Shown here: piece after piece, positions 1 to 64,000 of the stretch
Position numbering within the stretch: position 1 is the first letter of the stretch
Layout: each line of letters starts with the position of its first letter
Assembly: GCA_013265495.1 (NCBI GenBank)
Contig: MU057503.1
Span: forward strand, 310,001-374,000
Reading direction: 5' to 3'
Origin: Vicugna vicugna
Taxonomy: Eukaryota
DNA: 64,000 bases
Made by a program: the position numbers and the translations under genes
The notes under the pieces: generated by a model
Told to the model about the DNA's origin: nothing
Databases searched by the model: none
The model's input: only the letters and a program-made list of their open reading frames with translations

Positions 1-1799
1 TTTGGTCTCGTCGGTCTGCAAGAAACTCCATCTAGTTTTTTTGTTGTTGTTTGTTTGTTTTTTTAATAAAGTAAGCAGATATTACCTACCCAGTGATGAA
101 AATGAGATGTGCCACTTTTGGAAAGATGACTTTTATGATAAGTTTAATTTCAGATATTCAGTAGTTTGTTTTGATACCAATTTTCATTATTTTTCTGTAT
201 CATCTTCTGTTGAGAGTTGTAACAAATAATTTTAAAGAATTTTAAAGAAAGTCTGTTCTAATTGCTCTCATTTAGAAAATATTAAATCCTATTTTGTAAT
301 TTTAACAATAATTTATAGAACTGACTAATCCCAGGTCTTATAATTGATGTAACACAGTGATTCCTCTATATTTTAGACCTTAGTGAGCTAGCTTGGGGAT
401 TTAATTGCCATTTATTATGTTATTTCTATTGGAAAATACATTCAGAATTCCAAACAAGTAACTTACAAAGTTCTAGAACTCAATCCATCTCTAATCTAGG
501 AACTTTCAAGAAAGCTAATTCGCTTCTTTTACGTGAACCTTAGCTAAAGATGTATTTCGTTTAGTCTTTGAGGTACAATTGTAATCACACCAAAAATTGT
601 GAAAGTAATTTTTGGCATGATTATCTCTGATACAAAATTTTGTGTATAGTACACCATAAGAATTTGTTGGCTTTAAGAACTTTGACTCCTTAACCAGTGG
701 CACTTCTAATAAGCTTAGGGCCCGCCTTCAGGAATTAAAAAATGACCTTGACTGTGTCACAAGTTTAAAACAAGAATGAAGTGATTAGTGATGGTTTTTA
801 GGAGGGAGTCTTGATTTTCAAGAAGTATTTTGGTTGAGTTAAATTTTCCGTCATAATTTAATAGCAGTGCCATATTTTGGCTTTTGTTCTTAAAGGAACT
901 GATAAGTTTTATTTTTTTGGAGTGAGGTGAGGGGTGGTACTTGGTAGACACTAAGGCAAAACTTGTCTAAGTATAAGAAACTTTTCTATCTGTGTACTGG
1001 TTTGCTGCTTAACACTCACTCTCCCAGTATCTTTGCAGATATTATCTGAAGAAGACTCGTTCTGGACTACTTAGAAGCTTACTCAAGAACTTAATAGAAT
1101 ACAGGGCTGATTGCATATGTGCTTCAGAAGGGTTGTCTCCTTCCCCATTACTTTTTAAAAAAAAGGTAGAATGAAGTGAGACATTCTATGTTTAGTCTTT
1201 AAGTTTTAATAATTTCTACCTTTTTGGCCATAATACTTGGCTCTAATTTTTTTTCTTAATTAATGATAAGCTGGATTTTTTAAGATTTCAAATCTGTTAG
1301 AAAAATAGAAGAAAAGAGTATTGATAAAGGATAATGGCTTACTTACTGATATTTATTACTTTGGATATTCTTCATAGTTTTCTCCATCTTAATTGTTTTC
1401 ATTTACAAAACAATTTGCATGTTAAGTTGTATTTATAGTGGCTATAATTTCATTCTGTCATTTTGTAATGAAGGTAGTAATACATTCAGTCTTTTTTTTC
1501 CCCTCCTATTTTCCTTAGATATGAATCTTCATACTTCAGCAGTATAACTTTCTTTTAAGCACAAGTGTACTAGCTAATTTATTCTGAAATAATTGTATGA
1601 GAAGTTTTTTTTCTTTGTCTTAAAAATTACTTTAGAGCTTTGTAAATCACTTCTTTATAATTTATATTCATTCAGTGGCCTTCAGAAGCAGTAACCTCTG
1701 AGGTTTTGTGTTTATGTATTTAATGAATAAAACCCTTTTGGTCGTTTCTATTTGCAGGCACTACTCTGTGGAAACAAATGAGGGGCTCTAATTAAGTCT

Positions 1800-3300
1800 A
1801 GAACCATGATCAGAGTGAGTTTGTAATTGTGGAGCTGAGTCTTTATAGAGTGAGTAGAAGCTAGCCAACAGAAGAAGGGGGCATTCTAGGCAGAGGAAAT
1901 AGCACATGTTTGTATTCCATGTAAAATAAATTTCATGATGAAGGTGATTGGGAGCCATTAAGGCTTTTTAAGAGAGTGGCATGATCAGATTTATACTGAG
2001 TAACATTACCTTAACAGTATTGGTGGGGAGAATCGGAGGGGATTGAGACTGAGGCAAAGAGAGCAAATTTTGTAAAGAGGTGATTGTCTGCATTGAGGTA
2101 GCAATAGAGATAGACAGGAAGTTGCTCGCATTGTGGTAGACACATGTGAAAGAGACAGTATGGATTAGAGAGATTTAGCAGGTAAAATTGCCAGAGCATA
2201 GTGACCTTTTTTTGTAATGTAGAATGAGAAAACTGTGATGCTTCTGAGGTTTCTGGCTTGGGAAACTGAGTAAAGCACGAAGAGGAGGAAATGTCTTGGG
2301 GGAAAATGAGTAGTCATGAATATTAAATTTAAGATTTATGTGTGATATCCAAGTGGAACTGACCAGTAAGTGTAGTAAGTGTTTGAAAATGATGGTCTGG
2401 CACTGAAGAGGGAGGTCTAGAATTTCAGATTTAGGAGTAGCAGTTAATAGAAACCATGGGAGTAGATAAATGGGCCAGGAAGAGTGTATAGAATGAGAAT
2501 ATCAGGGCTAAAGAAGGAACTTGGGGAAACAGCAGCATTGAAGGGAAAGGGGCAGCTGGGGTGACTAAGGTTAAGGACATGGGAGAGAAAGCGAACACTG
2601 GGCTCGAGCGAGGTCCTTGAGAAAGCTGGAGTTTCAAGGGCCTGGGTGTATGAACTGACTTCCAGTCTGAGAAGGGATACATTACCCTCTGTTAGAGGAA
2701 GGGAAAAAGAAGAAGTGGATTTGAATGTGACAAATTTGAATGAAGAGCCTAGTGGAGGGATAGCAAGTTGTGGACAGTTTGGTCTTGCTCTGTTTTCTTG
2801 GTAAAATAGGAAAGGAGCTTGTTGCTAGGAGTGATTAGTGATAAAAGAAGTGTTGGATAGGAAGTTTGAGGGGAGCAGTGGATAGCTTTGGAGAAGTGGA
2901 GGGGAAATTGACTTGGAACACCTCAGAGTCTTGGCAGGAAAAGTGGCTGAATGATGATGGATCGTGAGATCTAGGTTGAATTCCCAAAGAAGGAAATCCA
3001 AGACAGCTTTGATTGAATGGAAGGTGGAAAGGTTAAGGCACTAGCAGCTATTTAACTGAATTGGACCAACTTAATCCAAGAGCAGTGGAATTGGGGAATG
3101 AAAGAGCTAGAAAGATAGGGACTGGGAAAAAAAGTGGGGATATTGAATTTCAGACTACCAAGTAAGATGATAAAGCCCGGGGAGGGGGTCATAGAAGAGA
3201 AGAGGGAGCGAAGGTCATTTGACTTGAGGTTGTCACATTAGGGTTTCGGATGGATTTTTTTTCTCTCTCTCTCTTTTAATGAAGTGGAATCAGTGAGAGT
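1800..3300 (-). mobile_element. Degenerate L2 LINE fragment(s)
   Basis: Purine-rich stretch with motifs like gggagccattaaggcttttt...catgatcagattt and ggtttctggcttgg, typical of antisense L2; boundaries approximate. Confidence 0.6.
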
Positions 3301-4599
3301 ATGATAAAGTGTAGGTAGTCTTCCCAGGCTACGTACTTGAAGTTTCTTCTTACCCATTCAGGACTGGTAGAAGTAGTTGGCAGGGATTGTTGCCTAAAAA
3401 AGCAAATGTTCTGTGGTGGAGTTCCTCAGTGTCAGGCGTTTCTATGCATTAACTGGCTGAGGGGAGAAAGCGGTGCCCCCCGTGACCAGATTCCCCCCTT
3501 AACCAGCTATTTGGGGACTGAGGGCCAAGTCAGCTGGCTCTTCTGGTAGGGCAAAGATCTCATTTTCAGGCAGTGAAGAATACGGGCTGAATAATGTTTA
3601 CATACTTAATTGGGAGCTGGTTTTGCTTAGGTCTCTTATGTACCATAGTTTTTTACTGGTTGACATTGGTCCGAGAAATTTGCTCATGATACAACCAGTT
3701 GTGTTTTTTCCTTCATTAGCATAAAGAATAAATCCATATTTTATATATTGAATTAATTAGTTTTCATAATGTATTCAAAAAGTGTCAACACTAGTCAGAA
3801 CAATATAACAAGTGTGGTAATAAGTTATAAATCATTTTTGTCAAGACTTACTTTCCTATATAATGCAGTTTTAGTTAGTTGTGTAGCCCTGCTAGTGATC
3901 TTTGATTTTGCCTCTACTCTTTCTTTTTATGCTGCTATTGACTTTATTATTAAAAAGTACATTAGATTCCTAAGGTCCCATTAAATTCATTTTCTTCTGT
4001 TACATATTTTAGTATTAACTTCAAGAGTTCTATAAGTAGCAGCTTTTTCACCAGGACTTCTAGGAAAATTTTACAAGCTTACTGCAGTATTCTAAGAGCA
4101 TTTTACAGTGAGAGCTTTTTAAAAAGCTTTCAGTTAGTCTATAACATGTTTTATATATTTTTGAAAGTTAGTACCATAACCATTGAAATTTATTGTTTAA
4201 GTGTAAAGCATATAATAGCTTATTTTTTTTTTACTAAGTTTTGGTATTTTTTACTTGCATAAAAATGAATAAAGAGCAAAGGTCAATGAAAACAAATTTT
4301 AGTGAAAAACAATGTATTGATTATTTTCTTAGCACTGTGCTTTGGTGACATAGAAGTAAAAGACATTGTTTCAGGCCAGTCAACCAAAAAGGAAGACATA
4401 TTTCAAAAATGGACGTATTTTCCTTTTTAAAATATAAGCATAACTTATTTTCAACCACGTACAAAACAGAGGCCTTACTATCATTCTTATAATGTAAAAG
4501 AAATTTATCAGTTTCTTAAGTGTAAAGCATGGCAAGAAATTTTAAAAATGAATGAGAAACTGTCTTTATCTTCTTGAAGTTAACTAACAGTCGAATAAA

Positions 4600-4790
4600 A
4601 TGTTATCTTTCCATTAGACTAGGAACAGTGCCTCCACTGACTGTTACAACATGCCATTGCAAGTTTATAGCTGTAAGGAAACTTACGATTTAGAGAGGTG
4701 CAGTAACTTGCCTACAGTAGTAAAGCTACAAAGTGGAAGAATTGGGCTGTGCATCCGTGTGCATCCGTCTCTGACGGCTGCATCTCATCA
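4600..4790 (-). mobile_element. MIR SINE fragment
   Basis: gaaact...tttagagaggtgcagtaacttgcct..agtggaag MIR-core-like. Confidence 0.55.
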
Positions 4791-5029
4791 TGCTGCAAGT
4801 GTCTTTAAAACATACTTGACTTGTTTTTACCATTGTTCCCACTTGTCCGCCTTGCTTTATTATTTGTTACTATTTGTCATCCTCATTTTGACTTTTGTAA
4901 CCCTCTACCTTCCTATTTCTTCTCCCTCCCTCAGTATTTTTTTCTCTTTTTCTTTATACACAAAGTTTTGTCTTGAGACCTTTTCTCTGTGCTCACCCCT
5001 TTAGTATTTCTGGCCATTGCTTCTGGCTT

Positions 5030-5720
5030 TACCACAATTCTCATGACTCCTAAATCTACTTAATTAACTCTGCTCTCTTTACTGAGCTTAGACCTGTGTT
5101 TCCAACTATCAGTTGAACACATCTACCAGAGTATCTTTCACATACTTCAGATAGATCTTTGTGTAATTGAACTTACTTTTCTCAAAACCTGTCCTGTCCC
5201 ATTTCCCTCATTCTGTTCAAGGTACTCATCGCTGTTGCTTGCCTTAGTCCCATTTGGTATCTTCTGTCCCTCAGCTCTCCTTACATTGTATTCATTGTTA
5301 GATGTTTCTTCTAGCTCTGTAGTTTCTAACAAACATCTCCTTTTTTCTGTTTTCTTTGTTGTTTTTCTAGTTCCAGGTCCCAGTCTTATGCCTTTGATAC
5401 ACATGAATGGCACAAAAGACCATTCTCTGTGTTACCACCAGATTAATATACTTCAGCGCCTTAGAAATTCTCAGTGGATACTCTATTTATAGAACTCAGC
5501 CTAGCATTTAAGATCTTCTTGTTCTTCTCAACCTTCCTTCATCACCCTCAGCTTTTCCTCAAATGCCTTTATACTTCAGCCAAACTCTGTTGGCTGCTAT
5601 TCATTCTCCAAATATGCCCTACTGTTTCCCTCTGCCATGCTGTGGCTTTTTAGGTTCCTTTTGCTGTCCTGGAATCACCTCCGCCCATCTTGTTAAAATT
5701 AAAATGCTACCTTTAATCCC
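5030..5720 (+). mobile_element. Degenerate L2 fragment
   Basis: Pyrimidine-rich L2-like text (tgactcctaaatcta, tccaactatc..., cctagcattta); approximate. Confidence 0.5.
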
Positions 5721-7769
5721 ACTTTAAATGTTACTCTTCCATATGTTGCATGCATGAACTACCTTTACAGATGATTTTCTCATTTCTTCCTTCATTCACT
5801 CATTTATTTAGTTATTCATTTGTTCATGACTCAGTTTTTGAACACCTACTGTGTGCCATGGACTAGCTAGTTGCTGGAGCAAGAACAGTTGCAGCTCCTA
5901 TGCAGATGCCTGATCAGTGATTGGATGGATGCTGCTGCTGTTCAGAAAAATAGAGGTTATAGGAAGAAGCGGCAGGTTTTTCTGGGGCTGAGGTGGAAGT
6001 TGGGTGTGTCTGAGAGATGATATCTGTTTCAAATATCTTTAAGATGGCTGTTAAATATATGGGTTAGTAAATCCTATAGTTGAGGAAGCAGGTAAGAAAC
6101 AGGAATATAATTTAGGATGCTTCAGCATTTGGAAAATAATTGAAACCGTGGGCTTCAGATTGCTTAGGAAGAGTTTATTGAGACGTGAGGCCAAGGATAT
6201 TCTTTGTGGTTTTGAAAGAGGAATCAGCTTTTTTTTTCTTTTTTGGTCTTTGCTTTTCTGTACTAGCTTCCATATTCAAAATCCCTGGTGGGTATATCTA
6301 TTTGGGTAAACAAAGAATATTGAGAAAGAGAAAAAGTATTTCCTGAGATAGATTAATTTTAAGACTAACATATTAAATGCTACAGTGCATTTAATACTGT
6401 TATCTTTCTTTCCCAACTCATAGATTGCCCTTGGAAATAAAAATATTAGACTGCCTTGAGTAGTTCCCCTATGGATATACAAGTGTCTGATCAGAGTAGT
6501 GGATACTTTTAAAGCAAGAAGTTAAAAGACTCTTCTTTACACAGACAATAGAAGGAAATCTGAATCCAAATGCTTCCATTTATACATGGCACTCTCTGTA
6601 TGGGCTAGGTGTAGGTATGAAGTAGGACTGCAGTGATTAGGGGGACCATGATACACAGCTTCCCAGCAACGTGGGTACCTAGGAGAATACGATGGTACAG
6701 TTGCAAAGTCTGACAATGGAAAATTGGATGTAAAAAACCAGGAGCTATGAGTTATGTCTAATTATATCTAAGGTAACAAACCTTTTGGTGATTTCTTGAG
6801 TTTAGGAATGAAAATACTAGTTATATAGCTTTTTAAACACTTGCTACTTCAGAGCTACTTAGGAAAAACCACTCCTTATTCTTTTCCTTATTATGTGTGT
6901 GTAAAAATAATTGTTAAACATAGTTTATACTTACAGTTTACTTATTACACTTATAGGGGTCGACTCTTTATCTGAGGAAATCAAAATAGTGTGGCAAATT
7001 TGAAATCCTTTGCTGACATCTAGCATCTAGCATGCTGCAGGATTGATTTTGGAAACTGACTATAATTCAGAAAGTTGAGACAGATTGGGATTTATGATGG
7101 TTCAGTTTGATCAATCTCTGTTGTTTCTGAGCAGAAGGAAATACTGAATTTGAGAATATGCGAGGTACATAGTGCCATAGTGAGGAGAGGGAGAGTCTGA
7201 ACATTTGAAAATGATGGTAGAAGAAATCTCAGTGACGACAGATTAATTTCAGTTGGCTCAGTAAGAAAATTATCTAGGAGAGTTTGAGATGGGTTGTATG
7301 AGTGTAACAAAGTATGTAATAATTTCAGTATTACTGTATTTTTATAATAGTAAATTTGTTACTTGTACCTCTTCAAAGTGTATCCATAATCTGACCACTC
7401 CTTACCATCTCCACTACTGTCACCTCAGGCCTATCCACCATCATCTCTTCCTTATATTATTACAATGGCCTCCTAAATTTTACTGCATATTGAAATCACC
7501 TAAAAATTTTTAAAAATACCAATGCATGGCTCCCATTAGCAGTCATTCTGATTTAATTGGAATGTTGTTGCAACCTGGGATTCAGGACTTTTTTTTTTTT
7601 TTAAGCTTCTGGTGTTTCTAATATGCACTGCACCCAGGTAATCAGAAAATCAATCATCTTTCCCTGAAGTAATTTATTTTGAGTATATTTTTCTGCTAGT
7701 AACCATGTTCATTTAATTTGGGATATTTCCATTTCTTAAAGTTGTAGAAGAATGTGCTAGTGTATCCGT

Positions 7770-8345
7770 TAGGCATCTTAGTTGTGAGCAATGAAAGCTG
7801 ACTCAGTCTGATTTAAGCAGAAGTGAAGTTTACTGATAGAGTATTGAGTAACTCACAGCATTGGTAGAAGGCTGGATGGAGCCAGCCTTGGAAGGAATAC
7901 AGGAACAAAGGGAGGCTGAACAGCTAGAACCACAGCAGAACTCATGCCAGCGAGACCATTACTGCCGTCTCTGCTGAGCAGACGGGGTGCCTCTGTGTGC
8001 ACTATGGTTGTGCTGGCCCCTCCACGCCGCCCATGCTTCTGCTGCCCTCCCTGCCCTTGAAAACTCCGTGTTGCCTCCACTGTTGCTGTTGTCAGGAAGA
8101 ACTCCTTCTTGTTTCTGCCTTTCTGTGCCGCTAACCTCCATATTCAAAACTCCTGGTGGGTGTGTCTATTTGGAAAAGCATAGGCTGCCAGGATATGTAC
8201 GAAAGCAAGTATCTGTTATTTACAATTTTTAATAGTGGAAGATAGGCTCTGTCTTGCATTGAAACTCATGAAGTTGGAAATTCTCCAGGCACAGGCAAGG
8301 GCTTCACATGTTCGGAAGCCAAGAAAATGACAGAGGTCTACTGTA
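7770..8345. mobile_element. Old LTR relic, MaLR/ERVL-like
   Basis: gttagg...agttgtgagcaatgaaagctgactcagtctgatttaagcagaag start typical of old MLT1-type LTRs; GC-richer than flanks. Confidence 0.5.
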
Positions 8346-8674
8346 CATTGTATAGCCTACAATGTGTTATTTGTTTGATGCATTAATCCACTGGTCTTCA
8401 ACCTAATAGCCCATAGGACACTGGGTTCTTCTGTAATTATTTTTAAACCTTTAGAGCCTGCTACCACTTGTCCCTTAGCAAACAGCAAGAGATAACAAAA
8501 TAAATGAACAAGTAGCAAGCAAATTAATAGGAAAACTTGAACATATAACTTATCAGTATTTATGTATTATTTTTGGAGGTATGGAGACCAGTATAAGTAT
8601 AAAGTAGGCATGTTTCTTGATAGTAAAAATGTCCTGAGTTTCTCTAATGGAAGTTGGATATTAATATTGTATGT

Positions 8675-8987
8675 CAGCACTCTCTGGTAGAAATATAATA
8701 TGGGGCCACATATGCAATCCATGTATGTAATTTTAAATTGCATTAAAAAGTAAAAAGAGAAAAACTTAATTTTAATAATATATATTATTAACCCAACATG
8801 TTCAAAATATTATCATTTCAGCATTTAATCAATGTAACTAAGGGATAGTTTACATTCTTTTTTTTATACTAAGTCTTCAAAATATAGTGTGTGTTTTATA
8901 CTTAGAGCACAGCTCAGTTCAGACTAGCCATATATAAAGTGTTTACTAGCCACATATAGGTAGTGGCTATGGTATTGGACAGCACAG
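8675..8987. mobile_element. MER33/MER3-like hAT-Charlie MITE
   Basis: cagcactct...agaaatataat start; tagccacat...gtagtggctatggtattggacagcacag end. Confidence 0.7.
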
Positions 8988-9549
8988 TTCTATGGCACAG
9001 TAGAAAATGCGGTATGACTTTCAGGTACTGCCAGCTGAACATACTTGTGTTGAAGTGTTTTCGGCAGGAGAAATGAATGGCTGCTTTTAAAAAATGCAAC
9101 TAAAAGTGATGACAAAGTTTCTAGTTATCTATTCTTTTCTAATCCAAAACAGTTTTACTTGATTTTTTAGTGTTTTGCAATTTTTTTTCCATAATTTAGA
9201 GAGAGGTGTGAAGTGGGAAAGAGAAACTTAAAATTTTTTATTAAGCTTTGTTTTTGTTTATTATTTTTACTTTCTGAAGATTTAAATGTAGAGATTAGGG
9301 TATTCCTTATGCACTTTAAGGCAGAGAAAGGCAAGATGCTGTAGTTTGCATGTGAATAATCAAATTAATCGTATTTCATTACATTTAATGTGTGTTTCAC
9401 TACTAGGCTTTCGTATCTGAAATTTTGAAAATAAAAGAGATAATAGCAACTGACACTGTGCTTGAGATTTTTATCATATATGATTTCTTTTCCTTGGATA
9501 ATTCATGTTGATAGTAAGTTTTATGTTCTAATTATTTTTATTCTTGCAG

Positions 9550-9613
9550 GCTGCTGAATCAGGAATAATAAAAGTTAAAACAATAGCTGCACGAAACACC
9601 GAAATTTTGGCAG
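9550..9613 (+). CDS. MON2: MON2 exon 2 (64 nt): AAESGIIKVKTIAARNTEILA
   Basis: ttcttgcag|GCTGCT...GCAG|gtaatt; ends phase 1. Confidence 0.95.
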
Positions 9614-12600
9614 GTAATTTTTTGCATTAAAAATTCAACAATTAATGAAAATTTGACTAATAGTAAAAGTAGAATCTTCAAACCCATCATTTTTTTTTTA
9701 CAGCGTCTCTTCCTTATGCCCTAACATGCTATCTGTAATGATAAAGAACATGTAAAAGTCCCTAACTTATGAACTAATTGGGTTTCCAAGAAGTGAATGC
9801 TATACAAATCTTCAAAATCAGAAAACTTAAAATGACTAACTCCTCAAAGGCAAGGGTTTTCCTTACTCATCATTGTATTCTTCTCCACCTCTTGTCAATC
9901 ACCTAAGACACACCTTACTCATAAAAGGCATTTAATTAATATCTTTTGTACTGAATTAAATGGAAGATTGATTTTTCAGACCACCTCCCAAGATCTGTTT
10001 TATCTTTAGTATAATATAAACAGGTCATAATGTAGGCTATAAATTTAGTAGTACTCTGAGTTTTGTGTAGTGAGACTAAGACTACATGTTCATGAAGAAA
10101 GAATGGAAGTGGGACGGAGGAAAATATTTTCTTACGTTCTCTTGATTGACCCTGGTGTTAGGGAGCCCTCAACAGTTTCTCTGTGGCGCCCTTTTGGTAC
10201 TCAGTCTGCTTATTTTCTTTAGTGCCTTTCTGTTCTTGCCTCAATAATGAACGTGGAAAAGAAGGACACTGGCGTTTTTTGAGAATCTGTTACATGTGAG
10301 GCATTTGTGCCGCTCTGTCTTATATAAGGCAGCCTTGTGGGGAAATACTGTTTTTATTTAATGGAGAGCAAATTGAGATGCAGAGAGATTTAAGTTACTG
10401 GCCTAACATCACATGATAAGTTGTGGAATCAGATTCAAAACCCAGGGCTGCTGAGAGCCTGGGTTTTTCCACAGTGTTGTGAGGTTTCCTGTCTATAGTG
10501 TTCCCTCCCAAGTGTTTTTTGCATTCCTTACTTCACTGATCCTTCATTCTCCATTTCCAATCCAGTAGTGCTATTGGTCTCAGTTCGTTATAGGAGAAAA
10601 GCAATTCTATTAAGTTAATTTAAACAAAGTCCAAATAGTAAAGAGTCTCTTTAATTCTCATAGGTCTCTTTACATTTTTGAAAGAAAGGATACCAATAAA
10701 TCTCTAAGTGGTGGAATTTCAAAGAGTATTAAAAAGTGAAATGACTTTTGGGAGCAGTTTAAGGGTGACAGGTGGGAGTGGATTTTACTTGCCAGCCTAG
10801 GGTTAGCCCTCTTAAGTTGCATCTGTTTCTCACAGCTTCTCTGATGTTAAACATTCTGACAAAACACCAGTGTTTTACAGCATTATTCACAGCATTGAGT
10901 AATGCTCTGTGTGCATGTTGAGAAGAGGGGTATAGTGAAGTGGTGGGTAAAGGCAAAGGTATGTATAATGGGATTAGAAGGATGGGCAAGTGGTTTGGGG
11001 AGATGCATGATGGGTGGATTAGCTACCATGAGGAAATTAATGTTTCAAGGTAAATTATGGGCCTGGGTATTCTTAAGTTGGAGACATCATAGACCAGTCA
11101 TATTAGAATATCATTACAAATGTTTACTTTTGCTACTGTCATTGCTGATATCATGGTAAGTCCTTAATTATTCTCCAATAATAGAAATTTTCATTGAGTC
11201 TGTAGTTGATGGAAGATTTTTTTAAAAGACTGATTTCTTCAGAAGATCACTGTCTGTCAGAGTTCTGTACCAAGTAAAATGTCTAATTTGTTCATATTAA
11301 GGACAAGTAAGAAAAATTTTGTCTCAGTATGAGTTTACTATATATGTGGGCTATTAATTTCATTTTAATTCAGTTAGTTTTATTCAGATCAGGCTACAAC
11401 AAATCTTTATGCACCTACAATTACTAGTTCATGCTTTAATATTCGTAGTCCCCAGAGCCACATACCCGAGGAGCTAGATTAGCATTTAAACTTTTTCCTA
11501 GTACTTTTACCAAGTATTTAAAGCAATTGATACCTAAAAATTTATAGATTTTTATAGTCCACTGTCATCTTGAAAAAATCAAAGGCTCCTAAGAAAGAGG
11601 AAAGAGTTTAAATTAGTCAGTATGTCATTTCTAAATTACTTAATTCAGAGTATAGTTAGTATTGAGAAAAATTTTTAGTTAACTTTTTTTTTTTATTTCC
11701 TGAGAAGCATTTAATTCTCTCTAGTTCTAAAGGCTAAGGTTACTACTTCTGTGCTGTAATGGATGTTAAAGATGTTAGACAGTTGAGGAGTCTCAAATGA
11801 GATGGGGTGTTGAATTCTCAGATATTTCTGCATATTCAGAAAATAGAAAAGGGTTGCTATAAAAATCAGAACCTTTAATTAGGATCAACTAGTCTGATTA
11901 AATAATTCTGAGCATAGATTTCTAACCAAGTTTAGTTTTCTTAGATTTGTTTTCCAAGGGAAGGTTATTTATATTGCAGACTAAATCTTTGCTTTACATC
12001 TCCCCTTCTTTTAAGCATCCTCCTTTAATGTTTATTTTTCTTTGTTTTCACTGCTGTCATGAATGCTGACATAAGTGGGAATGCTATGCCAGGTAATGTC
12101 AGCATCATTGAAATATACAGATCATTATCTCAAAACTTACATACTCTAAAGATAAAACTACAAATGAGAGATAGCAACAAGAAGTTTTTCATTTACAAGG
12201 CCAAATGCCTTAATCTTACCTTTGACTACCACATATTACAAATTGTTTCTATTATTCCAGCTTCCAGTATGCTTGAAATTGACCCAGGCGGCTTGTGTTA
12301 CACAAAAATTACATAAACAAAGAATATGCCTTTTGAATAAATATTTGAAACAAGGAAATCAATGAAGTTGTGATATCTTTTAAAATTGTATATTTGACCC
12401 CTAACTCAAAACCTTAATGGTTGCACCCACCAATGACTGCTTTTCAGCTACTGTCAGTATACGTAGATAATCATATGTATGATTTGTGTTCTTCTTTCCT
12501 TCCACTTTCCCTCATCCTTTTCATATCTGCATAGTCTTACTAAAAGTCTCTTGATTTAAGTAGCAATGAGTAAATATACTTTGAAATGTTTTTCTGACAT

Positions 12601-13779
12601 TAAAGGTAATTTATCTGCTGATTTTATTTAGCATATTCTATCTTACCAGTACAAAGACCTGATAGTTAACAAACATCTATAGAATGTATCATATAACATA
12701 TTCTTAATAAAGAATTAACTATGTAAGAATCACTAGGGGAGATACAAAGATGGGTAATATAATTTGCCTACAATCTGTATGTTAGTATAAGAAATATTTT
12801 TGAGAAGCATGTTTGTGCCATTCATTTTGTTTAGCATCCCTGCTCCTCTGTTTACTTTTTGGAGTTCTTTGCCAGAAATTTTCCCTTCCAGATGACGTAC
12901 TACCTGAGGTCAGGAACAATATCTTATTCTTCTTTATATTGCTAGTAGTTAGCACATTACATGGGAAATAGTAAGCCCTCATTAAATGGAGGTTAATAAA
13001 TGAGTCACTTCAGAATGCAAGTAAGTCTCTGAGTGCTGCCTCTAGTATGTTTTTCTACCTCTCTTTAATCTTACATGATGTGATTATTTGAGTACATGGA
13101 TTTTGTCATGTTTAGTTCATGTTAGCTGGATAATAGAGTGATGAAAGAGACAGACCCCAACAGAATTCTGATGCTGTGTGGTAAATGCCAAGATGAAAGT
13201 ATAGACAGGCTTGTTATGAGAACGTAGGGAAAGCACCTAACCCAACCGGGGAATCTGGAGCTGAGTCTTAAAGTTTGAAAAGGAGTTAGCCAGGCAAATG
13301 AGGTGTAGAAGTGAAAAGTAAAGGAAGCTACTTAAACACATGAGGTATAAGACAGTTTGGTCTATTTGGATATACTATTCAAATATTGCCCTTGTGTAAC
13401 ATCCTGAGCAGCATCTGGAAAGAGTTTGAATCAGGGAAGTGACACACTCATATTAATATTTTTGTTTATATTCTGTACATTATGCTGGCGGCAGCAGGGA
13501 AGGTATATTTCATTGTATCATCAGTAAGGCAGATGTCGGTAGACTTCCTATAATCTCGGCTAGAAGATACAGGGGGTTGTACCTAATGCCTTGCTCACAA
13601 GTTGACCTGTTGGGCCATAGGGATTTCTCTGCCGTTTAATGTGTTACTGCTTATTCTTTTCCCACCTTTTTAAAAAACTTTTAAAAATTTTACTTTGTAT
13701 CCTGCCTTTTGTTATATCATAAATTCTTTGATGCCATCTTTTCTAATTATTTAGATTATTCCATAATATTTCAGCAAAT

Positions 13780-14465
13780 GATTGTAGTTTATTTAATGGT
13801 TCCTTTATGTTAGACGTTTTTCAGTATTTAGAATCTTTTTTTTTTAAGATAAATTTCTAGAAATGAAATTGTTAAAGGATATGAACATGTTCTTGGAATT
13901 TGTCACCATGCTGCTTTCTGAAAAAATAAAAGTTTATGCCTTTATCAACAATATGTGAGTGTATTTTTATAGCATTCATTATAGCATTCTTCAGATTATT
14001 AGTGTTAAAAATCTTTTTGGTAATTGAACAGGCAAATTACTTCTCATTTTAATTGACATTTCTTTTTAATGTTGAACATTTTTCTATGAATATATTAAAT
14101 TATTTCCTTTTTTCATTTTACTTTGAGTTTTTGTGTTTTCTTTATCAAATTGTTTGAGCTATTACATAGGAAAGATATTAACTTCCCATCATGTTTATAT
14201 CTAATTTTCTAGAAGTCATTTACCTTTTAATTTTTTGTCTAGATCCTTTTTATTTTTCCATATTCTAATATTTCTGATTTGATGCTCTCCACTTAGGAAG
14301 TCCTTCTCCTTCTATATAGTTGATAGTTATTTTTATTTTCTTCTAGTTTTTCTATGGTTTATCGTTTTCTTAATAACATATGGGGTGACATGAGGACCTA
14401 GTTCTTTTGCAAAATTATTAACCGATTGTATCAACATCATTTGTTGAATAATCCTTCCTTTACCT
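13780..14465 (-). mobile_element. Ancient L1 (L1ME-like) fragment
   Basis: T-rich antisense L1 ORF2-like text ending caacatcatttgttgaataatccttccttt. Confidence 0.55.
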
Positions 14466-15639
14466 GTAGTGCACTTTTAATATGAAAGTGCTCATACTTT
14501 TATTTGTCCTCATCTTGAATCATTTAAAACGTTTTCATACCTTTTGAATCACTACATTTTTTTTATGTGTTTAGGAATATCAGTCTTTCCCATAACTAGA
14601 TTTTAAGGGTTTTGAGGATAACAGTCATGTCTACATCACGTTTAATTTTTTTCCACAAGAATTATTATTTAATGACCATTAAAATTTATCATAATAAAAC
14701 TTTTATTAACCCCTATTAGTATGATTCATAGTGGGGTATCCTAGTTTAATTCTTTTTTTCCAGGATAAAAACTGCAGTTTTGCAGTGAAACTGCTCAGAG
14801 CAAGGAAACCCCTAGGATATGGGGACCTGCTGGACCTCTTTCAGGTGTGTGAAAGTGCATCATTTGATCTCACAGTTATAAAATTTGGAAGTAAAATATA
14901 TTTATCAAACACACAGTGTTACTCTATTAAAGGAGTTGTGCTTCGTGAGGAATTTAGGTTGAGTAAAATTTCTCTTTTCTTTCTCCCTGAAAGCTGTCTA
15001 TATATTGTCTTAGAAATTGAAATAGAGAGTTTTGATTAAAAAGAGTTGACTTTTTTCTTTTTTTTCCTGGAGTGATTTTTTTTTTTTTAGTGGTTAAAGC
15101 CAGATGTCTTTATATAGCTGCACAGCCTTTTCCTTCTAATATGGGTTTTAAACTCTAAACCCATAGGAAGATTTTTACTTAAAGCCACCCTTAAATAACA
15201 TGTAAATAAAATTACTGCTTATGAAGAGAGTGCAGTAATCTCTCAATTAGAAGAGCAGGATTAATTTTTGCTTCTTAGGACCAGTATCACATTTAAAAGA
15301 AGAGAAAAAATTGGTAACTGTTTTTAGTGATCTTTGTCTTCATTGTGGTCTAGTAGACATATTTTTGTTTTTTATATTATGCTTCAAAAAAAACAGAATA
15401 GATCAATAGATTTTATTTTTTTGTTGTTGTTCATCATCTCTTCTGGATAACACAGAAATTTCCTTTGACCATTATATTCGTATACAAACTGGGTGGAAAA
15501 AAAGTAGGAAGGATTCCTTTGAGTTACATTAAAATATAGTTAAAATTACTTTTGTTACTACCTTCAGTTTATCTGAACTTGATAGATCTGGATAACTGAC
15601 TGACATGTATACAACCTTTCACTATACGTTACCTTATTA

Positions 15640-16360
15640 TATTCACTCTAGGAGGCACAATTTTTTCACATGTTAATATTCCCCACATTGGTATGCATCT
15701 TACTGTTTGTTGATGGCATCTTAGAATCACTGTGGGCAAGGTAATGTTGTAGTTGTCTGTTTCAGTGCATGTGTGAACTTGTTCGTAGTTGTTCATATTG
15801 TCACATAAGTTGAGTTTTATGCATTGTTGATATCACATAAGTTTAATGGCTATTTGGAATGTCACCCTAGTTGTTGTGCAGGCAATTTCTGTTAACATCT
15901 TATGGTAAGTTCAAAAAAGCACCAGTATCAAAGTGTGCAGACTGGGCGTCTTTGGCTTTAAAGACTATCTCAGAGATGATAGTAAAGTACTCTCAAGCAA
16001 TGAGGCATCCCAAGCAAACAATCCAGTTAAAAAATGGGCAGAAGATCTGATATTTTTCCAAAGAAGACATACAGATGGCTAACAGGTGCATGAAAAGATG
16101 TTCAACATCATTAATCATTCAGAATATGCAAATCCAAACCACAAGGAGATATCACCTCACACCCGTTAGAAAGGCTGTTATCAAAAAGATAAGAAATAAC
16201 AATGAGCTTTTTGGCCCAGAGGATGAAATTGTGAGGAAAATTTCTAAGTGATAAGAAAGTACTGTATCATAGTTTAATTGGCATAATTGATTGGCACTGA
16301 TTTTCTTTCTGGTAATATTGTGGGTGTGTCTTAAATCATTGTCATCAGAGACTCTGTGGA
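15640..16360 (+). mobile_element. Tigger/pogo-like DNA transposon relic interrupted by an L1 fragment
   Basis: Residual pogo C-terminal-like coding on both sides of the L1 insert (gagatgatagtaaagtactct / aatgagctttttggcccagaggatgaaattgtg, resembling NALDGTEDDIV). Confidence 0.4.
16010..16200 (+). mobile_element. L1 ORF2 fragment
   Basis: aaacaatccagttaaaaaatgggcagaagatctga...gaagacatacagatggctaacagg...atcacctcacacccgttag. Confidence 0.85.
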
Positions 16361-18098
16361 AGTATGTTGTTTTTCCTTCTATGAAGGCAGGATCCCTATG
16401 CTACATTTATCTGTAGGCTTCAGGCAGATAACTGTGAAGTGTTTCATTGGTTCCTCTTAAACACTTTTAACTCTTTTAGTTTCCATTTGCATTAGATGCT
16501 GTTTACCTTCGAGAATGGCAGCATAATGTTGTGGGAGGAATAGTGAGCCAGGAATAAGAAGATATATTTCATATTTTTAGATTCTAGTTTTACCACCTAC
16601 TTACTGTGTCGCTTGGTCCAAATCACGCCCTATTCTCTATATGAACATTGTGATACTCAATGAGAAACGTATGTTAATGTCATAAAAATTATAAATACAA
16701 CTTGTTAGTATTGAAAACTTATTTGCCTGAGTAAGATTTAATAACTGGGAATGTTCAGCAGAGTTAGAATTAGCCTTGTACTTCAGTGATTCTGGCAGGA
16801 TTGAATATAGCAGGTTATTTACTGCTTCAGAATAGTGTTTTTTTGAGCTTTATTATTTTTTAATCATTCATGTAAATGTTTTGGGACATTGTTATGGAAA
16901 ATTTATGTCTCTGATTTTTAATCAAACCTTTATACACAAGAAAGCAAGGAAATAAGGGAGGTTTTTTGGAAGCACTATTCTTTGCCAGTCATATTTGCCA
17001 TCTCTTAGCTGCAGTAAATCAGTAATTCATGCTGGCATACTGAGGGACTTTTCAGAGTGTGCTGTAGGAAATAGTAGTCTTTATTTGCCATACTACAAAA
17101 GGAGATTAGGGAGAGGAAAGAAAGGGATGTAAGTGATAAATTTAATGTTAACACTAGTTTTACATTTTTAATGGTGATTCTGGATGACTTTCTCAACAGT
17201 TTCTTTTGAAAAACATGTTAAAACTCAGACTTGTATGTCTAATTATAAGTCGTAACCTGAAAAATAATTAATGGCTGTAGTACATTTGAAAATGAATACC
17301 GAGCACAAAAGTTTGATATTCTCTTGCCTTGGAATTTTATGTTATTCATTCAAATTGGAATGACAAACCTGTCTTACTCATCTTTATGTAGCCATTCAGT
17401 AAGTGTGTATTGATTTAATTTCATTTTATAAATTTAATTATGTATAATTCAGTTTGTGCATTTTCTAACCTTTTACATTTTTGTTGCCACTAAAACTTCT
17501 GACAGAACTGGCTTAGTAGGACTTAAATTAAGATTTGGAATTACAGCATGTGCATCCAATTAATTTAAAGTAATGCTTCAGTAATAAGAGGAATAATGTT
17601 ACTGTTTTTAATGAGTTTACTTCTTGAAGAAGAAATGCCAGTAAATTCAAGACATATAATAAAATTCTAGGGAGTTTCTGAATATTCATTCAGAAATGTG
17701 GTGAGGGTGATGTTTATACTATTTTCAGTTACTTTTCTGCTCCAGAATATGAATTCTTATTCTGGTTTTCCCTTCTGCACTTTCGAAGAAATAGTCTTTC
17801 TCTGAGGCAGGATAGAACTGAGAAGTTGTCCTTAAAGAGTTTATAGCGGAAGATGGAGGAGAACCAAGGGACCCAGTGTCAAGAGAAAGGCAGGGCAAGC
17901 TGTAGAGGGGAGGAGTTTAGATACAGAGTCTAGTATTTATCCAAAGTTTTTTAACTCTTACTGCTTGATTTTTTAAATTTTGGTGTTTATTTCATATTAC
18001 ATGGTTTTTATTAAGATTATCATTAGTGGTTGTAATTATATAAAATGTATTCTTATTTATGAATCATATTTAACATTTTATATGTGTTCTAAATAAAG

Positions 18099-18226
18099 CA
18101 TTGAAAGAGAACAGCTCAGAGGTTGTTCAGCCTTTTCTAATGGGTTGTGGAACCAAGGAACCGAAGATCACTCAGCTATGTTTGGCCGCCATTCAGAGAC
18201 TCATGTCCCATGAAGTTGTATCTGAG
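18099..18226 (+). CDS. MON2: MON2 exon 3 (128 nt): [43 protein letters not shown]
   Basis: aaataaag|CATTG...TCTGAG|gtaatg; frame continues exon 2. Confidence 0.94.
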
Positions 18227-19249
18227 GTAATGTAAAGATTTTATCTGAACTGTGCACCTGTGAATCAAATCAGGCATTTTCATAAGGGCAGAATAAAACA
18301 TACCTGATTATTAATGTAAAACAGTGCTTGAAGGGCATGGCTTAATTTTAAAAGATTATCAAATTGTCTCATTAAATCTCATAAATAATGAATAAAGATG
18401 AAGTACATTTTGTCAAGTCATTTGTAATCTAGCAAGTCATAGTTCGGTAGTATAGAGGATAATTTTGAGAACCAAGCAAAGTTTCAGTATCATTGAAGTA
18501 GAATATTATTCATAAATTATCTTTTAAAAGATAAGAGAGAAAAATTATGACTGCTTGCTAGATTATGTGAAGTGATAATTTGTTGTTCATTAACTTAAGT
18601 GTGTTGTTTGTATCTAACCTTTTGATGGCAAAACAAGGAAAAACATGTCATCACTAGAAGTCTGCATCCTGCTTGCAAATATAATGATGTTAACTTTGTG
18701 CTTCATGTGGTACTTTAATAGAAGTGGTAAAGTCCTTTGCCTTTGGTATAGCATTCTAAACAATGTCAGATTTAATTGAATTTATAAATGTTAATTTGAG
18801 TTGTGTTTTGTTTTTCTATAACATATTATGAATAGAATAATGTATAAGAAACAGCAGACTCAGTTAATTTGTGTATGTATGTATTCTGAAATGTCCAAAT
18901 TAACTATACCCATATTATAGAAATGAGCTTTGATTTTGGCTAGGTATTTCAGAACTATATGCTGCTATTTGCATATATTCAAATGGTATATTTTAAATTT
19001 TAAAGAAAAATTTTTGAGAAAAAAAGTAATTGGTTGTAATTCTCAAATTAGTTGAGAGATGTATATTTGGAAACATGGGTTTTTGTTATTGTGATCAAGA
19101 AGTTCTTTCCAGGTGAGATAATATTTGTACACCTTTTCATATTTAGGAACCCAAACAGCTATATTTTATTTGTTGAGAATAATTAAAATAATTATTTTAA
19201 ATAATTATTTTATTAAATATTATAAATTATTAAAATAATTGTTTTACAG

Positions 19250-19381
19250 ACTGCAGCTGGAAATATAATTAACATGCTTTGGCAGCTAATGGAAAATAGT
19301 CTTGAAGAACTTAAGCTACTTCAAACAGTTCTTGTTCTTTTAACAACCAATACGGTGGTTCATGATGAGGCACTCTCTAAG
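19250..19381 (+). CDS. MON2: MON2 exon 4 (132 nt): [13 protein letters not shown]...HDEALSK
   Basis: ttttacag|ACTGCA...TCTAAG|gtagga. Confidence 0.95.
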
Positions 19382-20649
19382 GTAGGAAGCCTGTTTGTCA
19401 AAGTTCAAAGTGCTTTGAGATAGTGTTTGAATGACTTGACTGAAAGAGAAAAGCCTGGTGCTTTTTGAACCAAAAGCAACTTTACTGTAGCTATTGTGAT
19501 AATACACATTGCGGTTTAGAAGCCATTGGTGCCTTATTTCCCCCAGATTAGAGTTGAAATCAGGTTGGGGCAATTAAGCAGAGCCCCTTGGGTATAGCTG
19601 ACAGGCTTAGTTATGAATAGGATATGGAAAAAGAAAAACAGAAGAATAGGAGTAGAGGAAGAGGAAAAGAAAAAAATGTGTTTTGAAGTATCAGTGCTCT
19701 CCACAGTTGCCTTGGGTATTCCCCGTGGTAGCTCTCCCTTTCCCCCCTTTTAAGAATAATTTCACATGTATGTGTTACGTAGCCAGGCAGTTTAAATTTG
19801 TCTCTAAAGGAGCTGGAAAAATGACCTTTTGGCATGTATACTGGATAAGGCTGCATGTTAGCTATTTCTCATTCCTTTCTCATTCCAACCCTCTTTGGAA
19901 CACTGTCAGCTGTTCTATTATTTATTTCACTCTTTAAAAAAATTTTTTTAAATTATGAAATATTTCTAAAGCAGAAAGTACAGAGAGTAATATAAAGAAC
20001 AATCTTTAATTAATGGTTTCTTTTTTAGGGAAATTTTTGAACTTCCAATAATAATTCTGTTATAGTTTGTAAGCCTTTAAGGATGGATGGCTTACAAGGT
20101 AGAAAAGTATGCTGTCACATTGAGCTATGTAGACTGTCTCTAGAGAGTGTATCTATCTTTTCTAGTTACTCGATTGATGTTCTTAGGACATGCTGAGATG
20201 GTACTTAGTTGCAAATAGCTTATTCTTTTAAGCTCATACCTGGTTTATAAAATATTTAATGTGTTTTTATATATACTTTTGTTGATGTAGTTCCTCTTGG
20301 TTTCTAGCTGTCAAATTATTGTTCTGCTACATTTATTTAAAATTTCATTAAAAATTATCGTTTGACCTACCCGAGTGATAAGAACTGATTATAGTTTTAT
20401 AAATAAATATAGGATTTATTTTAGTATTTTGGTTAATTTGGAAATGTAATATTGGGAAAGAAAAATGAAGTATAAAGAAATAATATAAAATTGAGTAATA
20501 GGAAGGGTTCTTCATAACGTGTACCTTCGTTATACTGAAATTTAAAAAAGTGATAGTGGTATCAAAGGCTTATTTTCTCGTAACTGTTTAATATAATTAA
20601 TATGATGAGACATACCAAATTATGTTTTTCTCCAAGAATGACTTCTTTT

Positions 20650-21215
20650 AAAACTATAAAAGTTTTAGAAGAACACAAAGGAGAAAATCTCTTTGACCTA
20701 GAGGTAGGCAGAGATTTCTTAGGGCACAAAATCCATGAACTGCTAAAGAAACCATGAAATAGGGGGAAATATTTACAAAGACCTGAAAAAGAACTTTTAT
20801 CTAGAATTTATTAAAAACACATAACTCATTCATAAGACAACCCATTACAAATGGACAAATGATTTCAACAGACACTTCACAAAATAAGATAGTCAGATGA
20901 CTAATGAATACATAAAACGTGCCTCAGAATCATTAGTTATCAGGGCAAAGCAAATTAAAACCACAAGGAGATATCATCACACACCCATTAGAATAGTTAA
21001 AATTGAAGAAGACTGACCATATCAAGTGTTGTTGAGGATAGGGTATAATTTGAACTCACACATACTCCTGGCATGAGTATAAAATTGTAAAGCAACTTTG
21101 GAAAACTAATAGTTTTTTTTAAAGTTTAACCTATACTTACGGTGTGATCCATCCGTTTTGCTTCTAGGTGTTGATTTACCAAAGGTAATTGAAAATACAT
21201 GTCTCGACAGAGACT
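20650..21215 (+). mobile_element. Old L1 ORF2 3' fragment
   Basis: aaactataaaagttttagaagaa...; aacagacacttcacaaaa; aaaccacaaggagatatcatcacacacccattagaat. Confidence 0.8.
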
Positions 21216-21529
21216 TGCCATTTGCAGAGCAAGTCATTCTGCAGAAATAAAAACACAACACATTATTATATACATGTTAAAGAACCAAATTATGAAAGGT
21301 GTATTCCACATTACCTTAGCTAATCTTATGAGTTTGTGTATTTACTGAGAGTTTGAATTATATCAAGATCCAAGGATTTTTGTAGTATTATTGTATAAAA
21401 GGGTGGGACTTCTGGTGTAAGTGATTGAAACAGCCAAGCATGAATTATGTAATTTTGGATTATGTCAGATAAAGATACTAGCCATGTTCTTCATGGCCTT
21501 ATTTCACACTGAATGAAATTTTTTTTTAG

Positions 21530-21659
21530 GCAATTGTTCTTTGTTTTCGACTACACTTTACAAAAGATAATATTACAAATAATACAGCTGCTGCTACAGT
21601 GCGACAAGTTGTCACTGTTGTTTTTGAGAGGATGGTTGCTGAAGATGAACGACACAGAG
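21530..21659 (+). CDS. MON2: MON2 exon 5 (130 nt): [13 protein letters not shown]...AEDERHR
   Basis: tttttag|GCAATT...CACAGAG|gtaaag. Confidence 0.95.
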
Positions 21660-22928
21660 GTAAAGAGATTAAAAGTTGTTTCCTTTTGACAATGGGTGGT
21701 TCTAACATCCAGGCTTTCTCTTTTATTGATTTTCATCCTCTCCCCTGTGAACTTAGACTACCTAACATTTAGAATACTTTAAAATATGTATTTATTTGAA
21801 CATCATTATTATTATGGCAATTCAAAAAATAAGTCACCCACAATTTTATTACCCTAAGAAGTGGGTTCTATTTTCCATGTTTATTTCTAATATGTGCATA
21901 TTTGCATGCTGAAGATAATTTCACATTTATGTCAGACATTGCATTATAACTATTTTTAGCCAAACATTACATTATGTGAGTTTTTTGCATTATTTTTTAT
22001 TTTTGTTATTTAAATTTTAATGGTTTTATTTTGCAGCTATTCTATAATTTAATGAGCTCCTTGTGTTTGATATTTTAGTATTGTTTTGAGTGTCTTCCTA
22101 CATAGGTATTTCCATTTGAATTATTTTTTTAGGGTAAATTCCCAAGAGTGAGCTCACTTTTTCTGCATGTTTCCTAGAGGAATTGCAGGTGGAATTCTAG
22201 CAGATTGAAATATTAAGGAATTAAACTTATGGGATAAAATAGGACAGTTCTCCGGTTTGAATGTCTTACATACATATTCATAATCTAAATATAATTTCCG
22301 GATTGGTAGCTTTATCTGTGTGTCTCTAAAGACTAATACCTCATTTAATACTTTCCAAAAAGGTAGAAAATACTTAGAATCTCTTTCTTTTCAAGTGATC
22401 AAGTCAACATTTATTCAAAACAAGCTGTTGTAACTTACAGAGAATGATGTCTTATTAGTATTCAGAGAAACTGGGAAGATCCATTCTAGTTGACTCTTGG
22501 CCAGTCAGTACCTATAACTGAGATAGTAATTGTAGCAGATCAAGAGTTAATTCTCTTAAAGTTTGTGAGATAATAGAAGAATTAACCATATGGTAAATTT
22601 TATACGTTTGATATTTAAAGGCAGATTTCAAAACCATGAAATAAAGGGGCCAAAGAAGGGGTTACTGGGAAGATCAAATGTATGGATAAAGATACAGAGC
22701 TTATTAAAATGAATGTAAGATGGGGAAGAGTGATTTTTATGGCTTTTTTTTTATAAAAATGGGATGCCCAGTTTTTCTTTTCCATTTTGGAGACATGGTC
22801 CTGAACTTATACTTAAGTTTGTACTTCTATAAATAAGTTTTTATTTTAAATGTACCTTTTAAATAGTATATAAAGTTTAAGTTAAAGGTCGTTATGAACT
22901 CCTAAAACTTCTCTTATTCTGACTGCAG

Positions 22929-23026
22929 ATATTATAGAACAACCAGTACTAGTCCAAGGAAATAGTAACAGAAGATCTGTCAGTGCCCTCAAACCTTGTG
23001 CTAAAGATGCATACATGCTTTTCCAG
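22929..23026 (+). CDS. MON2: MON2 exon 6 (98 nt): [12 protein letters not shown]...KDAYMLFQ
   Basis: ctgcag|ATATT...TTCCAG|gtattt. Confidence 0.95.
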
Positions 23027-23162
23027 GTATTTCAGTTGATAAAAATTTTTATTATAGAACATAGTTTTGTGTGAATTTTTGATGTTGGAATTTTGCCTCT
23101 GATCTGGTTTTTTTTAAGTGTCACTTTTTAAGTTGTCCAATTTTAAAGTATAAAAAGTAGTT

Positions 23163-23583
23163 CAGGTTTCCCCCGCTATCTGAAAGTAGAGCATTTCTGT
23201 GCAAGCTTTCATAACCCAGAATGGCCTAAAGCGAAGAAGCAGTACCTTAGGACATAATGACCTAACAAAGACACAGAGTAAATGGAGGGAAGCACAGACG
23301 CTCACCGACTCGGTTCAGAGCGGTGGCGGCTTCGTGCTGAGAAGCTGAGTGTGGTTCCCGGGGAAGAGCCTGGCAGTGCTGCCCCTACTGCCCAGAGTGA
23401 GCGCTGCCTCCGTAGCTGGCTCGCTGCAAAACAAATGCTGTACGCTGTTTTCATTTTTGCCTTTTTTTTGTAAAAGTGAAAATCCCCTTCAGATTTCTTT
23501 CAGTTAGAGAAAATGGGTGCTAGTGTAGGTCTTTTGTAAAAGCTAAGTGGTAAAGCAAATTTTAGAAAAGCCCATGATACCTG
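23163..23583. mobile_element. Tigger-type (TcMar) non-autonomous DNA transposon
   Basis: Imperfect terminal inverted repeats CAGGTTTCCCCCGCT... / ...GATACCTG followed by TA; CpG/GC-richer than flanks. Confidence 0.7.
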
Positions 23584-24137
23584 TATTTTAAAAAATTCTA
23601 AAACATTAAAAAGCATATATAGCTTATTAACATAATAAAATGTTATGTTGTACTTTAAGGAAATAAAATGAATTAAACCTTGAACTAGATATATTAGGGA
23701 TGGCTAATCATATAAAATAAGTACTTTAATAGGAAGATTAAAGTACTGAATCTCTGGTCTACCTAATGTAATTTGATATACAAGTACCTGATTTTTACAC
23801 TGTTTTGCATAAATAAATCTCTTAAGTAAAGTAAGAGTCACCTGTACTGGAAATATTGATTTTGATTGAAGGGTTATTCTAAGTGGTTTTTCATTAAAAG
23901 AATGTTAGATTTACCATTTATCTGTGCACTCTATATATTAAGTTTATTTATATAATCAAGTGTACATTTAGTCAAAATTTGAATTCCCAGTAATTAGTTT
24001 CTAAAGAGTAAAACCTACTATATAACAAGAAATACTTTAAAGAAGTTTTATGAACTATGAATTTTGAAAAGCACATTCCATTCCAGCATGTGAAATGTTT
24101 TCTTTGTTTTTGTTTATTGTTTGACTTATTTTCCCAG

Positions 24138-24263
24138 GACCTGTGCCAGTTGGTTAATGCTGATGCCCCTTATTGGCTAGTAGGCATGACAGAAATGACT
24201 CGAACGTTTGGCCTCGAATTACTTGAGTCAGTCCTGAATGATTTTCCACAAGTCTTTTTACAA
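24138..24263 (+). CDS. MON2: MON2 exon 7 (126 nt): [14 protein letters not shown]...FPQVFLQ
   Basis: ttcccag|GACCTG...TTACAA|gtaagc; inside ORF 24057..24278. Confidence 0.96.
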
Positions 24264-25319
24264 GTAAGCTGTTTGTAGTATCTTGCAACAAAATTAATCT
24301 TTAATTTTTTTCACAGGTATTTTTCAGGAGAGCAACATGTATTTTTCTCTCACATTAAAAGATGCAAAAAATTATACCTCAATAAGGTATAATTATTACC
24401 TTTAAACATATAGTAATTTAATATTATCTTACATTTTAGTAATGCCCAAGCATCTTGAAATTCTGACATTAGAAGTGATCCCTGGGATCTTTCTAGTCAA
24501 ACATTTCCCAGTCAGGGGGTGTATGAAGGAATGGGATATGCAAACTCTTTTTGTAATATTTAAAATCCTAAAAAATTGTTACTGATTTTTACTTGGTTAT
24601 ATGTTGCTGTGTGCTTTTGCATAATTTAAATGGAAAAAAGTTGTCAGTGCTTAATAAATTCCATGAATGATACAGAATATTTCAAAACAGAAGGTTAATA
24701 GGGGAAAAAGTAAGAAAGAATTCAGAATTTTTATCTGTTTGTAAGAAGCTGAAGTTCAGAAATAGTTCAGTGATTTACATAGGGTTCCTTAGTTATTAGC
24801 AGTTCTTGAACTAAAATTTAGATCTTCTAACTACTCCTCTAGCTCTTTTCCCTACCATGCGGCCCCCCCTTAGTCGTCTAACTTGTCCTTTGCTCCTACC
24901 TACAAGGTGTGTGAATCAGGTACCACTAAAGTAGAAGATCCTTTAGCTCAGGAGTTGGGATTGAAATTTTATTACAGGGTTCGTAATTTTTGGTCTGTGT
25001 CAGACAGCTGTTAAATGCTTTTGGTGATAATGAGCCATAGTAACTGATGACTCCATTTCTTGTATTAATATAGGGTAAGTTTAGCTATAACTTGTCTAGC
25101 AGTCTTGTATAAAATGCTAGTCTCAACAGCTGCCACTTTTGACTGCCTGTGCCGTACGACGACTTTGCTGAGTTCCTTATGTACCTTTAGTCTTCACAGT
25201 GCCTGAGAAGTACCAATTATTCCTGCTTTACACAGGAGGAAGCTAAGACTTTCAGAGGGTTAAATAAGTTGTCTAAGGTTTCATAGTTTGTAAGTGCCGT
25301 CATCCGTTAGTCACACTGT

Positions 25320-25692
25320 CATTCTTGTTGTTCCTAAATGACCCAGGTGGACTCCTGCTTCGGGGGCCTGGAATGCTTTTTTCCCGTGTGGCTTGTTCTC
25401 TTCCTCTTTTTGAGGTCTTTACTCCATGGTCAACTTATCAGACAAACTTTCCCCAACCACCGTGTGTAAAATGGCTACTTTTCTTCATGCCAGCGCCCTT
25501 TCTTACCCCTTGTTATTTTTCTTTATAGCACTTGTTACCGCCTGACATAGGTATTTGTGAAGTAGTTTATCTTCTCTCTTTCCCTACGGGAAACTCTGTG
25601 AGGCAGGGACTTAGTTCCCTGTTGTCTGGGTGCCATTTATTTCTAGTGCCTGGCATACGGCAGGTGTTTGACAAACACTTGAATGAATGAAC
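25320..25692 (+). mobile_element. L2 3' end
   Basis: Ends agtgcctggcatacggcaggtgtttgacaaacacttgaatgaatgaa, the L2 3' terminus pattern; MIR-like piece just upstream (25130-25300). Confidence 0.7.
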
Positions 25693-25909
25693 TGGTAAAT
25701 GATTTTGAATTATTAATCTCCATAGTTTAGATTATATTTTCTAATTTTGTCAGGAAAGATGTGAAAAAAATGTTTCCAGATTTATAGTGCCTGCAATAAA
25801 TCTATTTTATTCTTCCTGCTGCAGTTCAGAGGAGGAAAAAAGAAATATTCAGTGTAAGATCCTAAAATTTACTCCTGAAAGTTTTCTTCAAGAGATAAAT
25901 TTTTATTTT

Positions 25910-27070
25910 CTTTCATTCATTCATTATTAATTCATCCAAACAAAATTTACAGGTCCCTTACAATGTGCTGGTCTATATATTCAGCGCCAAGGATACAGAA
26001 TTTAAATAAGACACATAAAATTCCTGCCCTTATGACACTTACCAGTCTAACTGGAAGAAAAAACATTACCTGAACAATAAAATGTGAAGAGTGCTGTGAG
26101 GAAAAAGTGTAAAAAAGTGCTATGGAAATGAGTAACACAGGTACCAAACCTGGTGGAGAACTAGTGACGAATGAAGGCTATGAAGCTTTTACCTGAGAGA
26201 TAAAGAGGAGTTAGTTGGGAGAAATAGGTAGAATAGGGAAAGAATACTCCACAGCAGTGACCCTAAGAAAGAATCTGCCTTTTCTTTTAAAAAGAAAATA
26301 AGCTGTCTAAGGGCAGAGGCAGAACTGAGCATGACCCTGACTTCCTTCCCCTGGCGCAGTGCCTGGTGTGTATTCACCAGCCAGCAGCCAGATGGTAAGT
26401 ATTGCGAGGACAAAGGCAGCCTTTCACCTTCTTCAAAATAAAGTCAGTGATATATAGAGCTAATTATACTTTATTAATCAAGGTTGACTTCTAGCTTTCT
26501 GGTTTGAGCAGTGAGTTACTTGCTGCTAATACTCTGTGGGCAGAACTTTTGCTAGAAAGGGTAGTGTATTCTGTTTTTAACTTACTCATTTTGAGGTACC
26601 TGAGTGTACACAAAATGGTAGTTGAATTTATGCATCTTGAGCACAGAAGTAGGGTTGTGCGCTAAAGTTACAAATCTAAACTTCGCTGTAGTTGCTAACT
26701 GAAGATATGGGAGTGAATGAGATCAGCTCTGATGATAGCATGCGGTGAGCAGGATGTGAGGGCCTGGTTTTCTGGAGCTCTGAGAAACCTCATCGTTAAA
26801 TGGTTAAATGGTTAAATGGTACAGCCTGATATAAGACAAAAGCAGGAAAGCTTCAAGATCAGCCAAGTAATCATTTATGTCAGGCACTTCAAAGAAATTT
26901 GATAAGATTGAAAATGCAGTGTTGGCTTTGGCTACAGAGATCATGTTGAGAACAGTTCCAGTAGACATGAAGTAGTTGGTGGTGGTTGTGGAGGAAAGCC
27001 AGTTGTAATTAGGTGAGTAGTGAGGGGGAAAACTGAATAGATAAAACTTTTAAGACTTGTCTGTAATATT
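25910..27070 (-). mobile_element. L2 fragment(s), antisense
   Basis: Starts ttcattcattcatt...caatgtgctgg...cctgcccttatga. Confidence 0.55.
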
Positions 27071-28318
27071 TATAAATTAGCCAATACCTAAGGTTATTTA
27101 GTAAAGCATGAAAATGGATTTAACTATGCTTTTCACTTTGTCAGTCAGTGAAACTGCTGTAGATGTGAGAGTAGAATTTCAAATCACATAGCTCTTAAAA
27201 AAATCCCATTTTTTGGTGGGGGGAAGAATTAAAAGTACATAAAATGGATATAAAAAGCTAGAAGTATACATATTTGGAGTCAACAATGACTCACTAATTT
27301 ATCTCCAGGAGTTGAGATTAGGCAAAGCTTTCATTTTTATCTTTTCACTTATCTGTGTTTTCTTTCTTTTCTCCTCTAGTAAAGCTACTTTTTTTTCTTG
27401 AGTGACTGACTTCTTAAAGATACATTTGATGCATTTTGTGATTCTGAACAAATAAACTGCTCTGTGTCTTTTCCTTTTCTGAGAGATTAAAGTATTAGAT
27501 TGGTTGATTTTTGTGATTGTTTCTTTGTTCTCAGCCTCAATAAAATTGGGATGGTTAAACAACAGAATAATATATATTTGAGGTTAGACATTAAATGTAG
27601 ACTAGACCTTGTATTGTCAGTAAAATGGGACTACTTTTGGCTAATATAGGCAGGGAATTAACAGGTCAGGAGAGGGTTTCTGCATATTATGCCACGACTG
27701 TAAGTAAAACTTAAGAATTCTTTGCAAGATTCCCAGACATTAAAATAATTATGCGTGTTTGTCATTGTGTTTTTATCAGCTCATTGTGTTCTGTTCAAGC
27801 AATCTAAGTAGAACAAAATATTAAGTTGGTTAATAAATCTTCTATGCATGAATAGAATTATTATCTTTGCTAAATAAAATCCATGAATTATATAATTTAT
27901 TATTCTTTATTAATCAAGGGTTTTCTCCTCAGCTGCCTATTTAAATGCTTTATCTATTTGAATTTGTATAATCTGTTTTCTTTCTTCTGTTCTTAATGTT
28001 TTTAATTGCTAGTGTCCTACTAAAATTAACATTGTTAGTAATAAATATTTTAATTCCCAAATTATTATATGTTCCTTTTAATTTAGATCCTTTTTAAAAC
28101 TTGAAATATTGGTTATCATTTGATTTTACATTCTCAAAGAGCAATACTAATTTCAGAATCGTGTGCAAACTGTAAAATAATAAACTGTATAAACTTACAA
28201 TAAGGCTACATTATTCGTACTATTAAAGAGTATTATTTACCAATGAGACTGTTTTGTAAGCATTTAGTACAAAGTTAATTCTTTTTTTCTTTCTTTTTTT
28301 TTCAATCTTTGCAAATAG

Positions 28319-28513
28319 CATCAGGAATTTAGTTTCCTTCTCAAAGAAAGGGTGTGTCCTCTTGTGATAAAGCTCTTTTCTCCAAATATAAAGTTCAGAC
28401 AAGGTTCCAGCACTTCATCTTCTCCAGCACCAGTTGAAAAACCGTATTTTCCTATCTGCATGCGTTTGCTGAGAGTGGTATCTGTTCTGATTAAGCAATT
28501 TTACAGTCTTTTG
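28319..28513 (+). CDS. MON2: MON2 exon 8 (195 nt): [20 protein letters not shown]...QFYSLL
   Basis: aatag|CATCAG...CTTTTG|gtaagt; overlaps ORF 28352..28549. Confidence 0.96.
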
Positions 28514-29734
28514 GTAAGTGCTAATTTTCGTAAATGTTTGTGTGTGTAACTGCTTGAAATCTCTTCTTAGATGATTTATTATAGTGTGTTTAGCTTTTTT
28601 ACTTCAGTTATGTGGATCTTTTTTTTTTTTTAGTACATACAGGTATTCTCCTAGGTACCCAAAAGATTCATTCCTTCCTTTCTTGAATCTTTCTTATGTT
28701 ACATGGTATTTTTCATTTATGGCAAGAAGAATCATGGCCGGTTATAAGATTTGGTGAATTTTAGTATTAGAAATCAATTTTTACTTTCAGTCCAATATTG
28801 TATCTATTTTGTATAAATTTATGGAAGCAGGATATGTTGTGATACTCCTGATCATAGTTCTATCGATGTAATGGTTTACTCTTAAACATTTAAATAATAT
28901 TTTTCAGAGAAAATGGTGTATTATATTTCTTTTTAATTTTATGTTAAATTCATTGTATAAATTTTAATATTTATGTCCTTAATTTTAATTAACAAAAATA
29001 GTTGTTGATCATCTGCTGTGAAAAGTCAATAAGCTAAATGTTAGAGATAACCAGCAACATTACAAACTATTGGATAGTATAGGTAGTTAAAGTAAATTCC
29101 GTGGAGACCTTTTTAAAATAAAGTTTTTTTCCTATATATGTTACACTTGTCATAGATTTTCTTTTCATATTCCAAATTAATTTATGCAAAATGCATTCAG
29201 AAATAATCTTTATAAGGACTGTAGTTATTATTTCTGGCTACATAAGATACATCTATAATACGCATTGTTGTCTTTAATACTTTGTTTGGAAATACCGTAA
29301 GGAATCAAGTCATTTCAGAATATATTGCTATTTAAGGAACGTAAGCAATCGGGGTTTGGTGCCAAAGGTTTGAGTCTTTTGATATACTCAAAATTGTTGG
29401 CTTGGACTTTTTTGTTGTAACTTTTTGAAAATTACAAACCATGTTCCCCACAACATGCAGAGTATTTGATATAATTTCCAATAGTTATATTTAATTGAAA
29501 AATCAAGACTTTGTTGTCTAATTATATACAATTAAAATGGAGGGAAATTCTTTGAGTCTTTACATGGGTGAAATTTTAGAAATTTTGAAAGGTCAGCTTG
29601 CATTTGCCGAAAGTAAACGAAAAGTAGGTTAGTTTCTCCAAAGGTGGAAAGCTTATACCTGTCGGCTGTTATATTTTCTGTATTGTATTTGTTTATAGTC
29701 TGTTTGTGGAGAAGCTTTTAAAAAATGTAAACCA

Positions 29735-30430
29735 GAGTGACAAAATGGTGGGATAGGAAGCTCCAGGCACTCTGTGCCCTGTGGAGACACCAGCTTATTG
29801 ATGTACAGACCAGATTGCTTTTGTAAGAACTTTAGAAACCAGTTTAGAAATTACAGCACCCAGGCAAGTACAAGGCCAAGTAAAGGTTCATTAGAGTGGG
29901 TAGGAAAGCCATAGCAGTTACCGGATATACCTCATCCCACTCCTGGCACAGCACAGCATGGTATGGTCAAGAGAAAACTCCCAATCTAGGGCTTCTCCTT
30001 CATGTGGGAAAGAAGGATGAAATGTGCAACCAGCGCTCTGACTTGTGGGGGTACTGCTCAAGGGACTTATTTTTGTCTTATCCAACTCTTGGACACTGAC
30101 AAGAAGGGCAGCAACACACTTGGGTGCCTGAGGACCAGCTGAGAACAAAGGCAAGCCCTGTGGCTTGCTGCAGCACCAGGGAGGTTGTAGTAACACAGGC
30201 AGACACCAGGGGAAGCACGGATACCTAGGCTGGTACAGCACCACAGGCTGCAGTACTCCAGACAGACACAAGAGGGAGCTCCAGAGTAGAAACAAGCACA
30301 CGCAAGCCCAGGGAAGACACGTTGACAGAAAAAACTATATCCAAGAATACTACATACAGCAAAACTTTCCTTCAAAAATGAAGGAGAAGTGAAGACTTCC
30401 CAAAATGAATAAAAACTGAGTTTATTACAT
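29735..30430 (+). mobile_element. L1 5'UTR fragment joined to an ORF1 C-terminal remnant
   Basis: caaaatggtgggataggaagctccagg start; 30340-30427 reads approximately PRILHTAKLSFKNEGEVKT...KLSL. Confidence 0.65.
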
Positions 30431-30747
30431 GTGACGAAGCCAAATATGTATCACTTCACTCCTTATTTCCTAAGTATTATCCGAGTTGTCTTAGGCGGGC
30501 TTATGTCTTGTCCCTCTCTAAATGCAGGTTTAACTAATTAAATTAACATAAGGTTGTAGGAGTAGAAGACATCGCTCCTTTTCCTTTTCCTAGCCACTAG
30601 TCAGTAATGGAGAGTCAAGTCTCTCTTCTGTTCTCCACCATAATGCAGCATGCTTACATCCTCAGCATAATCAATGCAGAATTCACATTTTGTTTCTGTC
30701 CCTGAATCAAGAATTACCAACTTAACTATCTTTTATGTTTATAAAAC

Positions 30748-31104
30748 TCGGTGCTGAATTGTTTCCCTTCAGAATTTATATGTTGAAGCTGTAACCTCCT
30801 CTTTGATGGTATTTGGAGACGGGATCTTTAGGAGATAATTAGATTAGATGAGGTCATGAAGATAGGGCTGCCAGGATAGAGTTACTGACCATATATGAAG
30901 AGACACTAGAGAGCGTGCTTGCTCTCTCTCTGCTGTGTGAGGACACAGTGGTAAGGCAGCCAGAAAGAGAGCTCTCACCAGAGCCCGACCATGCTGGCAC
31001 CCTGATGTCAGGTTTGCAGCCTCCAGAACTGTGAGAAATAAATTTTCGTTGTCTAAGCCACGCAGTCTACAGTATTATGTTATGGCAGCCCAAGATGACT
31101 AAGC
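30748..31104 (+). mobile_element. MLT1A-like MaLR solo LTR
   Basis: ctgaattgtttccc...atatgttgaagct...gatggtatttggag; cctccagaactgtgagaaataaatt...ttatggcagcccaagatgactaag. Confidence 0.85.
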
Positions 31105-31994
31105 ACTTGGTTTCTGTCCATCAGTTCTGGTATCTAGCAGTTCATCCAGTGACTTTTTCAGGGATCAGATACCTTATTCCGTAGTAATTTCCATTTTGGG
31201 TGAAATTGCTGTCATTGTGTGCATAGATCCTGGATACTACACAGTGCTTTTACATTTATTAATTCATGTAGACTTTACTACAACCCTATAAAGCAGGTAC
31301 TCATTTTTATTTTACAACTGAAAAAATGACGCTCAGGATATTTATATAATTTACCTGGGATCATATGGTGTATAAGCTGAAGAGCTGGGATGTTGAGTAC
31401 TTCTGTTAGACCCCCACATGCACGCTCTTAACCCCACTGCATTTTATGCTTTACTGTTTTCTTAATTCTCATTTCTTCCCCTCTCCAAGGCTGCCAGTGC
31501 CAAGTTTTTTGTACTGCTCCTATCCCATTCTCCCTATTTTGACCTTAGTCTCCTCGATTTAGGGGGCAGAATGAGGAGAGAGAACAGCACAGCCAGCTGC
31601 AGAAAAGATTGAATGTTAGTGCCTAAAAGAAGAAAAAGACCTACTCTGTACTTCACTCATCGTTTGGGAGTGATGACCAACTGGTAAAACTGCCCTTCAC
31701 AACAAGGCAGCTCTAGGGCGGTGTTACAAGGATGAATTCTTCAGATGTATATAAGATATTAATTCCTCAGCATTATAATTTGTTAGATTGAAACTTAATT
31801 CATTAGTATGGGACAGTCCAGGTAGTCTAGTTTCTCCAAGGGCAAAAGTTAAAAAAGTGTGGTAGTTGTCGGGTGAGATATGTGAGTGACGTGGAATGCT
31901 TCTCTCTTATTTTTCTTGCGTTTTCTTTATTTAAACCTGAAAATGATATGTCTCTTAAAGGACATACCAGAATAGTAATTCTTATACTTTTCAG

Positions 31995-33322
31995 ATGTAG
32001 GGCCTCTCAGTAAAAATACTGAGGAGGTTTTGTTTATGTGGATTATTTCTGTCATTATTTACTGTATTAAAAATTAAGTCTGAGATGATACTGAAACCCA
32101 TTACATGTTAACATAAAAATAAAATTTGTTTTTGTGAAGAATCCGTATATTTTCCAAAGAACAAAAAAGCATTGTTTTGTGTTTTTTGCAAACCTCTTTA
32201 GTGCCTGGCTTAATAGAAGATGGCTGGATTCTCATACTTTCTTTTTGTTTCATTATTTTGTGATATGTTGTTTCAGTCAAAGCATCTGTCCTCACAATGA
32301 TACGTAGTTGGAAAAGGCAGAATTATTTCAGTGGCCTTTTCAGTTAATAGTGGATATTCTTTGATATTACACCAAACTGAACCAGTGACGCTTTAAAAGT
32401 GTAGAATCTGAGACCATATTAATGACATTTTTATACTCTGTTACCTTAAAATTCATTGATTCATCTTGTGCTTTGTTTTTTTTAACCCATGCATGATTTT
32501 GTAGTATTATTTTAGTTGTGCAGATATTCCAAATGTTAACACTTTATACAGTACCAAAAATGACGTATGTTAATATCAGCAACCATTTATCAGAAAAATC
32601 TTCTGTTATTAAGATGCTATCAAGGTCACAGAAGCAGATACAAATTTTCCAAAATTCTAATTTTTGTTTGAAAGCTTCAGTCTTACCATTGGTAATAAAT
32701 ACTGTCAGTTGTTTCCCCTAAAGTGACAGGTTTATTTTGTTAATTTTTGATAAAATGTCTCTAATATGCACAAGTGTAAATAGTCATAGTTTGCCATTCG
32801 CTCTTTCAGTTAAAATGACTTCCATAGGGGAAAAAAGTGACTAGGTCAGTTCTCAGTGGTGCTTTTCCTCCAAACAACCATTGTACTTTGATACACAGCA
32901 AAAGTGCTTCACGTGTACTTCCCATTTTGTTGCGCAGAAAATTAAAAAGACATGCATGTATGGGTCACATATAATAAATTCAGTGATTTGTGTTTTATTT
33001 GTTATTAGTTATTTTAGTCTTGCTCATTGTGATTGTGGTCCTTAAGTGAAACAAATCTTGTATGTGTGTGTGTGTGTGTGTGTATGATGGTGAAGAATAC
33101 AATGACACTAGAACAGTTTGGTGCTGCTGCCTTGATTCTTGCTAAAGCACCATCTGTTTTACCCACCATTGTTTTGAATCATCAATACAAATGTCAATAT
33201 GTTAAAAATGGCAAGTAGTATCTTAGCATTATTATAGAAGTAATTATGATGTTACAGATGCCCTGCAACGGTTGCAGGGACCCCCAGAGGTCCATGGACC
33301 CCACTTCTGGGACCATTGCACT
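31995..33322. mobile_element. Charlie1-like hAT DNA transposon relic
   Basis: tggcttaatagaagatggctggattctcata; ends gggacccccagaggtccatggaccccacttctgggaccattg. Confidence 0.7.
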
Positions 33323-33559
33323 GGAGAATCAGTGTTCTCCGCCAGTATTCACCAGCTTATCTCATATTCTATCAAGTAACTCAGAGGTGAAGATAACTAA
33401 TCTTCTGTTAATACATCTAGAGTAACTAGAGGAAATAGAATGCCCAGTCATTCAGGTACAGAGATAATAGAGCTAGCACACAATATTTTTCCCACTTTCT
33501 ATCATCTGAGCTGGGTGCTTTTCTGTCCTCTAAAACACTTAGCCTCCATGCCCAGAGAT

Positions 33560-34210
33560 CTCTTTTAAGAAGTTACCTGTAAGAAATTCATTAAAGATAC
33601 CTCCTAATTTTCAAAACTTAGTTATAAATGGCTAACATGTCTCCATTCTACCTTTGACTTACTACTTTTAAAGAAATGAATGGACTAAATGGCTCGTGCA
33701 GTTTAATTTTCCACTTCTTTACAAATATTTCTCTAACAGTGGATCTTAATACTAACAAGTCTATCATCTATAAGGTTGTTAACTCTAACCATCCCCTGAG
33801 AAATAAATTCCTGCATTTAAGAATTCTACCAGACTTTCTTCATTGTCTCCTAAGCCAACAGTTATCATATGTATATGATTTCTTATCAGGTATCTGTGTG
33901 ATATTTCAGTGAGAATTTCCGACAGGATGACTGATTCATCTTAAGCATTAGTTGTCTCCTGACTATTACCTGCTACCAAAGGACTAGAGGAATTCACGCA
34001 CATTCATCACTGTTCATGCTAGTATAATGGAGTTCATGAAGTATCTTTGTGCCATGAGAACTGGACTTAGGCCATAGATACCTGTGTCATGTGAGTGCAA
34101 CCCCGTGGGGGAAAGGCTTTACTTAGATTCATAATAGGCATCTTCCATTGATATCCTTGAGAACAATTCATTGTCCTCAGCCACGACTTCTCTGATCAGA
34201 CTTTCACACT
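33560..34210 (-). mobile_element. Possible very old CR1/L3-like reverse transcriptase relic
   Basis: Minus-strand translation gives EKSWL...IMNLSKAF (resembling GKSCL...YLDFSKAF), then RRQ... and G-V-N..DDR-like pieces in CR1 RT order, with frameshifts. Confidence 0.35.
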
Positions 34211-35906
34211 TGGCAAGCAGGGAGGAAGCGAGAGCAAAGCTCCAGACCTCAGGAGAAAGGCTCTTTTACCCAAATCACAAGACTTCAGTGGCTACAGTAT
34301 AAACTGAGTGATTGTTTGATTTGTACTGTCGTCACTTTTTCATAGGAGGAGAAATGAGAGGAAACTCTTCAAGGCAGGTTTTATAACATTAATCTTTCCT
34401 TTGGCTGTGATACACTTGATGTTTCTGAGCGACTTTATTTCCTGGCCTCAAAACCTAACTGGTGAGCCTTCTTCAATTCTATGATTACGTTTACATTCCA
34501 CTTTCCCTCTAAAACAGATCATACACATTTTGAAGGACCTACTCCTGTTAAAACTTCAGTAGACACAACTATTGCTCAGTGAGTCACTAGCATGATTCTT
34601 TCTCAGTTCTTTACTAAAAAGGAGTATTTTATTTAGAAAAAACAATAAGCACTCTGTACTTACGTGTCACTATGTCATGTTTAGGGGGCGTTTTCTTACA
34701 TTTTCCTCATTTGATTTCTCAGAAGGTTGCAGATACTTTTATCCTTTATTTATAAGAAAGTTACCTTGCTTGTCATCTGCAAAGTTGGTGGATAAAGAGG
34801 CTGAGTCGTGTTTTCTGATCTAGTGCTTTTTGACCATATCAAGTTTAGGACAGTGACAAACCTCTGCATTATGACTTCCCCAGTCATAGCAGTCTAAGGA
34901 TAAATTGCTTTTAGTTCTCCCTCCTACTCTATCTTCATGTCCTATTTTTAAATATCTTTTAAAGACATTAGAACATACCAACTGCTAAAACTTTGGGCTA
35001 AACTCCTGAGGGCTCCTCTGTTCTCGAAATTCCTTGCCCCACATTATGGTCACTCTTTGGGGCACCCCCAGCTAAAACGTCTAATAACTTGCTGTGCCTG
35101 ATAAAGAAGTAAGATTCAGTTTGGCCTAGTGATCACAATGTCAGGTTAATTCTTATCTTTCAGAGGTCCTGCTGTGTCCTCAACTAATATGTGACAGAAA
35201 CAATCCATTAACCTTTGAATTAACTGGTTACTTTTTGTTTGTTCACTCAGTCATCAGATATTTAATAAGTAATGTTGAGAATGTGAAATAAAATTTGAGA
35301 AATAAAGAATAAATATTCTTTATTTCCAAAGTGCTTGCAGAGGAGATGGTTTATATTAATAACAAAGGTAATAACTAATACTTAATAAAGCAAAACTATG
35401 CACCAAGCCTTGTTCTTAGTACTTTGTGTGTCCTACACCTGTCAACTGCTACAGGTTCCTTCTTGTTTTCCTACTAGAAAATAAATGCCAAACATTCTTT
35501 GGCTTATTGCCTCTTTGCTTCTTAAGCAACGCAAGAACATACAGAAAAAGCTTTGTGGTATTACTGAAGGGTAGAGCATACATGATACATGCCGCCTTCC
35601 AGGAATGAGGGTGGCATGATGATGCATTGTGCTTTCTCAAGGATAAGGATGAAACCATGTTGGAAGATCACTGGTGTGAGTTTTCGATGATGTATTTAGA
35701 GAGACACTGATTATTTTTACTGTTAGCTTTTCCATACGTAAGTTCTTTTCCCTTCCTTTCTTTTTCTCTGCTCCTCATTACAAATGATAATTTATTTAAA
35801 ATTTTAAGATTTTGTTGGTTTGTCTATAGCACTAAGTTAAAAACAAGAATGTAATTTATAGTTCTTAGATTTAAAGAAATATTATTACAAATCTTGTATT
35901 TTTTAG

Positions 35907-36031
35907 GTAACTGAATGTGAAATATTTCTGTCACTTCTGGTGAAATTTCTGGATGCAGATAAACCGCAGTGGCTACGAGCTGTTGCAGTGGAATCGATAC
36001 ACAGACTCTGTGTGCAGCCTCAGCTATTGAG
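35907..36031 (+). CDS. MON2: MON2 exon 9 (125 nt): [29 protein letters not shown]...QPQLL
   Basis: ttttag|GTAACT...TTGAG|gtagaa. Confidence 0.95.
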
Positions 36032-36397
36032 GTAGAACCTTCGCAATATTTTGTTAAATGGATAGGATAATATTTATGCTGGTAGGAAGGGTTCTAAACA
36101 AAGAAAATTGTGTGTTGTATGTAGATGGAGGGGTGTAGGTGTGGGCAAAAAGTGTGGTTAGTGATTGCCCTCAATTGAATTTACTGAGTTAAAATGGGCA
36201 AGATAATTTTTTTCTAAGAACATTGACCTCAGTCTGAACCTTTGTCCAGAGTTAGTAAAATCACTTAGGTGTGATGAAGAAGTTTTTAAAGTATTGCACT
36301 GAGACTGATTTATCAACATCACTTGCTATTTAAAAATGTTTGAAAATTTTAATATGTTCAAATATTTTCTCCAGAAACATTTAAAATTATTTTACAG

Positions 36398-36534
36398 GTC
36401 ATTTTGTCAGTCGTATGATATGAAACAGCATTCTACCAAGGTTTTTCGTGATATTGTGAATGCACTGGGATCTTTTATCCAGTCCTTGTTTCTTGTCCCT
36501 CCTACTGGAAATCCTGCTACAACAAACCAAGCTG
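36398..36534 (+). CDS. MON2: MON2 exon 10 (137 nt): [16 protein letters not shown]...ATTNQA
   Basis: tttacag|GTCATT...GCTG|gtaaag; inside ORF 36336..36575. Confidence 0.95.
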
Positions 36535-37235
36535 GTAAAGGCTTATCGTATTTTGGTTTTTATATTCTGCTGTAATTTACAATATTCGCTACTCTGAGAT
36601 GATATTTCATAGAAATCCTGTGACTAGAGAATTGGGGTTACCTAAATGTATGCATTTATAATATTTTATTGTATTTCTTTATAATATTTTGTATTTTATA
36701 TGTAAGTGTAAAGACTTACACTTAAAGAATAGTTTCATCCCACTGAGGCAGCTGTGCATATTTCTTTCCAGAGTGTATTTTCTTCTCTTACATACTTTCA
36801 GTTCCTCTAATTACATAAGAACAAAAGTTTAGATGCTAATCTTCATTTTAGAATCAGTCTTCTTTGGTACTTCTCTTTAAAGACTGTGGTTACTACCTTA
36901 GGACTATTCATCATTCTTCTAAAAAAACGAGTAAATGTGATTTAAGTTTGGAACTCAATACATAGCTTCTTGTTCCCTTTAACTTCTCTTCTACTTTTTC
37001 CTCTGTGATTAGTGGTCCTTTTTATCCTTTATTCCCACCTCTGATAAAAAGTGATTTAACCAAAGGTATTTTATAAAGTTTGTCAGTATTTTTCTTTATT
37101 AGTATGTTTTATATAGAGAAGGAAATGATGTTTTGGGGAAACAGGGAGACTCTACAGTAGCTGAAACAGGACTGATAAATTTCATTTATTTGTGCAATAT
37201 CCAGTCCAATAGCTTAATTTTTGAAAAATTGATCA

Positions 37236-37390
37236 GGGGGAGGGTGTAGCTCAGTGGTAGAGTGCATGCTTAGCATGCACAAGGTCCTGGGTTCAACCCC
37301 CAGTACCTCCACTAAAATATGAAATAAAAAATTAATTAAAAAATACATAAAGAAACCTAATTACCTCCCCCAAAACAAAAACAAAAAAAA
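37236..37390 (+). mobile_element. tRNA-Ala(AGC)-derived SINE, camelid Vic-1-like (copy 1)
   Basis: GGGGGAGGGTGTAGCTCAGTGGTAGAG...CTTAGCATGCAC...GGTTCAACCCCCAGTACCTCCA + A-rich spacer + AAACCTAATTACCTCCCC + A tail. Confidence 0.85.
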
Positions 37391-37479
37391 TTTTTTTTAA
37401 TTGGCCAAGTGTTTGAATATTATGGATTTGTAATTAAGCAGTAAGTTGGTATCTTTGCTCTCTTTCCCGTATCTAACAG

Positions 37480-37633
37480 GAAACAGTAATCCGGGCGGCC
37501 CTGTTTCAGCACCGGCTAACTCAGGAATGCTGGGGATTGGTGGAGGTGTTACTTTGCTACCAGCGTTCGAATATAGAGGAACTTGGATACCTATCCTGAC
37601 TGTGACAGTGCAAGGCAGTGCTAAAGCAACCTA
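37480..37633 (+). CDS. MON2: MON2 exon 11 (154 nt): [15 protein letters not shown]...QGSAKAT
   Basis: ctaacag|GAAAC...ACCTA|gtaagt; Tyr codon split TA|C with exon 12. Confidence 0.95.
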
Positions 37634-38972
37634 GTAAGTAGTGGTCACATTGCTTTGTAAGGAGTGGTGTTGTTGGGGACTACGCTTTATCCTGAAGTGT
37701 TTCTCTCTGCATTATATTTTAAATTTTAGACCTACTATTTCTAACATGTTCAAGAACTAATTTTATTTTGTCATATTTTGAGAATTTTATCTAGGACTGG
37801 ATTTTGTTTGTTTTCTTTTGTACTATTTGAAGGCTATTAACGGCATTATAAAGCAGAACGTGTTTTCTTTACCTAAGGTCCTATTCGGCTATACTGTACA
37901 GATTTTTGATTTAAGTATGTGGCTTGATTTCAGGGCTTTGGACTTAGGTCTTTTGATACTGAGTTACCGTCAGCAAATTAGTTTTTAAAAATCTCAGTTT
38001 CCTCAACTGTAAAATGGGAGTAATGATATATCTATCTTTCAGGATTCTGTATGTGAAAACAGTTAAGTGTTTAGCTAATCACCTTGTTAGGATTTAATAC
38101 ATGGAACTTTTAGTTTAATTAATTAAAAGCATTCAATGGATTCCACATGTGTTATTTAAAATTTTTTTGTCGTTGACCATTTCAGTTTAACAAATACATA
38201 TGTAGCAGTGTACTGCTGATTTTTCTTTAGTAAGTCTTAGTGAAATGTAGTGCTTACAGAGATGAAGCAGCCAATACTACATAGGTTTAACGTTGCCGCA
38301 GTAACTGAGGCAGTTAATTCATATATTTTGAGTAATTGATATGCATCATCACAACACTGTTCAGTGACAGTGAATCAAGACTTAAAGTGTGAAGCAGAAT
38401 CTCTGACTAGTTTAAAACATGAATTTGTATGTTATGTCAGTCTGTGTTGTATCATCACTATGATATTTTACTGTGCAGCTTTATTTTGCCTAATATTGTA
38501 AAAAAGAGTCATAGAGGACTGAAATATTGTTATTCTTAGCCATCTGAAAGATATTAAAGTTACTAATGTCTCATGAAGGCTTTGCCTTGCTCCAGAGACT
38601 AATGACTCGAGTACACTGAGTATCAAGTTGTAAAAGAATCAGATTTCTAGTACTGAAGGAGACAGTAATAATTATCTTTTTCATCTCCCCACCTCATTTT
38701 TTAAATTGAAACAATTCCAGCACAAAACAAAATTGCTGCACTTGTGGAGCTTACATTTTGGTAATTGAGATGGTCAATAAATAAATACACGAACAAACAC
38801 GTAGTATCACCTTGAGTATGGTTAATTTGGAGGAAAAAGCAGAATTCTAAGGGAATGGAGAAGGACCAAGATCAAGATAGGAACAGAAAGGATTTATCTG
38901 AGGAAATAAGATTAAGCAAAGATATAATTCAAGGGAAAGAGTGAGGATGTGTGATTGAAGAAGAAAAATAAA

Positions 38973-40040
38973 AACATTGCTAATTATCAGAGAAATGCAA
39001 ATCAAAACTACAAAGAGGTATCACCTCACACCAATCAGAATGGCCATCATTAAAAGTCCACAAATGACAAATGCTGGAGAGGCTGTGGAGAAAAGGGAAC
39101 CCTCCTACACTGTTGGTGGGAATGTACTTTGGTGCAGCCACTATGGAAAACAGGAGGGAGATTCCTTAAAATTTTTAAGAAAATTAAACTAAAAATGGAT
39201 TTACCATATGATCCAGCAGTCCCATTCCTAGACATATATCTGGAGAAAACTCCAGTTTGAAAATATACTCGCACCAGTGTTCATGGCAGCATTAGCAACA
39301 ATAGCCAAGACATGGAAGCAACCTAAATGTCCACTGACAGATGACTGGATAAAGAAGATATGGTGTATACGTACATTGGAATACTACTAGAGATGACTGA
39401 GAAGATATGGTGTATACGTACATTGGAATACTACTCAGCCATAAAAAAGAATGAAATAATGCCATTTGCAGCAGCATGAATGGACCTGGAGATTATCATA
39501 CTAGGTGAAGTAAGTCAGACAGAGAAAGACAAATATCATATGGTATCACTTGTATGTTGGAATCTAAAAAAAAATGACACAAATGAATTGATTTACAAAA
39601 CAGAAACAGAAAACAAATTTATGGGGGAGGGTATAGCTCAAGTGGTAGAGTACATAACATACACAAGGTCCTGGGTGCAATCCCCAGTACTTCCTCTAAA
39701 AATAAATAAATAAGTAAACCTAATTACCTCCCCACTAAAATAAATAAATAAAGTGCAACACATTTGAAAAAAGAAATTTTTTTAAAGAAAATAAATTTAT
39801 GGTTACCAAAGGGGAAAGGGATAAATTGGGATTTTGAGATAAGCAGATATTACTATATATAGGATAGGTAAACAACAGGGTCCTGCTGTATAGCACAGGG
39901 AAGTATATTCAACGACTTGTAATAACTTACAATGAAAAAATATGAAAAAGAATGTAAATATATGTATGACTGAATCACTAAGCTGTACGCCAGAAACTAA
40001 CACAGCATTGTAAATTGACTATACTTCAATTAAAAAACAA
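38973..40040 (+). mobile_element. 5'-truncated L1 (ORF2 C-terminus + 3'UTR), relatively young
   Basis: ORFs 38977..39192 (IIREMQIKTT.RYHLTP.RMAII) and 39480.. (MDLEIIILGEVSQTEKDKYHM); ends ...attgactatacttcaattaaaaaa. Confidence 0.92.
39623..39785 (+). mobile_element. tRNA-derived SINE, Vic-1-like (copy 2), nested in the L1 3'UTR
   Basis: Same head and AAACCTAATTACCTCCC tail as copy 1; flanked by a 17-nt target-site duplication with one mismatch (39608-39624 / 39786-39802). Confidence 0.88.
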
Positions 40041-41089
40041 CAGGACAGTGAATATTTGGCCAAGTTGTACAGTTGCTTTTTTATTAGTAAAAGTCTAGAA
40101 TGAATTGTTTATTGATTATTTACTTGTCATCAATTAAGAGACTTGGATTTTTAACTAGTTCTATTAAATGCGATGATTTTGAGTAGGACACTTCATTTTA
40201 CTTGATCTTAATTTTCTTGAAAACAAGGTTAGGGCTAAATCTCTAAAGGAATATATAAATAATTTTTTTAGTGCTGTACATACTGAGATTATGCATTTCT
40301 GGAATCATTAATAGCCAGAAATTTGGGGGATTCTTTGGTACATGGGTTAGTATGTTCACATTGAGACTTCCCTGTTGAATTGGCATCTTTCATTCATTCA
40401 TTGTAAGGTTTAGTATAAAATGATTTTCACTGTTTTCTTTGAAGGTATACATATAAACCTTAATTATATAGTCAGTTCTTTTATTGACTTCTTAAGTGTG
40501 TAATAATTTGAAAACTTAAGTGCTGTACAGACAAAAGTAGTTTTGACACAGTATTGATGACATTATATTCTTTCAGATTTATTGCACTATGACTCCCTTC
40601 AGAGTTGGATTTGTGGAAGTTTTTGCAGCTTGACCTTAATTTTAAAATATTTAAATAAATGGGTTACATGTTACCTAAAAGTGGTTGTGTAGTAATTATA
40701 ATAAAATAGCTCTGAAACAGGTAAGAAAGTGTAGACTTTGCTTAGTTTGTGTTATAAATAAAAATAAGTATAAGTTACCCTTTTCTCTTAATTATTCTAG
40801 TCCTTACAGTCTATACCATAGAATTTGGAAATTAGTGTTTCTGATATTTAGGATTATTTTATCTGTTTTAGAAGCATTTTCCCAATAAATCATACATTCT
40901 TTGAGAACAGATTTGTATAACGAGATGCTTAGCACTGATTGGTTTAGTATGTGCGTCTATAAGATTATTGGCTTGGCAAAGCTTAACGCCATAAACATTA
41001 CTTCCCCCATTTGAGCTTAAATTTCTTGATCAAAAATGTAAATATATTTTTATTGATTACCTAAATTTTAAAATGCTCAGAGTTGGCAC

Positions 41090-41275
41090 ACAGGGGTTAA
41101 ATCGATAGGCTTTAGAGTCAAACTTGGGTTAAAAACTGCTGACTAATAACTGTGTCACCTTAGTCCTCAGTTTCATCATCTGTATCTGTTAGGGCTTTTG
41201 TGAGGAGTTACATAAGATACATAAAAAAAGCCTTAGTGTCCCAGGTTGAGAATAATTGCTCAATAAATGATAGGT
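41090..41275 (+). mobile_element. MIR SINE
   Basis: ggctttagagtcaaacttgggtt...ctgtgtcacctt...cctcagtttcatcatctgta...gctcaataaatg. Confidence 0.65.
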
Positions 41276-41424
41276 GTATGTTGGTGTTTATGTTGTTTAT
41301 TCTGAATTTTTCATCTTTGTAAATTTCCTATCTTATCTGATTATGATTTGGGGACTTTCCGAATTTAAGATTGGAAATTACTTCTATTAGCTTTTCTTAC
41401 TGTGATCTTTAGAGATTTCGATTT

Positions 41425-42665
41425 TATTTTTGAGATATAAGTAACATAGCATAAACTATGCCTTTTTACAGTGTACAGTTCATGGTTTTATTATATTCAA
41501 AAGCTGTGCAACCATAAGCACCATCTAATTTCAGAATTTTTTCATCACTCCAGAAAGAAACCCCATGTTTGTTAGCCAATCTCCCTTTCCCTACCCTCTA
41601 GCAACCGCTAATCTACTTTCTGTCTCTATTGATTTGCCTATTCTGGATATTTCCTATGAATGGAGTCATACAATAAATACTGTATTATGTCAGGCTTCTT
41701 TTCCTCAGCATAATGTTTTGAAAGTTCATCCATGTTACAGGTTGCATCAGTACTTTGTTTCTTTTTGTGGCTGAATGATATTACATTATATGGTTATACC
41801 ACATTTTGTTTATCTCATCAGTTGATGGACATTTGGGTTGTTTCACTTTTTGGCTCTGAATAATGTTGCTATGAGCATTTGCCTACAAGTTTCTGCATAG
41901 ATGTATGTTTTCATTTCTCTTGGACATACACCTCTGAGTGGAATTGTTGGATCATTTATTTAGTTTCTCTACCTTTAACTTTTTGATAAACTGCCAAACT
42001 ATTTTCCCAGGTGACCATTTTATATTTTCACTAACAACGTATGACAGTTTAAATTTCTCCACATCCTCAGCAATACTTGTTACTGTCTTTTGATTATATC
42101 CATCCTAGCAGGTAAGTGGTTTCTCACTGTGTTTCAGATTTGCATTTCTCTAATGACTGATGACATTAAGCATCTTATTCAAGTGCTTATTGGCCATCTG
42201 TATATCATCTTGGGAGAAATGTCTGTTAAGATCCTTTGCTCATTTTTAATTGGGTTGTCTTCTTATTATTGACTTGTTAGGGTTCTTAAATATTCAGGAT
42301 CTAGTCCTATATCAAATATATGATTTGTAAAAATTTTCTTACATTCTGTGGATTGTCTTTTCATTTTCTTGATAGTGTTCTTTTGAAGCACAATAGTTTT
42401 TAATTTTGATGAATTCAATTTATCTATTTTTTATTTTGTTGCTTGTACTTTTGATATCGTATCTAACAAACCATTTTGTAATTTGAGGTCAGTTTTTCCT
42501 GTTTTCTTCTTAGAGTTTTTAGTTTTAGTTCTTATATTTATGCCTTGATTCATTTTGAGTTAATTTTTGTATATGGTGTGAGGTAATGCTCCAACATCAC
42601 TCTTTTACATGTGAATATCCAGTTGTTCCAGCACCATTAGTTCTTTCTCCCATTGAATTATTCTT
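41425..42665 (-). mobile_element. L1 (L1MB-like) 3' end, antisense
   Basis: ctaatctactttctgtctctat; gttgatggacatttgggttgtttc; tttgcatttctctaatgact; gttgttccagcaccatt. Confidence 0.88.
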
Positions 42666-43338
42666 TTTTCATTGAATTATCTTGACAGAATTCAATTTTA
42701 AGGAATTTAAAACCATAATTCCCTGTTTTCCATGATTTAAACAAGAAATTTGTCATCTTTCCTTTTGAAAGCTATGTCCTAACTGTGGAGTATAACTTGC
42801 TCTAAAATTTGGATGTGACACATTGATGCTCTAAGTATTATCTTACTTTATTGGCATATTGTACCAGAGATGATAGGAAAATAGATGAGCTGGATATCTC
42901 ACAGTAATACTTTTCCCCAGTGTGAAAGCATCTTTTCTTCTTTATAGAATTGATTTGATTTTATAGCACTTTATTTTAAAACACCTAAGTTGGAATTTGA
43001 GATGATTTATAATCTGTTTATGTTTTTCAATTTTATGTATGTCTTTATTTTTCTAATATCAACAATTAGTGAAAATAATGGCACAACTTGGGGGAGAGGC
43101 AAAGACTTAATTATTAAAATAATTAGTTACAGCACTGGTCAGGCCTTAATATTTCTAATCAGTTTCTTAGGATACCATGAAGAGATCCATCTGCCAAAGG
43201 AAACAAACTCAGTAGTGGCCATTTACTTTTGCTATTCTGTTAATCTTAATTTCTATAATCTCAAATTATGGAAATAGTTATATGTATTTTCACCATTGTG
43301 ACTTCTCATTAAGCATCTGTTTTTTTCCGTAATTTCAG

Positions 43339-43574
43339 CTTAGAGATGTTGGACAAAGTTGAGCCCCCAACTATACCAGAAGGCTATGCTATGTCTGTGG
43401 CATTCCATTGTTTGCTGGACCTTGTACGTGGGATCACTAGTATGATTGAAGGAGAGTTAGGAGAGGTTGAAATAGAATGTCAGACTACAACCACTGAAGC
43501 AGTTTCTTCACGAACACAGTCATCCGAACAGCAAGAATTACAGTCAACATCAGACCAAATGGATAATGAAATAG
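43339..43574 (+). CDS. MON2: MON2 exon 12 (236 nt): [16 protein letters not shown]...DQMDNEI
   Basis: tttcag|CTTAGAG...ATAG|gtatat; overlaps ORF 43346..43588. Confidence 0.95.
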
Positions 43575-43599
43575 GTATATTATTATGATTCTGTATTTT

Positions 43600-44850
43600 T
43601 ATTTCTATTTTAAAGTAATTTGAAATTTACAGAGAAGTTACAAAAATAATAGAATTGCCATATATTCTTCATCCTGATGTTCCTGTTGTTAACACTACCA
43701 TGTTTGTATTATCATTCTATTTATATACGTGTCACTATACTTTTTTCTGAACTATTTCAGAATAAGTTGCAGACATGATGCCCCATTACCCCTTAATACG
43801 TTAATGTGTGTTTTCTCAAAATAAGAACTGTTTCCTACATAACTACAGTGCAATCACCATCAGAAATTTAACATCAATTCAATATGTCATCAAAATTCCA
43901 TTCAAATTTTGCTATTTGCCCCAGTGATGTCCTTTATGGTCTAGAATTACATGTTGAATTCAGTTCCATGTCTCTGTACTCTCCTTCAATCTGGAACGAT
44001 TCCTTAATTTTTCCTTGTTTTATATGACCTGGACATTTTTGAAGAGTACAGGGCAGTCAACTTGGGTTTGTTTTTCATTTCCTCATAACAAGATTCAATA
44101 TATACATTGTTGGCAGAGCTACCACAGAAATGTTGCTGGTGACATTAACTTTTTATCATTTGGTTAATATAATGTCTGCCTTGTCTCTTCTGTCTAAAGT
44201 TAATTACTAACTTTTTGTGGAGAAAGAATTTGAGACATCTATAAAAGAGAGCTTTCCCTTCTCCCTTGTTTATTTTGTTTCATTTATTTGTGTTAGTATA
44301 GGCTCTTGGATTCCTGTTTTATTCTAAGGGTTGTAGTCTGTGATTATCATTATTTGGTTTGACACTCATTGTCCCTGACATGGCCTTTTGGGACCCCTTT
44401 CAAGCTGGTCACTATGGCCTTTTATCATCCTATGTCCTTTTGTCATTTTCTGAGCACTAACTTACTTATCTGATATAACAGAATGTTCCAAGCTCATCTT
44501 GGGTTTTTCTTGCCTCACGCAAGAGTCAGTTATTTTTCCAAGGAACCCTGGTTCCTTTTAGTGGAGAATAGTATTTAGAACTAACACATAGGCACTAGAT
44601 ATGCTTCTTGCTACTTGGAAAGGAAATACACACATACATGAACACACATTTCCCTACATTTAAAAACTATGTATCTCTCTATATTAAGTACCATGAGGTC
44701 ACATCAGTTTTTCCAATTCCAGTTTAATACTGCAAGGTTTGCTTTTAATTTCCTATATTTATAATTTCCTTCTCCAACAGTGAAAAACTTGATCCTGTTG
44801 TATTCAATGTATTTGCTTATTTGCATAATTCCAAATGTATATAACCAGTC
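43600..44850 (-). mobile_element. L1MC-like 3'UTR relic, antisense
   Basis: aatttacagagaagttacaaaaata...; ataagttgcagacatgatgcccc; ttccaaggaaccctggttccttttagtggagaat. Confidence 0.7.
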
Positions 44851-44933
44851 TCTTGGTTGAGCCAGCTTGTTAACACTGTCTCACTGCCAGCTGGTCACAC
44901 AGGCCCAATGAAATGGAAGGGAATAGGAACTGA

Positions 44934-44990
44934 TTATATATATATATATTTATATCTATATATCTATATATCTATATTATATATATATAA
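44934..44990. repeat. (TA)n/(TATATC)n microsatellite
   Basis: Directly visible. Confidence 0.85.
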
Positions 44991-45286
44991 AATACAGATT
45001 TTAAAGATATCAGTCAGTTAACTTGTATACAGAAAGATCTTATCATTGATATTTTAAAACAACTTAGTTTTAAGACTTCCTGAATTCTGAAAGTATAGTA
45101 CGGTTTTGAAGTTTTAATTTATTCAGATATATTTTAAATATTAGAGCTTTAGTGTTTAATGATTGCGTTGTTTTGGGAATATCTGATACATTATCAAGTG
45201 GTGAGGGAGATTTTAGAATTTGATTTATTGTCAAGTGCTGTGATGTCTTTAATAATCATTAAGCATTGTGTGTTTTTCCCTTTAAG

Positions 45287-45368
45287 TTAGTAGAGCTGTT
45301 TGGGAAGAAATGGTGAATGCCTGCTGGTGTGGTCTGCTTGCTGCACTCTCTCTCCTTCTTGATGCCAG
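45287..45368 (+). CDS. MON2: MON2 exon 13 (82 nt): VSRAVWEEMVNACWCGLLAALSLLLDA
   Basis: ccctttaag|TTAGTAGA...GCCAG|gtatta. Confidence 0.93.
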
Positions 45369-45947
45369 GTATTAATTCTTTGTAAGTTTTATATTGCATG
45401 TGGCAGTTAAAAAAATCCATTAAAATGGTTTACTTAAATTTGTCTTGAGAATTATTTCCTAATATTAGTTTTTTATGTGTGTAGAGAATTATTTTTCTGC
45501 CATCCTATTCTGTTGTCTGCTGTCATGTTTTATTTGATTGTCATATGTTTTAATGGAAAATACACTCCTAAAATTACAGAATGTTTGTTTCCTTTTAAGC
45601 TCTACTACTACTTCTACAGTGGTGATGATTTATATTATTCAATTATTGTGTTGTTTTTCTTCAGAATCTGAATTTACTGATTTTAAAATGCTTGATATTT
45701 TTAAGTTAAATCTTTGAGTTCTTTATCATTTTCTTCAGTAATGAATATGAGTCCTACATTGCTTCAGATTTTCAGTTCAAATTTTCCAGTTCAAATTTTC
45801 AGATATGTTAAAATTCCTTACGTAGACTTATTTTGGCAATTTTAAGTATATTTTCTTAATATTTACTGAATGCCTAATTCCATATGGTGTTTGCAGCATA
45901 ATTAGAAATAAATTAATCATATCAAATAAAATACTTAATCTTTTCAG

Positions 45948-46132
45948 CACAGATGAAGCTGCCACTGAGAATATTTTAAAAGCTGAACTGACCATGGCTG
46001 CTCTTTGTGGAAGACTGGGCCTCGTAACTTCAAGAGATGCCTTTATAACTGCGATATGCAAAGGTTCCCTGCCTCCCCATTATGCTCTCACTGTGCTGAA
46101 TACCACCACTGCGGCCACACTTTCCAGCAAAT
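45948..46132 (+). CDS. MON2: MON2 exon 14 (185 nt): [16 protein letters not shown]...AATLSSK
   Basis: ttttcag|CACAGAT...AAAT|gtaaga. Confidence 0.95.
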
Positions 46133-46915
46133 GTAAGACGTCAGCTCCTCAGAGTTCTGTTTGCCTGTACTGGGCAGCAAGGCATAGAGAAGAGATCGTT
46201 GGAATCCTGAGTTCAAACCTCTGCCTTCTCTCACTGACTCTGTGACCTCTGAGAGAAGTTAATGGCCCTGAGCCTCAGTTCCTTTCACCTTTTTAAAACA
46301 GTAGAGGTGGGAGTTGGGGGAATGATACAAATTTTAAACAACAGTGAGGTTACAAGAAGGTAAATCTGGAAGTCCTTTGTAAACTGTAACATGCTATTGA
46401 AATGGGAGTGATTGGTTTTCTTTTTTTAAGGAGAACTAGTAAAACAGTAATGTGTGCTACCACTGAGATTAAGTTGATGTTTAAAAATTTCTTTTTCTTC
46501 TTGAGTACTTTGAAAACATTCAAGTTTGTTACGTGTAATATACACAAACTTCAATATGATACTTGGTTTTCAAACTGAAAAGGTGAGTATTGGTTTTTCA
46601 CTTTAAGTAGAAAAGTTTACTGGGAATACGTGTTTAAAATACTTAGTATCTTAATTCTAGTTTGCTTATGAAGAAATATACCAAAGTCCTATAATTTGTT
46701 AAAGTTATATAGAAAATTACTTTACGTAATCTTTAACTTGTCTTTGTTTTTGTACCTCCTGAATTTTCAAAATGTTTGCATATAGATAATATGTAACTAA
46801 ATAAGTATCATAGCTGAACTTAGTTTAATCACGTTAATGCTTTAAAATATAACATTACTTTGAATGTATCATAAAAAGCATATTTTACTTATTGAGGATT
46901 CCCTTTGTGTTCTAG

Positions 46916-47028
46916 CGTATTCCATCCAGGGCCAGAGTGTCACAATGATCAGCCCCTCAAGCGAGTCCCACCAGCAGGTGGTGGCTGTGGGGCAGCCACT
47001 GGCCGTGCAGCCTCAAGGGACAGTGATG
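46916..47028 (+). CDS. MON2: MON2 exon 15 (113 nt): [38 protein letters not shown]
   Basis: gttctag|CGTAT...GTGATG|gtaaag. Confidence 0.95.
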
Positions 47029-47366
47029 GTAAAGTGCTTCTTCTTTTCTTGGTTATAAATTAACTATCAAGGAAACCTTTTGTACATTTTGTGTGTGTGT
47101 TTTCCTAAATTTGTCATTATACTTTCTTTTATCGGAATGATACTTTTAAAAGAAACTGGATAAATATGCAGTGACACTATCCTAACCAACTATGATCATG
47201 CAACTTTTAAGCGAATGAATTTGTTTTATACAAAACCACCCAAGCCTGTTTTCTTAATATTTTTGCATTTTATTTAAAAATTTTGAATATGATAATACTT
47301 TTTGACAAGCTTTTAATTTTTAAGAGTGCATAACCATTCTTGCAAACATATCCTTTTTTAATATAG

Positions 47367-47471
47367 CTAACGTCCAAAAATATCCAGTGCATGAGGACTT
47401 TACTTAACTTGGCACACTGCCATGGGGCTGTTCTTGGAACATCATGGCAACTTGTCTTGGCAACTCTACAG
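47367..47471 (+). CDS. MON2: MON2 exon 16 (105 nt): [20 protein letters not shown]...ATLQ
   Basis: atatag|CTAACG...CTACAG|gtatgt. Confidence 0.95.
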
Positions 47472-47816
47472 GTATGTTGTAGTCCCTGGGTCAGAGGCCA
47501 GTGTTGTTTTTATATCAAGTGCTAACAGTTAAACTTAACAATGCCTACTGCTGTTTTGGGCAGGCCTCAGGAATAGATGGTAAGTATGGAAAAGGAGAAA
47601 TTGGAAAAGAAAAAAGACATGGCTCATATTTCACCAAGTGATGGAATGTTCCTCATGATGGCCTGTTCTACTGCCTATGCTTGGTGTAATAAGTATTTTA
47701 TATGAATATTAATTACTGTTTTAAATTTAGTTATTACTACTACTGATTTTAATTTAATTATTAGAATTTTTCTAAGTTTATAAATTTCTTTGTTTTGATT
47801 TTTTTTAATTTTACAG

Positions 47817-47897
47817 CATCTTGTATGGATTCTGGGATTAAAGCCTAGTAGTGGTGGTGCCTTGAAACCTGGGAGAGCTGTAGAAGGACCCAGTACA
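47817..47897 (+). CDS. MON2: MON2 exon 17 (81 nt): [27 protein letters not shown]
   Basis: ttacag|CATCTT...AGTACA|gtaagc; followed by a 78-nt intron. Confidence 0.95.
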
Positions 47898-47975
47898 GTA
47901 AGCTCTAGTCATTCTTACTCAATTAGCACTTCCCAGAATGTTTATATGTTACATTTAATTTTATTGTTTTCTTAG

Positions 47976-48049
47976 GTTCTAACAACAGCAGTGATGACAG
48001 ATTTACCAGTGATTTCCAATATACTTTCAAGATTGTTTGAAAGCTCACA
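47976..48049 (+). CDS. MON2: MON2 exon 18 (74 nt): VLTTAVMTDLPVISNILSRLFESS
   Basis: cttag|GTTCTA...TCACA|gtaaga; followed by an 89-nt intron. Confidence 0.95.
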
Positions 48050-48138
48050 GTAAGAGTCAGTTTCTTTAATTGATACAGACATTATTGTTAGCTGCATATT
48101 TTAGATCACAGTGTCTTATTTTTTCATTTTTATTTTAG

Positions 48139-48229
48139 GTATCTTGATGATGTATCGTTGCATCATTTAATAAATGCACTTTGTTCCTTATCTCTAGAAG
48201 CAATGGATATGGCCTATGGAAATAATAAG
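48139..48229 (+). CDS. MON2: MON2 exon 19 (91 nt): [30 protein letters not shown]
   Basis: ttttag|GTATCTT...AATAAG|gtgtgg. Confidence 0.95.
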
Positions 48230-50714
48230 GTGTGGTATTCTACCTTTCTGTGTTAAATATGCTACATTATTTAGTTAAATAAGGTGTATACTCATTATGA
48301 TCTTAGTGTTTTATAAATGGGACTACCTTGTAGGCTCACCCTGCTTTCTTGGGTTTTATGTTTTTGCTTGTTATTTGTTGAAGTGGGAGTGAAGAGGACA
48401 TTTTTTTGGCTTATGGTATGTCCCAGTATGTATTATGATTTTGAACTGTGTCTATTTCTCTTGTGTACTGGATATTTTAAAAATATTTCTATAAAGAATA
48501 ATTCAACACCACATTTGTAAACAAGTTCCATAAAATATCACATAACCCTTATGATTACAATTTATGATTGGGACAATGAAAGTTTTAAATCAAGGAATAT
48601 ATGTCTCAGTTTCTCTTGCCTTCATTGGGATGGAAAATAAGGAACTAATCATTTCTTTCTGAAGGTAATGATTCTCCCTACATTGAAAATAAAATTTTGC
48701 TTTGTTCATTGAATGAATAGAATAGGACTTTTGAGAACATTTCTTTCTATACTCAAAATACCATTTTTTGTTAAATTTGGAAAGCACAGGAATATTTGGG
48801 TCTATTTATATCTTAGAAAATATTTAAAATAAAATGCTTTCTACACTTTAGGATGAATAAATACAGTAGTTGGATCATTTACAAATAAGTGAAGACACCC
48901 AGAAAATGACTGAAAAAACAGAGAATGCAGCTTGTGATTTGTTTAACACCTGTCTGAAGGATCCAAAATTGTCTGCCTAGTCCTTAATTATAATTCTTTG
49001 TACTATGGCGTGTCATCTTCACTCTTGTGACTCATTTAAAGATTAGCCAATAAGATCTTATTAGGGCAAAGTTTTGCATATTATAGCACATAGCTAGAGA
49101 ATTAACATAAACATGCAGGTGTTGGGAAATATATATTATAGTTTACTTCAAATCAAGGCAAGAATAATATACAGTGAAGTGATCAAATTCTTAATACCTT
49201 CAATAATCCTACATCCCTAAGATTAATTCTTAATGCAAAAGTATAATATTTTTAAAAGAGTTTTAAAAAATGTTTAACTGAGCAAGTGTATATATGGTAA
49301 TAGTTTGAGTATTTATGTATTCATTTAACAAATACAGTAAGTTTACTATATGCATGTCACTCTTCTAGAAAATACAAAGGAAATATAAGATTTCTGCTTT
49401 CAAAGAGCATATAAGCCACTTCGCTCATGGATAAGTAGCAGTTAAGGTGCTAAAGGAGTGGTAAAAGAGTCTAAATAAATGGTATAGATAGTAAGTGATA
49501 GGAGACATACTCTCTGACTCCTTATTGCCATATTACGTAAGATATTTTTAGTACATACTAAGTTGAATTAAGACTAATAAAGATCAGTTAGTGTGATTGG
49601 ACCTGGATATTCAAGGAATGGTAGGATTTAGGTAGGAAAGGACAAGTTCATGGATGTTAGAAAGAAAAACATGTTACAGGAAGTCAAGGTCTATGAAGAT
49701 TGAGAAAAAAAGAAGAGATTTGAGTATTATTATTGTTCCTCTTGAACAGTACAATTTCAAGAGAGTTGTAAGAATAAATGTGATATTTCAGGGAGGCTTG
49801 GAAGGAACAGATGTTGAGAAAATGAATACAGTGAGACAGAAGTGATTTCCCTGAAAATAGATTCACATTTCTTCATTTTAGGATTCAGTTTTGTAAAATG
49901 ATGTGGTGAATATGGGCTGGAAATAAAAGTGTTTTAAAGTCTTCAATTATAAACTTTATAAAAAATATTTTTAGATGAAGGTAAAAAACAGTTTATTATT
50001 TGGTTGTACTTTCTATATAAGTTGTTATAAATATTCAGATATTAAAATAAATAGAAACTTCAGTATTTATCTACATTTTTTTTAAAGTTTATCAATGTCA
50101 CCTTTTCTGAGTGAGTTAAATATCTTAGGAATTAAAATGTACATACCATTTTTCTTTAGCTGTGGCTTTAAAGTGACCAGTTGTCTCATTTTTGGTCCTC
50201 ATTTCAGGAATTTGTGCTAGTTAAGGTAGCTGACGGTAAAGCTTGCAAATTCTTTCTTAGAAGGGGGCGATGTTGATGCTACTTGTGCAGGCATATTACC
50301 AAGCTCAGTATAAAAGTAATAAAACAGCTATTATTCTTTGTTTACTGTATGTTAGGTACTAACTTAACATTATTTTATTTAATCATTTAAAACAACTCTG
50401 TCAAGTTCAGTAGTAGTATCCCCTTTTTACAGATGAAACAAAAAAAATAGCTTAAATAACCTACCTGGGGTCACCTATTAGTAATTGGTAGAGCTTTGAT
50501 TCGAAGTCGCATATGTATCATTTGGGTATGAGAAATATGTATTCTTTTAAATGCTGCATGATTCCTCTGAACATCCTCATTAGAAAAAGAAGGAGAAAGG
50601 GAAGGAAGTAACATTAGGCAACATTATGGGGACTTAATATCTGGCAGGCACTTTCTAACATGAGGTCATTTCTGTATGTTATTATCTCCATTTTATAGAT
50701 TTAAAAAAATTAGT

Positions 50715-51245
50715 AACCATAAAAAAGAATGAAATTTTGCCATTTGCAACAACATGAATGGACCCAGAGGGATTATGCTTAGTGAAATAGCTCAGACAGA
50801 GAAAGACAAATACTATATGTTATCACTAATCTGTGGGATCTAAAAAATAAAACAGGGGGTAGGGGTATAGCTCAGTGGTAGAGCATGTGCTTAGCATGCA
50901 TGAGATCCTGGGTTTAACCCCCAGTACCTCCATTAAAAAAAATTTAAAAATAAAGCAAATTTGTGAATATAATAATAATAAAAGAAACAGACTCAAAGGG
51001 AGAATAAACTAGTAGTTACTAGTGGGGAGAGGAAAGGACGAAGGGGCAATATAGGGTAAAGGAAGTAAGATATAAACTACTATGTAGGTATAAACTAAGT
51101 TATAAGGATATATTGTACAACACAGGGAATATAGCCAATATTTTATAATAACTATAAATGAAGTATAATCTAGAAATTTTGAATTACTATATTGTACATC
51201 TGAAACTAATACAATATTATAAGTCAACTTCACCTCAATAAGAAA
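50715..51245 (+). mobile_element. L1 3' end
   Basis: ccataaaaaagaatgaaattttgccatttgcaacaacatgaatggac...gagaaagacaaatact...; ends caacttcacctcaataagaaaa. Confidence 0.88.
50855..50945 (+). mobile_element. tRNA-derived SINE (copy 3, head-only form) nested in an L1 3'UTR
   Basis: GGGGTATAGCTCAGTGGTAGAGCATGTGCTTAGCATGC...CCCCAGTACCTCCA + A tail; flanks taaaaaataaaaca / taaaaataaagca look like a degenerate TSD. Confidence 0.85.
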
Positions 51246-52365
51246 ATTAAATTACTCATGGCTGTTAAGTGATAGTGTTGAGATAAGTTGTCAGGCAGTT
51301 AAAAATTCTCAGACTTAACTACTGTATCATATTGTCTCTAGAATGAATTTTTCTACCACACAATATTTTTTAGGGTACCTTCAGTGTTACCGCATGCAGG
51401 AAGGGTCAACCTGACCATATTTGTCTTAAAACCCCAATGTACTTGGTTCAACGGCTTCTGCTAGGAAAGAAAGATAGTATCATACATTTCCATGTTAGAT
51501 TTTATTTAGCACCGTAAAAATGTTAAGAATATAAAATAATTTAAAGATCTTTTTCTTTAAAAATTATAAAATTATTATGCTCATAATTTGCTTTTTTAAT
51601 TTCAGTTGTCTTTTCTTTTTTCTAATGCATTGTCTCCATTTGAAGTACCACAGTTAGTCATCAGAAGATTCTCATGGTTTTAGCCAGCTTTGTTTGCATT
51701 TGAATATATTTTACTAGATCTGTTAGTATTGGATTGGAGAAAGTTGCCCTTTGATCTTTTCACTGAAACTGTTCTTATAACACATGGGCCAAGTACACTA
51801 ATTTAGCCATTTATGAGGCACATCAACTCCCTTTCTGGTTTTGAATGCCAGCGACTGAGGAGAGGGGTTTGTCTTCCGTCTCTGCAACGTTTTTGTTAGT
51901 GTCTACACTGACAGGCCTTCTCTCTATCCATTTTCGATATCCTGCTTCTTTTCCCTGGTCCCTGTTGTCTCCTTTCTCTTTTTAAAATATTTCCTGACTT
52001 TCACACATAAAACCTGAACATTTGAGAACTTCACTAACAAGTGAACACAGTTCAGTCCATAGTAAAATTCCTTCCTTCTGGTCAGAAGACTAGCCATTCT
52101 GTGTGTCTGGTATAATTTTGAATTTGTACTCTTTCCCCACTAAAACATTCTCTTCCCAATCAAATTTTCCAATTAGGAGATATTCTAGATACTTGAAAGT
52201 GGGCAGAAAGGCTTGCCTTATGATAACTGAGGTTTTGTTACTTTTATTGCTAATCAATCATATATTAATTATAGGCATGCTCATCTCAGGATTCGCAGTT
52301 TTATTTACAGCTAAAGTACCCAAACTCTCCTTATAAAATCAAAATGCAGTATGTTTTCTCTCTAG

Positions 52366-52467
52366 GAACCATCTCTTTTTGCTGTTGCCAAATTGTTAGA
52401 AACTGGTCTAGTTAACATGCACCGAATAGAAATTCTGTGGAGACCTCTAACTGGCCATCTACTTGAG
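52366..52467 (+). CDS. MON2: MON2 exon 20 (102 nt): [34 protein letters not shown]
   Basis: ctctag|GAACCA...CTTGAG|gtaatc; ends phase 0. Confidence 0.95.
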
Positions 52468-53372
52468 GTAATCTCGTTTTCTTAATTATTATATTTACTT
52501 CTTGTTTAGAATAAAGACATACACATTAATGTTTCTGGATAACCGTAGAAAAAATCAGCATTAACTTTTTTTTCCCTGTACTTTTATCTGTATACTTTAT
52601 CAGGGACTAAGTTTTATAATAATTGCTTTGGTGAAGTAATAGGTTGCTTTTTTGGCTGAAAATGGGTGATATATCAATGAAGTCTCTGGAGTCTCCTTCA
52701 GCTGCTAGTTTGAGGCCGCTTTCTTTTATTATACAATCTTTTGATTCCCTAAGCTTCAGCTAGTTCTGAAACTTCAAGGCATTTAGGGCTGAGACTTTGT
52801 ACTAAACACTGCTCTTTTACAACCTTTCCTGTGATTATGAGGTAGGCTTTCTACAAAGGGAAAAACCTGTTTGGTTATAGATAGTGCCAGGGAACTGTGT
52901 CTGGATTTGTATTCTCTTGTATTCAGATTGGGGTGAATCAATAATTCACTGCTTCTTAATGGCAGCTGCCTCAGTCAGAGTACGTATTTATGTGTGGTTT
53001 AGGTTTAGGTCGCCATGATTATTTCACATTATTTTAGTAACCTAAAGAAGGTATTCTTAATTAAAAAAGGTGTTGTGCTTTCTTCTTTCCTTTTTTTCCT
53101 CTGTTTTATTGGGATTTCTCTTATGAGCTAGTAAGGAATATATGCAGATTCTTCATTATGGACATTCTCATCAAATGGCAAAAATATGTTCTTAAAATTT
53201 TAGCTCAGTATTTGATTATGCTGGTAGACCTAAATAGGAACCTTAGTATCTGCTTGTTTTGTTTATTCTGATGACATCATTTACTTTTATGAAATCCTTT
53301 CTTCTCCGTGAGTTGTTCAGTTTCATCTTTTATCTTCTGTCTCTCTATTGCTTCCTCTTGCCTCTCATTCAG

Positions 53373-53375
53373 AAG
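53373..53375 (+). CDS. MON2: Candidate 3-nt alternative microexon AAG (Lys) of MON2, giving LLE-K-VCQ
   Basis: 50-nt AG-free pyrimidine tract with two TGC motifs, then cag|AAG|gtaagc, inside a phase-0 intron. Confidence 0.8.
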
Positions 53376-53564
53376 GTAAGCTTACTTACATTTTGGATAT
53401 AATATTTTTTCAACCCTTATTGATGAACTTTTGATATAATTTTTTAAATGCGAAAGAATAGAAAATGTGATGGTTTAATTTTTCTTTTCTCAAATTGATG
53501 TGTGATGCCTAGCTTAAGTATACAAGTTAAATATTTAACTTTTGTTTAATGTGTGTACCTTCAG

Positions 53565-53675
53565 GTGTGCCAGCATCCAAACTCTCGAATGAGAGAATGG
53601 GGAGCAGAAGCTTTAACCTCACTTATTAAAGCAGGATTAACATTTAACCATGATCCTCCACTTTCACAAAATCAG
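53565..53675 (+). CDS. MON2: MON2 exon 21 (111 nt): [18 protein letters not shown]...PLSQNQ
   Basis: cttcag|GTGTGC...AATCAG|gtaaaa. Confidence 0.95.
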
Positions 53676-54821
53676 GTAAAAAAAGTACTTAATGTAAAAT
53701 CATCCTCTCCCATATGTAACTTTTTCTTAATTTCTCAAATAGATGATATTCTAAAAATGGGTTTTGTTGTTTAATATTCTATTTTATTTGTAGGCCATGG
53801 ATCTCTTACAAAACATTGATATGCCTGGATTTTTAGGATTAGCCAAATTAAAATTTTTTTTTAAATTTCTTGTTAATGACACTGAACTAAGTTAATAAAT
53901 TATGTAGAATAGAGTCTCCCAGTCTAGAAGCTTCCCTCTTCATGCAGCGCTGTCCTTTCTTAGCCGTGCTTTATTAGCCTCTTTTGCTTTGGTCCTCACC
54001 TCTCTCTCTCTTTTTTTTTTTTTTTCACTCCTTACCCTTACATGGGGAGAAATAAGTGGCATTAAGAGGCAGCCAAAGTAAAGTAGATTTTTATTTTTAA
54101 ATAATTTTAAAGGTTATTTTATACATTCACAGTTTACTTTTGTCATGAGTCCTTTGTCCTGACTCCAGTAGTCATTTACATGTGTCTTATACAGTTTTTT
54201 AAAAGTCCACCAGTTTTATTGCCTGAAGATTGAGTTGGAATGAGGCATTTAATAGCCATTCCCCATTGCCCTCATTATCTTACTATATTACATGGAGTCG
54301 TATGCTACAAATTTCCTCAACAGATAATTACTGAGTACATAATATGTGCCAGGCAGTATTTTAGCTCTTCGAATAGAATGGTGAACAAGACAGACAAGAG
54401 CTCCATTCTAATAAAGCTTATGTTTTAGTGATTTGATATATTTTTCCTACTACAGTTTCAAGTTTTTTGTAAAGAAAGTCCTTGTCCATGTGTATATCCT
54501 CAACATCCAGCTTAATACCTGGCACATAGTGAGAGCTTCATAAATGTTTGTTCAATCAATGAGCCAAATAAATGAATCCTTGGAGAGAAGAAAGTTAAAA
54601 ATGAAGCAAGTGCTTTCAGATGCTGAAAGGAATAGAGCGTAGTACTTTTTTTTTTTTTACTTTCCAAGATTTCATGGTTTTACGTCATCTTTGTTTGCCA
54701 TACTTACTCATTTTTATAAGTATTGAGAATTTTAAATTTAAATACATGTGATATACATTAATTGGGTTAATAAAAGATAATTTTAGAAATTGAGAATTAT
54801 TTTCTACTCTCCAAATAGAAC

Positions 54822-54879
54822 TAGATAGATAGATGGATAGATAGATAGATAGACAGATAGATAGATAGATAGATAGATA
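54822..54879 (+). repeat. (TAGA)n tetranucleotide microsatellite, about 14 units with two variant units
   Basis: tagatagatagatggatagatagatagatagacagatagata... Confidence 0.95.
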
Positions 54880-55191
54880 ATCCTTTAGTGAGATTCATTT
54901 CTGTATGGGCCTGTAATTAATACCTTTTAACATAAAGTTGTTTTCCCCATTTATCCTGAAATCTAACCTTTTGAAGATTGATTTTTATTTTCTTTTACTT
55001 TAAAAAAAGACATACATGACAAAATAATCCTGATTACTGTTAGAGAAATCATACTTAATGTTTATTTTACTGAAAAAATTTCTCTTTACCCTTGCAGTCT
55101 GAGTGGAGGTGAATTTACTTGAAAGACAACAGTAGAACTTTCCCATGTTTTTCAACTTCTCTTTCTAATTAGCTTCTTGCCCCCTTTTCAG

Positions 55192-55367
55192 AGGCTGCAG
55201 TTGCTTTTACTGAACCCATTAAAGGAGATGTCCAGTATTAACCACCCAGATATTCGACTCAAGCAATTAGAATGTGTGTTGCAGATTCTGCAGAGTCAGG
55301 GAGACAGTCTTGGGCCTGGGTGGCCATTAGTGCTTGGAGTTATGGGAGCAATCAGAAATGATCAAGG
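55192..55367 (+). CDS. MON2: MON2 exon 22 (176 nt): [14 protein letters not shown]...GAIRNDQ
   Basis: ttttcag|AGGCTG...CAAGG|gtaagt. Confidence 0.95.
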
Positions 55368-55759
55368 GTAAGTGTTTAAAATTAACATCCAAAAAGTGAT
55401 AGAAAAAGGGAATCCCACTAAAATCTTGACGTGATGGTAATTTTTTATGTATGCCCTTCCTGCTGAAGTTTAACGTCTAGAATAGTTTTTCTTAACCCTA
55501 CCCCCAAGTGGCTATAGGGAATCATTATGGCTCATCTTTGTTTGAAAAGGTAGAAAAAAGGCTGTTTATTTGACATTTATACATGAATGCAAAGTTCTTA
55601 CTTACAGTAAGAAAAATGCACCAATCTAACAAACTTTGTAACACACCCAAGTGCTGCACTTTCTTTTGGTAAATTCTTGACAAGATGTGAATGAGCGTTT
55701 AGGGCTTGACTTCTCTGCATGTGTTAGGAAGTCTAAGAAGTTGCTTTTAAATGACTTTT

Positions 55760-56400
55760 TCATTCATTTATGAAACATTGATTCTGTGCCTAGTGTATGT
55801 CAAATACTATGCTCTACCTAGTTATTCTGGTTTCATGGGTAAATAGTTCCTGTTTTAAAGGTAGAAACTTACGGAAAAGGAACAAAGCCTAGCAGCAGGA
55901 GCCTAGTAAGAGTACTTCGTTATGCCACAGAGGAATAGCACTTCAGTAGGAGGGGCGCATGCCCTGAGTGGGGCAGAGCCAAAGCTATGGGGAACCTTAC
56001 ATGCTGTTATAAGTTATGTGGATTTACCCTCAGTACATTGGGGAGGCATTTTAGGATTTTAAGCAGAAGAGTGATGTGATGTGATACGCATTTGATGTAT
56101 GTTACTGTGTCAGCAGCATGCGGGGTGCGTGGGAAAGCCTGCAGGGCTCTCTGGAAGTAGGGAAGAGGAGATGGATTTGAGCTACTTAACAGGTTGACTA
56201 GAGGAGAAAAGGGAGAAATAGGAAGCAGAATCAGGGGTGACTCCCAGATTTCTGACTTAGGCAGCTTAGTGGATGGTGATATCCTTAACTAAATAGGGAA
56301 CACAGAAGGAAGAGCACGTAAGGAGGAAATGTATGGACTTGTTTCATTTCAAATAAGACACTGCAGTGCAGAGATTTAGCAAACATTTGTATATATTTGC
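55760..56400 (-). mobile_element. L2 fragment(s), antisense
   Basis: cattcattt...gtatgtcaaatactatgct; ttttaagcagaagagtgatgtgat; gactcccagatttctgactt. Confidence 0.6.
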
Positions 56401-57268
56401 AATTCTGCAGCAGGACTCATAATACCTCGTATGGATGACTAGGAGTTTTACATGATGGAGAGGCTTGGGACTATTATGGAAAGTTGGTTTTGCTTCTTCA
56501 TTTGTAGTAGCAAATTTCCTTAAATATTACAAAATACTGACATGATTAAGTGGAAAGAGATTAGCCATAGCTTAGGTCAAGCTGAAATTTCTCCTCTCAA
56601 CCTACAATGCAGTTATAAAATAGTGCGTTGTAAGGATGAAATTAATTAATACACGTAAAACACTTCGAAAGCACATAAGACAGTACATGCTCAATGTGTT
56701 AGCTGTTATTTTCACCACCAGAATTGCTCTCCAAAAACACATATTTCTTATTCTCTTCATTTGAAATTCAGAATTACTCTTTACTTTTACAGACTAGATG
56801 TAGAATTTTAAATAGTATATAGTATAGATATAAATATAAGGAACTCATTTTCATTCAGTGAGTAAATTGTGTGTATTCTCTTGGGCTGGGCACTATGCTA
56901 GATGTTAAGGACACGTGGTGAGAAAGTAGCTGTAGCCAATATCCCTTTCTCACTCAGTGTCTTAGTTTTGTTTGGCTAGTTGATGCAAAAGAGAAATAAT
57001 ATGGCATCAATACATATTTTCTTTTTTTTAGTTTACTATTTTTATTTCTTATTCCTATAAGCTTCTTTCTTTATTTTTGTTACTTATTTTTAAATAAGCA
57101 TATCTTTTTTACATTTATGTAAATGTTGAAGTATTTTATGATGCGTATTAGGGAAGATTTCCTTGTTCCAATTTTAAAATTTTGATTTGTTCAAATTATT
57201 GTAAGGTATGTATTTTTCCTTACATTTCTGTTAAATGCATCAGTTTTCCTTTTCTTTTATGGTTTCAG

Positions 57269-57431
57269 AGAGTCCTTGATACGAACTGCGTTCCAGTGTC
57301 TTCAGTTGGTTGTGACTGATTTTTTGCCAACAATGCCGTGCACTTGCCTGCAGATAGTTGTCGATGTTGCAGGTAGCTTTGGACTTCATAACCAAGAACT
57401 TAATATTAGTTTAACTTCAATAGGTTTATTG
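57269..57431 (+). CDS. MON2: MON2 exon 23 (163 nt): [20 protein letters not shown]...SIGLL
   Basis: tttcag|AGAGTCC...TTATTG|gtaagt. Confidence 0.95.
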
Positions 57432-57758
57432 GTAAGTATCATTGCCTTTCTTATACAATCTGGAAATCACTGTTTGCAGTCGAGAGTGGATGCTAAGCGA
57501 GGATGCTTTTGGCGCTATAGGAGCATTTAAATAACTTATGTACCAAACTTATATCTTGTATGAAGGGTTCAGTGGTATCATTTAAGAAATAATTCTTTAA
57601 GATTGGACTATTTAGATTAATTTTGATATATTTCTATTGGAAAAGAGATTTCTGAAGTAATAGTGTTTAAGTTTTATTCTGAAAAAAATAAATTTCATAT
57701 TTCTGGGTTTAAAATAGAATCTGTGAATAAAGTGATCTTTTTCTCCTTCGCTTTTTAG

Positions 57759-58052
57759 TGGAATATTTCAGATTATTTTTTCCAAAGAGGAGAAACTATT
57801 GAAAAAGAATTAGATAAAGAAGAGGCAGCACAGCAAAAGCAGGCGGAAGAGAAAGGAGTGGTTTTAAATCGGCCATTCCATCCTGCGCCACCATTTGATT
57901 GCTTGTGGTTATGTCTTTACGCGAAATTGGGTGAACTGTGTGTGGACCCCCGGCCTGCTGTCAGGAAGAGTGCAGGGCAAACTCTGTTCTCAACAATCGG
58001 TGCACATGGGACTTTATTACAACATTCAACGTGGCACACTGTTATTTGGAAG
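57759..58052 (+). CDS. MON2: MON2 exon 24 (294 nt): [16 protein letters not shown]...WHTVIWK
   Basis: ttttag|TGGAAT...TGGAAG|gtattg. Confidence 0.96.
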
Positions 58053-59016
58053 GTATTGTAGAATAGCTTGAGTTATCAGCTCTTAATTAAGACACGCTTA
58101 TATACTTTTTCAATTAAACTTGTTTCTATTAATTTTTAAAGAATTTCTGTGTATTTGTGCATTTGGCAAAACAGAAAATGTAAGCTTTCTCAAATTTTTA
58201 ATTGCACCTCACACAGAACAAATTAAATATTAAAAGCCTCAGCTTTTTATCTCTGTCTTTGATTTCTGCCTTTGCTCTTCCCTTCCCCCCTCATTTTCCC
58301 CAGCAGTTAAAATCAGTAATTGCTAAGCCACTGCATGTAATTCAAATATAATATAATCAAATGAAAATTTTATAAATAGAAGAATGTCAACAATAGTAAA
58401 ATTTACTTGCAGACTCATCAAAAGAAAGACTCCAATTTGTAAATTCTACGTGTTTGTTCATTAAGTATGCAGTTTCACTTCTTAATTTTCCATTTTTATT
58501 TTCTTTTTAAAACTTTCTTACAAAGCCATCAGCTTAATAGCGAGCATCCCCTCTTTCCTAAAAGACTCCCTCACATTTTGTTTAATCTGTCCCACTTTAA
58601 TAAAACTTCTATTTATAATCCTTTTACTGCTTTTGTGAATTTTTGATATCAGTAAGTTTGACAATAGGCAGCATGATAAACTTAATTGTATTTAAGAATA
58701 TGCTTATTTTAATAAAAAGACCCCAAAGTGTCTTCTTAAAAACTAACAATGCATGTTCCCTAATACAGATAATTAGAAGCCCTGTTCCCTCCTGTGTCAT
58801 CTGTTTCAACTCCATTCCCTGGCTTCTCCTCAGATCACAAATATACTTGAGTCCCTTACAGTTTTGAAAAACAAACTGACATTTTCTCTGATTCCTGTTT
58901 TCCTTTCAAGCAGCTTCATTGTTAATACCTTGCTTCCTAAATCTGAATTATTTTTTCTTTCTCACCTCTTCTGCATTCCCTTGCCCCTTGTAATTTGATA
59001 CCCAGATCATTCTGCT

Positions 59017-59222
59017 TCAGTCTCTTAAACATTAGTGTATGGCAGAACCACCTAGAGGACTTGTTAAAGGACACATTGCTGAATGAGCCATGGTCTCTAA
59101 CCCCCTCAGAGTTCTTGATTTCTGCCCCCGCCCCCCGGCGTGGGAAATGAGAATTTGCGTCTCTGTTAAGCTCCTGGGTCATGCTGATGCTGCTGGTTCT
59201 GAGACCATAATTTTAGAACCAT
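59017..59222. mobile_element. MER5A-like hAT MITE
   Basis: agaaccacctagaggacttgttaaa...gagaatttgcgtctct..aagctcctgggtcatgctgatgctgctggt. Confidence 0.7.
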
Positions 59223-59854
59223 AGAAATTGTTCACAGGCTCTTCAGGTGGTCTTTTAATTGCCAGGTCTTTTGCCCTATGCTCAATCCTTATCCTACACA
59301 TTGTTTTATAGCATTTAATATTGCTGATTGTTTTCTCCTTGAAACTTCTCTTGCTTTGGCTCCTTTTCCACAGCAGGCGTCTACTTCTCTATTCAACTTT
59401 TATTTTATTTTCTTGGCTTCTGTTCCTTTCCCTGAATCTATGTTTTAAATGTGAACATTCCCCAAGTCCCAGCCACTTCCTGCTTGATATTTTTCAAGCA
59501 CCATCATCCAGTTTCGAAGCGTCAGTTGTAACCTCCATCCAGATGTTGCTCATAATTATTTTTTTGCCTGGATCCTTTTCTTTAGCTTCATTCCCTTCTT
59601 ATACATTACCCCATAGATGCTCCATAGGCACCTCAACTCAGTAAGTCTTAGACAATATTCTATCCAATTTATTCTAATTTTTCATGTTCTGACCTTAAGG
59701 ATAAACTTAAGAATATAAGGTTACTGGTTTCCTCTAATATATGGGGATTGATCAGACTGTCAGGGATAATTCTTTGTAACAATTTATAATCTCCTGTGCT
59801 GTTACTTAAACTATGTTATAAATACTTTTTATATGCATTTTTATAAATATTCAG

Positions 59855-60053
59855 GTTCTCTTTCATCTACTGGACCGAGTTCGAGAGTCTTCTACCACTG
59901 CAGACAAAGAAAAGATTGAGTCCGGAGGTGGCAATATTCTCATTCATCATTCAAGAGACACAGCAGAGAAGCAATGGGCTGAGACATGGGTTTTAACATT
60001 GGCCGGAGTGGCGAGAATCTTCAACACGAGAAGATATTTACTACAGCCTTTAG
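59855..60053 (+). CDS. MON2: MON2 exon 25 (199 nt): [13 protein letters not shown]...RRYLLQPL
   Basis: attcag|GTTCTC...TTAG|gtagat. Confidence 0.95.
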
Positions 60054-60239
60054 GTAGATACACATTTTTTTCCTGAGTGTATAAGTAAATTATGTTAAAG
60101 GAAGTTTAGAAACAACAGAAGATTCTTCTAAAATTCATATACAGTGCTACTTCCCAAGAGTAATCCATCATAACTGCCAGTCTTTGTGTTGTGTGTGGTG
60201 TGTGTATGAGCATTCAGGTTTCCATTCGTTTCATTATAA

Positions 60240-60880
60240 AAATATGTAATGTGTATCCTACTGCCTGCCTTTCTAAGGGATATGGTGATGTGCCAGATGC
60301 CTCCATCTTTGCTATATCATGGGTATGAGGGAGGAATTACGGTTACATAAATACATACAAAATTCCTACAATGGTAAATGCTGCAAAGGAGCTTATAGTA
60401 GGTATTGACTAGGCCAGTGAGGTATATATAGGCTTCCCTGAGAAAGCAGTGTTTTACCTGCATAGTAGTTCATCAGGCAAGGGTAAGATGAATTGGAAAG
60501 AGCCTTAAGGGCAGAGAGAACATGTAAAAGAGATGGGAGAAGATTGAGGAGGTGGAGATGGTGAGGACTCTGGCATGTTTGAAAGTCTGGAATGAAGAGA
60601 ACAAGGAAAAGTGTGATTCTAGATGAGGTTGTAGAGGTAGAGAGAGGCCAGACCATGCAACACTTGGTAGGTTAGGTTCAAAAGTTGACCTCATAATAAG
60701 AGCAGTGAAAACCACTGAAAGATTTTAATCTATGATGTGTTATGATGTGATGTGATGTGATGTGATTAGACATGCGGTTGAGAAAGATCACTTTGTATGG
60801 TATATATGGAATGGAATGGAATGGCCACAGAGAAGAATGGTAGGATATACTATTAGGCTGGTGAGAAAGCTGTTGGGGGT
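60240..60880 (-). mobile_element. L2 fragment with embedded (GATGT)n and (GGAAT)n short repeats
   Basis: ggcttccctgagaaag; aggccagaccatgc; ccactgaaagattttaa; gaaagatcact. Confidence 0.6.
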
Positions 60881-60890
60881 GTAGGTAGAT

Positions 60891-61125
60891 CAGTGCTTCT
60901 CAACCGGGGCCAATTTTGCCCAACCTCCTCTCTCCCCCACCGCAGGATATTTGGCAGTCTGGAGATGTTTTTTGGTGTCACAACTGGGGAGGGACATGCA
61001 CTACTGGCTTCTCGGGGAGTAGAGGCCAGGGATGCTGCTACACATCTTAAAATGCATAGGATAGCCCCTACAAGAAAGAATTATCCAACCCTAAATGTCA
61101 GTAGTACTGAGATTGAGAAACTCTG
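60891..61125 (+). mobile_element. MER20 hAT MITE
   Basis: CAGTGCTTCTCAACCGGGGC...GGCCAGGGATGCTGCTA...GATTGAGAAACTCTG; 8-nt flanks aggtagat/gtgtagat consistent with a hAT TSD. Confidence 0.88.
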
Positions 61126-61529
61126 GTGTAGATTTATAATACTTTCAGTTCTGATGGTGGTGATGTGGGTGGTTGAGAAGAGTGAACAGAAATACTTTCG
61201 TGTGTAATTGTGAGCAAGCTGTCCATATCTTTGTTTTAATTTATTATATTATGTTCGTCTTTCTCCCCCTTTTTAAGTTAAAGCCTAAGCATATTTACTC
61301 TTTTCAGGCATTTTTGTGTGGTATTATTCATCACGTTCACTTTAGGGCCCTTCTCTCTATTATTAATGATTTTAATTCACATTGTTAGTACCTAAGCATT
61401 TTTTGTTTTTGTTTTTTTTTAGTTCTGTAGGAACTTAAGCAGAAAAATAAAGCAAATAAACTTTAAAGTATCTAAAAAAATTTGATCACTTTTACGGTGA
61501 TAATTTTTTTTTTTCTCTTCCTAATATAG

Positions 61530-62158
61530 GAGATTTTCCAAGAGCGTGGGATGTTCTTCTTGACCATATACAATCAGCAGCACTCAGCAAAAACAATGAA
61601 GTCTCTCTGGCTGCACTGAAAAGCTTCCAGGAAATTTTACAGATTGTGTCCCCCGTCAGAGACTCAGATAAGCCTGAGACGCCACCTGCAGTTAATGTAC
61701 CTGTGCCTGTCCTTATAGGGTCCATATCAGGCCCTGGCCTGAACAGGCCGTTTATAAGAACAGATTCCATCGGAGAAAGACTTAGAAGATACAGTGGTTC
61801 TGAGCCACCCATAGTTACGGATGAGCTTGAAGATTTGAATCTCTGGTGGGCTGCGTGGAATACCTGGTATAGGATTGGATCTGAAAGCACTAAGCCTCCT
61901 ATTACTTTTGATAAACTAACATTCATTCCTAGCCAGCCTTTTCTTACAGCTTTAATTCAGATATTTCCAGCTCTCTACCAACACATAAAAACTGGTTTCA
62001 ACATGGATGACTTGCAGAAGTTGGGAGTCATATTGCACAGTGCGGTTTCCGTCCCTATAAGTTCAGATGCATCCCCTTTCATTCTTCCATCTTATACTGA
62101 AGCAGTTTTGACAAGTTTACAGGAAGCTGTACTTACAGCTTTAGATGTTCTCCAAAAG
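61530..62158 (+). CDS. MON2: MON2 exon 26 (629 nt): [14 protein letters not shown]...TALDVLQK
   Basis: aatatag|GAGAT...CAAAAG|gtaaca; overlaps the longest ORF 61646..62173. Confidence 0.96.
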
Positions 62159-64000
62159 GTAACACAAATTTAGTGGCTATCTAAGCTATAATGCATATGG
62201 TTCTCTGGAATTTTTTTTACTTTGCTGTACATTTTGGGGAGTCAATTCTGGACCATCAAGGTTGGTATATATGTATACTTTGGGATAAATTCAGGGTCAT
62301 AAAGATCCAGTTATCTTTAATACTTGTGTTTTTCTAATATATTTAAAAAGATAACCCAGGTTTGTCTTGAGAGTCTAAGAAACTGCCTGCATTCTCTTGT
62401 TTCTATTCACCAGCATTTTTGGTTTGTTCATGCAACACTTCACAAGAGGATATGCTTTTTGGAATGGCAACTTTAGTAAAGTACTTCTATAATTAGAAAG
62501 TTACTAAGCAGTAGGATTATATTTTGGATTTTTTTCATCTGTACTTAAATTAGCTCTTCAATTGTTGGAAGCCTATATTTTTTAAAAAAGAAGGTAAGAG
62601 TAAGTTTATAAAGTATTTTTCTCACAGACATTTTTTAAAAATATTTTTTTACCTATGTGTGTTTTGTTCCTGCAAAAAAAAAATTATTAAACAGACCGAA
62701 AAATTATTAAGCAGAGTCTAAGCAAGCAAGACCAGATCAAAAAGAATTCTTTAAACTATCAAGGTAATTGCTAGCACAATTCACAACAACCAAAATGCTA
62801 AACAAACAGATAAAAATAGCCAGCAATCCTAACAAAGTAGCTATGACATTCCAACAAAATTAGAATGAAACTTGATTCTGATTACACACGTTTTCAGTAG
62901 TCATTTGTGTACTGCAGATTCTGTTTTCTGTTTAAGTGATTGCATTATGTCCAACTGGAATGATGAGAACTTTCATAGTAAGAATGGTGGTTTCTGCTAT
63001 AGCATAATACCTCTTAACTGACTGAAGGAAGTCTAGCTGAGCAGTAATTCCTTGGTCTCTTTAACTCTAGTTACACCTGCAGAGGAACAAATTGTGTAGA
63101 AACTTGTAAGTACAAGAGAATCTGGCACTTAAGAAATTTATTGTAGGGATATCAGTTTTCCACAATTGAAATCAAAGGACATACTTCTATTTTCAGTAGC
63201 GGGGTTGGGGGGAAGGTAGCCTGTCAGTAATTACTTTTTTCTCCTTGATTGACTGTGAATATAAATTGCTTATAGACTGCTGTCGAGGGAGTGGAAAAGT
63301 TATTCTATCAGAAAAAGAAAGCATAAGCCTTGTGGGCTGCCCATAATCGAGAACTCTCACTCAGGTGTTTAATTCAAGTCTTTGTATATGTGTAGAGCAT
63401 TATAAACAAACGAAAAACACAGATCCCAAAAATTCATTTAAAGGAATGAAAGTATATAATTTTATTTTTTAAACAAACTTCTGCTTTAGCAGTAAGAGAA
63501 CAAATAGAGTCATTCACTCCAACTACTAGGAGTTTATTCTGAGCTTTTAATGAAAGCAACGTGTATCTTTAATTGGAACCTTAGAAAGCTTTATTGTTGT
63601 TCATTTATACCAGTTGATATCATTTTGCATTACTAATTTTCACTCTAACCATTGTGTATTACTTATATGATTATCTAAATGGTATTTCATAACACTTAAA
63701 TGTGGTTCAGTCATTTGAGGTCTTTAATATTTCCTAAGAGAAAAATTAGCATATTTCATTATTAATAAGAGTGTTTTTGTATTTCCCCCCACAGTGTCAG
63801 AAAATTTTTTCACCAGCAAAATTTACTTGCTTTGGGACTATTTTTATACTAATAAGCTATTCTGCAAAACATCTTATTGATTAAAAGCTATTTTCTTTCC
63901 TAAAGGAAAAACTCATTTCTGATTTCGTGTTTACCCTTACATTGTTTACGGCTTAAGGGTCATAATCTTCTCCTCTTGGTTTTCATGTCACTAGTTCTCA

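Follow-up and report, generated by a model that had tools for sequence, protein, structure and literature searches.

A one-codon exon in a MON2 intron of Vicugna vicugna is very probably the orthologue of the known SRRM4-responsive 3-nt MON2 microexon

The question raised by this locus is whether the three nucleotides AAG, lying between two MON2 exons of Vicugna vicugna, are a genuine exon of one Lys codon, and if so whether such an exon is new and under the control of the neural splicing factors SRRM3 and SRRM4. The whole stretch of DNA analysed, hereafter the window, comprises 64,000 nt of contig MU057503.1. Using human MON2 as the tblastn query, 24 exon pieces were matched in the window, covering human residues 37 to approximately 1345. 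Over 894 amino acids, the MON2 encoded in the window showed about 96% identity to MON2 of many eutherian orders, 95.2% to human, 91.3% to rat and 89-90% to bird and turtle. The features of the intron concerned and of its two neighbouring exons are as follows.

52366..52467, + strand: upstream MON2 exon (exon 20 in the numbering of the original prediction), translated as ...RPLTGHLLE (34 residues), located by tblastn at human MON2 residues 789-822 and by junction search
53048..53050, + strand: rival AG|AAG|GT site of the same intron
53321..53370, + strand: AG-exclusion zone and polypyrimidine tract, 50 AG-free nt, 86% pyrimidine
53325..53332, + strand: candidate distal branch points from a yUnAy scan, TTCAT (A at 53325, -48) and TTTAT (A at 53332, -41)
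53340..53346, + strand: UCUCUCU repeat, candidate upstream half of the bipartite microexon enhancer (SRSF11/PTBP1/U2AF2-type site; motif definition from 10.1101/2024.09.17.613571)
53349..53351, + strand: UGC motif, candidate SRRM3/4 site, -24 from the first exon base
53359..53361, + strand: UGC motif, candidate SRRM3/4 site, -14 from the first exon base
53371..53372, + strand: microexon acceptor AG (cag = 53370-53372)
53373..53375, + strand: 3-nt microexon AAG (Lys; K823 of the human 1718-aa isoform), with K at the same junction in database proteins
53376..53381, + strand: microexon donor gtaagc, AAG|gtaagc agreeing with the consensus at 7/9 positions, predicted U1 duplex -9.5 kcal/mol
53565..53675, + strand: downstream MON2 exon (exon 21 in the same numbering), translated as VCQHPN... 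(37 residues), located by tblastn and junction search

The upstream exon ends in the donor GAG|gtaatc, which sets the start of the intron at 52468, and ttcag immediately precedes the downstream exon start at 53565. The nearest AG 5′ of the microexon acceptor lies at 53319-53320, the next AG being the acceptor itself. AAG divides the intron into pieces of 905 nt (52468-53372) and 189 nt (53376-53564), both of phase 0. As both neighbouring exons meet AAG at codon boundaries, its inclusion adds one Lys (GHLLEKVCQHP) without a frameshift. The original prediction had described the AG-free 50 nt, the pyrimidine- and UC-rich tract, the positions of the two TGC triplets and the unit cag|AAG|gtaagc, together with the two spacings, the phase and the in-frame Lys; read against the sequence and the exon translations, this description is exact base for base.

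The bare pattern YAGNNNGTRAG was counted 12 times in the window, where 6.36 occurrences would be expected, and a count of 12 was also reached by 3 of 100 shuffles; the motif by itself is thus not remarkable. As a yardstick for the flanking signals, 23 constitutive MON2 junctions were located and scored within the window. Pyrimidine content over 40 nt was 0.85 at the 53373 site against a constitutive median of 0.625, with all 23 junctions lower, and the AG-free run 5′ of the acceptor was 50 nt against a median of 36 nt. The donor score of 7/9 compares with a constitutive median of 6, and the predicted U1 duplex, the fourth strongest of 24 when ranked together with the 23 constitutive donors, with a median of -7.2 kcal/mol. 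AG-NNN-GT sites numbered 425 in the window (238 on the plus strand and 187 on the minus strand). A composite filter (pyrimidine ≥80% over 40 nt, AG-free run ≥40 nt, donor ≥7/9) was passed by the 53373 site alone among them, a uniqueness that is descriptive and no formal test, since the thresholds were picked after the site had been seen. With the same filter, none of 200 first-order Markov simulations gave a passing site.

SRRM3/4 microexons are described as carrying a bipartite UCUCUC[N1-50]UGC enhancer that binds SRRM3/4, SRSF11, U2AF2 or PTBP1, together with a pyrimidine tract and a branch point set back from the AG (10.1101/2024.09.17.613571). The layout at the 53373 site, including the UC repeat and UGC motifs pointed out in the original prediction, matches this published bipartite enhancer with a distant branch point, the branch point being a predicted one. 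Every sequence-level property of the class that was tested was found at the site, again with the branch point as a prediction: a frame-keeping cassette within the 3-27 nt range with AG/GT flanks, UGC between the candidate branch points and the AG, a UC-rich tract with its predicted branch point far from the AG, and a strong 5′ splice site. The site thus has in common with SRRM3/4 neural microexons the order of UC-rich tract, UGC and AG, as well as a host gene of vesicle trafficking, and with its single codon the MON2 AAG stands at the size minimum of the class.

A mechanism can be proposed on this basis. A 3-nt exon would not be definable across itself by the usual exon-bridging contacts. In most cells, AAG would be too short for exon definition and would be skipped, giving GHLLE-VCQHP. 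In cells expressing SRRM4 or SRRM3 (neurons, perhaps endocrine cells), the factor would engage the UGC motifs at -24 and -14, which are placed between the presumed distant branch point (approximately -41 to -48) and the AG, behind the long UC-rich tract. SRRM3/4 would then aid early spliceosome assembly on the acceptor, the strong donor would bring in U1, and AAG would be spliced in to add the one extra Lys corresponding to human K823.

MON2 proteins of other species were searched for a residue at this junction. The first search, with the downstream exon as query (50-aa window reference), returned among the best 120 of 608 matches 115 MON2 proteins reading ...GHLLE-VCQHPN, four short read-through products, and P0008, the 152-aa spliced product of a 948-nt JGI contig, which reads ...GHLLEKVCQHPN... 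and whose Lys is known from its protein letters. The second search used P0008 as its seed in order to favour Lys-bearing proteins in the scoring; with its best 120 of 986 matches added, the long MON2 proteins collected numbered 182. Among these 182 amniote proteins in the matches listed, 48 carried Lys, 132 lacked it and two carried Q; most Lys-bearing records are computed gene models and hence not independent experiments. The 48 carriers include primates (human, chimpanzee, bonobo, gorilla, gibbon, macaques, baboon, other monkeys and tarsier), carnivores (seals, sea lion, the mustelids ferret, stoat and otter, and cats), two bats, black rat, ground squirrel, jerboa, aardvark, kakapo and painted turtle, and one comes from a Logan-only source. 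The human proteins P0147 (1718 aa) and P0120 (1717 aa) differ solely by K823, in the context PLTGHLLE^VCQHPNSR.

The third search started from a sturgeon MON2 segment and contributed 119 further proteins, mostly of fishes, from the best 120 of 909 matches. In this set, among the matches listed, 12 proteins carried Lys, 106 lacked it and one carried V. The carriers include paddlefish, spotted gar, herring, milkfish, piranha, fathead minnow, Xiphophorus, two Cyprinodon species and Gambusia (poeciliids among them), as well as one Logan-only record. Annotation of the Lys isoform thus spans ray-finned fishes to mammals, a conservation seen at the protein level, and the protein-level evidence for the K823 exon is extended to ray-finned fishes. 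Lys was found at the junction in 0 of 18 distant non-vertebrate MON2 relatives (metagenome contigs, 45-71% identity). As these have no residue there, the Lys-less junction is the older state. In loci L011-L018, which are genomic-looking metagenome contigs and presumably invertebrate, the equivalents of exons 20 and 21 lie in one exon; residues 49-121 form one unbroken match, which means that these contigs lack the host intron. Judged from these sequences, the intron and its microexon look like a vertebrate feature.

Three database proteins carry another residue at the junction: P0165 (Macaca fascicularis) and P0175 (Loxodonta africana) read LLEQVCQ, and P0267 (Echeneis naucrates) reads LLEVVCQ. 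In the window, Q corresponds to the codon from the cag of the exon-21 acceptor and V to the codon from the gta of the exon-20 donor. The Q and V look like annotation artefacts, in which a pipeline shifted the splice site and missed the 3-nt exon, and the comparison serves to flag database proteins where a false Q or V stands in place of Lys.

Splicing data for a 3-nt MON2 exon are available for mouse and human. The first row of Table S2 in Quesnel-Vallieres et al. 2015 (PMC4387716) is mouse Mon2 event MmuEX0029412 (chr10:122460142-122460144, length 3), with wild-type PSI of 84.1/85.5 in cortex and 79.9/76.1 in hippocampus and nSR100/SRRM4-knockout PSI of 69.6/75.7 and 57.6/63.1, respectively (mean dPSI -14.9, t-test 0.0115). 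This effect is modest compared with those on Vav2 (-42) and Col11a1 (-53) in the same table, of which the next row, Dctn2 event MmuEX0013953, is likewise a 3-nt nSR100-dependent cassette, in an unrelated gene. Supplementary file 7 of Head et al. 2021 (PMC7935315) contains human MON2 event HsaEX0039778 (chr12:62544766-62544768, length 3), whose PSI in HEK293 rises from 0 with GFP to 95.86 with SRRM4. Since no one-residue difference other than K823 separates the human isoforms compared, HsaEX0039778 and MmuEX0029412 were taken as the K823 exon. Both events are, like AAG here, 3 nt long and frame-keeping, and both would place Lys at GHLLE|VCQHP. The flanking exon peptides of human MON2 are identical to those of this species, so that the Lys codon of the window lies between the same two exons, ...GHLLE and VCQHPN.... 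The published SRRM4 response belongs to the human and mouse events, whereas the copy of this species is known from DNA.

Taken together, these observations make it very probable that the AAG at 53373-53375 is orthologous to the known 3-nt MON2 microexon (HsaEX0039778/MmuEX0029412) and driven by SRRM3/4. Use of the exon in Vicugna vicugna is deduced from conservation, and we infer that the 3-nt exon would be spliced in this species in the same way. The microexon is real, ancient and already known, being annotated from fish to human, and its dependence on SRRM4 is already published for mouse and human.

This outcome bears differently on the several claims of the original prediction. Its suggestion that MON2 isoforms of other mammals may differ by one Lys here was correct (48/182 amniote and 12/119 fish-dominated proteins listed, and human K823), and the SRRM4 control it proposed is borne out in the mouse and human orthologues. 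The exon cannot be called hidden or new, as it is present in the NCBI gene models of dozens of species. That annotation pipelines would miss it held for the three proteins with a spurious Q or V and failed for those dozens of annotated species. As to the suggested lookup in VastDB or MicroExonator output, 3-nt MON2 VastDB events stand in the published tables, and the name 'Mon2' does not occur in the supplements published with MicroExonator (PMC7821500), which may give exons by coordinate only. 'Mon2' is also absent from the supplements of a zebrafish conserved-microexon paper (PMC12626424). A literature search found, among the papers listed, no main text joining the event identifiers or '3-nt microexon' with MON2, and none joining MON2 with SRRM3/4 or microexon beyond work on a different, 18-nt exon of the gene. 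The discovery value is consequently small for an exon annotated in many vertebrates and present in SRRM4 target tables; of more general interest is that a one-codon exon could be recognised from sequence alone, given the full set of microexon signals.

An alternative to the SRRM3/4-driven orthologue accepts that the microexon is used here and holds that its inclusion is broad, or mainly due to factors other than SRRM4 (e.g. SRRM3, or splice-site strength), without a neuron/endocrine switch. The mouse nSR100 knockout leaves PSI at 58-76 with a loss of only about 15 points, which indicates that SRRM4 is not the sole activator. We take SRRM3 to be the obvious candidate for an additional activator of the MON2 microexon. 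The donor and pyrimidine tract of the microexon are among the strongest in the window, and according to a preprint UGC is not strictly needed in SRRM4-dependent microexons, both of which would fit broad use. However, the rise of the human exon in HEK293 from a PSI of 0 without SRRM4 to 95.9 with it argues against constitutive non-neural use, and the 53373 site does have two UGC motifs and a UCUC tract; broad or SRRM4-independent inclusion is therefore considered improbable.

The motif could also have been kept by chance or descent and be no longer spliced in this lineage, with the Lys-less isoform alone being made, a view to which the commonness of the bare YAGNNNGTRAG pattern in the window lends something. 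All signals are nevertheless intact and stronger than in most constitutive MON2 exons, the composite signal is unique in the window, and this mammal is bracketed by eutherians, a bird, a turtle and ray-finned fishes that have the Lys isoform, so that an unspliced relic is very improbable. Finally, the host intron contains six AG-NNN-GT sites, two of which are AAG, and the Lys isoform might derive from the one at 53048-53050 instead of from 53373-53375; the protein product would be identical, and protein databases thus cannot separate the two. Yet 53048-53050 has only 8 AG-free nt, a pyrimidine content of 0.60, no UGC near its acceptor against two at 53373, a donor of 5/9 and a U1 duplex of -5.7 kcal/mol. 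With such weak signals the site is probably not used, and the chance that it is the source of the Lys verges on the negligible. The SRRM3/4-driven orthologue at 53373-53375 is accordingly the reading retained below.

The same intron contains a second microexon-like unit, tatgag|CTA|gtaagg, at 53128-53130, located 245 nt 5′ of the AAG unit. Its acceptor tract spans approximately 53075-53127 (0.825 pyrimidine over 40 nt, 56 AG-free nt) and its donor gtaagg is at 53131-53136. The unit passes a relaxed filter only, would insert Leu, and could be a decoy or chance; no Leu was seen at the GHLLE|VCQHP junction among the stored MON2 proteins (182 + 119, best-listed matches). An origin of the microexon unit by tandem duplication was considered and rejected: when 53050-53145 was aligned locally with 53295-53390, the score was 19 and the mean for shuffled sequences 19.2, so the CTA unit does not duplicate the AAG unit. 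A retrocopy with the inclusion junction was likewise rejected, as a search of the species' own genome (2.03 Gb, 12,405 contigs) matched only the four exons of this locus, and it gave no second copy of the region.

For structural context, P0008 was modelled with AlphaFold2 from a 10-row alignment, giving a mean pLDDT of 82.5 for the best model and 49-59 for the other four. In the best model, helices span residues 67-85 and 91-110, and Lys is residue 84, in the last turn of the first helix. This weak model would place the Lys insertion at the end of a HEAT-like helix before the invariant CQHP(N) loop and not in the helix core. A literature search found no study on the function of the MON2 Lys. 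As a tentative suggestion, which we hold to be somewhat unlikely, Lys may be a functional switch kept since the ancestor of ray-finned fishes and tetrapods, extending the HEAT-like helix end by the CQHP loop and possibly retuning a binding surface of neuronal MON2 for an endosome-to-Golgi partner.

MON2 has a further SRRM4-responsive microexon, the 18-nt exon HsaEX0039780 (IQLFAP, human aa 1394-1399), which rises in HEK293 from a PSI of 57.5 to 98.0 with SRRM4 (PMC7935315 supplementary file 7). It is a distinct exon and lies beyond the window, where the last matched MON2 exon ends at approximately human residue 1345. A preprint (PMC13174390) terms a Mon2 microexon 'well-characterized' and SRRM4-dependent. 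Its Mon2 primers encode CKKKFPPV (aa 28-35) and CVGPENMQ (human aa 1348-1355), neither of which is in exon 20; they most likely address the 18-nt IQLFAP exon, and the preprint was set aside as evidence for the 3-nt exon. In its supplementary Table S2, the Mon2 primer labelled 'first exon' is CVGPENMQ, which lies about 40 residues N-terminal of IQLFAP, and the one labelled 'upstream exon' is CKKKFPPV; the labels of the two primers appear to be swapped.

Two further observations concern other parts of MON2 in the window. The exon piece of approximately 233 nt at 47817-48049 corresponds to human MON2 residues 705-758 at 66% identity with gaps; compared with the human gene, it may include additional sequence or a small intron that went unrecognised, which affects the exon numbering. 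Apart from K823 and the 18-nt IQLFAP exon, the human isoforms (P0057 against P0147) show a further difference of 23 residues at approximately aa 611-634, which falls within the window exon at approximately 45948-46132.
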